Assembly (NCBI GenBank): GCA_037308085.1 | Contig: CP147779.1 | Location: 2,048,001 to 2,112,000, forward strand | Reading direction: 5' to 3' | DNA length: 64,000 nucleotides | DNA from: Promethearchaeati archaeon SRVP18_Atabeyarchaeia-1 | Lineage (GTDB): Archaea; Asgardarchaeota; Atabeyarchaeia; Atabeyarchaeales; Atabeyarchaeaceae | Part shown: piece by piece, positions 1-64,000 of the stretch | Layout of the letters: every line of letters begins with the position of its first letter | Numbering within the stretch: position 1 is the stretch's first letter | Position numbers and translations under genes: made by a program | Notes under the pieces: model-generated | Databases searched by the model: none | Seen by the model: the letters and a program-made list of their open reading frames with translations, nothing else | Told to the model about the DNA's origin: nothing

Positions 1-251
1 AGGTGTTCTCGAACATGCTCGACATCTACGTATCAAGCATCAGCAACAAGCTGAACGAGATAATGAAGGTGCTAACCATCATCGCCACCATCTTCATGCC
101 CCTAAGCTTCATCGTCGGCGTATACGGGATGAACTTCACCACGCCTTTTCCACCATACGTCGCCGAATGGGGCTTCCTGGTAATCATGCTCCTCAACTTC
201 GGGGTTGTCCTTACAATGTTGATCTACTTCAGGAGAAGAAGGTGGCTCTGA
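1..251 (+). CDS. corA: CorA-family Mg2+/Co2+ transporter, C-terminal part (5' end lies outside the window)
   Basis: LNEIMKVLT...YGMNF signature followed by two TM helices and the basic tail RRRRWL. Confidence 0.93.
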   Translation, partial: VFSNMLDIYVSSISNKLNEIMKVLTIIATIFMPLSFIVGVYGMNFTTPFPPYVAEWGFLVIMLLNFGVVLTMLIYFRRRRWL

Positions 252-367
252 GGAAGACAGAAGTGACATCAATCGCTGGCTGAAGAACGGTTGATGCCCG
301 CTATGAACAGAGCCCTTGGTACGGGCATTGCTTGATTCACCAAAGGAAGAAATACTCATCTTCGTCG

Positions 368-1237
368 CTAGAGCAGCTTCTTCTTCAGCTCTCCAACATA
401 GTCTTCTACTGTCCTCTTCTGGTATCGGAGTACCGCCTGAGACTCCGTTGTATCGTACCAGTCTGCGTAGTTTGGCTTCTTAGTGAATTTGCTCCAGTCT
501 GGGTCAGGTAGCCCAAGTGCTCCGAATGTCTTTCTGATCAGGTCTTTGAAAGTCATCTGGTTTTCCTTTCCACCTGCAATGATGAAAGTCTTGTTATCAG
601 AGCTCTTATTCTTCAGGGAGTTGATTATGGCTGTGCATGCATCTTGCACGTGTAGGAATTCCACCCTCCCCGCCAAAGGCAAGGAGAAGAGGTATCCCAT
701 ACTAGCCGAACCTATCTCAGGCGATAGCGTTACTGCAAGCCTCAGAATCGCGTATCTTACTCCTGATTTCCTGATCATCTCCTCGCACAGTATCTTGCCA
801 CGCGTGTAGTTATCGGTTCCCTTCACCGGGTGATCAGGTCTAATCGGCGGATTCTCCTTATCAGTAATGCCAAAAACCGAAATCGTTGAGGAGAAGACAA
901 GTTTTGGCTTCCTTATGCTTGCTTTCATAGCTGCCAAGACGTTCCGCGCGCCAGCCACATTCACTTTCTTTGCCAGCGCGGGTTTCTCCTCGCTCACTGG
1001 AGGGAGCACGAACGCCAAGTGGACGACGGCGTCGACATCGCTGTTGACCGCCTTTCTCACAGTATTCGCGTCCGACACGTCACCCCAAACGAACTCCGCG
1101 CGCCCTTGGTTTCCTGCAACATTCCTATTCGCCTCAGTCGGCAGATCAAGACCTCGCACTTCGAAACCCTCTTCTAAGAGACGAGGTACCAATGCCGAAC
1201 CAATGTTCCCACATGCACCTGTGACAAGGATCTTCAT
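368..1237 (-). CDS. NAD-dependent epimerase/dehydratase (extended SDR)
   Basis: TGACGNIG Rossmann motif, HLA, SST and YTRGK (YxxxK) catalytic motif. Confidence 0.9.
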   Translation of the reverse strand: MKILVTGACGNIGSALVPRLLEEGFEVRGLDLPTEANRNVAGNQGRAEFVWGDVSDANTVRKAVNSDVDAVVHLAFVLPPVSEEKPALAKKVNVAGARNVLAAMKASIRKPKLVFSSTISVFGITDKENPPIRPDHPVKGTDNYTRGKILCEEMIRKSGVRYAILRLAVTLSPEIGSASMGYLFSLPLAGRVEFLHVQDACTAIINSLKNKSSDNKTFIIAGGKENQMTFKDLIRKTFGALGLPDPDWSKFTKKPNYADWYDTTESQAVLRYQKRTVEDYVGELKKKLL

Positions 1238-1614
1238 GGAACTAGCGTTCTCCTAACACTCATCAAGCATAGCCTGATGGGTCATCTTGCTGAATAGTCA
1301 GATATATATCTAGCTAATCGACGATCCCCGCTTTCCCATCGGTGTCACGGGTTGGGACATTCGCACCCACAGCCTTTATGCGGAAAGAATGAGCTCGTGG
1401 ATACGGCGCAGGCGGCTCTGATGCCTCTGGGAAACTCGCAATTCCAGCGCGACAATCGACAAGGATCCTAATCATGATTAATAAGACGAGGCGGCTCTCC
1501 GTCTATGTGGAGAAAGCACGGGGGAGGTACAGCTCGGCTAAGAGGAGGGGAAGTGCTAGTGATGAGGGGACGCTGAGACATTATAGTCTACCTACCCTCT
1601 GGGGGGGATGAAAA

Positions 1615-2319
1615 TTGTCAGGCAGAGAGATAAATGGATTCAAAATGTTTGGAGCACCACCACCGGGATCATTTGACCCGAAGGCCTTCATAGCCCAATG
1701 GAAGATTGGCAATAGAGAGGAAGAGAAGGTCTACGGCCCAGTATACGCTGCCAGGATGATCCAGTATGCGCTGCAGTACCTCGCCAAAAGAACCGGAGAG
1801 AAGCCACCAGAAGACATTAGAACCTTCGCCCAACTGGCGGACCACGCACTATCGAAGATTGGCGAATGCCAAACGGCGTACTGCGCCTTGACATATGCAC
1901 AGTGCAAAACAGAGAAAGAGCTCCAAGGGCAGATCGGAGCCGCAAAACGAATCAATAATATTAGCTGGCAAAGACAAACCCTAAAGCCGAAAAACGGAGA
2001 AGAGAGGAACATAGATCTCAGCGGCATCGTGTCAAACTTTCGCCAAGCAGCGATCGCCATGAAGCTGTGCCCAGCAGAACTCGGATATAGGGCAAATGAA
2101 GACGGAAGCCTTGACGTGTTGCTGCCGAATTGCTTCTACAAGGACGCGTGCCGGGAACTCTTCAAAGAAGACCTCCTAACCGGGCCAGGCGGGAAAATGA
2201 TCTGCAACCTAGGTATCCCAATTTCCGTATACCTAAGAGCCACGACCGGCTATGAATGGGACTATCAATGCCTAGAATATGACAAGCCGAACTGCACAAT
2301 AAGACAGCGCATGGTCTGA
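1615..2319 (+). CDS. Hypothetical protein with a Cys-containing V4R/ATC-hydrolase-like C-terminal domain
   Basis: 234-aa ORF with a G-rich RBS; C-terminal pattern CP..C-x5-C..ICN..C resembles V4R-type ligand-binding folds (inference). Confidence 0.55.
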   Translation: MSGREINGFKMFGAPPPGSFDPKAFIAQWKIGNREEEKVYGPVYAARMIQYALQYLAKRTGEKPPEDIRTFAQLADHALSKIGECQTAYCALTYAQCKTEKELQGQIGAAKRINNISWQRQTLKPKNGEERNIDLSGIVSNFRQAAIAMKLCPAELGYRANEDGSLDVLLPNCFYKDACRELFKEDLLTGPGGKMICNLGIPISVYLRATTGYEWDYQCLEYDKPNCTIRQRMV

Positions 2320-2577
2320 GCAATAGATCACCTGGAACCACGCCGATCACGGCGCAGACAGGAGCCACCCCCCCAACCCCTGCCCCGGATTGCCCCACGG
2401 CATTCTCAGTCTAAAACTCGTACTCCTCTTTCCCATTTCTATTCGTGAAGCCGAGCACGCAGTCAGAAACTTCACGAAGAGGTGAGAAGGGTTCGCAAGC
2501 AGGATCCAATGAAGCAACCCCCAAAGGATCCAAGGAGAAGGAAGAGACAAGATGAAGTGAGCCACAGATGGCGCTGG

Positions 2578-3228
2578 TTAAGCCTTGTGCCACTCTTTCT
2601 TGCTCCCAGCCACTTTCCCCATCGATACCCCGAAGAGTACGAGAGCCAACGCGAAGAAGAAACTAGTTGTGAGCATTCCGATCAATGCAAAAGCGAGCGC
2701 ACTACTCAGGTCCGGCTCACCGGTGTTCCGCTTCAGCCTCCGAATTCCGACTGCAAAGAAAATGAAGGCCACCCAACTAAACAGCAAGGGGCCCAGTACG
2801 CTGGTATATCCTACTACGAGCAAGAATACCAAGAGAAGTGACGGAAGGGGCGTAAAAGGTGGGAAGTAGTAAGCAGGCACGGAGGTTCCAAGCAATACCC
2901 AGACGATAAATGCAAGGTAGGCAGCTGCGTACAGAACGCCTGCCTGACCCAGCCACACAATCAACAGTCTTCTGCCTAGTAGGATCAGGGAGATGCCGGA
3001 AATAGCTCCGAGCGCAAAAATGACGACCAAGATGACTTCAGTAATAAGAGGAGCGGCTAACAGAGGCGCTAATGGGATCAAGGCGAGCATAGCAGCAAGG
3101 AGACCTGGAGTTAGAACAATGAGGAAAAGCGTTAGTAGGCTCATGGCCCCCAGTAAGGATCCAAAAAGCAGATTCACTCTGGAAACCATCCTCATAATAG
3201 ATTCGTCGGCAATCTTCTTTCTAGCCAA
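2578..3228 (-). CDS. Polytopic membrane protein (DUF996-like), probable homolog of 53214-53936
   Basis: About 6 hydrophobic helices; C-terminal 'RRLKRNTGEPDL..A' segment followed by a hydrophobic hairpin. Confidence 0.65.
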   Translation of the reverse strand: MARKKIADESIMRMVSRVNLLFGSLLGAMSLLTLFLIVLTPGLLAAMLALIPLAPLLAAPLITEVILVVIFALGAISGISLILLGRRLLIVWLGQAGVLYAAAYLAFIVWVLLGTSVPAYYFPPFTPLPSLLLVFLLVVGYTSVLGPLLFSWVAFIFFAVGIRRLKRNTGEPDLSSALAFALIGMLTTSFFFALALVLFGVSMGKVAGSKKEWHKA

Positions 3229-3710
3229 CGCTTGTCATCCCCAGCTAAGTCACGTGACACGCCTGGTTTGCGAAAGGACTGGTTGCGTCGCTCCAACCCT
3301 AGCGATGACAGCCGCCTTAGTCCTGGGCCCTCCTGTACGACGAGAGTCTATTAAGCTCCATATATAGGTTGCTCTTGAATTAGGGCGCTTCGAGATTCGC
3401 TTGGGTTCGCCACCATCTTCATACGATGGGTTGCGTGCTTTGGTTGGGAGCGTTACGTGTCTCGCTCAGAGTAAGGATCTCATTCTTCCACCAGCTTCTT
3501 GCCGGCAATCAGACCGTTCCAGCTTCCTGGCAGTGCAGTGGGGGTTACTTATAGGATGATGACCCAGCGGAGTTGTGAACCCTGACAATGCAGTTGCTTT
3601 CTGAGTCCCGCGCTACATAGAATTCATATTCTAGAATAGCAAAGATCTTACTATGGAGTTCAGCCGGTTCCACAGATGCACTTTACTTTTGCATTGAAGG
3701 GGGCTTGTGA

Positions 3711-5141
3711 ATGGATGCAGCTACAGTTTCAACTGGGGCGGAAGCCCTTGACGAGATGATCGAAGGAGGCTTCCCACAGGGCAGCCTTGTCATCGTAGCA
3801 GGCAACCCTGGTTCAGGGAAAACGGCTTTTGCCATCAATTTTGCATGCAAGGGCATTAGCTCGGGTGATGCCGTTGTGTTCGCTTCGCTGGGCGAACCAA
3901 GGGAAGCTTTCATTAATGAAATATCCAGGCATTTTCATTTCGACGCGGAGCAGTTCATGCGCACCGACAAGATGAGTTTCCTCGACTTGTCTATTGTGAG
4001 GGAAGGAGGTGCGCCCAGCATGATTCAGTCCATATTGGATCGGGTCGAAAGAACCGGTGCTAAGCGTCTCGTCATCGATAGCTTCTCGGCGATGGCCTTA
4101 GCCTTCGAGAGGAAACTTGATACCCGCAGCATCCTCCAGGCAATTCTCAGTAAGGTCGTCCGGCAGCTCGGGTGCACCACAATCCTTGCCGTTGAGATCC
4201 CCTTCGGGGATGAGCGCGTCGGTACGGGTGTAGAGGAATTCGTTGCTGACGGGGTCATAAAGCTCGGGTCAGAGATGATTGACGACCGGCTGATCAGAGT
4301 ACTGGAACTCGTCAAGCTCAGAGGAACCAGGTTAGCCGAGAGAAAATTGATATTTACCCTCGAAGAGGGCTTCAAGGTTTTCGCGCCTTTTCAGCTCAAA
4401 CCAATAGCTAGCCCTAAACCGTTCAAGGCGATACCTGACAAGCCAGGCAGGTTCTCCTCTGGATCAGAGGACCTGGACAGACTCCTTAACGGGGGATACC
4501 CCGTAGGGTCAACGATCCTCTTCGAGATCGGCAGAGGCGTGCCGGTATTCCACAACGCGCTGCTCCAGGGTCAGGTCGTCCGCAACTTCATGGCCAATGG
4601 CAGGGCCGGAATAATGCTCCCATCGACCGGAATAGACCCAAAAATGATGAAGATGGCTGCCACCAGAATTGGATTCAAGGAGAAAGACATCGACCGATTA
4701 TTGAGGCTCTGCCTCCTCCGATTCTCCGAGTCCAGCAGGGAGCCATATGTGATCCCCTTGGAGGGAGAAAACATCGACTCGGATAACAAGCTCATCAGAA
4801 ATGTGGAGGAGGAGTTGAGGAAGGAGACGGGGAAGCCCATAGTCTATGTCATGGGATACGATTCAGTGATCGCGAATTATGGCTTGAAGGCCGCAATGAA
4901 GACTGCAGTCCTTGACGCAGCTAGGGCAATGGAGCACGGGAACCTCGGCATAATCTCACTGAGACTAGGCTATGGCAAAGCCTCAGTGGTGCTGAATGAA
5001 CTGGCCTACGTGCACTTCAGGTTGGCAGAGAAGTATGGGGCCCTAATCCTCTACGGGATCAAACCCAGAACAAACCTATTCGTTGTAGAGGTAGACGTCT
5101 CACGGGGATATGATTCGCCAAAGCTCACGCCAATACTCTAG
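3711..5141 (+). CDS. KaiC/GvpD/RAD55-family two-domain RecA-superfamily ATPase
   Basis: STG..LDEMIEGG, Walker A GNPGSGKT, Walker B LVIDS, KLRGT; second domain (SSGSEDLDRLLNGG) lacks Walker A. Confidence 0.9.
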   Translation: MDAATVSTGAEALDEMIEGGFPQGSLVIVAGNPGSGKTAFAINFACKGISSGDAVVFASLGEPREAFINEISRHFHFDAEQFMRTDKMSFLDLSIVREGGAPSMIQSILDRVERTGAKRLVIDSFSAMALAFERKLDTRSILQAILSKVVRQLGCTTILAVEIPFGDERVGTGVEEFVADGVIKLGSEMIDDRLIRVLELVKLRGTRLAERKLIFTLEEGFKVFAPFQLKPIASPKPFKAIPDKPGRFSSGSEDLDRLLNGGYPVGSTILFEIGRGVPVFHNALLQGQVVRNFMANGRAGIMLPSTGIDPKMMKMAATRIGFKEKDIDRLLRLCLLRFSESSREPYVIPLEGENIDSDNKLIRNVEEELRKETGKPIVYVMGYDSVIANYGLKAAMKTAVLDAARAMEHGNLGIISLRLGYGKASVVLNELAYVHFRLAEKYGALILYGIKPRTNLFVVEVDVSRGYDSPKLTPIL

Positions 5142-5307
5142 AGCCCTATCGATTCACCTGGAAGTGGCGCTCCTCACACGTGGCGAGAGGCGTCAGGAGG
5201 GATCTACGAGCCTCGCTTCTTTTATCCTGGAACGCGGCGCGACATAAGAAAAACCTTAAGTCTATCTAGGCACGAGACGTAGTGTCTTGACCAGGAGGTT
5301 TTTCGAA

Positions 5308-6387
5308 GTGCCAATTAGAGTTGGAATTATAGGATGTGGCTTTGCCGGCTGCATGCACGCAATAGCCTATCAGCCACACATAGAAGCGGGAAATGTGAAG
5401 CTCGTTGCATCCTGTGATGCCGATGAGGATGTTGCAGCCAAGATGGCGAAGGAGTACGAGATGGATGCCTATTACAGGGATTGGCGGGATCTTGTCAAGA
5501 GAAGGGATATCGATGCTGTCTCAATTTGCCTGCCTCACTACTTGCATGAGGAAGTATCGGTCGCTGCATCAAAGAGTGGAAAGCATGTCCTCTGTGAGAA
5601 GCCGATGGCCACCACGCTCGAAGGCTGTGACAACATGATCAAGGCAGCGAAGGATGCGAAGGTCAAGCTAATGATAGCTGAGACCTACAGGTTCATGCCT
5701 ACCATGGTCAAAATCAAGGAGATCGTCGATAGCGGCAAGGTTGGTGAATTGTTCTTCGCACGTGGCTCAGAGTGCCTCAACGAGGTTCCGAAGATATGCG
5801 ACCCCGACTCTTGGCACTGCACCCCCGACAAGGCGGGCGGTGGAGTCTGGTTCGATGCTGGCGTCCACATCTGCTCCGCGTTCAGGTACGTGTTTGGGGA
5901 TGTCGACTCAGTTAGAGCGGGTCTGCTTGAGCACGTCGTAGCTAAGGAGAAGGAAGATGACAACGCAATAGTGCTACTGAAATTCAAGAAAGGGACGGTC
6001 GCAGAGGCTTTTCTGAGCGAGACTATTGGCAGCCCAGCCTTCATCAGGTTTGAGTTTTACGGGACTGAGGGGACGATTCTCATGGACACGGCCTGGGATG
6101 AGCCGATAAAATTCTTCTCCAGTAAGGGAGAGAATCCTTCAGAGGAATGGGAGAAGCCCGAAGTGGAACACCTCCCGATGCCTCAGTTCTACACCCTATC
6201 CTTCAGAGGGGAGGTAAAGGAGTTCGTGGATTCTCTGCTCACGAAGAGGGATCCAAAATACCGCGGTGAAGAAGGAAAGGTTGCGGTCGAGATGGCCCTA
6301 ATGGGTGTTCTCTCAGCAAAAACGGGGAAGGCGGTTGACCGAAATGAGCTGTATTCGCCACTCGCTAAGAAATACGGAATAAAGTAG
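5308..6387 (+). CDS. Gfo/Idh/MocA-family NAD(P)-dependent oxidoreductase
   Basis: GIIGCG, HVLCEKPMA and GGG..D.GVH motifs; GTG start at 5308 follows AGGAGG. Confidence 0.92.
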   Translation: MPIRVGIIGCGFAGCMHAIAYQPHIEAGNVKLVASCDADEDVAAKMAKEYEMDAYYRDWRDLVKRRDIDAVSICLPHYLHEEVSVAASKSGKHVLCEKPMATTLEGCDNMIKAAKDAKVKLMIAETYRFMPTMVKIKEIVDSGKVGELFFARGSECLNEVPKICDPDSWHCTPDKAGGGVWFDAGVHICSAFRYVFGDVDSVRAGLLEHVVAKEKEDDNAIVLLKFKKGTVAEAFLSETIGSPAFIRFEFYGTEGTILMDTAWDEPIKFFSSKGENPSEEWEKPEVEHLPMPQFYTLSFRGEVKEFVDSLLTKRDPKYRGEEGKVAVEMALMGVLSAKTGKAVDRNELYSPLAKKYGIK

Positions 6388-6428
6388 CGTGGGCGGCATC
6401 TACAAGTCCCATCAAGTAGAAGTTGCGC

Positions 6429-7265
6429 TCACTCGCGTTTGACCAAGCTTGCTCCACACGATGCGCAGAAAGAGGCGCCGGCGACGAGCCCAGCGCCACA
6501 GTTCGGGCAAAGTGATGCTACCGCGGCGGCTGCTGGCCCGGGTGTCCCTGCCGAGTTGGCTACACCCGTTGTTGCCGCGCCTTCTGGCATTGCACTCACT
6601 GTCTCCTGTTCTTCCCTTCGATGGCGCGCCCTCAAGGCCACAAAAGCCACCAACGCGATTGCTGCCACGCCAACGCCTACACCCCCGATCAGGAGCAGAG
6701 GTATCGGGTCAGCAGAGAACTCTGATGTGGATGTCGCTTCAATCGTGATCGAGCCCTGCGGCGAATATATGGTAACTACTTCCTTCAGCATCAATCCGGT
6801 GTCCTTGTCAAAGTACAGGTCAACTGACCCGTTGCTGACACTCGTGCCAAAGTGATTTACCGTCCTGTGTGTGCCTGCAACATAGATTGATGGAGCGTCG
6901 GTGATCACTACAGTCGAACCCATGTAAAATGGATCGCCTGGGTTCAATCCAGCCGCGATGACAAAAGAGCAGATGCTGTTCGAACCCGTTGAAATGTCTC
7001 CCGAGTAGTAGTGTGTTTGTGATTGGCCTCCGTAGCTTACTGTGTAGGTGACTGAAACGGTGGTTCCGCTCACCTGTGTGATGTCGACTCGCGCCGACCC
7101 AGACATTGTTCCGGCTGACGCCACATACAATGAGAAAGAGTAGTTTGCCCAGTCCCCTGTTTTTACGCCAACTTTCGTGTAGTCCGCACCTTGCGTCGGA
7201 GTAGTAGCAGAAGAGACAAACAGAAGCAGCGAAAGTATGATTAATACTGCATAAGGCCTCTTCAA
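6429..7265 (-). CDS. Single-pass membrane protein with an exported domain and a C-terminal cytoplasmic zinc ribbon
   Basis: Signal peptide, Ser/Thr/Gly-rich beta domain, TM helix followed by RARHRR, and CPNCG...CASCG. Confidence 0.8.
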   Translation of the reverse strand: MKRPYAVLIILSLLLFVSSATTPTQGADYTKVGVKTGDWANYSFSLYVASAGTMSGSARVDITQVSGTTVSVTYTVSYGGQSQTHYYSGDISTGSNSICSFVIAAGLNPGDPFYMGSTVVITDAPSIYVAGTHRTVNHFGTSVSNGSVDLYFDKDTGLMLKEVVTIYSPQGSITIEATSTSEFSADPIPLLLIGGVGVGVAAIALVAFVALRARHRREEQETVSAMPEGAATTGVANSAGTPGPAAAAVASLCPNCGAGLVAGASFCASCGASLVKRE

Positions 7266-7477
7266 GTGATTCCCCCTCGTGACTGCGTTTCCATTCCTTG
7301 AAATGTGCTAAGTGAGTGTACAGTCATCGGAAGTATTTAACTTTATTCTTCTGAGATCCGCCAGCCCTCGCTTGCAGAGATAGGAGCCCCTCGGATTGAA
7401 CTTGTTAGAAACAAGATGAAGAACCCGGTATATGAGCCGCGCATTTGTACTCCTGCCTAGTTCAGTCGGAGAGGGCT

Positions 7478-8020
7478 TCATGGCTTGCCGATCTCTACTC
7501 TCCTTGCTTCGAGCTTCTTTCTCAGCCGGTCCGCGTCCTTGGGAAATGACAGGTACACGAATGTATAGAGAATCAGGCAGAGGGTCCAAGGAATGAACGC
7601 AATTAGAAACATCGCCTTCGAGAGCGCCAACATGTTCGTCACCCTCATGCCTGCTGGCAGGCTCGGGATAGGGACGCTCGTCGGTGGAACTATGTAGCCG
7701 AAGGCGGATTCAGCAATTGCGCCCACAAGGAAGGTACCTAGCGCTCCAACTGACCCTTCTACCAGCGTGTCGACGGCGTATACGGAGCCCCTAATCTCTG
7801 GCTCAAAGATCTCGCTGAAGATCGGGCTATTGCATCCCGCAGAGCACCATGATATCAGGAAGCCCGTAAGTGCACCCGACAGCATGTAGAGGAGCATGGA
7901 GCTGGTCTGCATTGGGATCAGCATGAACATGACGTACGTCATAGGTATCCCGGAGAAGACTGAGATCTGTGCTATGACGATTCTGCCGCTACGAGGCCGC
8001 CACCTTGAGGTCCTGTCGGA
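7478..8020 (-). pseudogene. 5'-truncated MFS transporter (C-terminal ~180 aa only)
   Basis: Frame stays open upstream of the ORF-track ATG to 8020 (SDRTSRWRPRSGRIVIAQISVFSGIP, an MFS loop-8-like motif), then meets two TGA stops; contains EIFEPEIRGS; N-terminal half absent. Confidence 0.7.
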
Positions 8021-8074
8021 TCAGTGATGAGACGAGGGTCACAGCTTTTAGGGGTGTAGCGCCAAGAATAGGTT

Positions 8075-8914
8075 GTGAATAGGAGCCACTTCGAGATTGA
8101 GAGGTTGATGGTATCGATGGTTAGAAATGGTACTAGCGAAGGGTTGTCAAAATTCGGAAGGCTCAGGTCGACAACGCTATTCGAAGAGCAAGTCGGCAGC
8201 ATACTGACAATTCAGGCGCATCAAGATGACACGGACATTGCCTGCGGAGGAACGATAGCGAAGTTGACCCGCATGGGCAAGAAAGTGACTTACCTTCTAC
8301 TAACCGATGGGCGGCATGGGGTTGCAGATCCTGAGATCCCGAGCGCAGAAGCAATAAAGATGCGGAATGAAGAGCAGAAGCGGGCAGCCAAGATACTGGG
8401 AGTAGAGAAGGTCATTTTCCTCGATTACCCGGATCAGCACATGGATTCTTCGCTCGAGCTGAGGCGAAGGCTGATAGGAATCATACGTGACCTTAAGCCG
8501 GATATAGTATTCACTTTCGACCCGTGGAGGCCGTACGAGGGGAATAGGGATCACAGGCACACCGGGATCATGGCGCTCGAGGCCGCCGGCTTCGCCTACG
8601 ACATGTTTGAGTACCCTGAGAAGGATGCGGATCTCCACATGGTTCTCGAAATGTACCTCTTCCAGCCTTTCCTGCCCGACACGTGGGTCGACATAACCGA
8701 CACAATTGATCTAAAGTTGGACGCGATTCGGCAGCACGAGACTCAACTTGGAGACCAGATCGCTAAGGTCATCAAGGAGAAGAATGCTAGGGACGGGAAG
8801 GTTATCGGAAGGCCATACGCAGAGGCCTTCAAAGTTCTGAAGAGAGGCTTCCCATGGGTTTGGGACGGGCTAGAGGTCGAAGGCTGGAGCCCAGAAAACT
8901 TCTGGACCCCCTAG
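8075..8914 (+). CDS. PIG-L/LmbE-family deacetylase (start uncertain)
   Basis: AHQDD, LLTDG, R..E...AA..LG, DH..TG and K..A...H.TQ motifs. Confidence 0.88.
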   Translation: MNRSHFEIERLMVSMVRNGTSEGLSKFGRLRSTTLFEEQVGSILTIQAHQDDTDIACGGTIAKLTRMGKKVTYLLLTDGRHGVADPEIPSAEAIKMRNEEQKRAAKILGVEKVIFLDYPDQHMDSSLELRRRLIGIIRDLKPDIVFTFDPWRPYEGNRDHRHTGIMALEAAGFAYDMFEYPEKDADLHMVLEMYLFQPFLPDTWVDITDTIDLKLDAIRQHETQLGDQIAKVIKEKNARDGKVIGRPYAEAFKVLKRGFPWVWDGLEVEGWSPENFWTP

Positions 8915-9013
8915 GAACCCACTTCACCAGCTGCCGGCTGCCAGACGCAAAACGCTAATAAGAACGATCAAGGTAAAACCAACGAAAGGGCACTGCCCCT
9001 TTTTCGAAATCAT

Positions 9014-10102
9014 TTGGCGAGGATGATTGACTTGGAGAAACGTCTTAAAATCGGAATAATAGGAGTCGGAAGCATAGCGCAATGCCACGCGCGAGGCTTT
9101 CTGAAGGACGGACGCGCTCAAATTGTAAACGTCTGCGACCTCCTTGAGGAGGAGGCGGCCAACAAGGCCGCCCGGTGGGGCGCAGAGAGATCATGCGTCG
9201 ACTACAATGAAGTCCTGAAGGATCCCGATGTGGAAGCCGTCGACATCCTACTTCCGCCCAGCCTTCACGCCAAGGTCGCAGTTCAGGCAGCGGAAGCCGG
9301 GAAACACATCTTGACGGAGAAACCACTCGCGACGACGCTGAAGGACTGCGATGAGGTCATAGCAGCTGCAAAGAGGAACAAGGTGAAGCTGATGGTTTGC
9401 CATAATCAGCTGTTCTACCCCCCTCACCAAGAGGCTAAGCGGCTCGTTGACAATGAAATCGGGAATCCCGTTATGTCTACGTCCCTGCTTCACGGTGGAT
9501 TCGGCGCGAGCGGATGGAGAGAAGATCCAGTTATAGGTGGAGGCTTCTTGCTGGAGGCATGCATTCACAGGTTCTACGTCTCGCGTTACCTCATGGGCGA
9601 GGTGAAGCGGGTATCGTGTATGACAGCTAAAACGACCCCCGAACTCAAGACCGAGGATATCGTTTTGGTGAACCTGCAGTTCGAGAAGAACAGGTACGGC
9701 ACCATCAGCGCGAACCGAGGAGCCCCTCCCGCCCTATGGGATGACAGGACAGAAGTTGTTGGAGACGACGGCATGATCATCATAAACGGCGTCGAAGACC
9801 ACATACTGGGCGGCCTACCCCTGATGCTCTACAAGGATGGCGCGTGGAAGTCATACATGACGCCAAGAGTGTTTGGGGAAACCGCCGAGGGCATGGATGG
9901 TATCCCGGAGGAAGTGAAGTTCACCAGCAACGAGCTAGACAACAAGTTCGTAAACACCTTCTACTACGTGATCAAGCACTTCATCGACTGCATTATCGAG
10001 GACAAGGCGCCTTTCGTCCCAGGCGAGGAAGGAAGAAGACTCGTCGAAATAATGCTTGCCGCATACAAGTCCGCTGAAACCGGAAAGGTCGTAAACGTCT
10101 AA
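9014..10102 (+). CDS. Gfo/Idh/MocA-family oxidoreductase (paralog of 20937-22007)
   Basis: GIIGVGSIA, GKHILTEKP, VKLMVCHNQ. Confidence 0.92.
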   Translation: MARMIDLEKRLKIGIIGVGSIAQCHARGFLKDGRAQIVNVCDLLEEEAANKAARWGAERSCVDYNEVLKDPDVEAVDILLPPSLHAKVAVQAAEAGKHILTEKPLATTLKDCDEVIAAAKRNKVKLMVCHNQLFYPPHQEAKRLVDNEIGNPVMSTSLLHGGFGASGWREDPVIGGGFLLEACIHRFYVSRYLMGEVKRVSCMTAKTTPELKTEDIVLVNLQFEKNRYGTISANRGAPPALWDDRTEVVGDDGMIIINGVEDHILGGLPLMLYKDGAWKSYMTPRVFGETAEGMDGIPEEVKFTSNELDNKFVNTFYYVIKHFIDCIIEDKAPFVPGEEGRRLVEIMLAAYKSAETGKVVNV

Positions 10103-10203
10103 AGCAAGACTAGCGCGCACTAGCAAAGCTAATGCTTTCTAGGAACTCTAATATACATGTGGCCATAATACCGAGAGAAAATGATAATTGGGTGGAAATC
10201 GGC

Positions 10204-11085
10204 ATGCCGAGATTCTGTCTGGGCGAAAATGGCTTTATTTTTGGTAAACCTTGGCACGATATGATCGATAAGCAACAGATCCTCGAATTCGCAAAGAAGG
10301 AGGGCTTTGGGGGGATGGAGCTTCACCCCTACTACGAGTCGTTCTCTAAAGGCTCGGAAGACAGCATACGCGACGAGTACAGAAGTTACGGCCTCGAAAT
10401 CCCCTGTATCCAGACCGGGTTTGTTACTGGCATGTACTCGCCACTAAGCTCCAGCGAAGAAACAAGGAAGAAATTCGTTGAGACAATGAAGGAGTGGATC
10501 GAGTTTGCACACCTATTGGGCGCTCCCACAGCGACAGTCTCCCCTCCGCAGTTCTCAGCCGACGTCGTGATGAATGGGTACTCCCATGACGATATGGTGA
10601 ACATGTTCATCGACGCCTTGAGGCAGATAGTTGACACAGCCGAGGAGAACAAGGTTGTCCTCGCCTTCGAGCCAGAGCCTCAGATGATACTCAACGGCGG
10701 CTTCGTCAGGAAGCCGATAGAGGATACGCTGAAGGTTCTTGACGAGATCAAGTCTGACTACGTGAAGGTCCTCTACGATGTCACCCACGCCAACACCCTT
10801 GGGAAAGGCGATCCAGTGGGCTTCCTAAGAGCCCTGAAGGGCAGGGTAGGGTGGACGCACCTGGCCGACAACGACGGGTGGATAACTCCCTACTTCTTCT
10901 CGAGCAATCACCTGGAATTCGGGAAAGGCAACATAAACATTGAAGCGGTAATGAAGACACTCAAGGAAACCTGTCCACACCTGGAGTGGTTACAGGTCGA
11001 TGTCTGGGAAGCCACGGATCCATTCGGCATGGCGAGTAAGAACAAGGGAGTCCTTGAGCGCATCCTGAAGCGAATCAGATGGTGA
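10204..11085 (+). CDS. Sugar phosphate isomerase/epimerase (xylose-isomerase/AP-endonuclease-2-like TIM barrel)
   Basis: LAFEPE, YDVTH, THLADNDG and HLEFGKG metal-binding motifs; ATG at 10204 follows GGTGG. Confidence 0.88.
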   Translation: MPRFCLGENGFIFGKPWHDMIDKQQILEFAKKEGFGGMELHPYYESFSKGSEDSIRDEYRSYGLEIPCIQTGFVTGMYSPLSSSEETRKKFVETMKEWIEFAHLLGAPTATVSPPQFSADVVMNGYSHDDMVNMFIDALRQIVDTAEENKVVLAFEPEPQMILNGGFVRKPIEDTLKVLDEIKSDYVKVLYDVTHANTLGKGDPVGFLRALKGRVGWTHLADNDGWITPYFFSSNHLEFGKGNINIEAVMKTLKETCPHLEWLQVDVWEATDPFGMASKNKGVLERILKRIRW

Positions 11086-11222
11086 CCCTCCTCCCTTTTC
11101 TTCAGTGGAGACTCATCGTAGAGTGGTCGCTTCCACGGCGAGTGCCTTGCCCTGCGCAACTCCAGTATGGCAATCTATATAGCTTGGCAGATCTGAGCGT
11201 AAGCCTGGGGAGTTTTGCAGCA

Positions 11223-11522
11223 TTGGGTAGGCTTCGAATACTAAGGGTTGATTCGATACCAGGTACGCCGCGCTGCGGAATAGTCCTTATGGTATTGGAA
11301 GGAGTCCTTGAGGCTGGCACGGCAATCGAGTGTGGATCGCACTTCCTGCGGGTACTGGCCATGGCTAGGCCAGGCTACAAGAGGCGGCAAAACGACACGA
11401 TCTCACCTGGAGACCTGCTGGATTCCGCAAGAGAGGGCGAAACAGTCGAAGCACTAGTGGATATGGCTCTCTTTGATTCGCCACTCGCAGACTTGTTATA
11501 CCACGACCTTGAGTTTCAGTAG
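11223..11522 (+). CDS. Small protein, possibly a stand-alone EF-Tu domain-II-like beta-barrel
   Basis: TTG start after GGGGAG; VDSIPG..VLEGVLEAG..LLDSAREGETVEALV recalls translation-factor domain II. Confidence 0.4.
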   Translation: MGRLRILRVDSIPGTPRCGIVLMVLEGVLEAGTAIECGSHFLRVLAMARPGYKRRQNDTISPGDLLDSAREGETVEALVDMALFDSPLADLLYHDLEFQ

Positions 11523-11660
11523 GCAGCCAAGTCAGCGTGACACCAGTCCCTTTCCGGACAAATCGGGTCTCTTATCCGGACTCAAGATACCCAGAAGAAA
11601 GTGGAATCGATGCGCTTCCGCAAAAGCTTCATATACGGCCATGCAAGAGGTCGCCATGCT

Positions 11661-12500
11661 TCACCTGTACTTTCTGAGGACTCCATCCATGTATTCCTTA
11701 GAATCTCGTATCATTGCGTCGGCGTCTATCGGGGCGCCAGACCAAGTTTGGACGCAGACGTAGCCATCATACCCTATGCTCTTGAGTGTCGCGACTAGTC
11801 CATCCCAGTTGACCGTGCCCTTTCCGAGTGTCACATGTGTCCAGTGTATTCCGTCATTGTCTGCGGCGTGAATGTAGCACAGGTGTTGTCCTGCTTTTCT
11901 TATGTCATCGGCGAAGTTTGGATAGGTGATGTTCTGTTGGGCGGTGTCGAAGATGATCTTCACCATTTTCGAGTTGAGCTCCTTGATCATTTCCAGCGCG
12001 TCGTCGATGGTGAGCATTAGTGGGCTGTCTCCAATGTACTGTGGGTGTAAGCCTAGGATCACGTTCTTCTCCTCTGCCAGTGCGGCCAGCTCCTGGAACG
12101 CCTCCATAGTCCACTTTCTTCCCTGCTCCCTTGGAGTGCCGTACAGGCAGTGACCTGTGAGGACATTTATGAGTGGACATCCGATGTCGGCTGCGAGGTT
12201 CACGTTGTCCCTGTAGTATTGAAGGGTCTCGTCTCTGACTTTCTTGTTTGAGTGGGAGAAGTTAAGCCCCAAGTTTAGAATGCCACCCGCAACGGCGAAG
12301 CCCGTCAGCTCGAGTCTCTGGTCGTCAATCAACTCCCTTACTGCTCTTCTTTCCTCCTCGGAGTAGTGTCCCGGATAGAGATGCGGGGGACCCGTGTAGA
12401 GGTCTATACCCTTGTACCCTGCTTCAGCTATTCGTCTTATGGCCTCGTCAAGAGGCGTACTTACGATGTAGGCTAGAGTGCAGCAACTCAACTTCAGCAT
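11661..12500 (-). CDS. Sugar phosphate isomerase/epimerase family TIM-barrel protein
   Basis: AEAGYKGIDL, FDTAQ, HAADNDG, LGKGTVNW, IGYDG. Confidence 0.88.
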   Translation of the reverse strand: MLKLSCCTLAYIVSTPLDEAIRRIAEAGYKGIDLYTGPPHLYPGHYSEEERRAVRELIDDQRLELTGFAVAGGILNLGLNFSHSNKKVRDETLQYYRDNVNLAADIGCPLINVLTGHCLYGTPREQGRKWTMEAFQELAALAEEKNVILGLHPQYIGDSPLMLTIDDALEMIKELNSKMVKIIFDTAQQNITYPNFADDIRKAGQHLCYIHAADNDGIHWTHVTLGKGTVNWDGLVATLKSIGYDGYVCVQTWSGAPIDADAMIRDSKEYMDGVLRKYR

Positions 12501-12720
12501 GATTAATCACAGACTTGTCTTGAAGCCTCGTGATATATAAGAGTTCTCGGGGAGAGACTATGAGCTTCAAGGCTCACTTCTGGGTCAGTTTCGCCTGAGG
12601 TAGATGCCTTCAAGGGGGTTCTGGTCTCCGCCAATTGGAGCGGGCATTGAAACCGATGGTTTTTATATCTCCACTGCACTTCTATGACACTGACAATCGA
12701 TTGGTAGGGAGTTTTCGTTT

Positions 12721-13548
12721 ATGCCGGAAAAAAGGAAGGATGTCAGCGAAACGCCGGGACTCGGGTGGAGAGTATCGCTCAGTATTGTTGCTGGCATAGG
12801 ATGGTTGATATTCCTCATCGTATGGTTCTTCTTCTATGCCCTGGGCTTCACACTCTACCAGAACATTGCAGTCCTCATTGTGTCAATGGTAGCCGTCGCC
12901 GTCATCGAGGGCCTCACTTGGGTACCAATGTGGTGGCAGCCCGATACGCCAGGATTCAAGCGCCTAGTTTCCCTCAACATAGTTCTCGGTGCACTCATAG
13001 CGGTGTTCGTCTTCATCTGGCTCTTCTTCTACGCCGAGGGCTTCACACTCTACATGAACATAGCCTTCATCGTCATCCCGCTTACGTTCTGGGGCGTACT
13101 CCAATCTGTCACGAGGCGCCGCTGGATGAAGGAGAAACCTTGGCTATCAACAGCAAGATACGCGGTCAGCCAATTGGTCAGCATAGCATGGGGCGCCTTT
13201 CTCTTCGTGTGGTTCTACTACTATGCCCAGACCTACACGTTCACTGAGAATGTTCTAGTGTTCTTTGTCTCCGCAATTATCATGGGTACGATGCAGGGAC
13301 TTATTCGAGCGCCATGGAAGTCCGGAACTGCAGAGCCTGGACTCGGATGGAGGGTAGCATTAAGCGCGATAATGGGTGTCGGGTGGATACTCTTTGTCAT
13401 TTTCTGGCTACTGCTCTACGCACCAGGTTTCAGTTTCCTACAGAACTTGGCGATCATAATAGTGTCGCTGCTCATCATGGCGGCAGTACTCGGCGCTGCT
13501 TGGGCGCCTTGGGCAATAAAGCACGGCGCCAGAAGCTCTAAGAAATAG
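12721..13548 (+). CDS. Membrane protein made of four tandem ~62-aa two-helix repeats
   Basis: Four units resembling PG.GWRV.LS...W..F...W...YA.GF...QN.A. Confidence 0.8.
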   Translation: MPEKRKDVSETPGLGWRVSLSIVAGIGWLIFLIVWFFFYALGFTLYQNIAVLIVSMVAVAVIEGLTWVPMWWQPDTPGFKRLVSLNIVLGALIAVFVFIWLFFYAEGFTLYMNIAFIVIPLTFWGVLQSVTRRRWMKEKPWLSTARYAVSQLVSIAWGAFLFVWFYYYAQTYTFTENVLVFFVSAIIMGTMQGLIRAPWKSGTAEPGLGWRVALSAIMGVGWILFVIFWLLLYAPGFSFLQNLAIIIVSLLIMAAVLGAAWAPWAIKHGARSSKK

Positions 13549-13717
13549 CATTTCCCTCACGCTCCGCAGTCCAGATGGATGACTCTGAAGAGAACAAAAA
13601 CACTGGCTGCCTGCGCGAGGCTCCCCATCTTTTTTAATTCTTGTTGTTAGCTCTCATACGAGCTTTAATATAGGAGGTGGGTCAGAGCTAAGATGCAACA
13701 CCACAGGAGTGGAGTAT

Positions 13718-13966
13718 ATGCCTCAAGACAACGAAGACGCCGCCAGCGCACCCGGACTGGGATGGAGAGTATCAGTTACCGTAGCAGTGAGCCTCGGCTG
13801 GCTTGTGTTTCTGATTCTCTGGTTAGCCTTCCTTTCTGTCGGCTGGCCCCTCTACCAGAGCATAGCCATCGTGCTCATCTCTATCCTCCTACTTGTCGTG
13901 ATACTGTCGTTGATGTGGGTGCCTTGGGGACTGAAGTATGGACGAAAGTACATGAAAGAAGAATAG
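13718..13966 (+). CDS. Small membrane protein consisting of a single copy of the same repeat unit
   Basis: APGLGWRVSVT...GWLVFLILWL..LYQSIAIVL..WVPW; GGAG RBS upstream. Confidence 0.8.
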   Translation: MPQDNEDAASAPGLGWRVSVTVAVSLGWLVFLILWLAFLSVGWPLYQSIAIVLISILLLVVILSLMWVPWGLKYGRKYMKEE

Positions 13967-14037
13967 CCAATTCTTCTTTCTCTGTTCTGCCGACTCTGAC
14001 AAGCCTCTCACCAAAGAGCCTCGATGTGGAGAATTGG

Positions 14038-15171
14038 TCAGGCTTCCTCACAGCAGGGCAGATTCTTGTACGGATAGGGTCGGTAGCTCAGGGAGTAGGG
14101 GATGACCCTCTGGAGTTCCGTCATTGATGGAAGGTTGCCCACCTTGCCTGCCCCGTACTTGAAGGTGTCAAGCTGGCTAGCAAGATCTACTTTTCCAGAA
14201 ACGAGCGCAACCACTGTGCTGTCCAGCTTCAGCAGATCTTGTCCCGCAACTATGTACGGGAAGTCAACCGTTCTGCCGAAGATTGGCCCTTCAGAGTCCT
14301 GCCCGAGCGGGCCAGAGACTATTCCGAATATGCGGTCTTTTAAGCCTACCTTCCAGAAGGCGTAGTGGTAGACCATCGCCTTTGCAAGGTCCTTGTGCAT
14401 GAATGCCTTGTACTGCGGGTAGAGCCCCAGTGCGATGTTCTTCATGGAGCCCGTCATCCAAGCCTGCGGCTCATCATGGGTTTTTGGGAGTGTAAGCGAT
14501 ATAACTCCTACGCCGCCTTCCTTCAGGACTCGAGGTAGCTTCTCAAGCAGCTTCCTCCTAATACTCTCTTTTGGCATAAGCCCTGGTCCAAGGAGGCTTT
14601 CGACTTTGCGAGTAATTTCCCTTCTTTCATCAGGGGTCATCACCGGTTCCTTGCTCAGGTTAAGGATCTGCACCCGTTGTCCCTTTGACTGGTAACCCCT
14701 GACCAAGTTCCCGATTCCACTCAACTCAAGCAATAGGTCAAAGCCGAAGTCATGCATGTCTTGGTCTGGCCCTTTATGCCTCATCTTTTCTTCAATGGCT
14801 TTGCGTTCGTTCTCTGGCAGCTTAGCCAGGATCTCGGGCATTCCTGCTCCTTTGTGGTATGTTATTGTCTCGACTATCTTGATCGGCTGACTAACTTTGA
14901 GGTAATCCAGGAGGTAGTCGACGAGCGCCCTGACTACCACCGGGTGAGTTATGCACCCTGTTTCGGGGGGCCTCGGATTGGTCAGGTTGGGTTTGATCCA
15001 TATTTCGCTGCAGTCAGCTATCTGCCTCATTTGCCTGGTGACAGCGTCCTCGCGCAGGAAATCATGAATAGCCCGCTCGATTTGAGGTAGCATATCGCTC
15101 CTGAAGCGCCCCTGGTATATCCTCGCCAAGTGGACATCTTCTATCTCAAGAGTTTCCTTCAAGCGAATCAC
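14038..15171 (-). CDS. DUF362-domain protein
   Basis: IWIKPNL..THPVVVRALV, LPKTH, TGSMKN, EGP..G. Confidence 0.8.
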   Translation of the reverse strand: MIRLKETLEIEDVHLARIYQGRFRSDMLPQIERAIHDFLREDAVTRQMRQIADCSEIWIKPNLTNPRPPETGCITHPVVVRALVDYLLDYLKVSQPIKIVETITYHKGAGMPEILAKLPENERKAIEEKMRHKGPDQDMHDFGFDLLLELSGIGNLVRGYQSKGQRVQILNLSKEPVMTPDERREITRKVESLLGPGLMPKESIRRKLLEKLPRVLKEGGVGVISLTLPKTHDEPQAWMTGSMKNIALGLYPQYKAFMHKDLAKAMVYHYAFWKVGLKDRIFGIVSGPLGQDSEGPIFGRTVDFPYIVAGQDLLKLDSTVVALVSGKVDLASQLDTFKYGAGKVGNLPSMTELQRVIPYSLSYRPYPYKNLPCCEEA

Positions 15172-15327
15172 GACAGAGTTCTAGCTGGTTGGGGGCTCAT
15201 ATAAGCTTTTAAATTCCAGAAGCGCATGGGAAGGCAACGCAGCTGATGGTGGATGCTAGAGCAGTAACCCTAAAATACAGTCATCCGTAACTATATGTTC
15301 AAAACTCCCTTCAGAGGAGGAGCCGGA

Positions 15328-17766
15328 ATGCTTAATGAACTTCCACCTGAGAAACTGAGAAATGACGTCAAACCTCAAACTTTTAGTTGCGAGTCAACCG
15401 AGGAATTGACCCCCAGTGAGGAGATCGTCGGTCAAGAAAGGGCCGTAAGAGCCCTGAAATTCGGGCTCAACATCAAGGAACGGGGCTTCAACATCTATGT
15501 AGCGGGTGTGCCAGGGTCGGGCAGAAAAACCGCGGTCAAGGCCTTTCTCGAGGAGATGGCTAAGCGGAAACCTGTCCCCTCTGATTGGTGCTACGTAAAC
15601 AACTTCTCAAATCCCTTCACTTCAAGAGCCATAAAACTACCACCTGGACGCGGCAAAGAGTTCAAGAAGGACATGAAGAGCTTCGTCGAAAGCGTCCGAA
15701 CAATACTACCAAAGGCCTTCGAGAGTGAGGACTACGCCACGAGGCGGGATGCCGTAATCAAGAGCGTTGAGGAGAAAAGGGAGCAGCTCCTTGAGCAGCT
15801 CAACGCCAAAGCCCAGCAGGCGGGCTTCGCTCTCCGCACGACTCAGATTGGAATCGTCACCGTCCCCGTCGTCAAAGGCAAGCCGCTCAGCGACGAGGAA
15901 TTCATGGCTCTCCCCCCTCAGGCCAAAGAGGAGATTCGTAAGAGAAGCGACGACCTGACCTCGCAGCTTAGGCTTGCGTTTATACAAGTCCGAAGCTTGG
16001 AGAAAGAGGCAGGCGAGAAAGTGGAGGAGCTGAACAAGGAAGTCACGATTTTCGCGATCGGGCACCTCGTAGACTCTCTCGTCGAGAAATACGGGGAAGT
16101 ACCAGATGTCAAGACATACCTGGACGAGGTGCGCAACGATATTCTTGAGAACATAGTTCAGTTCCTGAAGGAACCTGAGACTCCGCAGACTCCGGTCCCC
16201 GTGCCGTGGATGAAGGAGCTTCCCTTCAGGAAGTATGAAGTCAACGTGATAGTTGACAACTCAGCGCTGAAGGGAGCCCCAGTCATTCTTGAACTCAATC
16301 CGACCTACCAGAATCTCTTTGGCTTGGTTGAGAAGGAAGCGCAATTCGGCGTTCTAACGACTGACTTCACCTTGATTCGTGGAGGCTCGTTCCATAAGGC
16401 GAATGGTGGGTACCTGGTGCTGCCGGCTGAGGACTTGCTGATCAACCCTCTGTCTTATGATGCAATAAAGAAGGCCCTCATGAATGAGCGGCTATCGATA
16501 GAGGAAATTGCGGAGAAGCTTGGCTACGTCACGACCAAGGGCTTGAGACCAGCTCCCATTCCCTTGGACGCTAAGGTCATTCTCATCGGCGGCTCAGAGA
16601 TCTATCAGCAACTCTACATGCTCGACGCGGAATTCAAGGAGCTCTTCAAAGTGAAGGCTGAATTCGATACGACGATGGATCGCTCAGACAAGAATATGGA
16701 GAAGTACGCCGCGTCCATATGCGGCGTCTGCGAAAGGGAGAAGCTTAGACACCTTGACGTCTCCGGTTTGTCGCAGCTCATTGCCTACAGTTCCCGGCTA
16801 GCGGAGGACCAGAAGAAGTTGTCTACTAGGTTCGGCGACATCGCTGACATCATTAGGGAAGCTAGTTACTATGCTACGCAGGACAAGTCAGAATACATTA
16901 GTGAGAAGCACGTGAAGAAGGCGATGGATGAGAGGTTCTACCGCTCCAGCCTCGTCCAAGAGAAGATCCGGGAAATGATCGAGAGAAACGTAATCTTGAT
17001 CAACACGGACGGAGAATCAGTCGGGCAAGTCAATGGACTATCAGTGATGAGCATGGGAGACTTCATGTTCGGGGCTCCCTCTCGGGTCACCGCCAGCGTG
17101 GGACTTGGAAAAGAGGGGATCGTCGACATACAGCGGGAAGCCAAAATGGGCGGACCAATTCACACCAAGGGAGTGCTGATCCTGAGCGGCTACCTAATGG
17201 ACAAGTTCACCCAAGATAAGCCACTAAGCCTCTCAAGCCACCTGGTATTCGAGCAAAGCTACGGAATGGTTGAGGGAGACAGCGCATCCAGCACCGAACT
17301 CTACGCCATACTCTCGGCTCTATCAGGAGCCCCAATCAAACAACATTTCGCCGTCACCGGCTCGGTTAACCAGAAAGGCGAGGTCCAAGCCATCGGCGGA
17401 GTGAACGAGAAGATCGAAGGCTATTTTGAAGTATGCAAAGCTAAGGGCTTAAACGGAAAGCAGAGCGTACTCATACCCGAGAGCAACGCGGATAACCTCA
17501 TGCTCAAGGAAGAAGTCGTTCAAGCTGTGAAACAAGGCAAGTTCCACATATACCCCGTGAAGACAATAGACCAAGGCATAGAGATGCTCACAGGAGTTAA
17601 AGCAGGCACGAGAGGCAAGGATGGAACCTTCGAAGCTGGGACAATATGCTACAGAGTCGACAAGCGCCTCGCAGCAATGGCGGAGAAGCTAAAAGAAGCA
17701 CCTCGGGGGCTCTCCAAAGAGAAACGGAAACGGGAAACCAACGACGAAGAGGAAACAGAGGAGTAG
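15328..17766 (+). CDS. LonC-type soluble Lon-like protease (AAA-like domain, coiled coil, Lon protease domain)
   Basis: GQERAV, GSGRKT, H.ANGGYL, catalytic VEGDSAS (Ser) and NEKIEG (Lys); ATG at 15328 follows GGAGGAG. Confidence 0.92.
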   Translation: MLNELPPEKLRNDVKPQTFSCESTEELTPSEEIVGQERAVRALKFGLNIKERGFNIYVAGVPGSGRKTAVKAFLEEMAKRKPVPSDWCYVNNFSNPFTSRAIKLPPGRGKEFKKDMKSFVESVRTILPKAFESEDYATRRDAVIKSVEEKREQLLEQLNAKAQQAGFALRTTQIGIVTVPVVKGKPLSDEEFMALPPQAKEEIRKRSDDLTSQLRLAFIQVRSLEKEAGEKVEELNKEVTIFAIGHLVDSLVEKYGEVPDVKTYLDEVRNDILENIVQFLKEPETPQTPVPVPWMKELPFRKYEVNVIVDNSALKGAPVILELNPTYQNLFGLVEKEAQFGVLTTDFTLIRGGSFHKANGGYLVLPAEDLLINPLSYDAIKKALMNERLSIEEIAEKLGYVTTKGLRPAPIPLDAKVILIGGSEIYQQLYMLDAEFKELFKVKAEFDTTMDRSDKNMEKYAASICGVCEREKLRHLDVSGLSQLIAYSSRLAEDQKKLSTRFGDIADIIREASYYATQDKSEYISEKHVKKAMDERFYRSSLVQEKIREMIERNVILINTDGESVGQVNGLSVMSMGDFMFGAPSRVTASVGLGKEGIVDIQREAKMGGPIHTKGVLILSGYLMDKFTQDKPLSLSSHLVFEQSYGMVEGDSASSTELYAILSALSGAPIKQHFAVTGSVNQKGEVQAIGGVNEKIEGYFEVCKAKGLNGKQSVLIPESNADNLMLKEEVVQAVKQGKFHIYPVKTIDQGIEMLTGVKAGTRGKDGTFEAGTICYRVDKRLAAMAEKLKEAPRGLSKEKRKRETNDEEETEE

Positions 17767-17848
17767 GTACTCTAGATACTGGGGAACGAGTTCAACCTAT
17801 TTATACTCGTACAACCTTCTCTTTCTATTTTGTGGAGGAGAAGTCGAA

Positions 17849-18133
17849 ATGATGTTTTCTGCTATTCACACTCATCCTGCACTGGAATGCCCGCGCATGT
17901 CATCTCAGGGGAAAGCGACGATTAGAAGGGTCTTCTCCAACGAGAACATGAAGAGATTCGGGATCAAGTTGGTAGGCGCCTACCTAAGTTGCCCGAAGAA
18001 CACGGGAGAAGATCATAGAGGCTTCTTCATTGTGGATGCCGACAGCGCGGCGACAGTTACAAGGTTTTTTAGCCCTCTGCCCGTCGACATAAGGCAAGTC
18101 ACACCTCTAAGCGAGATAATGAAAAACCTTTGA
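17849..18133 (+). CDS. Small ferredoxin-fold protein (GYD/DUF3303-like)
   Basis: H.H....CP, GIKLVG.Y, H.GFFIVDADS pattern; GGAGGAG RBS. Confidence 0.65.
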   Translation: MMFSAIHTHPALECPRMSSQGKATIRRVFSNENMKRFGIKLVGAYLSCPKNTGEDHRGFFIVDADSAATVTRFFSPLPVDIRQVTPLSEIMKNL

Positions 18134-18231
18134 CGGAAACAGGGGCAACTCTCCTTTTTTTGTCGCGTGCATCTTCTCCGCGTAGAGATGGAACGATGGT
18201 CTGATAAAGCAACGCATAAATAGAGAGTCAT

Positions 18232-19149
18232 GTGCTTAAACTGACTATGCCCGTCGATCCGTTCCTCTATTTTCTTGGCATAGTCCTGGCGCTTGTCGAT
18301 GGTTTTCTAAACAATATCGGAATCCTCTTCCAGAAGCTCGCCATCAACAGGTTGCCAGAGGGCAAGAAGGTAACCAAGGGTCTGGTTAAGAACAAGGTGT
18401 GGCTCTTCGGCTTCATCGTGAATGGCTACTTGCCCCTGATATTCTCCATACCCGCCGTCCTTCTCATAGGTCCAGCCTTGCTCCCTGGGTTGGAGGCCAC
18501 CGGGCTGATTTGGCTGGCTCTGGCCTCGGTGAAATACCTGAAGGAGAGGCTCAGAGCTTCGGAGGTAGTTGGGATTTTCCTCATGGTTGCCTCAATCTTC
18601 GCTCTTGCATACAGCGGATTAGAGATCGACATTAGCGACTACCAGTACCTGATAGGTACGGAATTCTTCGTAAGGCTCGTCGTCTTCACGGTAATCATTG
18701 CTGCGCTTTCCTTTGTGTGTTTTGCCCTGCGCAGAACTGGCGCACGAAGGAAAGATGTCCTATACGCAACTGATTCAGGTTTGTTAACGGTGCTGAACAA
18801 CTTCTATTTTTCCCTGATAATGGCGATGGTTGCTCGCATCCTCTCTGGAGCCTTTGCGCCGACCGAACTAGCCATGTTCATCACCGCAATAGTGATTACT
18901 CCGCCATGCGAGATTATGGGAATCCACAGACTGCAGAAGGCATTTGAGTTTGGGCAGGCCAGCAACATGAGGCCCGTCCAGCAGGCGCCAATCCAGATCG
19001 GACCTATTTTCTACTTCTTCTGGATCTACATGCTTATACCGCCTTTCGGCTTGATTTCGGTGCTCCTCGCTGGGATTGCCATCACTTTCATCATTATAGC
19101 CACGGTTCTGCTGTCGGTTAGACAGGCGAGCCTAAGAGAGAAGAAGTAG
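18232..19149 (+). CDS. DMT-superfamily (NIPA/EamA-like) membrane transporter
   Basis: About 9 TM helices; G...QK, W..G, LKERL...E..G and QKAF..G.A. Confidence 0.75.
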   Translation: MLKLTMPVDPFLYFLGIVLALVDGFLNNIGILFQKLAINRLPEGKKVTKGLVKNKVWLFGFIVNGYLPLIFSIPAVLLIGPALLPGLEATGLIWLALASVKYLKERLRASEVVGIFLMVASIFALAYSGLEIDISDYQYLIGTEFFVRLVVFTVIIAALSFVCFALRRTGARRKDVLYATDSGLLTVLNNFYFSLIMAMVARILSGAFAPTELAMFITAIVITPPCEIMGIHRLQKAFEFGQASNMRPVQQAPIQIGPIFYFFWIYMLIPPFGLISVLLAGIAITFIIIATVLLSVRQASLREKK

Positions 19150-19171
19150 CTGATCAGGGGAGTGACCCTAC

Positions 19172-28813: not shown

Positions 28814-30016
28814 CTAGAAGAACGTCGGCTGTCGCTCATATGCCCTTTTTGGAGGCTCCATCTTCAACGTCTCCTCCGGGGATAAAACCTCAACGAGCTC
28901 ATATCTTCTCGAGCCCATGCCAAGTTTCTCTGCAAACTCTGTGGCGAGGTACGGGTTCTTCATTGCACCATGAATGCGCTGGAATGGATGCAGGTCTGCG
29001 CCTGGATCCAGATTGGCGTGCATGAAGTGCGGCGGTATGGCCTTCTCGAGCAAGCCCGCCTTTGAGATCAAGTCTAACGTGGCGGTCTCTATTGCCACGA
29101 TGTCCCTGCTGCCGACAACACCTACGTCTGGAACAACGCATGGCATACCCATGCCCATGCAATCGCAGTATGGTGTTACCTGAATTATGAAGTTCAGGAA
29201 GAATCTCTTGCTCTTGTCGAACCTATCCACCACTTGTTTCGCCGCGATGGCAAGCATCTCTTGGAACGCCGAAAAGCCCTCCTGCTTCAGCTCCAAGCAG
29301 CCAACACCCTTGTCTGTCTCGAGGCATTCGTTGCACTGGACGCACTCGTGGATTTCGATTTGCAGGTGGTGTTTCTTCTTGTCATACTTGATTGCATCGT
29401 ACTTGCAGGATTTGGCGATTTCCTCTGCGTGTTCTGGGGTGCACTTCTTCGGGTCCCAGAACTGCACCTGGTAGGGAGCTTGATGGATCTTCGTCCACCT
29501 CGTTGGACCTGAGTATCCGCCAAGGGCCAAGTTCTTGATGGCGCCGCCGTATCCGCTTGCGCCATGCCCCTTTGCGTGGCTCAAGTCGATCAGGGCGTCA
29601 GCATCGTGCAGGACTCCAGCCATGTCCAGCTTCTCGATTCCCCTGTAGTTCACCATCGCCTCGTACGTGTACTTGTCTTTGATTCCTGCGACTGGGATGA
29701 TGGGGCAGCCGCAGGTTTCCTGGGTGTAGCCTCGGTCGACCGCATTGTATACGGAGGTTGGATTATCCGTGATGAAGGGATAGCCGCCAGTCTTTTGTAC
29801 TGCCTTCACAATGCGTCTTACAAAGAAGACGGGGATTGTTTGGTAACCCGTGTTGAAGCCAAGGTGCATCTTTATGGCTACCTTGTCTCCCGTTTTTATG
29901 GTTGAGAGATCCAGCAACTCAAGGATCTTGTCGACCTTCGCGCTTAGGGATGCGAATTCGGCGATCCTGCCTTGCTGAACTGACCCAAAATACACTTTCG
30001 ATCCTTTCTCACTCAT
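28814..30016 (-). CDS. DUF362-domain Fe-S protein
   Basis: VAIKMHLG, SHAKGH, GGAIKNLALG, CVQCNEC, TPYCDC, DIVAIE. Confidence 0.88.
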   Translation of the reverse strand: MSEKGSKVYFGSVQQGRIAEFASLSAKVDKILELLDLSTIKTGDKVAIKMHLGFNTGYQTIPVFFVRRIVKAVQKTGGYPFITDNPTSVYNAVDRGYTQETCGCPIIPVAGIKDKYTYEAMVNYRGIEKLDMAGVLHDADALIDLSHAKGHGASGYGGAIKNLALGGYSGPTRWTKIHQAPYQVQFWDPKKCTPEHAEEIAKSCKYDAIKYDKKKHHLQIEIHECVQCNECLETDKGVGCLELKQEGFSAFQEMLAIAAKQVVDRFDKSKRFFLNFIIQVTPYCDCMGMGMPCVVPDVGVVGSRDIVAIETATLDLISKAGLLEKAIPPHFMHANLDPGADLHPFQRIHGAMKNPYLATEFAEKLGMGSRRYELVEVLSPEETLKMEPPKRAYERQPTFF

Positions 30017-30212
30017 CTTACGCGCCCTCCGAGTGCCAGTCAGAAATACCTAGAAGCAATTCAGTGACTCCATCAAAACAATCATAAGAATAGCGATATA
30101 AAGACTTGTCGACTCAAGCAAAACAGGTCCAACCGAACCACACCTAGCTAAGGCGGGAATGAGTGCATCTAATCTATGAGTGCCCCTGAGGCGGAGCGCA
30201 CTCCCCCTGTAC

Positions 30213-31139
30213 TCATGTTGGAGAGTATCTTTCTCCCCTTTTTGCTGCTCTCCCTTGGCTGACTAGTTCATTCAGATGCTTTGTGATCATGTTTCCTTCC
30301 CAGTAGCGCAGCAGGGGTTCTGCGTAGGGGAACCTTCCGTAGATCGGAGCCTCGTTCACGAGCTCGGCTACGCTTCTGCCACTCGTAGTGAGCATGTCAA
30401 GTATCTTCTCGCTTCTCTCCTGAAATTTGGAGTTGAAGTCGCTGAGCTTTCTCTTTATGTCGTTTTTTATGATTTCCCTATGACCTGAAACCATGATCTC
30501 GATGTCCAGTCTCTCTAGCTTCTCTATGGATGCCTTGAATGCAGGGATGCTCGACTCCCTGTGACCGTACCAAGGACCAAAAGAGGTTAAGTCATAGTCG
30601 AATGAGAGCAGTATCTTCTTATTAGGCTCGTAGAAGCAGTAGTGATCAATTGTGTGTCCTGGAGTGTAGATGGGAAGAAGAGTGGCTTCGCCAAATCTGA
30701 AGGACGTCCGGCTACTGAAACTTCTGGTGGGTTTGCATTCCTTGAAGCCCATGACCTTGGAGACGAAGTCTCTCCAGTATTCCGCCAGCCACCCGGGTTC
30801 TGCGAGTCTGTCTCCGAGTGCAGCCATGTTTCCACTTGTCTCAAATCCCTCTTCTGGAACGTAGATCGCCTTGACGCCGTCTCTGAATAGCCAGTTTCCT
30901 GCGGAGTGGTCTGGGTGAGTATGGGAGTTAATGACGCAAGTGACATTGAATCTTCGCTTGATCACGCTGAGCGTGCTTATCCCGCAGCCAGTGTCTATTA
31001 CTGTTGCTTCGCCATTGTCTCTCTTAACTAAAACGGAATTTGAGTGGGGGAATCTACCTCCATCCTCGCCCCTGACGAGAAACATACTATCTTCAATGTG
31101 CTCAAGCTCTAGTTCTTTCAATTGTGAGCGACCTTCCAC
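30213..31139 (-). CDS. MBL-fold metallo-hydrolase with a C-terminal wHTH
   Basis: IDTG, SHTHPDH, TPGHT..H, SGH. Confidence 0.9.
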   Translation of the reverse strand: MEGRSQLKELELEHIEDSMFLVRGEDGGRFPHSNSVLVKRDNGEATVIDTGCGISTLSVIKRRFNVTCVINSHTHPDHSAGNWLFRDGVKAIYVPEEGFETSGNMAALGDRLAEPGWLAEYWRDFVSKVMGFKECKPTRSFSSRTSFRFGEATLLPIYTPGHTIDHYCFYEPNKKILLSFDYDLTSFGPWYGHRESSIPAFKASIEKLERLDIEIMVSGHREIIKNDIKRKLSDFNSKFQERSEKILDMLTTSGRSVAELVNEAPIYGRFPYAEPLLRYWEGNMITKHLNELVSQGRAAKRGERYSPT

Positions 31140-31375
31140 TCAATACAATCACAATCTACCTAGACCACTTGCATCAACTTATCGGCTTTGGTTTAGATGA
31201 CGAGTATTCTCTTGCCTATACCCTCTTGAATTTGGTCAGGTGAGCTGAAGATGTGAGCGAACTATCCAAGGATGTTGGCCCAAGTCGCCATTTTTGTGCT
31301 CCTGTTAGTGGGAGGACTCATGATCTAGTATGTTGCTCGTCTCTCCTTCCCAGTATGCGGCGAAGCAAATCGAGG

Positions 31376-32173
31376 CTATATGCTCAGCAGCAGCTCGGTC
31401 AGATACATCACTATCATGCCGATTGTCACGCCCACAAGGATTAGGTGCTTGTGCTCCCTCGTGTATGCTATCGGTATGAGTTCGATAACAACGTAGAGTA
31501 TCGCCCCAGCCGCGAGAGCGAAAAACAGAGTTGCTAGCATGTCAGAGTAGAAGAGGGCGCCAAGAACTGCGCCCAGCACCGTGGGGCCGCCAGCTATGAG
31601 CCCAATTAGGATAGGATCTCTGGTTCTGACTTCAGCTTTGGCGATAGGCGCGACTATGCCGAACCCCTCTGTCCCGTTGTGCAGCGCGAACCCGATGATG
31701 AGGAGATAACTCAGCGTCACAGCTCCAGCAGCGTAAGATGACCCTATGGCTAATCCCTCCCCGAGGTTGTGCAGGCCTATGCCAAGAGCAATGAGATACG
31801 CAAAGGAAACGCTTGCCTGAGGCGTTTTTGAATCCTTGTCTGGCTGGGATACGTCAGGGTGATACCCCCTCGGATGCTTGTGAGACCTGCCGCGTATGGA
31901 CTCGTATACCGCCAAGCCCAGGAGACCGACCACGAATCCAGAAACCACTAGCGCTCCCCCGAGCATGGCACCAGACGATTCAGCCAGAACTTCAGACTCA
32001 TGAAAGACATCGACGAAGAGAAATAGAAGAACGCCTATTGCGAAGCTTATCAGGAACGTTCTCACGCCTTCACTGGTCTTCCTCAAAGCTCTCCATGGAG
32101 CGATACCCAAGTACACAGGGATAAGCCCTGCGACGACTCCAAGGAAAGCGGCATAGAATGGATCCACGCTCAT
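31376..32173 (-). CDS. ZIP-family divalent metal transporter
   Basis: GIGLHNLGEGLAIG and LHNGTEG; His-containing cytoplasmic loop. Confidence 0.92.
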   Translation of the reverse strand: MSVDPFYAAFLGVVAGLIPVYLGIAPWRALRKTSEGVRTFLISFAIGVLLFLFVDVFHESEVLAESSGAMLGGALVVSGFVVGLLGLAVYESIRGRSHKHPRGYHPDVSQPDKDSKTPQASVSFAYLIALGIGLHNLGEGLAIGSSYAAGAVTLSYLLIIGFALHNGTEGFGIVAPIAKAEVRTRDPILIGLIAGGPTVLGAVLGALFYSDMLATLFFALAAGAILYVVIELIPIAYTREHKHLILVGVTIGMIVMYLTELLLSI

Positions 32174-32309
32174 CTATTGTCACACCCACCCAGCATTTCA
32201 GAGAATCGGTGGCCAATTGCACTGCAAACTTATTTAATCCCACGCAATATATATATCTGTTATAGTGGAGGGGAACCATCAGATCACCCCGCTGCAGGAG
32301 TTGCCTTCG

Positions 32310-33293
32310 ATGCCTGCCAAGTTGCCAACCTGGGAAGAACTGTTCAGTGATAAGCTCGCGGAATGGCTTCTTGAGGGGGAATGTTGGGTAGTCTACCGCG
32401 TGCTGACGGATCTAATGGAAAAAGGTGCAGAGGACAACCGTGTCGCCACCGCGCAGATGGCGACCTACGGCCACCCTCTCATAAAGAAGATCTTCGAGGC
32501 CCAGAATGAGGAAGGCTACTGGGGAAAGCCTAGGGACATCCACACGTGGTGGCCGAAGAAGAACACCACTTTCTGGATCCTCCCTGTACTCGCTGATTTC
32601 GGCCTAACTGTAGCCGACAATAGGATAGCTCGAGCCTGCGAATACGTCTTTACTACCCAGCTCGAATCGGGGGGGTTCGGGTGGGATCCACCAACGAAGC
32701 CCGCAGAATGCCACACAGCAATCCTAGCAGAGTCTTTGGCTAAGCTTGGGTTTCTTGGTGATCCGAGGCTGCAGAAAGCTTACAACTGGCTTGCCAGCCG
32801 CCAGCGCCTAGACGGCGCATTCTGGTGCAAGGAGACGGGGCAAGCATCGGGACCGAGGGAGAAGGAGCCAGGGTGCGCCTTCGCCACAACCTTCGTGCTG
32901 GGCGCATTAGTCCAGAACCCTGATATGAAGAACACCGGGACCGCTAATGAGGCAATCGACTTTGCCTTCCAGTGCTGGAATAACCGGAGAAAAGTCAAGT
33001 ATGCTGGGCATGACAGCAGCATCGGTACCGACTGGGATAGGTTGAAGTACCCTTTCACCGACTACAAGATCCTTAAGTTCCTCGATACCGTTTCCATGTT
33101 CGATCAAGCCCGGGAAAGACTTCTCGAATCAGGGATCGTCGAGCTGCTCCTCAAGAAGCGGAACAAGAATGGTATGTTTAAACCCGAGTCCATCATCAAG
33201 GTGTGGTCTGACTTCGACTTCGGGCAGAAAAAGGAGCCTTCCAGATGGATTACTTTTCTTGCTCTCCGAGTATTCAAGAGGATTCTCAAATAG
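32310..33293 (+). CDS. Prenyltransferase/squalene-cyclase-repeat (alpha-alpha toroid) protein
   Basis: QW-like repeats Q..EGYW, Q.ESGGF, QR.DG.FWC; C-terminal PSRWIT..AL. Confidence 0.75.
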   Translation: MPAKLPTWEELFSDKLAEWLLEGECWVVYRVLTDLMEKGAEDNRVATAQMATYGHPLIKKIFEAQNEEGYWGKPRDIHTWWPKKNTTFWILPVLADFGLTVADNRIARACEYVFTTQLESGGFGWDPPTKPAECHTAILAESLAKLGFLGDPRLQKAYNWLASRQRLDGAFWCKETGQASGPREKEPGCAFATTFVLGALVQNPDMKNTGTANEAIDFAFQCWNNRRKVKYAGHDSSIGTDWDRLKYPFTDYKILKFLDTVSMFDQARERLLESGIVELLLKKRNKNGMFKPESIIKVWSDFDFGQKKEPSRWITFLALRVFKRILK

Positions 33294-33501
33294 AAAAAGA
33301 CGGAGAGTAGCTCATTGGCTTGAGACTACTCGATACGCTATTCCATCCTTGGCTAACGATGCGTCTCTATTCTCCTACTGGTATGGGATGATGTTTGGCC
33401 AGCCAAGTTCTTCTTCGAGCTCCGTGTGGCAATTCAGATCCGCTGCGTACTGGAATCCCAGGAGGCCACAACGCACACCAGCGAGCTACCGATTTCTTGA
33501 A

Positions 33502-34227
33502 TTACCGCCCACCCTTCTTCTGGCGTCGAAGGATCATCCGACGCGTTTTTTGGCTCCTAAATTCCTTAAGCGCATCTGAGGCAATCCATCTTTCACTCCT
33601 TGAGCCTCCGCTTAGGAGTCTATTCGCGGTTTCGGTCGCTGCGCTGTTGAGGTCTGGGCTTCGCTTTCCAATCTGCCTTAGTGCCCAACTGACGGCTTTC
33701 CTTGCATAGTTTCTCTCATCTTCCGCGCCGCTTTCAACGATATTCAGAAACCTGATGAATTCTGCATTGTCAGCCTTTTTATCATGGACAGCGAGATTGG
33801 CCATAAGAACGAACCCTGCCCTTTTGACGAACTCTCCTTTTCCCGTGCTCCATTCTTTGGCTTTCCTGTATGCGAACGGGGTCTTTGAGAAGAGGTTGTT
33901 GCAGGTCTGGTCGCATACGTCCCATGAATCGAAATCTCTTGCCCACATGTCCATTTGCCTGTCGGTGACAGCTTTAGGATCATCGATCATGCTTGCGAGC
34001 ATCTTGGCATCGTGGATGCCTGATGTCCAAAGTTGCAGGGCCAGTTCATGGTCTGTGCCTATCTCCTTGGCCATTTCCCTAAGCTTGTGAACTGAGACCC
34101 CGTAGTTGTCATTGGTGTTGATTCCGTACCTTGCCATTCCCTTTATTGCCTCGGGATTGCGCATCGATCTCAGCTTGCCGAGTATCTCCGTGATTGCTGT
34201 TTCCTTTTCGAACATAAAGAGCACCAT
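33502..34227 (-). CDS. DNA alkylation repair protein (AlkD-like HEAT-repeat glycosylase)
   Basis: GMARYGI, LW.SG, DFDSWDVCD, EFVKRAGF, DERNY.RKAVSWALRQIGKR. Confidence 0.88.
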   Translation of the reverse strand: MVLFMFEKETAITEILGKLRSMRNPEAIKGMARYGINTNDNYGVSVHKLREMAKEIGTDHELALQLWTSGIHDAKMLASMIDDPKAVTDRQMDMWARDFDSWDVCDQTCNNLFSKTPFAYRKAKEWSTGKGEFVKRAGFVLMANLAVHDKKADNAEFIRFLNIVESGAEDERNYARKAVSWALRQIGKRSPDLNSAATETANRLLSGGSRSERWIASDALKEFRSQKTRRMILRRQKKGGR

Positions 34228-34552
34228 TCAACTGCTCGAACCAAAACAAAGAATGAGGGTTAGCGATCATAAGAATCTGCTGAATTGTCCAAGTAACCAA
34301 CGTGACCCGTCGATGGGGGGCACGTACCTCCGCGATTGTCTCCAATCTACTGAATGGAATCTAATAGTCCGGAACCGTTTTGACTAAAGATGAATTCTCT
34401 CGGGTTTCTTGGCACCCGTTCTATTCGTGTCAACCCGCTTGTGACTATGGCTAACGGTGTCCCGAGGAAAATCTCAAATACACCCTGTTCTAACCTTATA
34501 ACGGCTACACACTGATGAATACACCGGAAGAAGCAGAATAGAGGGGTATGTG

Positions 34553-34906
34553 ATGTCTCAAAAGAAAGAAAAAGTGGCAGATGAAGTTATGTAGACTGTC
34601 CAGCAAAGACTCAACGAAAACAAGGACGCAACCAAAGGCTGGGGCAAGATGGTTCAACAGATTTTCAGTGATATCGGCATCGGATATCGCATGAAATTCG
34701 CCAAGGATGGAACGGTGGCGGTGGAAAAAGTGAAGGCGTCGGAAATAAAACCAAAAGACGCGGCAGCGACGGTCACCGTCGATGTGGACACAATGAAGGA
34801 TTTAATCGATGGGAAGCTGCCTCCAATGGAAGCGATGGGAACGGGGAAAATCAAGGTCGACGGCGATCTGAATGCGCTTCTGAAGCTGTTGCCAGCGTTT
34901 GGATGA
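34553..34906 (+). CDS. SCP2 sterol/lipid-binding domain protein interrupted by an in-frame TAG at 34592-34594 (readthrough or pseudogene)
   Basis: ATG 34553 after GAGGGG: MSQKKEKVADEVM*TVQQRLNENKDATKGWGK is in frame with the ORF ending DGKLPPMEAMGTGKIKVDGD (SCP2 motif). Confidence 0.78.
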
Positions 34907-35249
34907 AGAGTATCCTGAATAATGTGGTCGACACTCAAATGACTTCAAGCTCGAGATCCACCGAAATCCTTCCTTTCTTCAATTCGATTCCTCTCCTTTT
35001 TCATTGACGAGCCCAGAAATAAGCGGGTGACTGGCGACGATTCCCGTAGCCATCGATGCCGAGTCAGCAACTGACACTTGTGTCAATGAGCCAGTTACCG
35101 ATTCTGAACTCTGATATGACAGCTCCTGCGACCGGGCTTTGTGTAGATCTTCCCAGCATCTCTTTGTGGTCCATTGCGATCACACCTATCAGCATTTAAC
35201 CTTATTTCTAACATTAGACATATAGTAGAGGGCGACAGGCGACACGCTT

Positions 35250-36065
35250 GTGCCCCCTAACAAAACCCTAACCTATAATCCAATTCCAGAATGGGTGTCA
35301 GAAATGCCAAGCACGAAGCCCACAATGCCAGTGACAGGAAAGATCCCGGAACACATACCCCCAAGCGACGTAGTTGTTCTAGCGCAACTCGTCGCTGGGA
35401 AAGACGGAGTTACGGGAAAAGACATCGACAAAATCCTCGACAATCGAGGTACAAGAAACTGGGCAGACATCGGTACATCATCAGTATACAACTGCCTAAA
35501 CAGACTTGAGATGTACGCTTACGTTAGAGGCGAGCAGCAGAAAAGAGGGGGACATGAGGTCAAGCTCTATTACGTGAATTCGACTGGCGTGGAAGCCCTC
35601 ATGAGGGAACTGAATTATCGGCTTAGCACGCCCAAGGTGATTCATGACGACATAGACGTATCCGTAGCGCATTTGCCTCTGCTAAAGAAGCAAGACGTGC
35701 TGAAAGCCTTGAAGTCTTACATGGACTCGGTAGACGAGATATTGCAGCATTCGGAATCCCTCATCTTTCCCTTGAAGCAGTTCAGCTTTCTGCTGCAGAA
35801 TGATCCTGGTCGACAAATCGCCGACAGGAGGATCGCGGATATCGATCCGCGCGATGTGGAGCTGATCCTCGCTCTACTTGAACGCCCTTACCGAGAGTTG
35901 CGGGCTAGGAAGCAGTGGCTGAGAGAGTTCATAGAGAAGGTTAGCGATGGTTATGTGTGGTGCGCAGACCAGCAGCCAAGGGCGCAAGCAATTCCACAAG
36001 ACAAAACACAGAAGGACCTTGAAGAGAAGAGGAAAGAGAGGGGTAAGAAAGGCATACTGATATAG
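35250..36065 (+). CDS. PadR-like winged-helix transcriptional regulator (start may be ATG 35304)
   Basis: WADIGTSSVYNCLNRLE..YV..K.Y.V...G..AL wHTH followed by a helical C-terminal domain. Confidence 0.75.
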   Translation: MPPNKTLTYNPIPEWVSEMPSTKPTMPVTGKIPEHIPPSDVVVLAQLVAGKDGVTGKDIDKILDNRGTRNWADIGTSSVYNCLNRLEMYAYVRGEQQKRGGHEVKLYYVNSTGVEALMRELNYRLSTPKVIHDDIDVSVAHLPLLKKQDVLKALKSYMDSVDEILQHSESLIFPLKQFSFLLQNDPGRQIADRRIADIDPRDVELILALLERPYRELRARKQWLREFIEKVSDGYVWCADQQPRAQAIPQDKTQKDLEEKRKERGKKGILI

Positions 36066-36620
36066 AACCGCCTCCCTTGGAGGCAGTTTGCTTATGCCAC
36101 CAGAAACGACAACCCAGAAATCCGCGAAGACCGACAGGAATAGGCTTCCTCTAGTTGACTATGGCAAGATGGGAGCAGCCGGAGAAGTCATCAGCGTTGA
36201 GAGCTTCAGGCATTTTCTTGGCACCAACTGTCAATTCTCCAGTCTGCGAAAAGCCCTAGCCTACCAAGGATGGAATTGCTCTGAGGAAGTAAGCTACCAC
36301 CTATCGGAATAGGGGGTTTCCATGGGAGTCGGCTCAGGGCCCACGGCACCGAAACCGGGTCCCTCATCGGAACGCAACAGTCGATTTATAGGGACTGGCC
36401 TGCTGGTAAGCTGGAAGAAGGCACGCTGGCTGAGAGTGTACCCGATCTCCTTCCGCATCAGCAGGGATTTCACGGCGATAGTCAGGCTCGCCTTTCTATC
36501 GCTGTCAGAAGAAGCTCAGCATGTGGCAAGTTGTCATTCTGACTTGGTCCACCGAACGGAGAAAGTAGAATAGTGGGGACCTGCAAGAAGCACGTTCCCA
36601 CATATTTGATGCGATTTCCA

Positions 36621-37286
36621 CTAGGCGAGTTTTGCACCGCACTCGCCGCAGAATCTTGTCCCAGGCTGGTTGTCTGCCCCGCACTTTGGGCACTTCACCA
36701 AGTCTAGGGGTGCGCCGCAGTTGTTGCAGAACTTTCCTGTTCCTGCTGGTTTACCACAACTTGGGCAGATAGTCTGCCTACCTTTGATCTCTCCTTTGAA
36801 CACCTGTGTGGTCTTTGCCTTCTCCTCTATGTCTTCTACCCTCTTCTTTGCTCTGGCAGCCGTCACCTCAACAGCCTCGCGAGGGGCATCGTCAACGCAG
36901 AGGTTCTCCTCTTCATTCCAGTCGTTGTCGCACACGTACTTCTTGCACTTTGGACAGCGGTGGAAGTGCCCTTTCGCTTCGTTCTGGGCAGCTTCAAACG
37001 CGGCTTCGTGCTCCTTTTGCCACTGAGGGGACATCCCTGTGAATCTCTCCCCGATTATGTCTGTCCCGCTGCTGGCTGCATATCCAGCGGAGCTTTTCCC
37101 AGCTAGCGATGCGCCTATGGATGCGGCTCTTCCTAAGCCCTTTATGAGCCCTCCCTTCTTGTATGTCTTTGACTGCTGGAACGACGTCTTGAATCCGTCT
37201 CCACAAAGGTCGCAGAAGAAGGTAAACTGGAATCCAGCTTCAGTGCTGTTATCGGCAAAGTTCTTCGTGAATGGCTTTAGTGACAT
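36621..37286 (-). CDS. Multi-zinc-ribbon (double zinc ribbon) protein
   Basis: DNSTEAGFQF.F.CD.C, CPKC..YVC..W and four C-terminal CxxC pairs; ATG follows GGAGGTGA. Confidence 0.85.
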   Translation of the reverse strand: MSLKPFTKNFADNSTEAGFQFTFFCDLCGDGFKTSFQQSKTYKKGGLIKGLGRAASIGASLAGKSSAGYAASSGTDIIGERFTGMSPQWQKEHEAAFEAAQNEAKGHFHRCPKCKKYVCDNDWNEEENLCVDDAPREAVEVTAARAKKRVEDIEEKAKTTQVFKGEIKGRQTICPSCGKPAGTGKFCNNCGAPLDLVKCPKCGADNQPGTRFCGECGAKLA

Positions 37287-37364
37287 TCCTGTCTTTTCAC
37301 CTCCCACTACTTCCATTGCTTGATAGGTACATGAATTCTTTCAGCAGATTGTTGGCTTGATCTT

Positions 37365-37628
37365 CTACTTCCGGAGAACACCGGCAAGAGGAGCACCGCA
37401 GTGTTCACAGTAGTCGCCGAAGAAAGTTGCCTTGTGGCACTTCGGGCATTTGACCTCCAGCGATAGTCCGCATTTGCCGCAATTCTTCCAGCCTTTCTCA
37501 ATTGGGCTTCTGCACTTGGGGCATCTTGGTGGTCCGATAGGATTGACCTTTCCGCAAGCTGGGCAGGTGTTTGACTCCGGCGGGATCATTGCGTTGCAGT
37601 ACCTGCATGGCTTCTTGTACCCGTACAT
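37365..37628 (-). CDS. Small double-zinc-ribbon protein
   Basis: Six CxxC pairs in 87 aa. Confidence 0.85.
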   Translation of the reverse strand: MYGYKKPCRYCNAMIPPESNTCPACGKVNPIGPPRCPKCRSPIEKGWKNCGKCGLSLEVKCPKCHKATFFGDYCEHCGAPLAGVLRK

Positions 37629-37990
37629 GGGCGCAACTCCTCTCTATGCCTTTACAAGCGTATCCATTACGCGATTCTGGTATAAATACGCCGCTATGCA
37701 TCTTTTCAGACTAATCTTCTATTGGCACGCAACCTTCCCCGCCATTGCGTCTTGGGGTGCCTTACTCTGTCCCCCACGAAGACTTCCAATTGAACCACAC
37801 AAATAGGTTTATTATCTAAGTCTTCTCTAAATAATGACCGAGGTAGATGCGTCCGAGGAGCTACTCTGGCCGTGGAACCCGATGCTTCCGGGCTTCTAGG
37901 GTGGTATGATCACAGGCGCGGTGTTGCGGCTGTAGGGAGGTACTTCTAATAGGTGACCAAAGGCAGGGTCATGGGTGGTGCTTTTCCTTC

Positions 37991-38386
37991 ATGGTTCGAT
38001 TCACTAAGGTCAAAGAAGCGCATGAGACGACCATGGCGGAAGACGATATCGAGAGCATCATAGACGAGCTCCGAAGCGTCTTGAAGAGCGCGGCAGACTC
38101 TGACGAAGCGGATCGAAAGGTTATCTTGGATCTCACGAAGACCATCGAGGATCTCACTGAACGTAAGGTTGACAAGATGCGGGACTGGGATCCCGCCTAT
38201 GGCCAAGCCAGCGCAAACTCATTGACAGACAAGAGACAGGCGCTCCTCAAGCACCTTCAAGAAGTAGAAGAGAAGCTGCCAAAGGCTCCTGCCGCGAAGA
38301 AGAGGAGGAGAAGAAGGCAAAGAGAAAGAGGGGGAACGTCCCTGCGCGGGATAATTCGGTCACTAATAGAAAGACTGTCAGGGTAG
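37991..38386 (+). CDS. Hypothetical helical protein with a polybasic segment and a C-terminal amphipathic helix
   Basis: Coiled-coil-like core, KKRRRRRQRER, SLRGIIRSLIERLSG; start may be 38033. Confidence 0.65.
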   Translation: MVRFTKVKEAHETTMAEDDIESIIDELRSVLKSAADSDEADRKVILDLTKTIEDLTERKVDKMRDWDPAYGQASANSLTDKRQALLKHLQEVEEKLPKAPAAKKRRRRRQRERGGTSLRGIIRSLIERLSG

Positions 38387-38498
38387 TCTAGGGGCCTGCT
38401 TTTCGCGCTGCGAGTCTGGGTCCGCTGCGCACCCTGCCCTTTGCAGTTCCGAAAACTTGCTGAGAGCCTTACGTGTCAAATCTCTTGAGGGGTTAGCT

Positions 38499-38822
38499 AT
38501 GAATCGATGTCCGAGATGCGGAGAGAATACTGATCCCAATATAATGAATTTCTGCCCAAGATGCGGTGAGCCACTGCAGAAGATGACGCAAGAGGAGTAC
38601 TCTGTCTCCTCAGACGACCTTGTGGCGAAGGTCAGGCAACTGCTTCACGAGGGCAATGTAAGAAGGATTGTGGTTAGGGATGAGAAAGGAAAAACCCTGC
38701 TAGAGATACCACTGACTCTGGGAGTCGTAGGCTTCATACTGGCGCCATGGATGGCAGCACTTGGGGTCGTCGCCGCGATGGTGTCCAAGGCGAAGATCGT
38801 AGTAGAACGAAAGGAAGAATAG
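38499..38822 (+). CDS. Zinc ribbon plus DUF4342-domain protein
   Basis: CPRCG..FCPRCG followed by LV.KV..L.HEGNVRRIVV...LLEIPLTLG. Confidence 0.85.
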   Translation: MNRCPRCGENTDPNIMNFCPRCGEPLQKMTQEEYSVSSDDLVAKVRQLLHEGNVRRIVVRDEKGKTLLEIPLTLGVVGFILAPWMAALGVVAAMVSKAKIVVERKEE

Positions 38823-38857
38823 CCGGCAACTCCCTTTGGGCCATGAATCTTTCTTCT

Positions 38858-39793
38858 CTATTTCTCATGCACATCTGCGAGCGCAGTTATCACTTCGTCC
38901 AAGCTTCTGTAAGTCCCTTCAGGTAGCTCTCTGAGGATTTCTGAGGCGTGAATTCTCTCTGACGCCGCGGAGTCGAAGACCTTCCACCCCTGATCCTTGA
39001 TCAACTCCCCCTTTGTCAGTGGAAAGCGGGAATCCTCCCTCAAGACTTCTCTGAGTGATGATAGCCCCACCGCCTTCGAAACGGGCGGAAACCCGAGGGT
39101 CTGATTGTAGACCTTGAATCTTGCGGCGTCGATGTACATCTTCAAGCCATGGAAGGATAACACCACCTTCTTCGCCTTGCTCTTCTTGACCTTCTCATCT
39201 ATTAGCTTCAGTTCCTTATCGTCAAATTGGTAGACGTTATGTCTTCCTTTGCCAAAGAGCCGCGTGTAAACCACGTCGGTGCTGTAGGCAGGGTCATCCC
39301 TCGACAGGTCGACGCAGTGTATCATCTTCAAATCCTGCATAGTCCTCAACAAGTGTTCTGGTAGCGCTCCCTGTCGGGTCTTTGCCCTCACCTCAAACGC
39401 GACTCTTATTCCAGCCATGTCCGAGGATTCAAACAGATCCCTGATTGCTGTCGCCTTGGGCTTCGTTACTTCGAAGCTTGGCGACGTCTGCATCTGCAGA
39501 ATTGTTGCATGAAGCGTCCTGCAGATCTCTATGTCCTTCCTCAATACTCTGTGGGAATCATCGGTCGGCTCAAACTCGTACTTGTGCGTGAGGTCTCTGT
39601 GGCACCTGACCGAGAACTCAAAGTCTTTCGGAACCCTCTCCCTCCACGCCGCAACCGTGTTCATTCCAGGCGTCTCATAGAACGTGGAGTTGACTTCCAC
39701 GAAATTGAAGGCTCTTGAGTACGCCCTCAGGGAGTCCACACCTGGAACCTGGAAGTAAGCCCAGCCACCAGCGCCAATCCTATATTCCGCCAA
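38858..39793 (-). CDS. DUF72-domain protein with a C-terminal DUF2795-like module
   Basis: IGAGGWAY, FVEVNSTFY, YTRLFG; tail FPLTK.ELI...LPE..Y.S.DEV. Confidence 0.85.
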   Translation of the reverse strand: MAEYRIGAGGWAYFQVPGVDSLRAYSRAFNFVEVNSTFYETPGMNTVAAWRERVPKDFEFSVRCHRDLTHKYEFEPTDDSHRVLRKDIEICRTLHATILQMQTSPSFEVTKPKATAIRDLFESSDMAGIRVAFEVRAKTRQGALPEHLLRTMQDLKMIHCVDLSRDDPAYSTDVVYTRLFGKGRHNVYQFDDKELKLIDEKVKKSKAKKVVLSFHGLKMYIDAARFKVYNQTLGFPPVSKAVGLSSLREVLREDSRFPLTKGELIKDQGWKVFDSAASERIHASEILRELPEGTYRSLDEVITALADVHEK

Positions 39794-39958
39794 GCCCCAT
39801 CAGACCAACACAATTCTTCATAGCCGAGCCAAGTGCTCTGCTACTCCTAGACACGCACCTCCAGTATTTAATCTACCATTTTGCTCCGCGCCATGGATTC
39901 TGGGTCAACTTCATTGAAGAGCGGGGTGGAAGTCTGCGCCTCCTTCTCAGTCCGAATC

Positions 39959-40597
39959 TCAGCCGGAAAGAAAGCAGTAGGCACCCACGGCGCCCACAAG
40001 GATGTTCAGCGGTTGAGCCGCCAGGTACGAGAAGAACGGGTCTACGGTTGCCATGCATGAGAAGACGTATAGGATTCCCGCGACGAGCCACAGGTCACTG
40101 TGCTTAGAATACTTCCGGAAGACGAGGAAAAACGCTCCCAGTAGCCCAGCGGTCAGACCAAGAAGAATGCTATATGAGAAGAAGATTTGCCATCCGAGTG
40201 TAGTCAGGGTGTACGATCCGGGATACATGGTCGAGACTATTGCTCCGGAGTAGACCAGAAAGTGGTAAAGGATGCCGGCAACTGCAGCATTAAGGCCAAA
40301 TATGGCTGCTGCTAAGCCCACGGCGTTTCTCTTGGTTCTCGACGCAACTCTCGCCATGGAAATGAACAGCAACAGGACAAAGAGTACGAAGAGAGGATAG
40401 TCAATAATCGCAATTAATGGGCTGATGAGGACTTCATATGGGAATCCTACCATGGAAATCGTGGCAGAGGCAAGATAGAGAACCGCGAAGTAGATCGCAA
40501 GGAGTGACTGCGCAGCTCCTCCGACGGCGAGCTCGTGCTGAGTCAGCAAGGTCGGCTCTCTTCTCGTAGGTTCGCTGGGTTCCGATTCGGTCATCAT
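39959..40597 (-). CDS. Membrane protein, paralog of the upstream gene
   Basis: About 6 TM helices; shares GG.AQ, S.LWL.AG..Y and CFLSG with 40609-41421. Confidence 0.7.
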   Translation of the reverse strand: MMTESEPSEPTRREPTLLTQHELAVGGAAQSLLAIYFAVLYLASATISMVGFPYEVLISPLIAIIDYPLFVLFVLLLFISMARVASRTKRNAVGLAAAIFGLNAAVAGILYHFLVYSGAIVSTMYPGSYTLTTLGWQIFFSYSILLGLTAGLLGAFFLVFRKYSKHSDLWLVAGILYVFSCMATVDPFFSYLAAQPLNILVGAVGAYCFLSG

Positions 40598-40608
40598 CTC
40601 TTGCTCCT

Positions 40609-41421
40609 CTACGTTTTTTGGGTTGCTCCGCCGCTCAGGAAGCATGTAGCACCCACGATTCCGGCGACAACAGTGGTGCTGGGGAACTCAAAGATAATCG
40701 GATACGCAAGTCCTGATATCCCTGCCATTACATATATTAGACCCGCTATCAGCCAAAGCTCACTATCCGAGTAGAGCCTCCTGTGCACCATCAGGAAGAT
40801 GCCGGTTGACACCAGGGTCAGGTCAACGGATATGGCGCCTATTGTCTGGAGGGACAGCAAGAACTGACCCATGGCACTGAGGTAATAGACTGGGAAGGCA
40901 ACTGCTTGGCCAAGTAGCAGACAGCCATAGAAGAACGCCATGGTTATGAAGGCTATGAGCCCAAGCGCAAAAACCGCTGTTCCTAGGCGACGTGGGGGAA
41001 AACGTCCATCGATTCGCCCGCTTGAGACTCTGAAGGCTATTACAAAGATGAGGAAAATGAAAGCCACGAATATGCCCACTAGCGACATCGACAAGTAACC
41101 TCCGGTGATGTAAATTGGGGCTATATATCCGTAGTAAAAGTATGCCAGGTTCATCAAGATTGCTGCAACGACAAGAAAAGCTTGGGCGACGCCGCCAGGA
41201 ATGAGATCTGGGGCAGTTCCTCCCGAGACAAGCGGAATGGTTCTTCCGCCGCGAATCTGGCTCCGGATCTCGTCGATACTGAGAGATTCTGCGATTATCC
41301 TGATCAGCTCTTCTTTGGAAGCCGAAGACTGGACTTGAGATCTTGACGCCTCCCTGGCCATCTCCGCCAGCTGGCCATGGCTGAGCCCACGAAGTGCTCT
41401 CTCCTTTTTACCCTCTGGCAT
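40609..41421 (-). CDS. Membrane protein with an N-terminal SAP/HeH-like helical extension
   Basis: LS..QLAEMARE......SKEELIRII followed by about 6 TM helices. Confidence 0.7.
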   Translation of the reverse strand: MPEGKKERALRGLSHGQLAEMAREASRSQVQSSASKEELIRIIAESLSIDEIRSQIRGGRTIPLVSGGTAPDLIPGGVAQAFLVVAAILMNLAYFYYGYIAPIYITGGYLSMSLVGIFVAFIFLIFVIAFRVSSGRIDGRFPPRRLGTAVFALGLIAFITMAFFYGCLLLGQAVAFPVYYLSAMGQFLLSLQTIGAISVDLTLVSTGIFLMVHRRLYSDSELWLIAGLIYVMAGISGLAYPIIFEFPSTTVVAGIVGATCFLSGGATQKT

Positions 41422-41682
41422 CTCAGCCCCCTCTTCAGTCGCTATAAGCTCTGAGCCAACTTGTATTTAATAATTCCGAAGCGATTACCCTGAGAATCCG
41501 CGAAGGTGCTATCCTCCCCATTATCGACAGGACCTGCGCCTTACCATAAGCTGCTTTTCTCCGTCTCTCCAGTGCGCCAGGTCCGCGGCTCATCCTGGAT
41601 CATCTTCTCATTCTTCAAAGGGTTGGCCATTCTCATTGCAGGATCGCTATTTTAATAGTCTTCAGCGGTCTCTCTATGAGTA

Positions 41683-42876
41683 GTGGTGGGCCTCTCTTTG
41701 GGAGATATAATGCTTGGGACATCGGGCTGGTCATACGAGGAATGGGTGGAGCCTTTCTACAGGTTCAGGAAGATAAGCAAGCTCCGCTACTACAATAGTG
41801 TGTTCAAGACAGCCGAGATAGATTCCACCTTCTACCGGTACCCAAACGAGGGCACAGTTTTCGGCTGGCTCAGGTACACGGACCCCCGATTTGTCTTCAC
41901 TGCAAAGCTTCCGCGGCTAATTACTCATGACAAGATGCTTGACCTAAATCAAGGCGTCGAAGATGACCTTAACAGGTTCTGCCAATTGATGCGTCGCCTG
42001 CTTGATGCTGGCAAGCTTGGATGCCTCCTGATCCAGCTTCCTCCAAAGTTCACGGTGAACGAGATCGGGGATCTGGAGCGGTTCCTCGAGATTCTACCAA
42101 GAGAGTTCCAGTTCGCTGTAGAGTTCCGAGATCTGTCGTGGATAGTTGAGGATACCTGGAATCTCCTCTCAAAGCACAAGGTTGCTTATACTATTGTAGA
42201 TGAACCGCTCTTGCCCCCTGAGATAAGGGTCACTTCGAAGATTGCGTACTTCAGGTGGCATGGCAAGGGGCGCAGACCTTGGTTTGACTACAGGTACAAG
42301 ATTGAGGAGTTGAAGCCATGGGTACCAAGAGTCAAGGAGGTTGCTACCAAAGCAGAGAAAGTCTACGGCTACTTCAACAATCATTATCACGGCTATGCCG
42401 TCGAGAATTGCCTACAGGTGCTTGAGATATTAGGTGCTTTGACCCCCGAACAATCCCGTGCCAAAGCGCACGTGGAGGCATCCTTCGCCAAGCCACAGAG
42501 AAATCTAAGATCTGAAGCTAAGGCAGGCGCACTTGATCAGTGGATGGGGCAAAGTCGCGAGGAGATAATCGAAGAACTCGCAGGTCAAGAGAGAATGAAG
42601 AGGGCCAGGAAGATCAAGGACGAGGAGATCAAGATCGAGGAGGCTACCGACTCTATTCTAAGGGCGACAGTCCGAGACTACCACGTTGTCATCGACACTG
42701 AGAACAAAGTGATACTCCACGACTGTGCAGACTGGGACAGGTTGATTCCCGAGAAGAAGCTGTGCAAGCACATGGCGAAGCTAATGCTCTTCGTAGACGA
42801 GGAGATCGCATCTAGCATTGTCAAGAAGATCCGCTCTGAGGTGGATCGATGGGAATTCAAGCCATACACTTCATAG
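41683..42876 (+). CDS. DUF72-domain protein fused to a C-terminal SWIM-type zinc finger
   Basis: GTSGWSY.EW, EIDSTFY, QLPP, VEFR, YFRWHG, YFNNH; C-terminal HDC.DW......LCKH. Confidence 0.9.
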   Translation: MVGLSLGDIMLGTSGWSYEEWVEPFYRFRKISKLRYYNSVFKTAEIDSTFYRYPNEGTVFGWLRYTDPRFVFTAKLPRLITHDKMLDLNQGVEDDLNRFCQLMRRLLDAGKLGCLLIQLPPKFTVNEIGDLERFLEILPREFQFAVEFRDLSWIVEDTWNLLSKHKVAYTIVDEPLLPPEIRVTSKIAYFRWHGKGRRPWFDYRYKIEELKPWVPRVKEVATKAEKVYGYFNNHYHGYAVENCLQVLEILGALTPEQSRAKAHVEASFAKPQRNLRSEAKAGALDQWMGQSREEIIEELAGQERMKRARKIKDEEIKIEEATDSILRATVRDYHVVIDTENKVILHDCADWDRLIPEKKLCKHMAKLMLFVDEEIASSIVKKIRSEVDRWEFKPYTS

Positions 42877-42959
42877 CTTTCTATCTGGGTGTTTGGCCTC
42901 GAAGGGTGACCTGCGAGAAAAATAGTTAGGGGGAGAGTAGTCCCATCTCTATGCGTCAC

Positions 42960-43418
42960 TCACTCCTCTACTCTAACTGCCCCAGGTAAGAATGCGCCAA
43001 GCAGATCTCTCATGTGCTCAAACTCTTCATGACCACCCATAGAGATCTCTATTTCCTTCCCTTGCGTCGGCCTTATCTTGATGTGCCCGCGATGCAATGT
43101 GCCTGGCTTCTTAATCTCTATGTACGATATGTTCTCCTTGTAGACCTCAAAGTCCTTATCCTTCTCCAATTCCTTGATCTGCTTTGCTCCTTCGTCCTTC
43201 GTGAACGCCTGCGCAAAGGCGGATCTCAGTATGTCTCCTTTGACCGTGCCAGCGTGCCCGCCCATCAGGCCTGCGACCATCCAGCCACCTAAGACGCCTC
43301 TTCTCTTCTTGACGCCGATTATCCTTCTGCTCGTGGCATAGACTCCATAGCCCGACATGTGCCCTTTCTTGAAATTGGCGCTCGTCATGCCGCCGAAGTA
43401 CACTTCTTCTTGTTCCAA
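42960..43418 (-). CDS. Hypothetical protein, PH-like fold
   Basis: TTG start after GGGGG; YATSRRII, I..IEIKKPG...G.I.I beta pattern and a terminal helix. Confidence 0.6.
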   Translation of the reverse strand: MEQEEVYFGGMTSANFKKGHMSGYGVYATSRRIIGVKKRRGVLGGWMVAGLMGGHAGTVKGDILRSAFAQAFTKDEGAKQIKELEKDKDFEVYKENISYIEIKKPGTLHRGHIKIRPTQGKEIEISMGGHEEFEHMRDLLGAFLPGAVRVEE

Positions 43419-43616
43419 GTACTTACCCCCATTTCCATTCGCTACTGGATCATATTCGGTGCAGAATTCCCAATAAAGGTTACTGCTTGCTTGCGGAATT
43501 CCCAACAAAAGAAGGCAAAGCATCAGCTCTTCTTCCTAGAGTCTGCATGAGATTCTAAAATCTGGCGCTGGTGGATCACCAGAAGAAAAGCTCCGCAGGA
43601 TGGCTTGTCCTGCGAT

Positions 43617-45434
43617 CTACTTGAGCTGTGCTGCAACGTCATTGAGACCGAGCTTCTTCAGGGTAGCTTGTGTGGGTATCCCATTCTTGTCCCATCCACG
43701 CTTCTCGTAATAGAGGCTTAGCATTGAGTCGTACTGCGACTTGTCGAGTTTCGATCCCTTGAGTGGACCCTGGGTAATTGCCTCCTCGAACCAGCGCGCT
43801 GGCGGCTGGTCCATTGCCCTATTCCATGATTTGCCGAACTCCCGGACCCAGAATGCTCTGATGAGATTCCAGACTCGGTCTGCAACCTCAAAGAGGTTGT
43901 TCATCGTATAGCTTACTCCCGTAACACTCTTCAGGATCTTTGGGTAGAATCCGAGGTCGAAGCCAAGCTCAACCCACGGCAGTCTGCATGCAGTTAGACA
44001 CTCGAAGAGCCCGCCTCTGAGTCTCTGGAGCTCTATGACTTTGTCGACCTTGTTAGCGCCATACCCCGGCCCTCCGGTTGTCACCTCCCAGGATATGACC
44101 CAAGCGTCTTTGTGGTGCGCCCCTATTGAGCATGTTCCAAATGATAACGCCATGGCGGGCATCGCATGGCAGTCATATGCGGAGATCTCAAGTCCCTTGA
44201 CGTGCATAGCCCACTTTTCGGACCCGTTTCCAAGTTGCCGGGCTGCCGCCTTCACCCCCTGGGCAAGCAACCTGCCGAGTGGTGTACGTTGCTCAGCTAT
44301 GTCCTCCAACAGCTTCCGCGCAGCTTTGTAGTCTCCCCATTCGATGCCTTCCTGAATGATCCTCTTCTGAGAGGCTTCCATAGCAAAGCCGATTGCGTTT
44401 CCGACGGAGATAGTGTCTACACCGTATTCGTCGCAGAGCCTGTTTAGAGCGGCCACCTGCTTGAGGTCGCCGATTCCTAGGTTTGAGCCCAGGAGCACTG
44501 CATTCTCGTAGTCAATCTCTGCCGTTTCGCCATTGCAGTCTTTCACGACATTCCCGCAAGTCATATTGCAGTTGGGGCACCCCCTGTTGTCGGTCTTGAT
44601 CTTCTCCATGGCGTCACCGCCGATTGCGGAGCCTTTTTCGAACACGCCTTCCTTGTAGTTTAGCGTGGGCATGACGCCGTGCTCTTGGCTCCACTCTACA
44701 GTGGACATTGTTCCTTGGCGCTTCCAGAATCCGTAGTTGGGCTTTCCAAGGACCTCCTTGTAGCCTTCTGCCCCAAGCTTCTTGACTTCCTCCGGATTGG
44801 CGAACTTTATTTCGCGGTTGCCTGAGATTACGATAGCCTTGAGCTTCTTTGATCCCATGACTGCGCCCATGCCTGGGCGCCCACCAGCTCTGCCCTCCTG
44901 GGATATGATGTTGGCGTACTTGACGAGTCCCTCGCCAGCCTTTCCTATCACCAGGACTCCTATCTGCTTCCCATATTTCTCGCGCAGTTTCTTTTCGACT
45001 GTGAAGGTCCCTTGCCCCCACAAATCGTCGGCGCTTACTATCTCGCTCTTCTCGTTTTCCACGTGAAGGTACACTGGCTTCCCGCTGGCTCCGCTGATCA
45101 CTATTGCCTCGTATCCAGCTTTTCTCAGATACACTGAAGCTAACGTCCCAATGTTACCGTCACCGTATCCTCCCGTCAATGGGCTTTTCGCGGCAACTAC
45201 GAGTTTCCCCGGGCTTGGCAAACCCAGCCCCGTGAGGGGCCCGGCTGCCACAATCAACTCATTACCAGGGGAGAGGGGATCTGTTCCTGGTTTCAGGTCG
45301 TCCCACAGTATTTTCGCCGCGAATCCTCTGCCCCCTAGGAACTTGGAGGCAAAGCCAGCATCATATTCCTGAATTGTGGACTTACGGGTTGTAAGGTCAA
45401 CGCGGAGAATCTTGCCATTCCATCCCTTCAACAA
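43617..45434 (-). CDS. aor: Tungsten-containing aldehyde:ferredoxin oxidoreductase family protein
   Basis: LGGRG, KSPLTG, GR.GMGAVMGSKKLKAI, C..C...C, D..G.DTIS, YY..RGWD..G.P. Confidence 0.93.
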   Translation of the reverse strand: MLKGWNGKILRVDLTTRKSTIQEYDAGFASKFLGGRGFAAKILWDDLKPGTDPLSPGNELIVAAGPLTGLGLPSPGKLVVAAKSPLTGGYGDGNIGTLASVYLRKAGYEAIVISGASGKPVYLHVENEKSEIVSADDLWGQGTFTVEKKLREKYGKQIGVLVIGKAGEGLVKYANIISQEGRAGGRPGMGAVMGSKKLKAIVISGNREIKFANPEEVKKLGAEGYKEVLGKPNYGFWKRQGTMSTVEWSQEHGVMPTLNYKEGVFEKGSAIGGDAMEKIKTDNRGCPNCNMTCGNVVKDCNGETAEIDYENAVLLGSNLGIGDLKQVAALNRLCDEYGVDTISVGNAIGFAMEASQKRIIQEGIEWGDYKAARKLLEDIAEQRTPLGRLLAQGVKAAARQLGNGSEKWAMHVKGLEISAYDCHAMPAMALSFGTCSIGAHHKDAWVISWEVTTGGPGYGANKVDKVIELQRLRGGLFECLTACRLPWVELGFDLGFYPKILKSVTGVSYTMNNLFEVADRVWNLIRAFWVREFGKSWNRAMDQPPARWFEEAITQGPLKGSKLDKSQYDSMLSLYYEKRGWDKNGIPTQATLKKLGLNDVAAQLK

Positions 45435-45724
45435 TAATCATCACCACTTAACTCGTCAGACAAACTCTACTCACGATTCACGATCTTATAAAACTGCATA
45501 TGGGGCACTCACAATTTGGGCAAATCCGCGGCGGGGCTTACAAATATACGGTTGGTCTATCCGCCACAAATCAATAACCATATTATCGAGACATAACGAA
45601 GTTCGTTGGGTCCTGCCGGATCCCAGATGTGATCGTCCCCTGGCAACGGGAGAAAACGCGGCGGTGCCAGCTCCGTCATGGACGGTGGAAAAGAGTAGAA
45701 GAGTTCTACCGACCCTTCCCCCGG

Positions 45725-46483
45725 CTATTTCCTTCTGCCGAAGGCCAAGGTTCCAATGACTATCATGATTGCGTCGAAAGCAACGACAACGAGGATGTCG
45801 ATGTAGAGTGGAAATAAGGCAACGCCTGGGACGGATCCGATTATGATCGTTCTCAGCGCGTCGACTCCATAAGTCATTGGGTTGAAATAGGTGACCGTCT
45901 GAAGCCAACCGGTGGCGCCTAAAACGGGAAAAAGCGCGCCACTCGTGAAGAATATTGGCAGCGTTACGAAGCTTTGTATGACTCCGAAGCTCTCAAGGCT
46001 TGACATTGAGCTGGCTATGGATAGTCCAATGCAGACAAGTCCGAAAGTCACCATTACCATTAGCGGAAGAGCGATTAGAAATATCAGGAGGTTCAGGGGA
46101 ACCTGAATTATGAAGCCCAGCATGAAAGTAATGACGCCCTGGATTAGCGCGTCGGTGCTGTTTCCCAGCATCTTACCTATAAATATCGAGCCTCTCGATA
46201 CGGGCGCCACGAGTATCTCCTTGAGAAAGCCAAACTCCCTGTCCCAGATCACGGAGATGCCCATGAACATTGACGTGAAGAGCATGGTCTGCGCGATTAT
46301 CCCAGGAAAAAGGAACTCCTGGTAGGGAATTGGGAGTCCTTGAATTGTTCTGCCAAAACCAGATCCAAATATCAGTAGCCAAAGTGCGGGCTGAACGAAA
46401 GAGCTGATAGGTCGCACTCTCTCTCGGAAGTACCGCTTGACCTCCCTCAGCCACAGCGTATATATTGCTCTTGCCTCGGTCAT
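45725..46483 (-). CDS. ABC-2 type exporter permease
   Basis: DREFGFLKEILVAPVSR, SGALFP, NPMTYGVDALR. Confidence 0.93.
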   Translation of the reverse strand: MTEARAIYTLWLREVKRYFRERVRPISSFVQPALWLLIFGSGFGRTIQGLPIPYQEFLFPGIIAQTMLFTSMFMGISVIWDREFGFLKEILVAPVSRGSIFIGKMLGNSTDALIQGVITFMLGFIIQVPLNLLIFLIALPLMVMVTFGLVCIGLSIASSMSSLESFGVIQSFVTLPIFFTSGALFPVLGATGWLQTVTYFNPMTYGVDALRTIIIGSVPGVALFPLYIDILVVVAFDAIMIVIGTLAFGRRK

Positions 46484-47472
46484 CTCACAGCTCTCCTCCT
46501 GGCGGCGGCTACGCCATGATACTCCTTGCCTTCTTCCTCCCTAATCGCTCTTCCAGTGTAGTGGAGAAAAACGTCCCCCAAGTCGGGTTCGTGAAGCGAT
46601 ATAGACTCGACGCGTATGCCAGAACTTGCAGCAGTCTCAACGATCCTTGGCAGAGTCTCGTGCCCGTTCTTGACGTGCACTGTGAGTTCATTCTGAGATG
46701 TGGAAGCCTTGCTTACCAGCGCCGACCTTTCCAGAAGTTGGGATAGCTTTTCAGCTTCGGAAGTCTTTATGGCAATTGTCTCTTCTCCTAGGCTCTCCTT
46801 CAGTTTGTCCGGGGTGTCTAGCGCGACTATCTTCCCATAGTCGATTATGGCTATTCGGTCGCAGAGCTTGTCTGCTTCCTCCATGTAGTGCGTTGTGAGG
46901 ATTATGGTTATGTCCTCTTTCTTGCTTAGCTCCTTTATGTAGGTCCAGATGTGCTCACGGGTCTGCGGGTCAAGGCCGATCGTTGGCTCATCCAGAAACA
47001 GCACTCTTGGGTAGTGTATAAGACCTCGCGCTATCTCCAGTCTTCGGCGCATGCCGCCGGAGTACGTTCGCAGCAAGTTGTCTGCCCTCTCGTCCAGCTG
47101 AACGAGTCTAAGCAGTACTTCGATCCTCTCTTTCGCAACGCCACTATCTACTCCGTAGAGGTTTGCGTGCATCGACATGTTCTCGCGGCCCGTCAGTCTG
47201 TCATCAACGCTAGGTTCCTGAAATACAATTCCTATGGATTTCCTCACCTGACCGGGTTGTTTAACGATGTCAAATCCATTCACGGTCGCTGTCCCAGATG
47301 TTGGCTTTAGGATCGTGCAGAGCATCGATATCGTGGTGGTCTTGCCGGCGCCGTTCGGGCCGAGAAGACCGAATACTTCACCATGATTGACCTCGATGTT
47401 GAGGTTATCGACAGCTACCAAATCTCCAAACGCTCTTGTGAGGTTCTTTGTTTCAATAATGTAGCTCGTGAT
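46480..47472 (-). CDS. ABC transporter ATP-binding protein (DrrA-like); probable non-canonical ATC start at 47472
   Basis: GPNGAGKTT, YSGGMRRRL, LFLDEPT, TTHYM; the frame extends to ITSYIIETKNLTRAFGD upstream of the track's TTG. Confidence 0.92.
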   Translation of the reverse strand: MTSYIIETKNLTRAFGDLVAVDNLNIEVNHGEVFGLLGPNGAGKTTTISMLCTILKPTSGTATVNGFDIVKQPGQVRKSIGIVFQEPSVDDRLTGRENMSMHANLYGVDSGVAKERIEVLLRLVQLDERADNLLRTYSGGMRRRLEIARGLIHYPRVLFLDEPTIGLDPQTREHIWTYIKELSKKEDITIILTTHYMEEADKLCDRIAIIDYGKIVALDTPDKLKESLGEETIAIKTSEAEKLSQLLERSALVSKASTSQNELTVHVKNGHETLPRIVETAASSGIRVESISLHEPDLGDVFLHYTGRAIREEEGKEYHGVAAARRRAVR

Positions 47473-48130
47473 GTTTCCACCATCCGCCCAGAACGTGCAG
47501 ATCGGGGATTGAGACCCAAGGGAGGAAGACTCATCCCCCAGCTCTAGGCAGGCTCCGAGTAGAAAAGCCTTCTGTTTATTTGGATGAGCGAATGTTCGTC
47601 AACCTTAAGCAGGCTAATTGGCGGTAAATGGTGCCGCGCGGTCGGTGGACATGGTTAGAATGGAGGGAGCCTTTGAGAGCGCAGTACTAGTTCGCGGGCG
47701 CTGGACGCTTACTGGCAAACAGCTTCTTCGTCGCGTCATTGAGTGCAAGAGTATCAACCGAGATCTACCTGCCGCAGCCAACCCGATGACGAAACTCTGT
47801 CTCACTTCCCCCTATGCGGGCAGTCCACGCGTCGGATCAAGTACCTGCATCGCTCTTCTGCATCGTTGTCCTCGCCACCGAATCGGAGTTCTTTGCTTTT
47901 CACAGGAACATATTTATTATCTAAGGACGGCGCAATAACCAGTTAATCAATATGACTAGAGACGGTGGGGTCAGGAGCGAGTCCTAGAACGAAGGCCGTG
48001 GCGCAGTGCCTCCGGCCAGAGTCTTGGGCTGGTTCACTCAAGTCTTTTTGAGACAAAGCTTAAATATAGTTGATAAGATAATAAGAACTAAACCCATAGG
48101 TTCCTTCCATAAATCAGGAGTGAAAAGTTA

Positions 48131-49036
48131 GTGGGAGAAGGCGAATCCTCGTCAGGTGATGATGAGGACTCTGATTCGGATTCCGATCCGGGCCCAGGTC
48201 CGGATTGTGAGTCCAATGGACTGGTAGCAAACCGCTCGATTTTTGGCGACCGATGCGCGAGCTTGTACTTTGGTGACGCGACTAGCTCTCCCGCGGTCGG
48301 TGCGGGCAGAGAGACTCTGAACTTGCTGGTCGTCTCTGACTTCAAGCTTCAGTTGCCAGGAGTAAAGGTAGTGGGAACAAGGAGTTTCCTTGGATGCCTT
48401 AACAGGCAGCCATCGGTTGTGAACATTAGCCCAGACTACCGCTACATGAAAATGGGCTATTACGTCTCATTGCACGCAGACTTGATAGGTAGCCCGGTAA
48501 TCCCGAGGTGCGCGGATGCCCTCGACGTCTACCGTACTCCAATTTCGTTGCTCAGGGCATCGAAGGCCGGAATACCTGTGGTGCCTTACTTGGTGACAGA
48601 CTCCGCGGAGGAGGTCATCTCTGGATTTGACCTTCCAGTTATGATCTTTGCAGTCAACCCATTCCCGACTTATGGCTTCCAGGTGGCATACTCGAAAAGC
48701 GGGCTATACGCGGTAATGAAGCGCCTAACAATGAATAAGCGCTACATGGTCTGCGCAATGCCAGTTCTCGGGGAGCTAGTCTCACTCAAGACTCTCTTCG
48801 GCATTCCAATTAATCTCTTAACAAAGAATGTGTGCGACGGAGAGGTGCGGAGAATCTCCGAAATGGTATTTGAGGAATTCAGGGTTCCAATGTTCAAATC
48901 GTACATGCAGCGCAAGGGCGATCAGCTCTACTTATGCGGCTTAGATCCACTGAAAGATTCCGGTAGGCTCAACGCAACGGAGTCTGCCCTTATCGAAGAA
49001 GGGGTAACCAAGGCAGGTGAGTCGCTTGGCCAATAA
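48131..49036 (+). CDS. RimK-like ATP-grasp N-terminal (RLAN) domain protein with an acidic low-complexity N-terminus
   Basis: VVNIS.DYRYM..GYYVSLHA; AGGAGTGA RBS before the GTG; begins GEGESSSGDDEDSDSDSDPGPGP. Confidence 0.8.
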   Translation: MGEGESSSGDDEDSDSDSDPGPGPDCESNGLVANRSIFGDRCASLYFGDATSSPAVGAGRETLNLLVVSDFKLQLPGVKVVGTRSFLGCLNRQPSVVNISPDYRYMKMGYYVSLHADLIGSPVIPRCADALDVYRTPISLLRASKAGIPVVPYLVTDSAEEVISGFDLPVMIFAVNPFPTYGFQVAYSKSGLYAVMKRLTMNKRYMVCAMPVLGELVSLKTLFGIPINLLTKNVCDGEVRRISEMVFEEFRVPMFKSYMQRKGDQLYLCGLDPLKDSGRLNATESALIEEGVTKAGESLGQ

Positions 49037-49919
49037 CGGTCACAAGAAGATCGCCTGCTTCGTCGAGACGTACAACTTCCTGCGCAGCGATGAGGCAACG
49101 GCACTCAGAAACTTCAAGTTGGCAGCAGAGAAGAAGGGCCATAGGTTCGACTTCATATTCAAGAAGGACATATCCAAGATACCGGAGTACGATTCGGTCT
49201 TCATCAGGGCAACCACCGATCCAACCTACACCGCCTACATGGTTTCAAAGATCGCCTCAGAGAACGGCCTTAAAGTCGTTGATTCGCCACAGTCGATCCG
49301 TATCTGCGGAAACAAGATTAACATGTACGGTCTCCTGGAAAGGAATGAGGTACCCTACATACCTACGGTGATATTCTCGAAACAGGATCTTCGGGCTAGA
49401 AACATAAGGTTCCTGTTCAGACTGTTTGGCTCACCCCTCGTGTTGAAGGCGCCCTACACCAGCTTCTCGAAGTACGTTGAGAAGGTGGCGAGCGAAACGA
49501 GCTTCAGAACGATCGCAAAGAGATTCTTCAGGAGATCAGATGCCATAGTGGTCCAGAAATTCATGCCAACCACGTTCGACTGGAGAGTTGGAGTTCTCAA
49601 CGGCAAGGTGCTTTACGTCTGCAAGTACAACATGATCAAGGGTAAATGGAAACACGGTGCTAAGAGGAGAGGCAAGAAGAGTTTCATCTGGGGTGATGCC
49701 TTCTCGATCAGAAAGGAGTACGCCCCCGAGGAACTTAAAGAGGTGGCGCTCCGAGCCTGCGCCGCAATCGGAGACGGTCTCTTTGGTGTCGACGTGAAAG
49801 AGATAGATGGCAACTACATCGTAGTAGAGGTCAATGACAACCCAAGCATCAACGCCGGATACGAGGATCACTCAGACGCAGACGTCTACGAGAGAATAGT
49901 CGACTACCTAGCCAGCTAG
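49017..49919 (+). CDS. RimK-family ATP-grasp alpha-L-glutamate/peptide ligase
   Basis: FIRATT, PLVLKAP..SFS, QKFMPT.FDWRVGVL, GVDVKE, EVNDNP. Confidence 0.92.
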   Translation: MSRLANNGHKKIACFVETYNFLRSDEATALRNFKLAAEKKGHRFDFIFKKDISKIPEYDSVFIRATTDPTYTAYMVSKIASENGLKVVDSPQSIRICGNKINMYGLLERNEVPYIPTVIFSKQDLRARNIRFLFRLFGSPLVLKAPYTSFSKYVEKVASETSFRTIAKRFFRRSDAIVVQKFMPTTFDWRVGVLNGKVLYVCKYNMIKGKWKHGAKRRGKKSFIWGDAFSIRKEYAPEELKEVALRACAAIGDGLFGVDVKEIDGNYIVVEVNDNPSINAGYEDHSDADVYERIVDYLAS

Positions 49920-49997
49920 TTATTCCCATGGCGAGTAAAGCTCACTTCGATCAGATGTATCTACCATTGTTGGGGCTGATTACCAACGTACAAAGCC

Positions 49998-51182
49998 TTG
50001 GAGGTCCTAGGACCTGAACACGAGTTCTCCGTAGTCGACGATGAATTGCGCGCCATGCCCATCGTAGACACAATAATGAAGGATCTCTATGGACGCGTAG
50101 TCAACGCGGTCGAATATCCCAGATACGTCGTAGGGAAAGAACTGCAGTCGCACGTCTTGGAGCTGAAATCGAAGAAACCCTTCTACTCACCTGTGGATTT
50201 TGAGAATGCGATGCATCAAGGAGTGCTGTTTGTCTCGGACTTCATCAAATCAAAGTACGGGGCATCTCTTCTGGGCACCGGCATGCACCCTCTAATCAGA
50301 ATCAATGAGGCAAAGATCTGGTCTCACCGGCATCGAAGCATCTACAGAGCCTACGAGAAGATCTTTAACGTGAGGCAGCACGGATGGCTCAACATCCAAG
50401 CCTTCCAGCTCAACCTCCCCTACGGCGGAACCAAGAAGGGTCCGACCTTCCACAATCTTCTGGCGAGCATAGTACCTTACATTCCCGCGATCACAGCCGC
50501 TTCACCAATCTATGAGGGGAAGTTTGGAGACTACGTTGACAACAGACTGCATTTCTACAAGAAGAATCAAATCGAGATTCCAACCTTGGTGGGGGACGTG
50601 ATCCCGGAATACGTGAACTCCACGGATGAATACGTTGAGACCGTCATTGGGAGATATTCCAGGGACCTTGCTCGCGCGAATGCCTCGAAGTGTATCATCA
50701 ATGTCGAATGGATTAATTCGCGCGGAATAGTGTTCAGATTCGACCGCCATGCAATCGAGATAAGAGTAATCGATGAGCAGGACTGCATAAAGAGTGACGT
50801 AGCGGTAAGCTGCCTGATAAGGGCGGCTATGAGAGGACTACTCAGAGACGACGATAAGTTGCAGTTGCCGCCACATGAAATGTTGGTGAAGGACTTCAAC
50901 TCCGTGATGAGACATGGCCTAGACGCGAAGGTCCAGCACCCAAAGGGTTCTACAAGCCGCGATGTTTGTCGCTACCTATTTCAACTAGCCAGTAACAACG
51001 CCCTTGATGAAGAGAAGGCTTATCTTCCAATAGTGAGAAGAAGAATAGAAGAATGCAACCTCTCACAGGCGATAGCTAGGAACGTGGAACGGGGATCACA
51101 AAAAGTGGGTATGCATGAGGCGATATTGAAGACATACCTGGACCTCGTCAAGAGCCTTAGGGAGAACAAGCCGTATTTCTGA
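49998..51182 (+). CDS. Glutamate--cysteine ligase family 2 (GCS2/YbdK-like carboxylate-amine ligase)
   Basis: GPEHEFS, KELQ.HVLE, GTGMHP, HGWLNIQ..QLN, A.SP, NSRG...RF.R.AIEIRV.D.Q. Confidence 0.9.
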   Translation: MEVLGPEHEFSVVDDELRAMPIVDTIMKDLYGRVVNAVEYPRYVVGKELQSHVLELKSKKPFYSPVDFENAMHQGVLFVSDFIKSKYGASLLGTGMHPLIRINEAKIWSHRHRSIYRAYEKIFNVRQHGWLNIQAFQLNLPYGGTKKGPTFHNLLASIVPYIPAITAASPIYEGKFGDYVDNRLHFYKKNQIEIPTLVGDVIPEYVNSTDEYVETVIGRYSRDLARANASKCIINVEWINSRGIVFRFDRHAIEIRVIDEQDCIKSDVAVSCLIRAAMRGLLRDDDKLQLPPHEMLVKDFNSVMRHGLDAKVQHPKGSTSRDVCRYLFQLASNNALDEEKAYLPIVRRRIEECNLSQAIARNVERGSQKVGMHEAILKTYLDLVKSLRENKPYF

Positions 51183-51209
51183 ACGGCCGCCAAAGGGAGT
51201 CAGAGAACG

Positions 51210-51776
51210 ATGGACAAAAAGCAGCACGCCGACAGGCAAAGCAACTTCTTCGACGTTTGCGGGCAGTGCAAGATTAGTTGCTGCAGGGACGCGAGACCAC
51301 CTACAACCCCAGCGAGACGGAAGCTCATAGAAGAACGGCTCGGTAAGAAGCAACTTGTGGGAGTGGAACCGCCGTACTTCGTGAAGGATAACAACTACAC
51401 TCATCCAAGGGAAACGCCGGACGGATTCTGCATATTTTACGACAAGAGCACGAGACTCTGCAGAATACACGACATTAAGCCTGAGACCTGCGTAGCTGGA
51501 CCGATTACGTTCGATATCAATCCGAAGACGGGGAAGCTCGAGTACTTCTTGAAAATGGAGAAGATATGTCCCTTAGCCGGCAAGATCTACAAGGCAGATG
51601 GCGAGATTCTTGAGAGGCAAGTGGCTTCTGCCAAGACCGAGATCCGAAGGCTCCTAGCCGGCATAGAGCCTGAAGCATTGCGGGCGATACTTAAGATCGA
51701 TGAGCCAGACACGCTCAAAATACACGAGGAAGAGAATAGAGACGCTGGCAAGAAGCTTGATTCCGCGCCAGAATGA
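51210..51776 (+). CDS. YkgJ-family cysteine-cluster protein
   Basis: C..C..SCC, CIFYD...CRIH..KP.TC..GP. Confidence 0.88.
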   Translation: MDKKQHADRQSNFFDVCGQCKISCCRDARPPTTPARRKLIEERLGKKQLVGVEPPYFVKDNNYTHPRETPDGFCIFYDKSTRLCRIHDIKPETCVAGPITFDINPKTGKLEYFLKMEKICPLAGKIYKADGEILERQVASAKTEIRRLLAGIEPEALRAILKIDEPDTLKIHEEENRDAGKKLDSAPE

Positions 51777-51798
51777 TCTCCTGGGTTAACATTCCGTT

Positions 51799-52872
51799 CT
51801 ACTTCTTTGTCTTGGCCATCAGGTAGGCTACGATGAGTGGCAGGGCTATCGTTGCGTCGCAGTAACAGATCGACGTCCTTGCCTCTTCCTTTATCTTTCC
51901 CCAGCTAATCGCTTCTCTCAGTGTTGCGCCTGAAAGCCCTCCCCACTGCGGTGCATCAGTAGTTATCTGGGCAGCGTACTTGAAACCACACTGCTCGGCT
52001 TTTGGAAGCGCCATAGAGGTCTGGAGAACGAAGTTCTTCGGCGTACCCCCGCCTATTATGATGATTGCACGGTCCTTGTGCTTCTCCATGTCTGCAAACA
52101 GGGTATCATATTCGGATATCATGTCCACGACCAGTCTCGCTTGATACTGGGGCTGTAACACTTCCATGTTCGCATAGTGGAGCCGTATACCATAGTCGCA
52201 GTCTACAAACGCGGGGCAGATGACTGGCACTTTGTTCTTGTACGCCGTGGCTAAGACGCCATCATCATTTTTCTCTGCCAGCACTTTTCCGAGGCTGCTG
52301 AAGAATTGGGCAGGCGTGATCTTCACCTCTTCTATTTGACCACTAGCAGCGCTACCCTTCCTGCCCGACGGCGCCTTTGCAGGATTAGCAGCTTTGTTGC
52401 CGACTCCGCTTCTGTTCTTGACGAAGCTCGGGAAAAACGTGCTATCAAGCCACTCCCCGAATTCCGCCCATCTGTCGTTCGAGAGAAATATGTCGTAGAT
52501 TCTGAAAAGCCCCTGCTTGAAAAGCTGTGCGTCGTCAGCATTCTCGGTTCCAATCATGTGAGCCTGATAAGTTCCTTTTATCGCGTCGTGAACCATGTTT
52601 GCTCCAGTTGTGGCAAGAAAATGAATAAAGTTGTTCTCTATTGCCTGAGCTATGGCTCTCCGCATACCCGCAGGAGTCATTGCCCCGGCCAATGTGAAGT
52701 AAATGCGGGAGCCTGACTTGACCGCCTCCAGCCAGATGTTAGCAACCTCAAAGAGCTTCCGAGCATTATAAGAAGTCCCTCCGAGCTCCTCCACCAGCTC
52801 AGAGACTGTCAGATCCCCACTTAACGCAATGTCCTTAACAAGGCGTTGGTTTTCGTCATGATCCTCAGGCAC
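51799..52872 (-). CDS. dys: Deoxyhypusine synthase
   Basis: AGAMTPAG, TGAN..HD, GGGTPKN, GGLSGATLREAISWGK (catalytic Lys), DATIALPL; GTG follows GGAGGTG. Confidence 0.9.
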   Translation of the reverse strand: MPEDHDENQRLVKDIALSGDLTVSELVEELGGTSYNARKLFEVANIWLEAVKSGSRIYFTLAGAMTPAGMRRAIAQAIENNFIHFLATTGANMVHDAIKGTYQAHMIGTENADDAQLFKQGLFRIYDIFLSNDRWAEFGEWLDSTFFPSFVKNRSGVGNKAANPAKAPSGRKGSAASGQIEEVKITPAQFFSSLGKVLAEKNDDGVLATAYKNKVPVICPAFVDCDYGIRLHYANMEVLQPQYQARLVVDMISEYDTLFADMEKHKDRAIIIIGGGTPKNFVLQTSMALPKAEQCGFKYAAQITTDAPQWGGLSGATLREAISWGKIKEEARTSICYCDATIALPLIVAYLMAKTKK

Positions 52873-53213
52873 CTCTGGCACACCTCCCACCAAGACGAGC
52901 TTCCAGAGACTGGGAGCACAGGCCAATTTGCGGACAAGGACCCCTAAACTATTATCGGCTAACACTCCAACTCATTAACGCACGTGGGAACTCCCAAATC
53001 TCAATCGCTACTCATTTGTCGCTCATCTTATATAAGTATCTACGGGATCGACGTGCAACATTCTTCCACTAGTTCATGACCTTAGAGCACGAGCTTCCTG
53101 CGAGGAGGAAAAGCCGGTCAGGTAATCTCGACGTGAGCTGAACCCTTTACTGCTTTCATGCCTCGCAGTCAAAGCCTCGACTCCAGAAGCGGGCATGATA
53201 TGGGTTTCTGCCT

Positions 53214-53936
53214 TCATCCTGTCTTCCCAGAAGACTTACTCTGGGTTGGCGAAGGATAACTGTCCATTGACTCCATGACAATTCTGCCAATACCCGCGCC
53301 AAAAAACAAAAATGCAATTGCGCCAACCAGACCCGCAAGTATCATGACTCCCGCCATTGGGGCTGCATCTCGAAGGAACTCGATGTCAGTTTTTCGCGCC
53401 ATAGTGTAGGCTGTATTCATCAATGCGAGTAAGGCGAACAACTTGATTATGTTGCTTATAACACTCGCAAGTAGGAAAGGCGAGAACTGCAATCCATTTC
53501 TGATCCAAGCGAGGAAGGTTGCCACAATTGAAAAGGAAGAGGTGATCCAGTTATCTGGGTATACGACGAGACCTGAGTACATCGTCGTTAGTGATATCGT
53601 CGACAGGAGGGCTACCAAAACCGCGGTGGCGATCCACACCACTCCCAGATTTCTCAACTCTCTGATCCGCCGCTTTCCCGAGCTGTAGCACATATAGCCG
53701 AAGATAAAAGAAAGTGCTGCGCCGACCGCTACAACCACGATCACAATTGGGGTGGCGGCCTCAAGTGCCTAAGAGGCGGAATAATGGTAAGTAGCGACCA
53801 AGTCATACGCATACTGAGCGACTGATAGCATAACCAAGCCTTCGATGATGATCCAAGCGCTGATCGGGTAGCATGCGTTTGTCACCCTGTGCAAAAGCAT
53901 GATGAAGCGTTCATCATCGTCTTGATCTCTTGACAA
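53214..53936 (-). CDS. DUF996-like membrane protein interrupted by an in-frame TAG at 53769-53771
   Basis: Track ORFs 53769-54038 and 53214-53744 share a frame, separated only by TAG and ALEAATPI; TTG start after GGGGTGGGG; similar layout to 2578-3228. Confidence 0.65.
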
Positions 53937-54157
53937 TTCTATCCCCACCCCTGCCGTCAAAGTCGATCCTTGTCGAGCGAGTTGACCGCGCAAGCCAAGT
54001 AATCCGCTTGCTTCCTTCGCCGGGAAGTAGGTGCGCAACTCTCAGTATTAAATCTATCTGAATCGGTGACATCCACTGGAATAATCGTGAACCCCTTCTC
54101 TGCTGCCAATGATGTATCTGCCTTAGTTATCGAGCTTGGGATGCCGCCTAGGCTAAG

Positions 54158-55963
54158 CTAGTCCGTGGCATGCCTGCAGGGCGCAAGCGGAATCTGGGCG
54201 GATATGGGGAATCTGTAATACTGCTTGTTCCATATGTACGCGAGCCCCGTGGGAAGGTTCGAAAGCCTTGCCATGTCTCTTTGGTCAAAGTGTGGAACGA
54301 GTTCTCTGAGCTTGTCGAAGTCTTCTCCCATTCGATGGATTATCATGGAGTGGCACTGCCCCAGAACGTGCTTCGCCTCAAACCCAGGCAGATCCTGAGA
54401 CGCGAAGAACAGTCCGAATCTGAGTGATCTGCCTTGGCGGGCTATGCGTTCAACCCCCTGAAGGGTAGCCTCATCCTTGAGGATCTTCCACGCCTCGTCG
54501 ATTATCACGACTGTTGGCGGATAAGCCTTCCCAAGGGAGTGCAGACTGTGAATATGATCATAGAGAGCCCAAAGAACATACGAGACTGTGACTTCCTGTG
54601 CGTCTCTCGTCAGGGGAGCAACGTCAACAACCGACACCCGACCGGGTTTAACGAGTTCGTTTATTGGAATGGTGGGCACTTTCGGATCATCGAAAAGATC
54701 CATGAGGAGAAGCTGCTCCAGACCTCTGAGGATGCTTTTGGCAGTCTGGATGTGAATCCCAGCGGAGCTTGTCGGTCCTGGGATCTTGATCTCCTGATCC
54801 TTAGATATCTCAGCCTCCCTGATCAGAATTGATAGAAGCCTAGTTATTTCTCTGAGGTTGTAGCTTCTTCCCTCTTTCTCAAGAATGTATTTGATAAGGT
54901 CTTTGGCGTGGATGAATGAATCGATTCCCATGCCTGAGACCCGGTCCTTCAGTATCTGCTCAAGGTAGCTGTCACCCAGCGCTTCCAGCTCAAGATCAAA
55001 GCTGTTCCACGCCCCGTCCCTGCGTGTGCATTCTCTGCCCTTCAACACGTAGAGCCTGAAGTCCCGCACTCCCGCGGGCCGGATATTGAGACCCTTCCAA
55101 ACTGCGGCTCCGGTGGGTGTTCGCTTGAAATTCGCATCCATGACCTCTTGCTGGCACGGCTGATCGAGGTACAAGAATTCGCTGCCCTTGACGTTGAACT
55201 GTACGACTGCGAGGCCGCACTCGCTAAGCGACTTGTCGAAAGCGGCAATGGTGTTGGATTTTCCTCCCCCGGTTGCGCCCACGATGATGCCGTGGTACCA
55301 CATTGCGTCCATCGGCAAGTCGATTACTACGTAGGGCCTGTAAATTGACTCTGGGTTCGCGTAGAGACCTATCGGAATCGTCAGCGTGCTCTCACGTGGT
55401 TGCTCTACGATTAGGGCTATCTTAATGTCCTCTGCATTCGCCAGGTAGACGGGGCTTTCTCTTTCAGGCGGTCTCAAGGGCCCAACGACCCTTCCCTCTA
55501 GGAGCTGCCCTAAAGATTCAACTTCCAGTATCTCCGAATCCTCTCTCCAAGTTACGTCTCTCTCCCCGCCTTCGCCATAGTAGGAGACCATCGCCATGTC
55601 CTTGGCGCTCTTATATGAGAGACCAGGTTGAATCACGATCCGCTTGATCTTGCCGAGGACAGGGGTCCTCGATCTGTCGATGGCATCCACCCTAACAATC
55701 GTATCAATCTTCAGGTCACCCACAATCCTCCTTTTCGACATAGAAGGGACTATGACTTTAAACACCTCAGTCTCTATTGGCTCTTCAAATCCGCCTGCGA
55801 CGACGCCGATGAATTCTCTTTCGGCAGGCAAGGTCTTGGCGTCCATTTTCTCTTCTCTCGGAGAGGTAGGAGCGGGTCTCAACTTCGAGGCTGAAGCGTG
55901 GTTTTGCGAGCGATTCAACGCAGAGTTTTCATCGGGATCATAATCACTGATCTTCTTGGACAT
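54158..55963 (-). CDS. herA: HerA/FtsK-family ATPase (HAS barrel plus P-loop)
   Basis: N-terminal HAS-like barrel, GATGGGKS, IIDEAW, RIARQGR..GL..ASQ; ATG overlaps the upstream TGA. Confidence 0.88.
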   Translation of the reverse strand: MSKKISDYDPDENSALNRSQNHASASKLRPAPTSPREEKMDAKTLPAEREFIGVVAGGFEEPIETEVFKVIVPSMSKRRIVGDLKIDTIVRVDAIDRSRTPVLGKIKRIVIQPGLSYKSAKDMAMVSYYGEGGERDVTWREDSEILEVESLGQLLEGRVVGPLRPPERESPVYLANAEDIKIALIVEQPRESTLTIPIGLYANPESIYRPYVVIDLPMDAMWYHGIIVGATGGGKSNTIAAFDKSLSECGLAVVQFNVKGSEFLYLDQPCQQEVMDANFKRTPTGAAVWKGLNIRPAGVRDFRLYVLKGRECTRRDGAWNSFDLELEALGDSYLEQILKDRVSGMGIDSFIHAKDLIKYILEKEGRSYNLREITRLLSILIREAEISKDQEIKIPGPTSSAGIHIQTAKSILRGLEQLLLMDLFDDPKVPTIPINELVKPGRVSVVDVAPLTRDAQEVTVSYVLWALYDHIHSLHSLGKAYPPTVVIIDEAWKILKDEATLQGVERIARQGRSLRFGLFFASQDLPGFEAKHVLGQCHSMIIHRMGEDFDKLRELVPHFDQRDMARLSNLPTGLAYIWNKQYYRFPISAQIPLAPCRHATD

Positions 55964-57159
55964 CAAATCTCGCTCCCCACGAAGTACTGAGATGCAAAGT
56001 GACCTAGGCTCAGTCGAGCATCCTCGACTCCCCTGTCTTTTATCCACTCGGACATTAATCGCCTCAGGTGTATAAGCAATGCGGATCGCTCAACTCTAAC
56101 CATTCTGTGGATGCACATCAGAGGATGCGGGACGCCCTCTGCTGCGGACGCCAAGCTCATAGCGTATACCGCCTTTGAGATCAGGTCTTCCCTTATCCCC
56201 CAGCGCTCCCAGCAATAATCAGGGATCTCAACCCTGAACGGTGCGGACCACTTGGTAGGCTTGATGTAAAAAAAGACAAACGATATAGGACTCGAGTAAG
56301 GCGTTGCACCAAATATCCTTGGGGGTCGAAAATGGAAGGCAGCACTCCTCTCGCCAGGCTTCAGCCTGAATGCATATAGCGAGCAGTCAGTGGGGAAGCT
56401 TGCATCGAACTTCTCTTTGGAGTTGCTCCTGAGGTACTCCACGACCACGTTCTGCGAAGGCCTCTTAACGATCCCTATGACCATTGCATCTTTCTCGAGG
56501 AAGACCTGGTAATACTTTTCCTCAAGCTGGGATATCTGCTGGTAGGACGATGACATGTTGTGCTTCGGGTCAGCATCCCACCGTGACTTCGGTCCATACA
56601 GGTTCCCGTCCCGAATAATCATGCCGCCCCGATCGGTGTAGTCGAGAGCCTCCAAGGTTGTTTCGTTCTCAGCGTAGGTCCGGAGCAAACTGATGAAGCT
56701 ACCGATCTCGAAGGGATCGACATTGTCTCTTACTAGAGACTTCAGGTCTTCAACATCTTCACTGACAAAGCCCTCGGAGTCACCGAAAAGCAACTTGGAG
56801 TAGTAGAGGAAGAAGGGGGGATACCTCTCGCATGATACGAGATACTCCGTGGGCGGGCTTCCAGCGCCCGAGAAATATCGTCTTGCCGCTCCTGCCCGAC
56901 CCAAGAGGAGAGTGCCGAACGGGAGCACCCAGAAATTGCTGCCGCCATCAATACTAATCGTGCTTCTCCCCCGCATTATGTGGCTGTCCAGAGCGATCGG
57001 AATGCCCTTAAGAGGATCAGCGGATTCAACGGGTTCAAGTTTGCCTAGCATTATCTGCTGGTTGTACTTGAGGTCAGTGAGTTCGGCGAGCGCTGAGACT
57101 GGAAGAATGCTCGGTAGCCGTTCAAGCTTCTCCCTGATCACCCTAAATGGCAAAGACAT
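55963..57159 (-). CDS. nurA: NurA-family nuclease (divergent)
   Basis: SIDGGS, IIRDGNL, GIVKR, FFY.K....FRVEIP, G.P.PL...H. Confidence 0.8.
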   Translation of the reverse strand: MSLPFRVIREKLERLPSILPVSALAELTDLKYNQQIMLGKLEPVESADPLKGIPIALDSHIMRGRSTISIDGGSNFWVLPFGTLLLGRAGAARRYFSGAGSPPTEYLVSCERYPPFFLYYSKLLFGDSEGFVSEDVEDLKSLVRDNVDPFEIGSFISLLRTYAENETTLEALDYTDRGGMIIRDGNLYGPKSRWDADPKHNMSSSYQQISQLEEKYYQVFLEKDAMVIGIVKRPSQNVVVEYLRSNSKEKFDASFPTDCSLYAFRLKPGERSAAFHFRPPRIFGATPYSSPISFVFFYIKPTKWSAPFRVEIPDYCWERWGIREDLISKAVYAMSLASAAEGVPHPLMCIHRMVRVERSALLIHLRRLMSEWIKDRGVEDARLSLGHFASQYFVGSEI

Positions 57160-57243
57160 GTTTGACCAGTCCTCAGCTTCGCGCCCTGTAAGGTGTAACT
57201 ATCCTTTTCTCTCGATTTCTCTACGCACAGTTGCTGTGCGACG

Positions 57244-58257
57244 CTACTCTCTAGCGACCAGAAGTCTGCCCCTAGATGTGTCAAATCTCATCTGGTAACC
57301 GAGTCTTATGAGACGCTGGATCTCAGCCGCAACCATCCTAGAGTCTCTCAGGTACCTTTCCTCAAGGTCAACCACCGGAACCACCGGTGGAAGGTCTCCG
57401 ACGTAGTCGTCAATCCCTCGAAAGCCTGATGGTGCCGTAGCTTTTCCCAAGACCAGCTCAGTCAAGTGATTGCCTAGCGCACTCTCCAGCTTCTCCATGA
57501 CCTCATCTGAAAGCAGCACTGACTCTTCGGCTGTCAGCCTGCCGGCTGAGACACCTATGACTCCTCGTCCCTCCGGGGCCGAGATGCGCATTGTGACAAT
57601 TCTGCCCACCCTGTCGCTTTCCCAGCGGTATCCTGCCCCTTCCAGTGGCGATGAACCAATCTGTGTGACATGGTCGATCCTCTCATAGATCTCGGATTTC
57701 ATAAGATCCGAGCCTTTGAGCTCCACTTCGACGTCTTCCACCGTTGCCCGGACCTTGTAGACTTCGCTACCAGGAAGCGTCTGTAAGTAGTGGTCGCATA
57801 GGCACTTCAAATCCTCACTCCGCGGGACAAACCTTTCGAAGCCGTTTGGAGACGGAAGACACATGTCGAGAACCGCCGAGATCGCTTCCTCTGCAACGTT
57901 TGTGTTTAGAGGTCCCCCCAAAGACGATACTATAATGGCTCCTCTCTGAGGAAGCGCCATCAATCGAAAAGCATAGCCCACGAAACCCTCTTCGACTGCG
58001 GGCTTGCCCCCCTCAAACTCGTGGACAAGCTCTTCAAGACCTGGCTTCTTCTTCTCCTCATACTTCTCAAGGTAGAACACTGCTGTTGCGGCCACGGGAA
58101 AGCGCATTTCGATAAAAGGCGCTCTGAACCCCCGCCTCGGCCTCGGACACCCAAAAGACAGCACGCTCTGCTTGCTCCGCCACCTTGAGAGTATCTTCAC
58201 CGGAGTCAGAGATGTAAACTCCCTATGCCTGCTTGGCAGATATATGCCGAGCTGCAT
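57244..58257 (-). CDS. Uncharacterised alpha/beta protein, first gene of the nurA-herA operon
   Basis: 337-aa ORF with a GAGGCGG RBS, co-oriented with nurA and herA; no recognisable family motif. Confidence 0.7.
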   Translation of the reverse strand: MQLGIYLPSRHREFTSLTPVKILSRWRSKQSVLSFGCPRPRRGFRAPFIEMRFPVAATAVFYLEKYEEKKKPGLEELVHEFEGGKPAVEEGFVGYAFRLMALPQRGAIIVSSLGGPLNTNVAEEAISAVLDMCLPSPNGFERFVPRSEDLKCLCDHYLQTLPGSEVYKVRATVEDVEVELKGSDLMKSEIYERIDHVTQIGSSPLEGAGYRWESDRVGRIVTMRISAPEGRGVIGVSAGRLTAEESVLLSDEVMEKLESALGNHLTELVLGKATAPSGFRGIDDYVGDLPPVVPVVDLEERYLRDSRMVAAEIQRLIRLGYQMRFDTSRGRLLVARE

Positions 58258-58260
58258 GGA

Positions 58261-58400
58261 GGAACCGCCTCTTTCTATCTAATAATCTTGAGTATAACGT
58301 TATGTTTCCTAGAGTAAGCTCATGTCACTTCTCTCATATAAAGGTTTATCATGTATTATCATATTAAACCCTTAAGAATCATCTAAATCGTAATGAATAA
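58261..58400. promoter_or_regulatory. AT-rich divergent promoter region
   Basis: Minus-strand TTTATATG (~58336-58343), plus-strand CTTAAG box (~58371), palindrome ATAACGTTAT and a TTATCAT direct repeat between the boxes. Confidence 0.55.
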
Positions 58401-58616
58401 GCCATCAACACAGCAATGCAGGCAAATCCGCCAACCACAGGGGCGATCCGTCCAAGCATGACTCTGTGGCATCTCTATTGGGACCGAAAAGGTTGATTTC
58501 AGGCGGAGAAAAGCTCAAGCGAGCAATGCTTAAGAGGTTCGCAACACACTGCAAAGTCTCATATTGACGGAGCGCCAAGTGACGCTCACTCACCATAACC
58601 GGGAGGTTGTAATCAT

Positions 58617-59822
58617 ATGGCTCTAGTTATCCCTGGGATTGACGCAATCATTACGATGATTGTGAAGCCACTTATCATGAATCGAGCTAAAGCCTTCGCA
58701 AAGATGATCTACGCAAAACTCAAGGGAAGGGCTGACGAGAATGCACTCGCAGACGAGCTCATCAACGCCATCGAGATGGGACAGGTTGATTCCTTCATAA
58801 TGAAATATGAGAAGTCCATCCCCAAGGAAGTGATCGAGAAGATCCGCGCCCTCGCAAACATGAGGGAACTCTTCAACAAAGCCTCCAGAATAATCAGCGC
58901 ACAAAAATACAGCCAAGATGCCGCGAAAGTCTTCATCGACCTAGCCAGAATACTCGATGATGTAATGGTTGGCATGTCCTTCGAGGAAGCTGGCATAGAG
59001 GACGTTACCGTGCAGGATGCAGAGACAAACGACCAGATTCATGTTACGAGCGAGGATTACATGGTCGCTCTCCTCTTCAGATATGCTGCTGCTGTCTGGA
59101 CGCAAATTGCAGCAATGGCCACCCCCATGGCAAGGGGATGGACCCTTACATACGATGCCAAAATGGAAGTCACCTTAGGTAAGCCACAAGTAAATATGAA
59201 GAGAGCCGCAGCACCCCCAATGGCATCCATCGCAAAAGACGAGAGCGCTGCAGGCAGAGAAATGGGAGGGCCCAGACCTGGATTCCTTGAATTCAGAGCA
59301 GCCTATGAGAACCTGATGCCACTTTACCGGAATGGACTAGCGATACGAGATCAGTACCTGGACTCGGTCTCCTGCTTGAAGACTGCCCTGATCAAGGTGA
59401 AGAGCATAAAGAGAGGGAGACAAGATAAGATGCACAAGCACATGGACCCGAGGCATCTAGAAGGCCTGATTCTAGCATTCAGGGGGGAAGCCCAGTACTG
59501 GCAATACCGCGTTTCAGACGAGCTCGCACAATCAGCCGCCGCCGTGAAGAACTTCTTCGAGGAAGATTCAAAGCAGGTGAAGGAATGGATGAACTTCATG
59601 GACGTCCCGAAAGAAGGCTTCAAAGAGTTCCTCGACGCGCTGACACTTTACAGGAACTTCCCAGAAGGACTGGCTGGCGCGCTCAGGCTGTACAAGGAAG
59701 GAGCCGAAAAATGCGTGGACGGAAAGGACCGAGACATGATATTCAGCAGAATAGGCGACTTGCAGGCAGTCTCCTCTTACAAGCCAGCCGTATTCGTCCC
59801 CGATCCAAGACCAATCTTATGA
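58617..59822 (+). CDS. Helical protein, candidate BRO1-domain (ALIX/BROX-like) protein
   Basis: GGAGG RBS; collinear BRO1-like motifs F.E..I..VT.QDA, S..Y...LLF..AA..QIAA, AQY.Q and KD.D.I..R..DL...A.FV..P (by-eye comparison). Confidence 0.55.
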   Translation: MALVIPGIDAIITMIVKPLIMNRAKAFAKMIYAKLKGRADENALADELINAIEMGQVDSFIMKYEKSIPKEVIEKIRALANMRELFNKASRIISAQKYSQDAAKVFIDLARILDDVMVGMSFEEAGIEDVTVQDAETNDQIHVTSEDYMVALLFRYAAAVWTQIAAMATPMARGWTLTYDAKMEVTLGKPQVNMKRAAAPPMASIAKDESAAGREMGGPRPGFLEFRAAYENLMPLYRNGLAIRDQYLDSVSCLKTALIKVKSIKRGRQDKMHKHMDPRHLEGLILAFRGEAQYWQYRVSDELAQSAAAVKNFFEEDSKQVKEWMNFMDVPKEGFKEFLDALTLYRNFPEGLAGALRLYKEGAEKCVDGKDRDMIFSRIGDLQAVSSYKPAVFVPDPRPIL

Positions 59823-59965
59823 TTCATGTGAGGCGGAAAAGCTCCAAGGCTGCCTGGAACCTTTCGTCTCGCGCTGAACTTTTTCCTGAGGCAAGCCTAG
59901 GCTTGAAGCCTTCCATCGTGACGTATTCGCTGCGCGTTGCCTTCTCGGGAAGGCACAGCTCTTTC

Positions 59966-60364
59966 TTAGGTTTTCGCCCCTCTTCGCTTCTTTAGCGCGT
60001 CCAAGAGACCGGAGCGATCGAAGTAGACTTCGTTGCGCGTTATTTTGCTTGTGCGTATCTCCACAATATCCATTCCATTCTCGATTATGGTCTCTGGACC
60101 AATAGGGATCGTGGCTCTCCATTTGCAGGTGAATCCGTGGTCGGTCGGGAAGACTTCGATTGCTTCCCACCTCCAGTCTGGATTGGCGGCAAGCAGTTTT
60201 CTGAAATACTGGAGGATCTGGTCGCGCCCCCTAATTCCCTCTTTGTTTGCAGGATCGACATAGACAGCGTTGTCCGAATAGAATTCTATCAAAGCATTCG
60301 CCTGGTTGCCCGTCCAAGCTGGAAGCCACTTCCCGCAAAACTCCTCCGCTTCTCTCCTCTTCAT
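59966..60364 (-). CDS. SnoaL/NTF2-like protein
   Basis: W..AW......L..FY..NAVY.DP...G.RGRD.I..YF, G.D.......I..N..YFD. Confidence 0.88.
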   Translation of the reverse strand: MKRREAEEFCGKWLPAWTGNQANALIEFYSDNAVYVDPANKEGIRGRDQILQYFRKLLAANPDWRWEAIEVFPTDHGFTCKWRATIPIGPETIIENGMDIVEIRTSKITRNEVYFDRSGLLDALKKRRGAKT

Positions 60365-60635
60365 ACTGCGTCACCATTAGTCTTCCACATTGCCCATCGC
60401 ATCATTTGAATAATGGTTGCGGCAAACTCCATATTACGCTTTGTGGCAGGGCCTGATTCTTCTTGTTGTCCAAGTCAACCCCAATGTTTAAGAACCTCAG
60501 CAAACTATAAGTCACGAGATACCTGTTGTTAAACTTGTTTTTAGGAGGCGTTCAGCGCTCACCGACTTAGGGTCTACGAGTCATGACAGCAATGCGGAAG
60601 GCCACGGCGTTGCCTCTGATCGTAAGAAGAGTGTC

Positions 60636-62327
60636 GTGCTAGTTACGGCGGCTCTGCCCTATGCAAATGCGGACCTGCATATTGGTCACGTGACCAGCAC
60701 CTATATTCCGGCAGACGTCTACTCCCGTTTCAGGCGTCTTAAGGGTGACGACATTCTCTTCGTGTGTGGTAGTGACTATCACGGTACTCCAATCGAGGTC
60801 TCAGCGCTAGCCATGGGCAAAACGCCTGCGGAGCACGCGGAGTATTACAGATTGAGGGAGATACATGACTTTCAGCAACTCAACATCTCCTTCGACAACT
60901 ACTACTATACTGGCAGTGAAGAAAACCGGGTCCTGACGGAGGAATTCCTGAACTCCGCTTACGAGAAGAATTACATCTACCAGAAGGAGGTCGAACAGTC
61001 ATACTGCGAGAAAGACAAGAGGTTTCTCCCCGACCGCTTCGTCAAAGGCCAATGCCCGTACTGCGGTGCAGCAGACCAGTATAGCGACGTGTGCGAGGCC
61101 TGCGGGCGTGTCATTGAGCCTGGCAAGATAATCAATCCGAGTTGCATCATCTGCGGCACGCCCCCGGTCAAGAGAAAGGCGAAGCACTTCTTCTTCAAGC
61201 TTAGCGCACTCTCGGGGTTTCTGTCCGACTGGCTCTCGAAATCGCGAGACGGCGATTTCCCGAGGGAAGTAGTGAACTACGTGCTAAACTGGGTAAAGAG
61301 TGGCCTCGAAGACTGGGACATCACCAGGGAAGACTACTGGGGTTTCAGACTTCCATTCAAGGGTGCCGCCCCCAATCAGTATGCGTACGTTTGGTGGGAC
61401 GCGCCCATAGGTTACATCGCATCCACCGTGAACCTGTGCAGCAGGCTCGGAATAAGCTGGGAACGCTATTGGAAAAGCCCTGAATCAAGGATAGTCCATT
61501 TTATTGGCAAGGACATTATCTACCACCACCTGCTCTTCTGGCCAGCTATGCTCAAAGTTGCAGGCTACCCTCTGCCCAAGAAGTACGTTGTCAACGGGTA
61601 CCTTACGCTTGAAAGCAGGAAAATGTCCAAGAGCAGGAAGTGGGGAATCAACCTCCGCTACGTTCTGGACCGCTACCCATCCGACTATATCAGGTTCTAC
61701 CTAGCAACCAAGGCTGCCAACAGCATCGGGGACAGTGACTTTTCGTGGAAGGAGTTTCAAGACAGGATAAACACGGGGCTTGCGGATGCGATCGGCAACC
61801 TCGTGAACAGGGTGCTCAAATTCACGACAGATACTTTCGGTGGTGAGGTTCCGGAACCTCAAAGTAGCCTGGCAAGCGCAGAGGACAGAGGATTCAAGGA
61901 ATTCATTACGAGGCTTCCCAAGGAATTCGAAGAGCTGTACGAAAAGGTAAACCTCACAAAAGTCGTCGGAAAGATCGTCGACTCCTTCGGAGAAGGGAAC
62001 AGGTACTTCAATGCAAAGGAGCCTTGGAGAAAGATCAAAGCCGGCGACAGGGAAGGAGAGGCATCTGCCAGGACAACTCTCTACTTGAACGTTAACCTGA
62101 TCCACGACGGAGCCTTATACCTCTATCCAATCGCCCCAAACACGGCGACGCAAATCCTATCTCAGATATTCGGATCTGGGAAGGGAATTCTGTTGTCCTG
62201 GGACATACTAGGCAAATTCGCAGTGACGCCTGGCACCAAAGTGGGCAAGCCGAAGCCAGTGGCGGAAAAGATCAAAGATGAAGATATAAAGAAGGAGACC
62301 GAAGCCCTCGAAAAAGGAATAGCCTGA
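60636..62327 (+). CDS. metG: Methionine--tRNA ligase (no C-terminal tRNA-binding domain; true start may lie upstream)
   Basis: ALPYAN..LHIGH, GSD.HG, zinc-knuckle CxxC pairs, YVWWDAPIGY, GKDI..HH, KMSKS. Confidence 0.96.
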   Translation: MLVTAALPYANADLHIGHVTSTYIPADVYSRFRRLKGDDILFVCGSDYHGTPIEVSALAMGKTPAEHAEYYRLREIHDFQQLNISFDNYYYTGSEENRVLTEEFLNSAYEKNYIYQKEVEQSYCEKDKRFLPDRFVKGQCPYCGAADQYSDVCEACGRVIEPGKIINPSCIICGTPPVKRKAKHFFFKLSALSGFLSDWLSKSRDGDFPREVVNYVLNWVKSGLEDWDITREDYWGFRLPFKGAAPNQYAYVWWDAPIGYIASTVNLCSRLGISWERYWKSPESRIVHFIGKDIIYHHLLFWPAMLKVAGYPLPKKYVVNGYLTLESRKMSKSRKWGINLRYVLDRYPSDYIRFYLATKAANSIGDSDFSWKEFQDRINTGLADAIGNLVNRVLKFTTDTFGGEVPEPQSSLASAEDRGFKEFITRLPKEFEELYEKVNLTKVVGKIVDSFGEGNRYFNAKEPWRKIKAGDREGEASARTTLYLNVNLIHDGALYLYPIAPNTATQILSQIFGSGKGILLSWDILGKFAVTPGTKVGKPKPVAEKIKDEDIKKETEALEKGIA

Positions 62328-62381
62328 GACATGTCAGGGCAGATCCCGCACTCCCTCAAAGTCATCCTCTTCGGGTGGCTC

Positions 62382-62582
62382 CTAGGCGCCCTTCAAGAGG
62401 GCACGTTTGATCTCGATGATCACTGACGGGATCTTATGATTCCTGGCACCTTCGCCCGCAGAAAGATCGCACCAAGTGCTCCTAGGGAAGGCGCACCATG
62501 ATGTGCCATCGATCGTGCACCTACGCGTCTTCTCGTTGTAGAACGAGCAGAACTGCAGCCCCTTCGACAATCCGCTTTGCAT
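62382..62582 (-). CDS. Possible small Cys-rich protein
   Basis: C-x9-C-x7-C-x7-C pattern with an AT-rich promoter-like region upstream; weak support. Confidence 0.3.
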   Translation of the reverse strand: MQSGLSKGLQFCSFYNEKTRRCTIDGTSWCAFPRSTWCDLSAGEGARNHKIPSVIIEIKRALLKGA

Positions 62583-62873
62583 GATACACGAACCTCCCGA
62601 TACTTTTCTCCCCGAAACCGGTTGCGAATCTCGCATGCATGCCTCCAAATTCGTCTTGGTCATGCATTGATCCGCTGTCTGTTTTCTAAAAAATGGAACA
62701 ACTCTTATAAAAAACTATTGGGTATCGGTATTACGTGGATATTCTTACAAGACTCTCTCAATACATACGGTCATTTTCCACCTGTTTTCCCCATCCGCGA
62801 CGCGTCTCAGCGCCCCCTGTCACCGGGACAACCCCACTGGAAGCTATCACCAGTCATTGAGCCAACGGCAGCG

Positions 62874-63425
62874 CTAAATGACCCTCCTCAGCTCCTCGAG
62901 AAAAATGGCGTATGTCTCTGCATCATAAAGGCAGATAACAACTTCCTCCAAACTCCTTCTTCGCCCCCGCAGGAATGACTTGGCAGTAGCGAGCATTATC
63001 TTGGCACATCTAGCTTTTGGAAATCCAAATATGCCCGCCGAGATCGCTGGCAGCGCTACGCTCCTGAGCCCACTTGAATCAGCAAGCTTCAAGCAGTTCA
63101 GTGTCGCACTGCCAAGCTTCTCATCTTCGTTTCCCTCCCCGAACCTTGGCCCGACAGCGTGTATAACGTAACGAGCCTTCAGCTTGCCTCCGGAAGTGAT
63201 TACCGCTCCACCCACAGGGCAGTACCCGATCCTGTCACACTCATCTTGGATTGACTTTCCTCCTCGCCGTAGTACTGCCCCGGCAACACCGCCACCCATC
63301 TGGAGACGTGAGTTTGCCGCGTTCACTATAGCGTCAACATCCAGCTCAGTTATGTCTCCCTTGACGAGCCGCAAGATCGAATTACCTATTCTTAGCACGT
63401 CTTCCGCAACCAACTGATACCCCAC
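62874..63425 (-). CDS. Macrodomain ADP-ribose-binding/hydrolase protein (Af1521/YmdB-like)
   Basis: GDIT, IVNAAN, GGGVAGA, VIHAVGP, PAISAGIFGFP. Confidence 0.93.
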   Translation of the reverse strand: MGYQLVAEDVLRIGNSILRLVKGDITELDVDAIVNAANSRLQMGGGVAGAVLRRGGKSIQDECDRIGYCPVGGAVITSGGKLKARYVIHAVGPRFGEGNEDEKLGSATLNCLKLADSSGLRSVALPAISAGIFGFPKARCAKIMLATAKSFLRGRRRSLEEVVICLYDAETYAIFLEELRRVI

Positions 63426-63451
63426 CGATAAAGCCAGGTCACAAAGTACTG

Positions 63452-64000
63452 TTAGCGAGTCTTCCTGTAGGCCACATAAACCGCGACAAAGAGTAGTGGA
63501 CTCAGGGCCAGCGTCAGCATAAAAGGCAGCTGCCTAGAATATGCGTAGAGGGTTCCCCCCAAGTAAGGCGTCGTAGCCTCAGCCGCATAGACAAATGTCC
63601 CAATTACGCCATAGGTCCTACCCACCCTTCTCCCAGCACTCAGCTCACCTATTGTGCTATATATAAGCGGGAACACTGCCCCGACTGAGCCCAGAAGCAC
63701 AAAACTCACAGGCAGGATTAACGAGTTAGAGTTCGGAACGAGGATCCAATACCCGAGAACAAGTGAAACGATGGGAACGGTCACTAGCGCGAGTTTCCTC
63801 GCTGGAGCGTATTTATCACTGAGTTTTCCGAGCAAGCTCACAATCACAACTGCTGAGAGGTTCGATACTGCATACATTACTTGTACGGAGAAGAAACTGA
63901 ATCCATATTCCTCGCTCAAATATAGAGGAATATAGGACCAACCCAAGTACACGACCCCCATGAAAAGACAGCTTAACGCAACCATCGGCGCAAGCCGCCT
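63452..64000 (-). CDS. MFS transporter, C-terminal part (5' end lies outside the window)
   Basis: GKLSDK motif, G..YG, PYLGG.LY and about 6 TM helices. Confidence 0.85.
   Translation of the reverse strand, partial: RRLAPMVALSCLFMGVVYLGWSYIPLYLSEEYGFSFFSVQVMYAVSNLSAVVIVSLLGKLSDKYAPARKLALVTVPIVSLVLGYWILVPNSNSLILPVSFVLLGSVGAVFPLIYSTIGELSAGRRVGRTYGVIGTFVYAAEATTPYLGGTLYAYSRQLPFMLTLALSPLLFVAVYVAYRKTR

What the first reader, a model, noticed from the sequence alone, without database searches (positions are those of the whole stretch)
58617..59822. Candidate archaeal BRO1-domain protein (ESCRT-III adaptor like ALIX/BROX)
Seen: a 401-aa mostly helical orphan with four motifs in BRO1 order: 'ALANMRE' (~79-84), 'MSFEEAGIEDVTVQDAETNDQIHVTSEDYMVALLFRYAAAVWTQIAA' (120-166), 'FRGEAQYWQ' (288-296) and 'KDRDMIFSRIGDLQAVSSYKPAVFVPDP' (370-397). 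Established knowledge, recalled from memory and needing verification: ALIX BRO1 has 'FPFSENQICLTFTWKDAF...SLGYEKSCVLFNCAALASQIAA', 'ANAEYHQ' and 'KDNDFIYHDRVPDL...ATLVK.TP' at similar spacing, and stand-alone BROX is about this size. BRO1 domains recruit Snf7/CHMP4 polymers. Inference: this is a eukaryotic-signature ESCRT adaptor sitting outside any ESCRT operon, which would point to an Asgard-like host.
Basis: partly seen in the sequence, partly recalled or inferred. Interest (0 to 1): 0.85.

Follow-up and report, generated by a model that had tools for sequence, protein, structure and literature searches.

The report
Asgard archaeal protein with BRO1 fold
A "hypothetical" gene of the wetland Asgard archaeon Atabeyarchaeia-1 is predicted to fold like the BRO1 domain, which eukaryotic ALIX/Bro1/BROX use to dock onto the ESCRT-III membrane-cutting machinery; no sequence search finds the resemblance, and whether the protein binds ESCRT-III is untested.

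Summary
The ORF is real: 58617-59822(+), 401 aa, good Shine-Dalgarno, conserved full length at 20-81% identity.

Sequence methods find no BRO1. Pfam PF03097, family profiles against PDB sequences and a six-frame genome scan were all blank.

The AlphaFold2 model (pLDDT 78.5, pTM 0.77) matches BRO1 and nothing else:
- An exhaustive aligner ranks ALIX, HD-PTP, yeast Bro1 and BROX first (Z 15-17, ~250 residues, 3.3-3.6 A, whole length). The next fold is a TPR at Z 9.
- 16 of 16 top PDB rows, and the three top ESM-Atlas rows, are BRO1.
- The predicted beta-hairpin is at 131-142.

The host is Atabeyarchaeia-1. It has Vps4, ESCRT-I/II and two ESCRT-III genes, all more than 1.5 Mb away.

The family is small and patchy: Atabeyarchaeia, Hermodarchaeota, probably Freyarchaeia, one unnamed family, and a distant 511-aa relative. 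It carries a hydrophobic-then-basic N-terminal helix that may be a membrane anchor.

ESCRT-III binding is inferred only. A 2024 survey found no Asgard Bro1, and the "Bro1" rows in Eme 2023's table carry PF18097, which is Vta1_C. This scan has noted BRO1-fold proteins in other Asgard genomes.

The parts
58602..58607 (+). Shine-Dalgarno GGAGGT, 9 nt before the ATG
   Evidence: Read directly from the sequence. It supports the annotated start, which is also conserved across homologues.
58617..59822 (+). Gene for the 401-aa BRO1-fold protein (P0001), stop codon included
   Evidence: ORF. Full-length homologues at 20-81% identity. AF2 model pLDDT 78.5, pTM 0.77. BRO1 domains are the top structural matches in PDB and ESM Atlas.
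58617..58730 (+). aa 1-38: hydrophobic N-terminal segment (aa 1-21) followed by a basic amphipathic stretch (aa 22-38); candidate membrane anchor, lineage-specific addition
   Evidence: Kyte-Doolittle 19-residue mean is 1.94 at residues 3-21. The hydrophobic-then-basic pattern recurs in most of the 20 family members. pLDDT is low for residues 1-20. That eukaryotic BRO1 domains have no such segment is from my own knowledge.
58998..59048 (+). aa 128-144: beta-hairpin (strands 131-133 and 140-142) with near-invariant D134
Evidence: DSSP on the model; conservation.
59049..59153 (+). aa 145-179: conserved helix (146-168) and the TPxxxGWxLxY loop
   Evidence: Y148, A151, L153, T162, P170, G174 and L177 are at least 85% conserved over 20 diverse members.
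59154..59270 (+). aa 180-218: variable, Pro/Ala-rich disordered insertion
   Evidence: pLDDT below 50 for 180-218. It has the lowest conservation and a variable length in the family.
59283..59507 (+). aa 223-297: two best-conserved, best-modelled helices (223-262, 278-297), including HLEGLxxxFRGEAQYW
   Evidence: pLDDT 90-97. L233, Y237, Y247, L281, E291 and W295 are invariant or nearly so. This block also aligns with the 511-aa f28 relatives.
59721..59819 (+). aa 369-401: GKDxDxIxxRI helix and extended C-terminal tail ending VxVPDPxPI
   Evidence: G369, D371, R378, D396, P397 and P399 are invariant in the 15 closer homologues, and R378 in all 25. Last helix 370-382, then an extended chain.

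Best explanation
The gene encodes a highly diverged, stand-alone BRO1-fold protein of Asgard archaea, most likely a remote homologue of the eukaryotic Bro1/ALIX/HD-PTP/BROX domain. Shown or predicted here: the gene is real and conserved; the predicted fold is BRO1 over its whole length, including the hairpin and the extended C-terminal tail; the host has a full ESCRT set encoded elsewhere. Inferred: the protein sits at the cytoplasmic face of the membrane, held by its hydrophobic-plus-basic N-terminal helix. There it would use the concave face built by its three best-conserved helices (146-168, 223-262, 278-297) to bind a C-terminal helix of the B-type (Snf7/CHMP4-like) ESCRT-III subunit. That would nucleate or stabilise ESCRT-III polymers in parallel with the ESCRT-I/II route, as ALIX and farnesylated BROX do in eukaryotes. 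My odds: BRO1 fold about 0.85, common ancestry with eukaryotic BRO1 about 0.7, ESCRT-III docking about 0.4.
For: Exhaustive structural search: ALIX 2xs1 Z 17.1 (250 aa, 3.3 A), ALIX 2oew Z 16.4, HD-PTP 3rau Z 16.1, yeast Bro1 1zb1 Z 15.0, BROX 3um3 Z 14.9, all spanning model 1/2/7..401; the next fold scores Z 9.0. Second look: 16 of 16 top entries are BRO1 domains, then a drop to Z 9.1. Foldseek gives probability 0.99 for the HD-PTP Bro1 domain. ESM Atlas: the three top rows are BRO1 clusters, including a plant N-terminal BRO1 fragment at TM 0.73 by the target. Model confidence: pLDDT 78.5, pTM 0.77, above 90 for most of 221-400. Family conservation is concentrated in the hairpin and the three following helices. 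ESCRT-III x2, Vps4, Vps25, EAP30 and Vps28 are present in this genome, and both ESCRT-III paralogues are present in all 10 carrier genomes tested. The N-terminal hydrophobic/basic helix is conserved in the family. BROX being a stand-alone, lipid-anchored BRO1 protein is established knowledge (Ichioka et al. 2008, from memory).
Against: There is no sequence-level link to BRO1. Pfam PF03097 was blank for the protein, for 20 homologues and for the six-frame genome. Whole-family, merged and block profiles found no BRO1 chain among PDB sequences even at E<=10. The only sequence hint is sub-threshold PF03097 hits in 2 of 7 proteins of the related f28 family. That hint is weak, because plain TPR proteins of the phylum give equal or better sub-threshold hits. 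The structure is a prediction from a shallow alignment of 15 sequences. No ESCRT gene is adjacent in any lineage, and the neighbourhood is not conserved outside Atabeyarchaeia. Conservation of the CHMP4-contact residues could not be examined. An earlier scan note reports that in another Asgard BRO1-like protein two of three CHMP4 contact places were not kept. ESCRT-III is nearly universal in the phylum while this family is rare (14 of 400 genomes), so co-occurrence carries no weight.
Confidence: 0.55

Rival explanations
1. It is a true BRO1-fold relative, but its ligand is not ESCRT-III. It would use the helical solenoid to bind some other helical or extended peptide, for example a membrane protein, a ubiquitin-system part or a lineage-specific partner.
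For: The gene is never next to ESCRT genes and its neighbours differ between lineages. The family is rare, while ESCRT-III is present in every Asgard genome tested. Conservation of the ESCRT-III pocket is not shown. A scan note on another Asgard BRO1-like protein found CHMP4 contacts not kept (unchecked by me).
Against: As far as I know, every characterised BRO1 domain that has been tested for it (ALIX, HD-PTP, BROX, yeast Bro1) binds CHMP4/Snf7 (established knowledge). The most conserved part of this family is the run of helices after the hairpin. By my recollection the CHMP4 site of ALIX lies in that region.
Confidence: 0.28
2. It is a TPR-like helical solenoid that only resembles BRO1, either by convergence or because AlphaFold2 is biased towards a known fold given a shallow alignment. 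It would not be a homologue of the eukaryotic domain.
For: No significant sequence similarity by any HMM test. The BRO1 core is itself TPR-like, and TPR proteins give sub-threshold PF03097 hits. Foldseek E-values are only 0.05-0.3 with TM about 0.35. Language-model features found nothing. Helical models can reach Z about 14 by arrangement alone (tool note).
Against: Z 15-17 exceeds that helical background, and every BRO1 entry outranks every TPR protein by 5.4 or more Z units (14.5 against 9.1). The match covers the non-TPR N-terminal part, the hairpin and the C-terminal tail. Three libraries and two aligners agree.
Confidence: 0.15
3. It is not a functional gene (chance ORF or pseudogene).
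For: No RNA run was listed as holding the stretch, which the tool says is not evidence either way.
Against: Full-length, indel-poor conservation down to 20% identity in several Asgard lineages. A Shine-Dalgarno at the correct spacing. A confident fold.
Confidence: 0.01

Closest known systems
Human ALIX/PDCD6IP Bro1 domain (PDB 2OEW, 2OEV, 2XS1, 3C3O)
   Same: Best structural match: Z 16.4-17.1, 250-251 residues at 3.3-3.5 A, model 2-401 against ALIX 8-345. Similar domain size. A hairpin is followed by a run of long helices and an extended C-terminal strand.
   Different: No detectable sequence similarity (12-14% identity in the structural alignment). No V domain or proline-rich region. An extra N-terminal hydrophobic/basic helix and a 40-residue disordered insertion (180-218). 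ALIX's CHMP4 pocket residues (F199, I212, L216, recalled from memory) could not be mapped.
Human BROX (PDB 3R9M, 3UM3, 3ULY, 3ZXP)
   Same: A stand-alone BRO1-domain protein of about the same length (target chains 376-389 aa). Z 14.8-14.9 over 241-244 residues. BROX is membrane-tethered by a lipid anchor (C-terminal farnesylation, from memory), a functional parallel to the putative N-terminal anchor here.
   Different: The anchor would be at the opposite end and proteinaceous rather than a prenyl group. 8-9% identity. Binding to CHMP4B/CHMP5 is shown for BROX and not for this protein.
Yeast Bro1p and human HD-PTP/PTPN23 Bro1 domains (PDB 1ZB1; 3RAU, 5CRU, 5MK2)
   Same: Z 14.7-16.8, 238-245 residues at 3.3-3.5 A. 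Foldseek probability 0.99 for 3RAU.
   Different: These are N-terminal modules of large multidomain proteins, whereas this is a single-domain protein. Pfam PF03097 recognises them but not this family.
Other Asgard proteins with a reported BRO1 fold (earlier notes of this scan: Lokiarchaeia BRO1 plus steadiness-box hairpin; a Heimdall-group ParM operon member; a Helarchaeota Rpn11-BRO1 fusion) and the ESM-Atlas archaeal cluster auto-named 'putative BRO1 domain-containing protein'
   Same: Same phylum and the same claimed fold. All are missed by Pfam and annotated as hypothetical.
   Different: A word-based look-up found no look-alike of this protein outside its own genome. Architecture differs: stand-alone, no steadiness box and no fusion partner. 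It occurs in Atabeyarchaeia, Hermodarchaeota and probably Freyarchaeia rather than Loki/Hel/Heimdall. The Heimdallarchaeum 407-aa TPR-like proteins with the best sub-threshold PF03097 score are unrelated by hhalign (0.8%).
'Bro1' homologues reported in Asgard archaea by Eme et al. 2023 (PMC10307638)
   Same: The same claim in words: an Asgard counterpart of the ESCRT-III regulator Bro1.
   Different: Their tabulated rows carry PF18097, which is Vta1_C, a 38-position model. The listed proteins are about 75-150 aa, from Heimdallarchaeaceae, Njordarchaeales and Thorarchaeia, so they are not a full BRO1 domain. Makarova et al. 2024 state that Bro1/Alix orthologues are not identifiable in Asgard archaea.

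Membership tests
BRO1 domain (Pfam PF03097 / Bro1-ALIX-BROX superfamily) | Sequence match to the PF03097 profile at or above its gathering score (35.1 bits) | tested here: not met
   No hit at E<=1 for the protein or any of 20 homologues. No hit at E<=10 in the six-frame genome. 0 of 400 genomes of the phylum reach the cut-off.
BRO1 domain (Pfam PF03097 / Bro1-ALIX-BROX superfamily) | Profile-level sequence similarity to solved BRO1 domains | tested here: not met
   hmmsearch with the family (A1, A2), merged (A4) and block (A5) profiles against PDB sequences at E<=10 found no ALIX, BROX, Bro1 or HD-PTP chain. HHsearch against Pfam/PDB70 was not available.
BRO1 domain (Pfam PF03097 / Bro1-ALIX-BROX superfamily) | The BRO1 fold: elongated domain of about 360-390 aa with N-terminal helices, a beta-hairpin, a TPR-like run of long helices and an extended C-terminal strand | tested here: met
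   Predicted model only. All BRO1 entries rank first at Z 14.5-17.1, 238-251 aligned residues, spanning residues 1/2/7..401. The next fold scores Z 9.0-9.1. Hairpin at 131-142 and an extended tail at 383-401. Atlas rows 1-3 are BRO1 clusters.
BRO1 domain (Pfam PF03097 / Bro1-ALIX-BROX superfamily) | Conserved hydrophobic pocket on the concave face that receives the CHMP4/Snf7 C-terminal helix | not testable with these tools
   No residue-level superposition or model coordinates were available. The only indirect point is that family conservation peaks in the helices after the hairpin.
BRO1 domain (Pfam PF03097 / Bro1-ALIX-BROX superfamily) | Physical binding to an ESCRT-III (Snf7/CHMP4 or CHMP5) tail | not testable with these tools
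Candidate partners exist: two Snf7-family proteins at about 532 kb of the genome, each ending in a C-terminal amphipathic stretch.
Generic TPR / 14-3-3-like helical repeat proteins | TPR-family sequence repeats, or a best structural match to TPR or 14-3-3 proteins | tested here: not met
   No TPR Pfam family at E<=1. TPR, LGN and 14-3-3 structures reach only Z 7.6-9.1 and cover 120-185 residues.
Asgard ubiquitin-ESCRT gene cluster member | Encoded within or next to the ESCRT-I/II/III-Vps4 cluster | tested here: not met
   This gene lies at 2,106.6 kb. The Vps4-Vps25-EAP30-Vps28 cluster is at 323-329 kb and the ESCRT-III pair at 532 kb. The two are not adjacent in the two carriers where both lie on one contig (G116, G307), and no ESCRT gene appears in the neighbourhoods examined.

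The most novel reading that the evidence does not exclude
The Bro1/ALIX branch of ESCRT-III recruitment predates eukaryotes. Some Asgard lineages (Atabeyarchaeia, Hermodarchaeota, probably Freyarchaeia) would carry a membrane-anchored, stand-alone BRO1 adaptor that nucleates B-type ESCRT-III at the membrane independently of ESCRT-I/II. On that reading the eukaryotic BRO1 domain descends from this archaeal superfamily rather than being a eukaryotic invention.
Probability: 0.3. Interest if true: 0.8.

Novelty: new variant of a known kind. Interest (0 to 1): 0.62.

Why it matters
Bro1/ALIX is the second, ESCRT-I/II-independent way in which eukaryotes bring ESCRT-III to membranes. It is used in cytokinesis, multivesicular-body sorting, membrane repair and virus budding.

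The most thorough survey of ESCRT evolution (Makarova et al. 2024) could not find it in Asgard archaea. In the one published claim (Eme et al. 2023), the tabulated "Bro1" rows carry a Vta1_C accession on proteins far too short to be a BRO1 domain.

A full-length BRO1 fold in complete Asgard genomes that also encode a minimal two-subunit ESCRT-III system would move the origin of this adaptor before eukaryogenesis. It would also offer a simple system, one adaptor with two ESCRT-III subunits and Vps4, for reconstituting adaptor-driven ESCRT-III nucleation.

The possible N-terminal membrane anchor would be an archaeal solution to the membrane-targeting problem that BROX solves by farnesylation.

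Tried and rejected
- **Pfam on the protein, its homologues and the genome:** no BRO1 hit.
- **Profiles against PDB sequences:** family, merged and block-level profiles found no BRO1 chain. The top hits (BiP, baculovirus P35, MEK5 PB1) are noise at E about 0.1-1.
- **Sequence bridge through the 511-aa f28 relatives:**
  - They are true relatives of this family (hhalign 96-98%, E 4.5e-9 and 3.5e-13).
  - Two of seven have sub-threshold PF03097 hits.
  - I do not count this as evidence. The best sub-threshold PF03097 hits in the phylum fall on plain TPR/MIT-like proteins and an EutA homologue.
  - Of those, the three I compared with this family by hhalign showed no convincing relation: 0.8%, 0.1% and 29%.
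- **Folding the f28 protein:** I submitted it without an alignment by mistake, and the model was unusable (pLDDT 43.8).
- **Language-model look-alikes:** nothing (score 0.75).
- **Permissive word-indexed search with the merged profile:** only the same two families came back.
- **Functional link to the divergent NurA-HerA operon** (another first-reader note):
  - That synteny holds only in the two Atabeyarchaeia genomes.
  - Elsewhere the neighbours are a methyltransferase and PadR, or a GH5 cellulase and UvrB/UvrA/UvrC.
- **Co-occurrence with ESCRT-III:** every carrier has it, but so does nearly the whole phylum, so this is uninformative.
- **Literature:**
  - None of the papers I opened, and no title listed by the Asgard+Bro1 and Asgard+ALIX searches, describes a full-length Asgard BRO1 domain.
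  - Eme 2023 makes only the brief claim discussed above.
  - The held supplements of the structure-based survey preprint contain no BRO1, ALIX, BROX or PTPN23 entry.
  - Non-CC papers such as Liu et al. 2021 could not be searched.
Full report
**Observation**

A GGAGGT Shine-Dalgarno lies nine bases upstream of the ATG. The four quoted motifs are at residues 78-84, 120-166, 288-296 and 370-397.

The protein is not a strict orphan. A word-indexed search found 14 full-length homologues of 39-81% identity, all annotated "hypothetical protein", one of them from Candidatus Atabeyarchaeum deiterrae. An exhaustive phmmer search of 1.84 billion representative proteins found only 21 clusters at E<=0.001, reaching down to about 20% identity.

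In the alignment of the 15 closer members, motifs 2-4 fall on invariant blocks: SF.EAG; SE.Y..ALL....A.V.TQ; R.EAQYW; GKD......R; DP.P. The gene is therefore real and under constraint.

**Sequence tests for BRO1**

Every HMM-level test was negative.
- Pfam gave no PF03097 hit for the protein at E<=1, nor for any of 15 or 20 homologues scanned singly.
- The PF03097 model found nothing in the six-frame genome at E<=10.
- It reached its cut-off in 0 of 400 genomes of the phylum.
- Profiles of the family, of a merged superfamily alignment and of the most conserved block found no ALIX, BROX, Bro1 or HD-PTP chain among 177,635 PDB sequences at E<=10.

By my own recollection of the human ALIX sequence, the S..Y......AA..[ST]QIAA register and the KD.D.I[FY] match are real. 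That is memory, not a test.

**Structure**

AlphaFold2 with the 15-sequence alignment gave a confident model: mean pLDDT 78.5, pTM 0.77, and block means above 90 for most of 221-400. Residues 1-8 and 180-218 are disordered.

An aligner that compares the model with each of 48,161 PDB representatives, without any Foldseek prefilter, put five BRO1-domain entries in the first five places:
- ALIX 2xs1: Z 17.1, 250 residues, 3.3 A
- ALIX 2oew: Z 16.4
- HD-PTP 3rau: Z 16.1
- yeast Bro1 1zb1: Z 15.0
- BROX 3um3: Z 14.9

Each spans nearly the whole model (first aligned residue 1, 2 or 7; last 401). The sixth entry, a TPR domain, scores Z 9.0.

Re-aligning Foldseek's top 1000 chains gave 16 BRO1 entries at Z 14.5-16.8, followed by LGN TPR at Z 9.1. 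Foldseek itself gave probability 0.99 for the HD-PTP Bro1 domain, though with a weak E-value of 0.06 and TM 0.36.

In the ESM Atlas the three nearest clusters were:
- an archaeal (Promethearchaeota) cluster auto-named "putative BRO1 domain-containing protein"
- PTPN23, with PF03097 on 100% of members
- a plant BRO1 N-terminal fragment, TM 0.73 by the target, covering model 1-285

The tool warns that helical models can reach Z about 14 by arrangement alone. Here the scores exceed that. Every BRO1 entry outranks every non-BRO1 entry by 5.4 or more Z units (14.5 against 9.1). The match also includes the non-TPR N-terminal part, the hairpin and the tail. I take the BRO1 fold as well supported, at about 0.85, for a predicted model.

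**Host and ESCRT inventory**

The window lies at 2,048,001-2,112,000 of a single 2,808,651-bp contig. That is exactly the length published for the complete Atabeyarchaeia-1 genome from California wetland soil, so the Asgard-host inference is correct.

The genome encodes:
- two adjacent Snf7-family ESCRT-III genes at about 532 kb, next to RNA-polymerase and ribosomal-protein genes
- a cluster with Vps4, Vps25, an EAP30 (Vps22/36) protein and Vps28 at 323-329 kb

The BRO1-fold gene, at 2,106.6 kb, is more than 1.5 Mb from both. Both ESCRT-III proteins end in a C-terminal amphipathic stretch that could in principle be a ligand. Such tails also serve Vps4 MIT binding, so their presence proves nothing.

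**Distribution and context**

The family profile hit 14 of 400 genomes of the phylum:
- all three genomes of the window's own family
- one genus of family f12 (4 of 4), whose records are named Hermodarchaeota
- one complete 3.6-Mb genome, which fits the Freyarchaeia genome of the same study
- family f26 (2 of 3)
- weakly, 511-520-aa proteins in family f28

The f28 proteins are true relatives: hhalign gave 96% with E 4.5e-9 against the single sequence and 97.9% with E 3.5e-13 profile against profile, over residues 69-296. They carry an extra C-terminal part.

All ten carrier genomes tested have both ESCRT-III paralogues, which is consistent but not discriminating.

The neighbourhood HerA-NurA-unknown | this gene | SnoaL-MetRS-Macro is kept only between the two Atabeyarchaeia genomes. 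In other lineages the neighbours are unrelated. The gene thus looks monocistronic and has no conserved operon partner. The NurA-HerA link suggested by another first-reader note is not supported beyond one family.

**Lineage-specific features**

Residues 1-21 are hydrophobic (Kyte-Doolittle 19-residue mean 1.94) and are followed by a basic amphipathic stretch, RAKAFAKMIYAKLKGR. The same hydrophobic-then-basic pattern recurs in most family members. There is no positively charged n-region and no signal-peptidase motif, so a cleaved signal peptide is unlikely. With the positive charges after the hydrophobic stretch, an N-out/C-in anchor or an in-plane membrane helix would leave the BRO1 fold in the cytoplasm. 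This is an inference.

A second feature is the variable, disordered Pro/Ala-rich insertion at 180-218.

**Mechanism proposed**

- Shown or predicted: a conserved single-domain protein with the BRO1 fold, in a cell with a complete minimal ESCRT system.
- Inferred: it is tethered to the membrane by its N-terminal helix. It uses the concave face formed by its best-conserved helices (146-168, 223-262, 278-297) to hold a C-terminal helix of the B-type ESCRT-III subunit. That would nucleate or stabilise the polymer in parallel with ESCRT-I/II, as ALIX, Bro1 and lipid-anchored BROX do.

I give ESCRT-III docking about 0.4.

The main rival, at about 0.28, is a BRO1-fold scaffold with another ligand. 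A merely BRO1-like TPR solenoid or a prediction artefact gets about 0.15.

**Comparison with what is known, and novelty**

Makarova et al. [quoted passage not shown]

Eme et al. 2023 report Asgard homologues of Bro1. In their supplementary table, however, the "Bro1" rows carry PF18097, and the listed sequences run from about 75 to 150 residues. PF18097 is Vta1_C, a 38-position model. Those rows are therefore not BRO1 domains.

The structure-based survey of Asgard proteins does not mention BRO1, ALIX or BROX in its main text or in the 674,000 characters of preprint supplements held. Public records call all family members hypothetical.

Notes of this scan (AI leads that I have not checked) report BRO1-fold proteins in other Asgard genomes: Lokiarchaeia with a steadiness-box hairpin, a Heimdall-group operon, and a Helarchaeota Rpn11 fusion. 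The present family shares no word-level similarity with them and has a different, stand-alone architecture.

I rate it a new variant of a known kind. It has the fold of a known domain, but it lies beyond sequence recognition, occurs in another domain of life, and has its own N-terminal helix and insertion.

**Limits**

- The structure is predicted from a shallow alignment.
- No residue-level superposition, co-folding or HHsearch against Pfam/PDB70 was available.
- I wasted the second folding job by submitting the f28 protein without an alignment.
- No RNA run was listed.

Noticed in passing
window 54158-58257 (-): A HerA-like ATPase (54158-56047), a NurA nuclease (55963-57159, overlapping HerA by 85 nt) and a 337-aa protein with no Pfam family (57244-58257) form a co-directional row, divergent from the BRO1-fold gene. 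All three are kept in the same order in Atabeyarchaeia-2, where the unknown protein has 339 aa. The unknown third gene may be a lineage-specific partner of NurA-HerA.
   Followed up: partly
window 58258-58616: The 359-nt divergent intergenic region has an AT-rich part (about 58280-58400) with TATA-like runs, then about 200 nt of ordinary composition before the Shine-Dalgarno. A 63-aa ORF on the minus strand (58405-58596) lies inside it and is probably spurious. A long 5' leader for the BRO1-fold gene is possible.
   Followed up: no
L014:1345-2877 (+) and L013 (genomes G308, G306; family f28): The 511-aa distant relatives of this family carry a C-terminal extension after about residue 345. It has a run of acidic EDAVEV repeats and a short predicted beta/alpha part at about residues 445-510. 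The function of the extension is unknown, and the model was too poor to search with.
   Followed up: partly
L029:1453-2679 (-); L031 and L039:604-1827 (+) (Heimdallarchaeum genomes): 407-408-aa TPR/MIT-like proteins give the best sub-threshold PF03097 score in the whole phylum (26.9 bits). They occur twice, 5 kb apart, in a complete Heimdallarchaeum genome. Their size fits the ESM-Atlas archaeal cluster auto-named 'putative BRO1 domain-containing protein' (410 aa). They are unrelated to the present family by hhalign. They may be a second, independent BRO1-like family, but I did not fold them.
   Followed up: partly
Supplementary table of PMC10307638 (Eme et al. 2023): Rows labelled 'Bro1' list Pfam accession PF18097, which is Vta1_C (38 positions), on proteins of about 75-150 aa. 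The published Asgard 'Bro1' call therefore does not rest on the BRO1 domain model.
   Followed up: yes
G000:C1:2343353-2343730 (-), outside the window: A third EAP30 (Vps22/36-like) match in this genome contains an in-frame TAG. It may be a pseudogene, a split gene or a sequencing issue.
   Followed up: no
L019/L020 (NCBI GCA_975848465.1 contig and a Logan contig): In one distant carrier the family member lies directly upstream of, and co-directional with, uvrB-uvrA-uvrC. In Atabeyarchaeia it lies beside NurA-HerA. Two different DNA-repair neighbourhoods may be coincidence, because other carriers have unrelated neighbours.
   Followed up: partly
L016:14414-14956 (Atabeyarchaeia-2; the syntenic place would lie just beyond the window's right end): An Arf/Ras-family small GTPase gene lies about 5 kb downstream of the BRO1-fold gene in the sister genome, after the Macro and MFS genes. 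The MFS gene at the window's edge (63452-64000) suggests the same order here.
   Followed up: no
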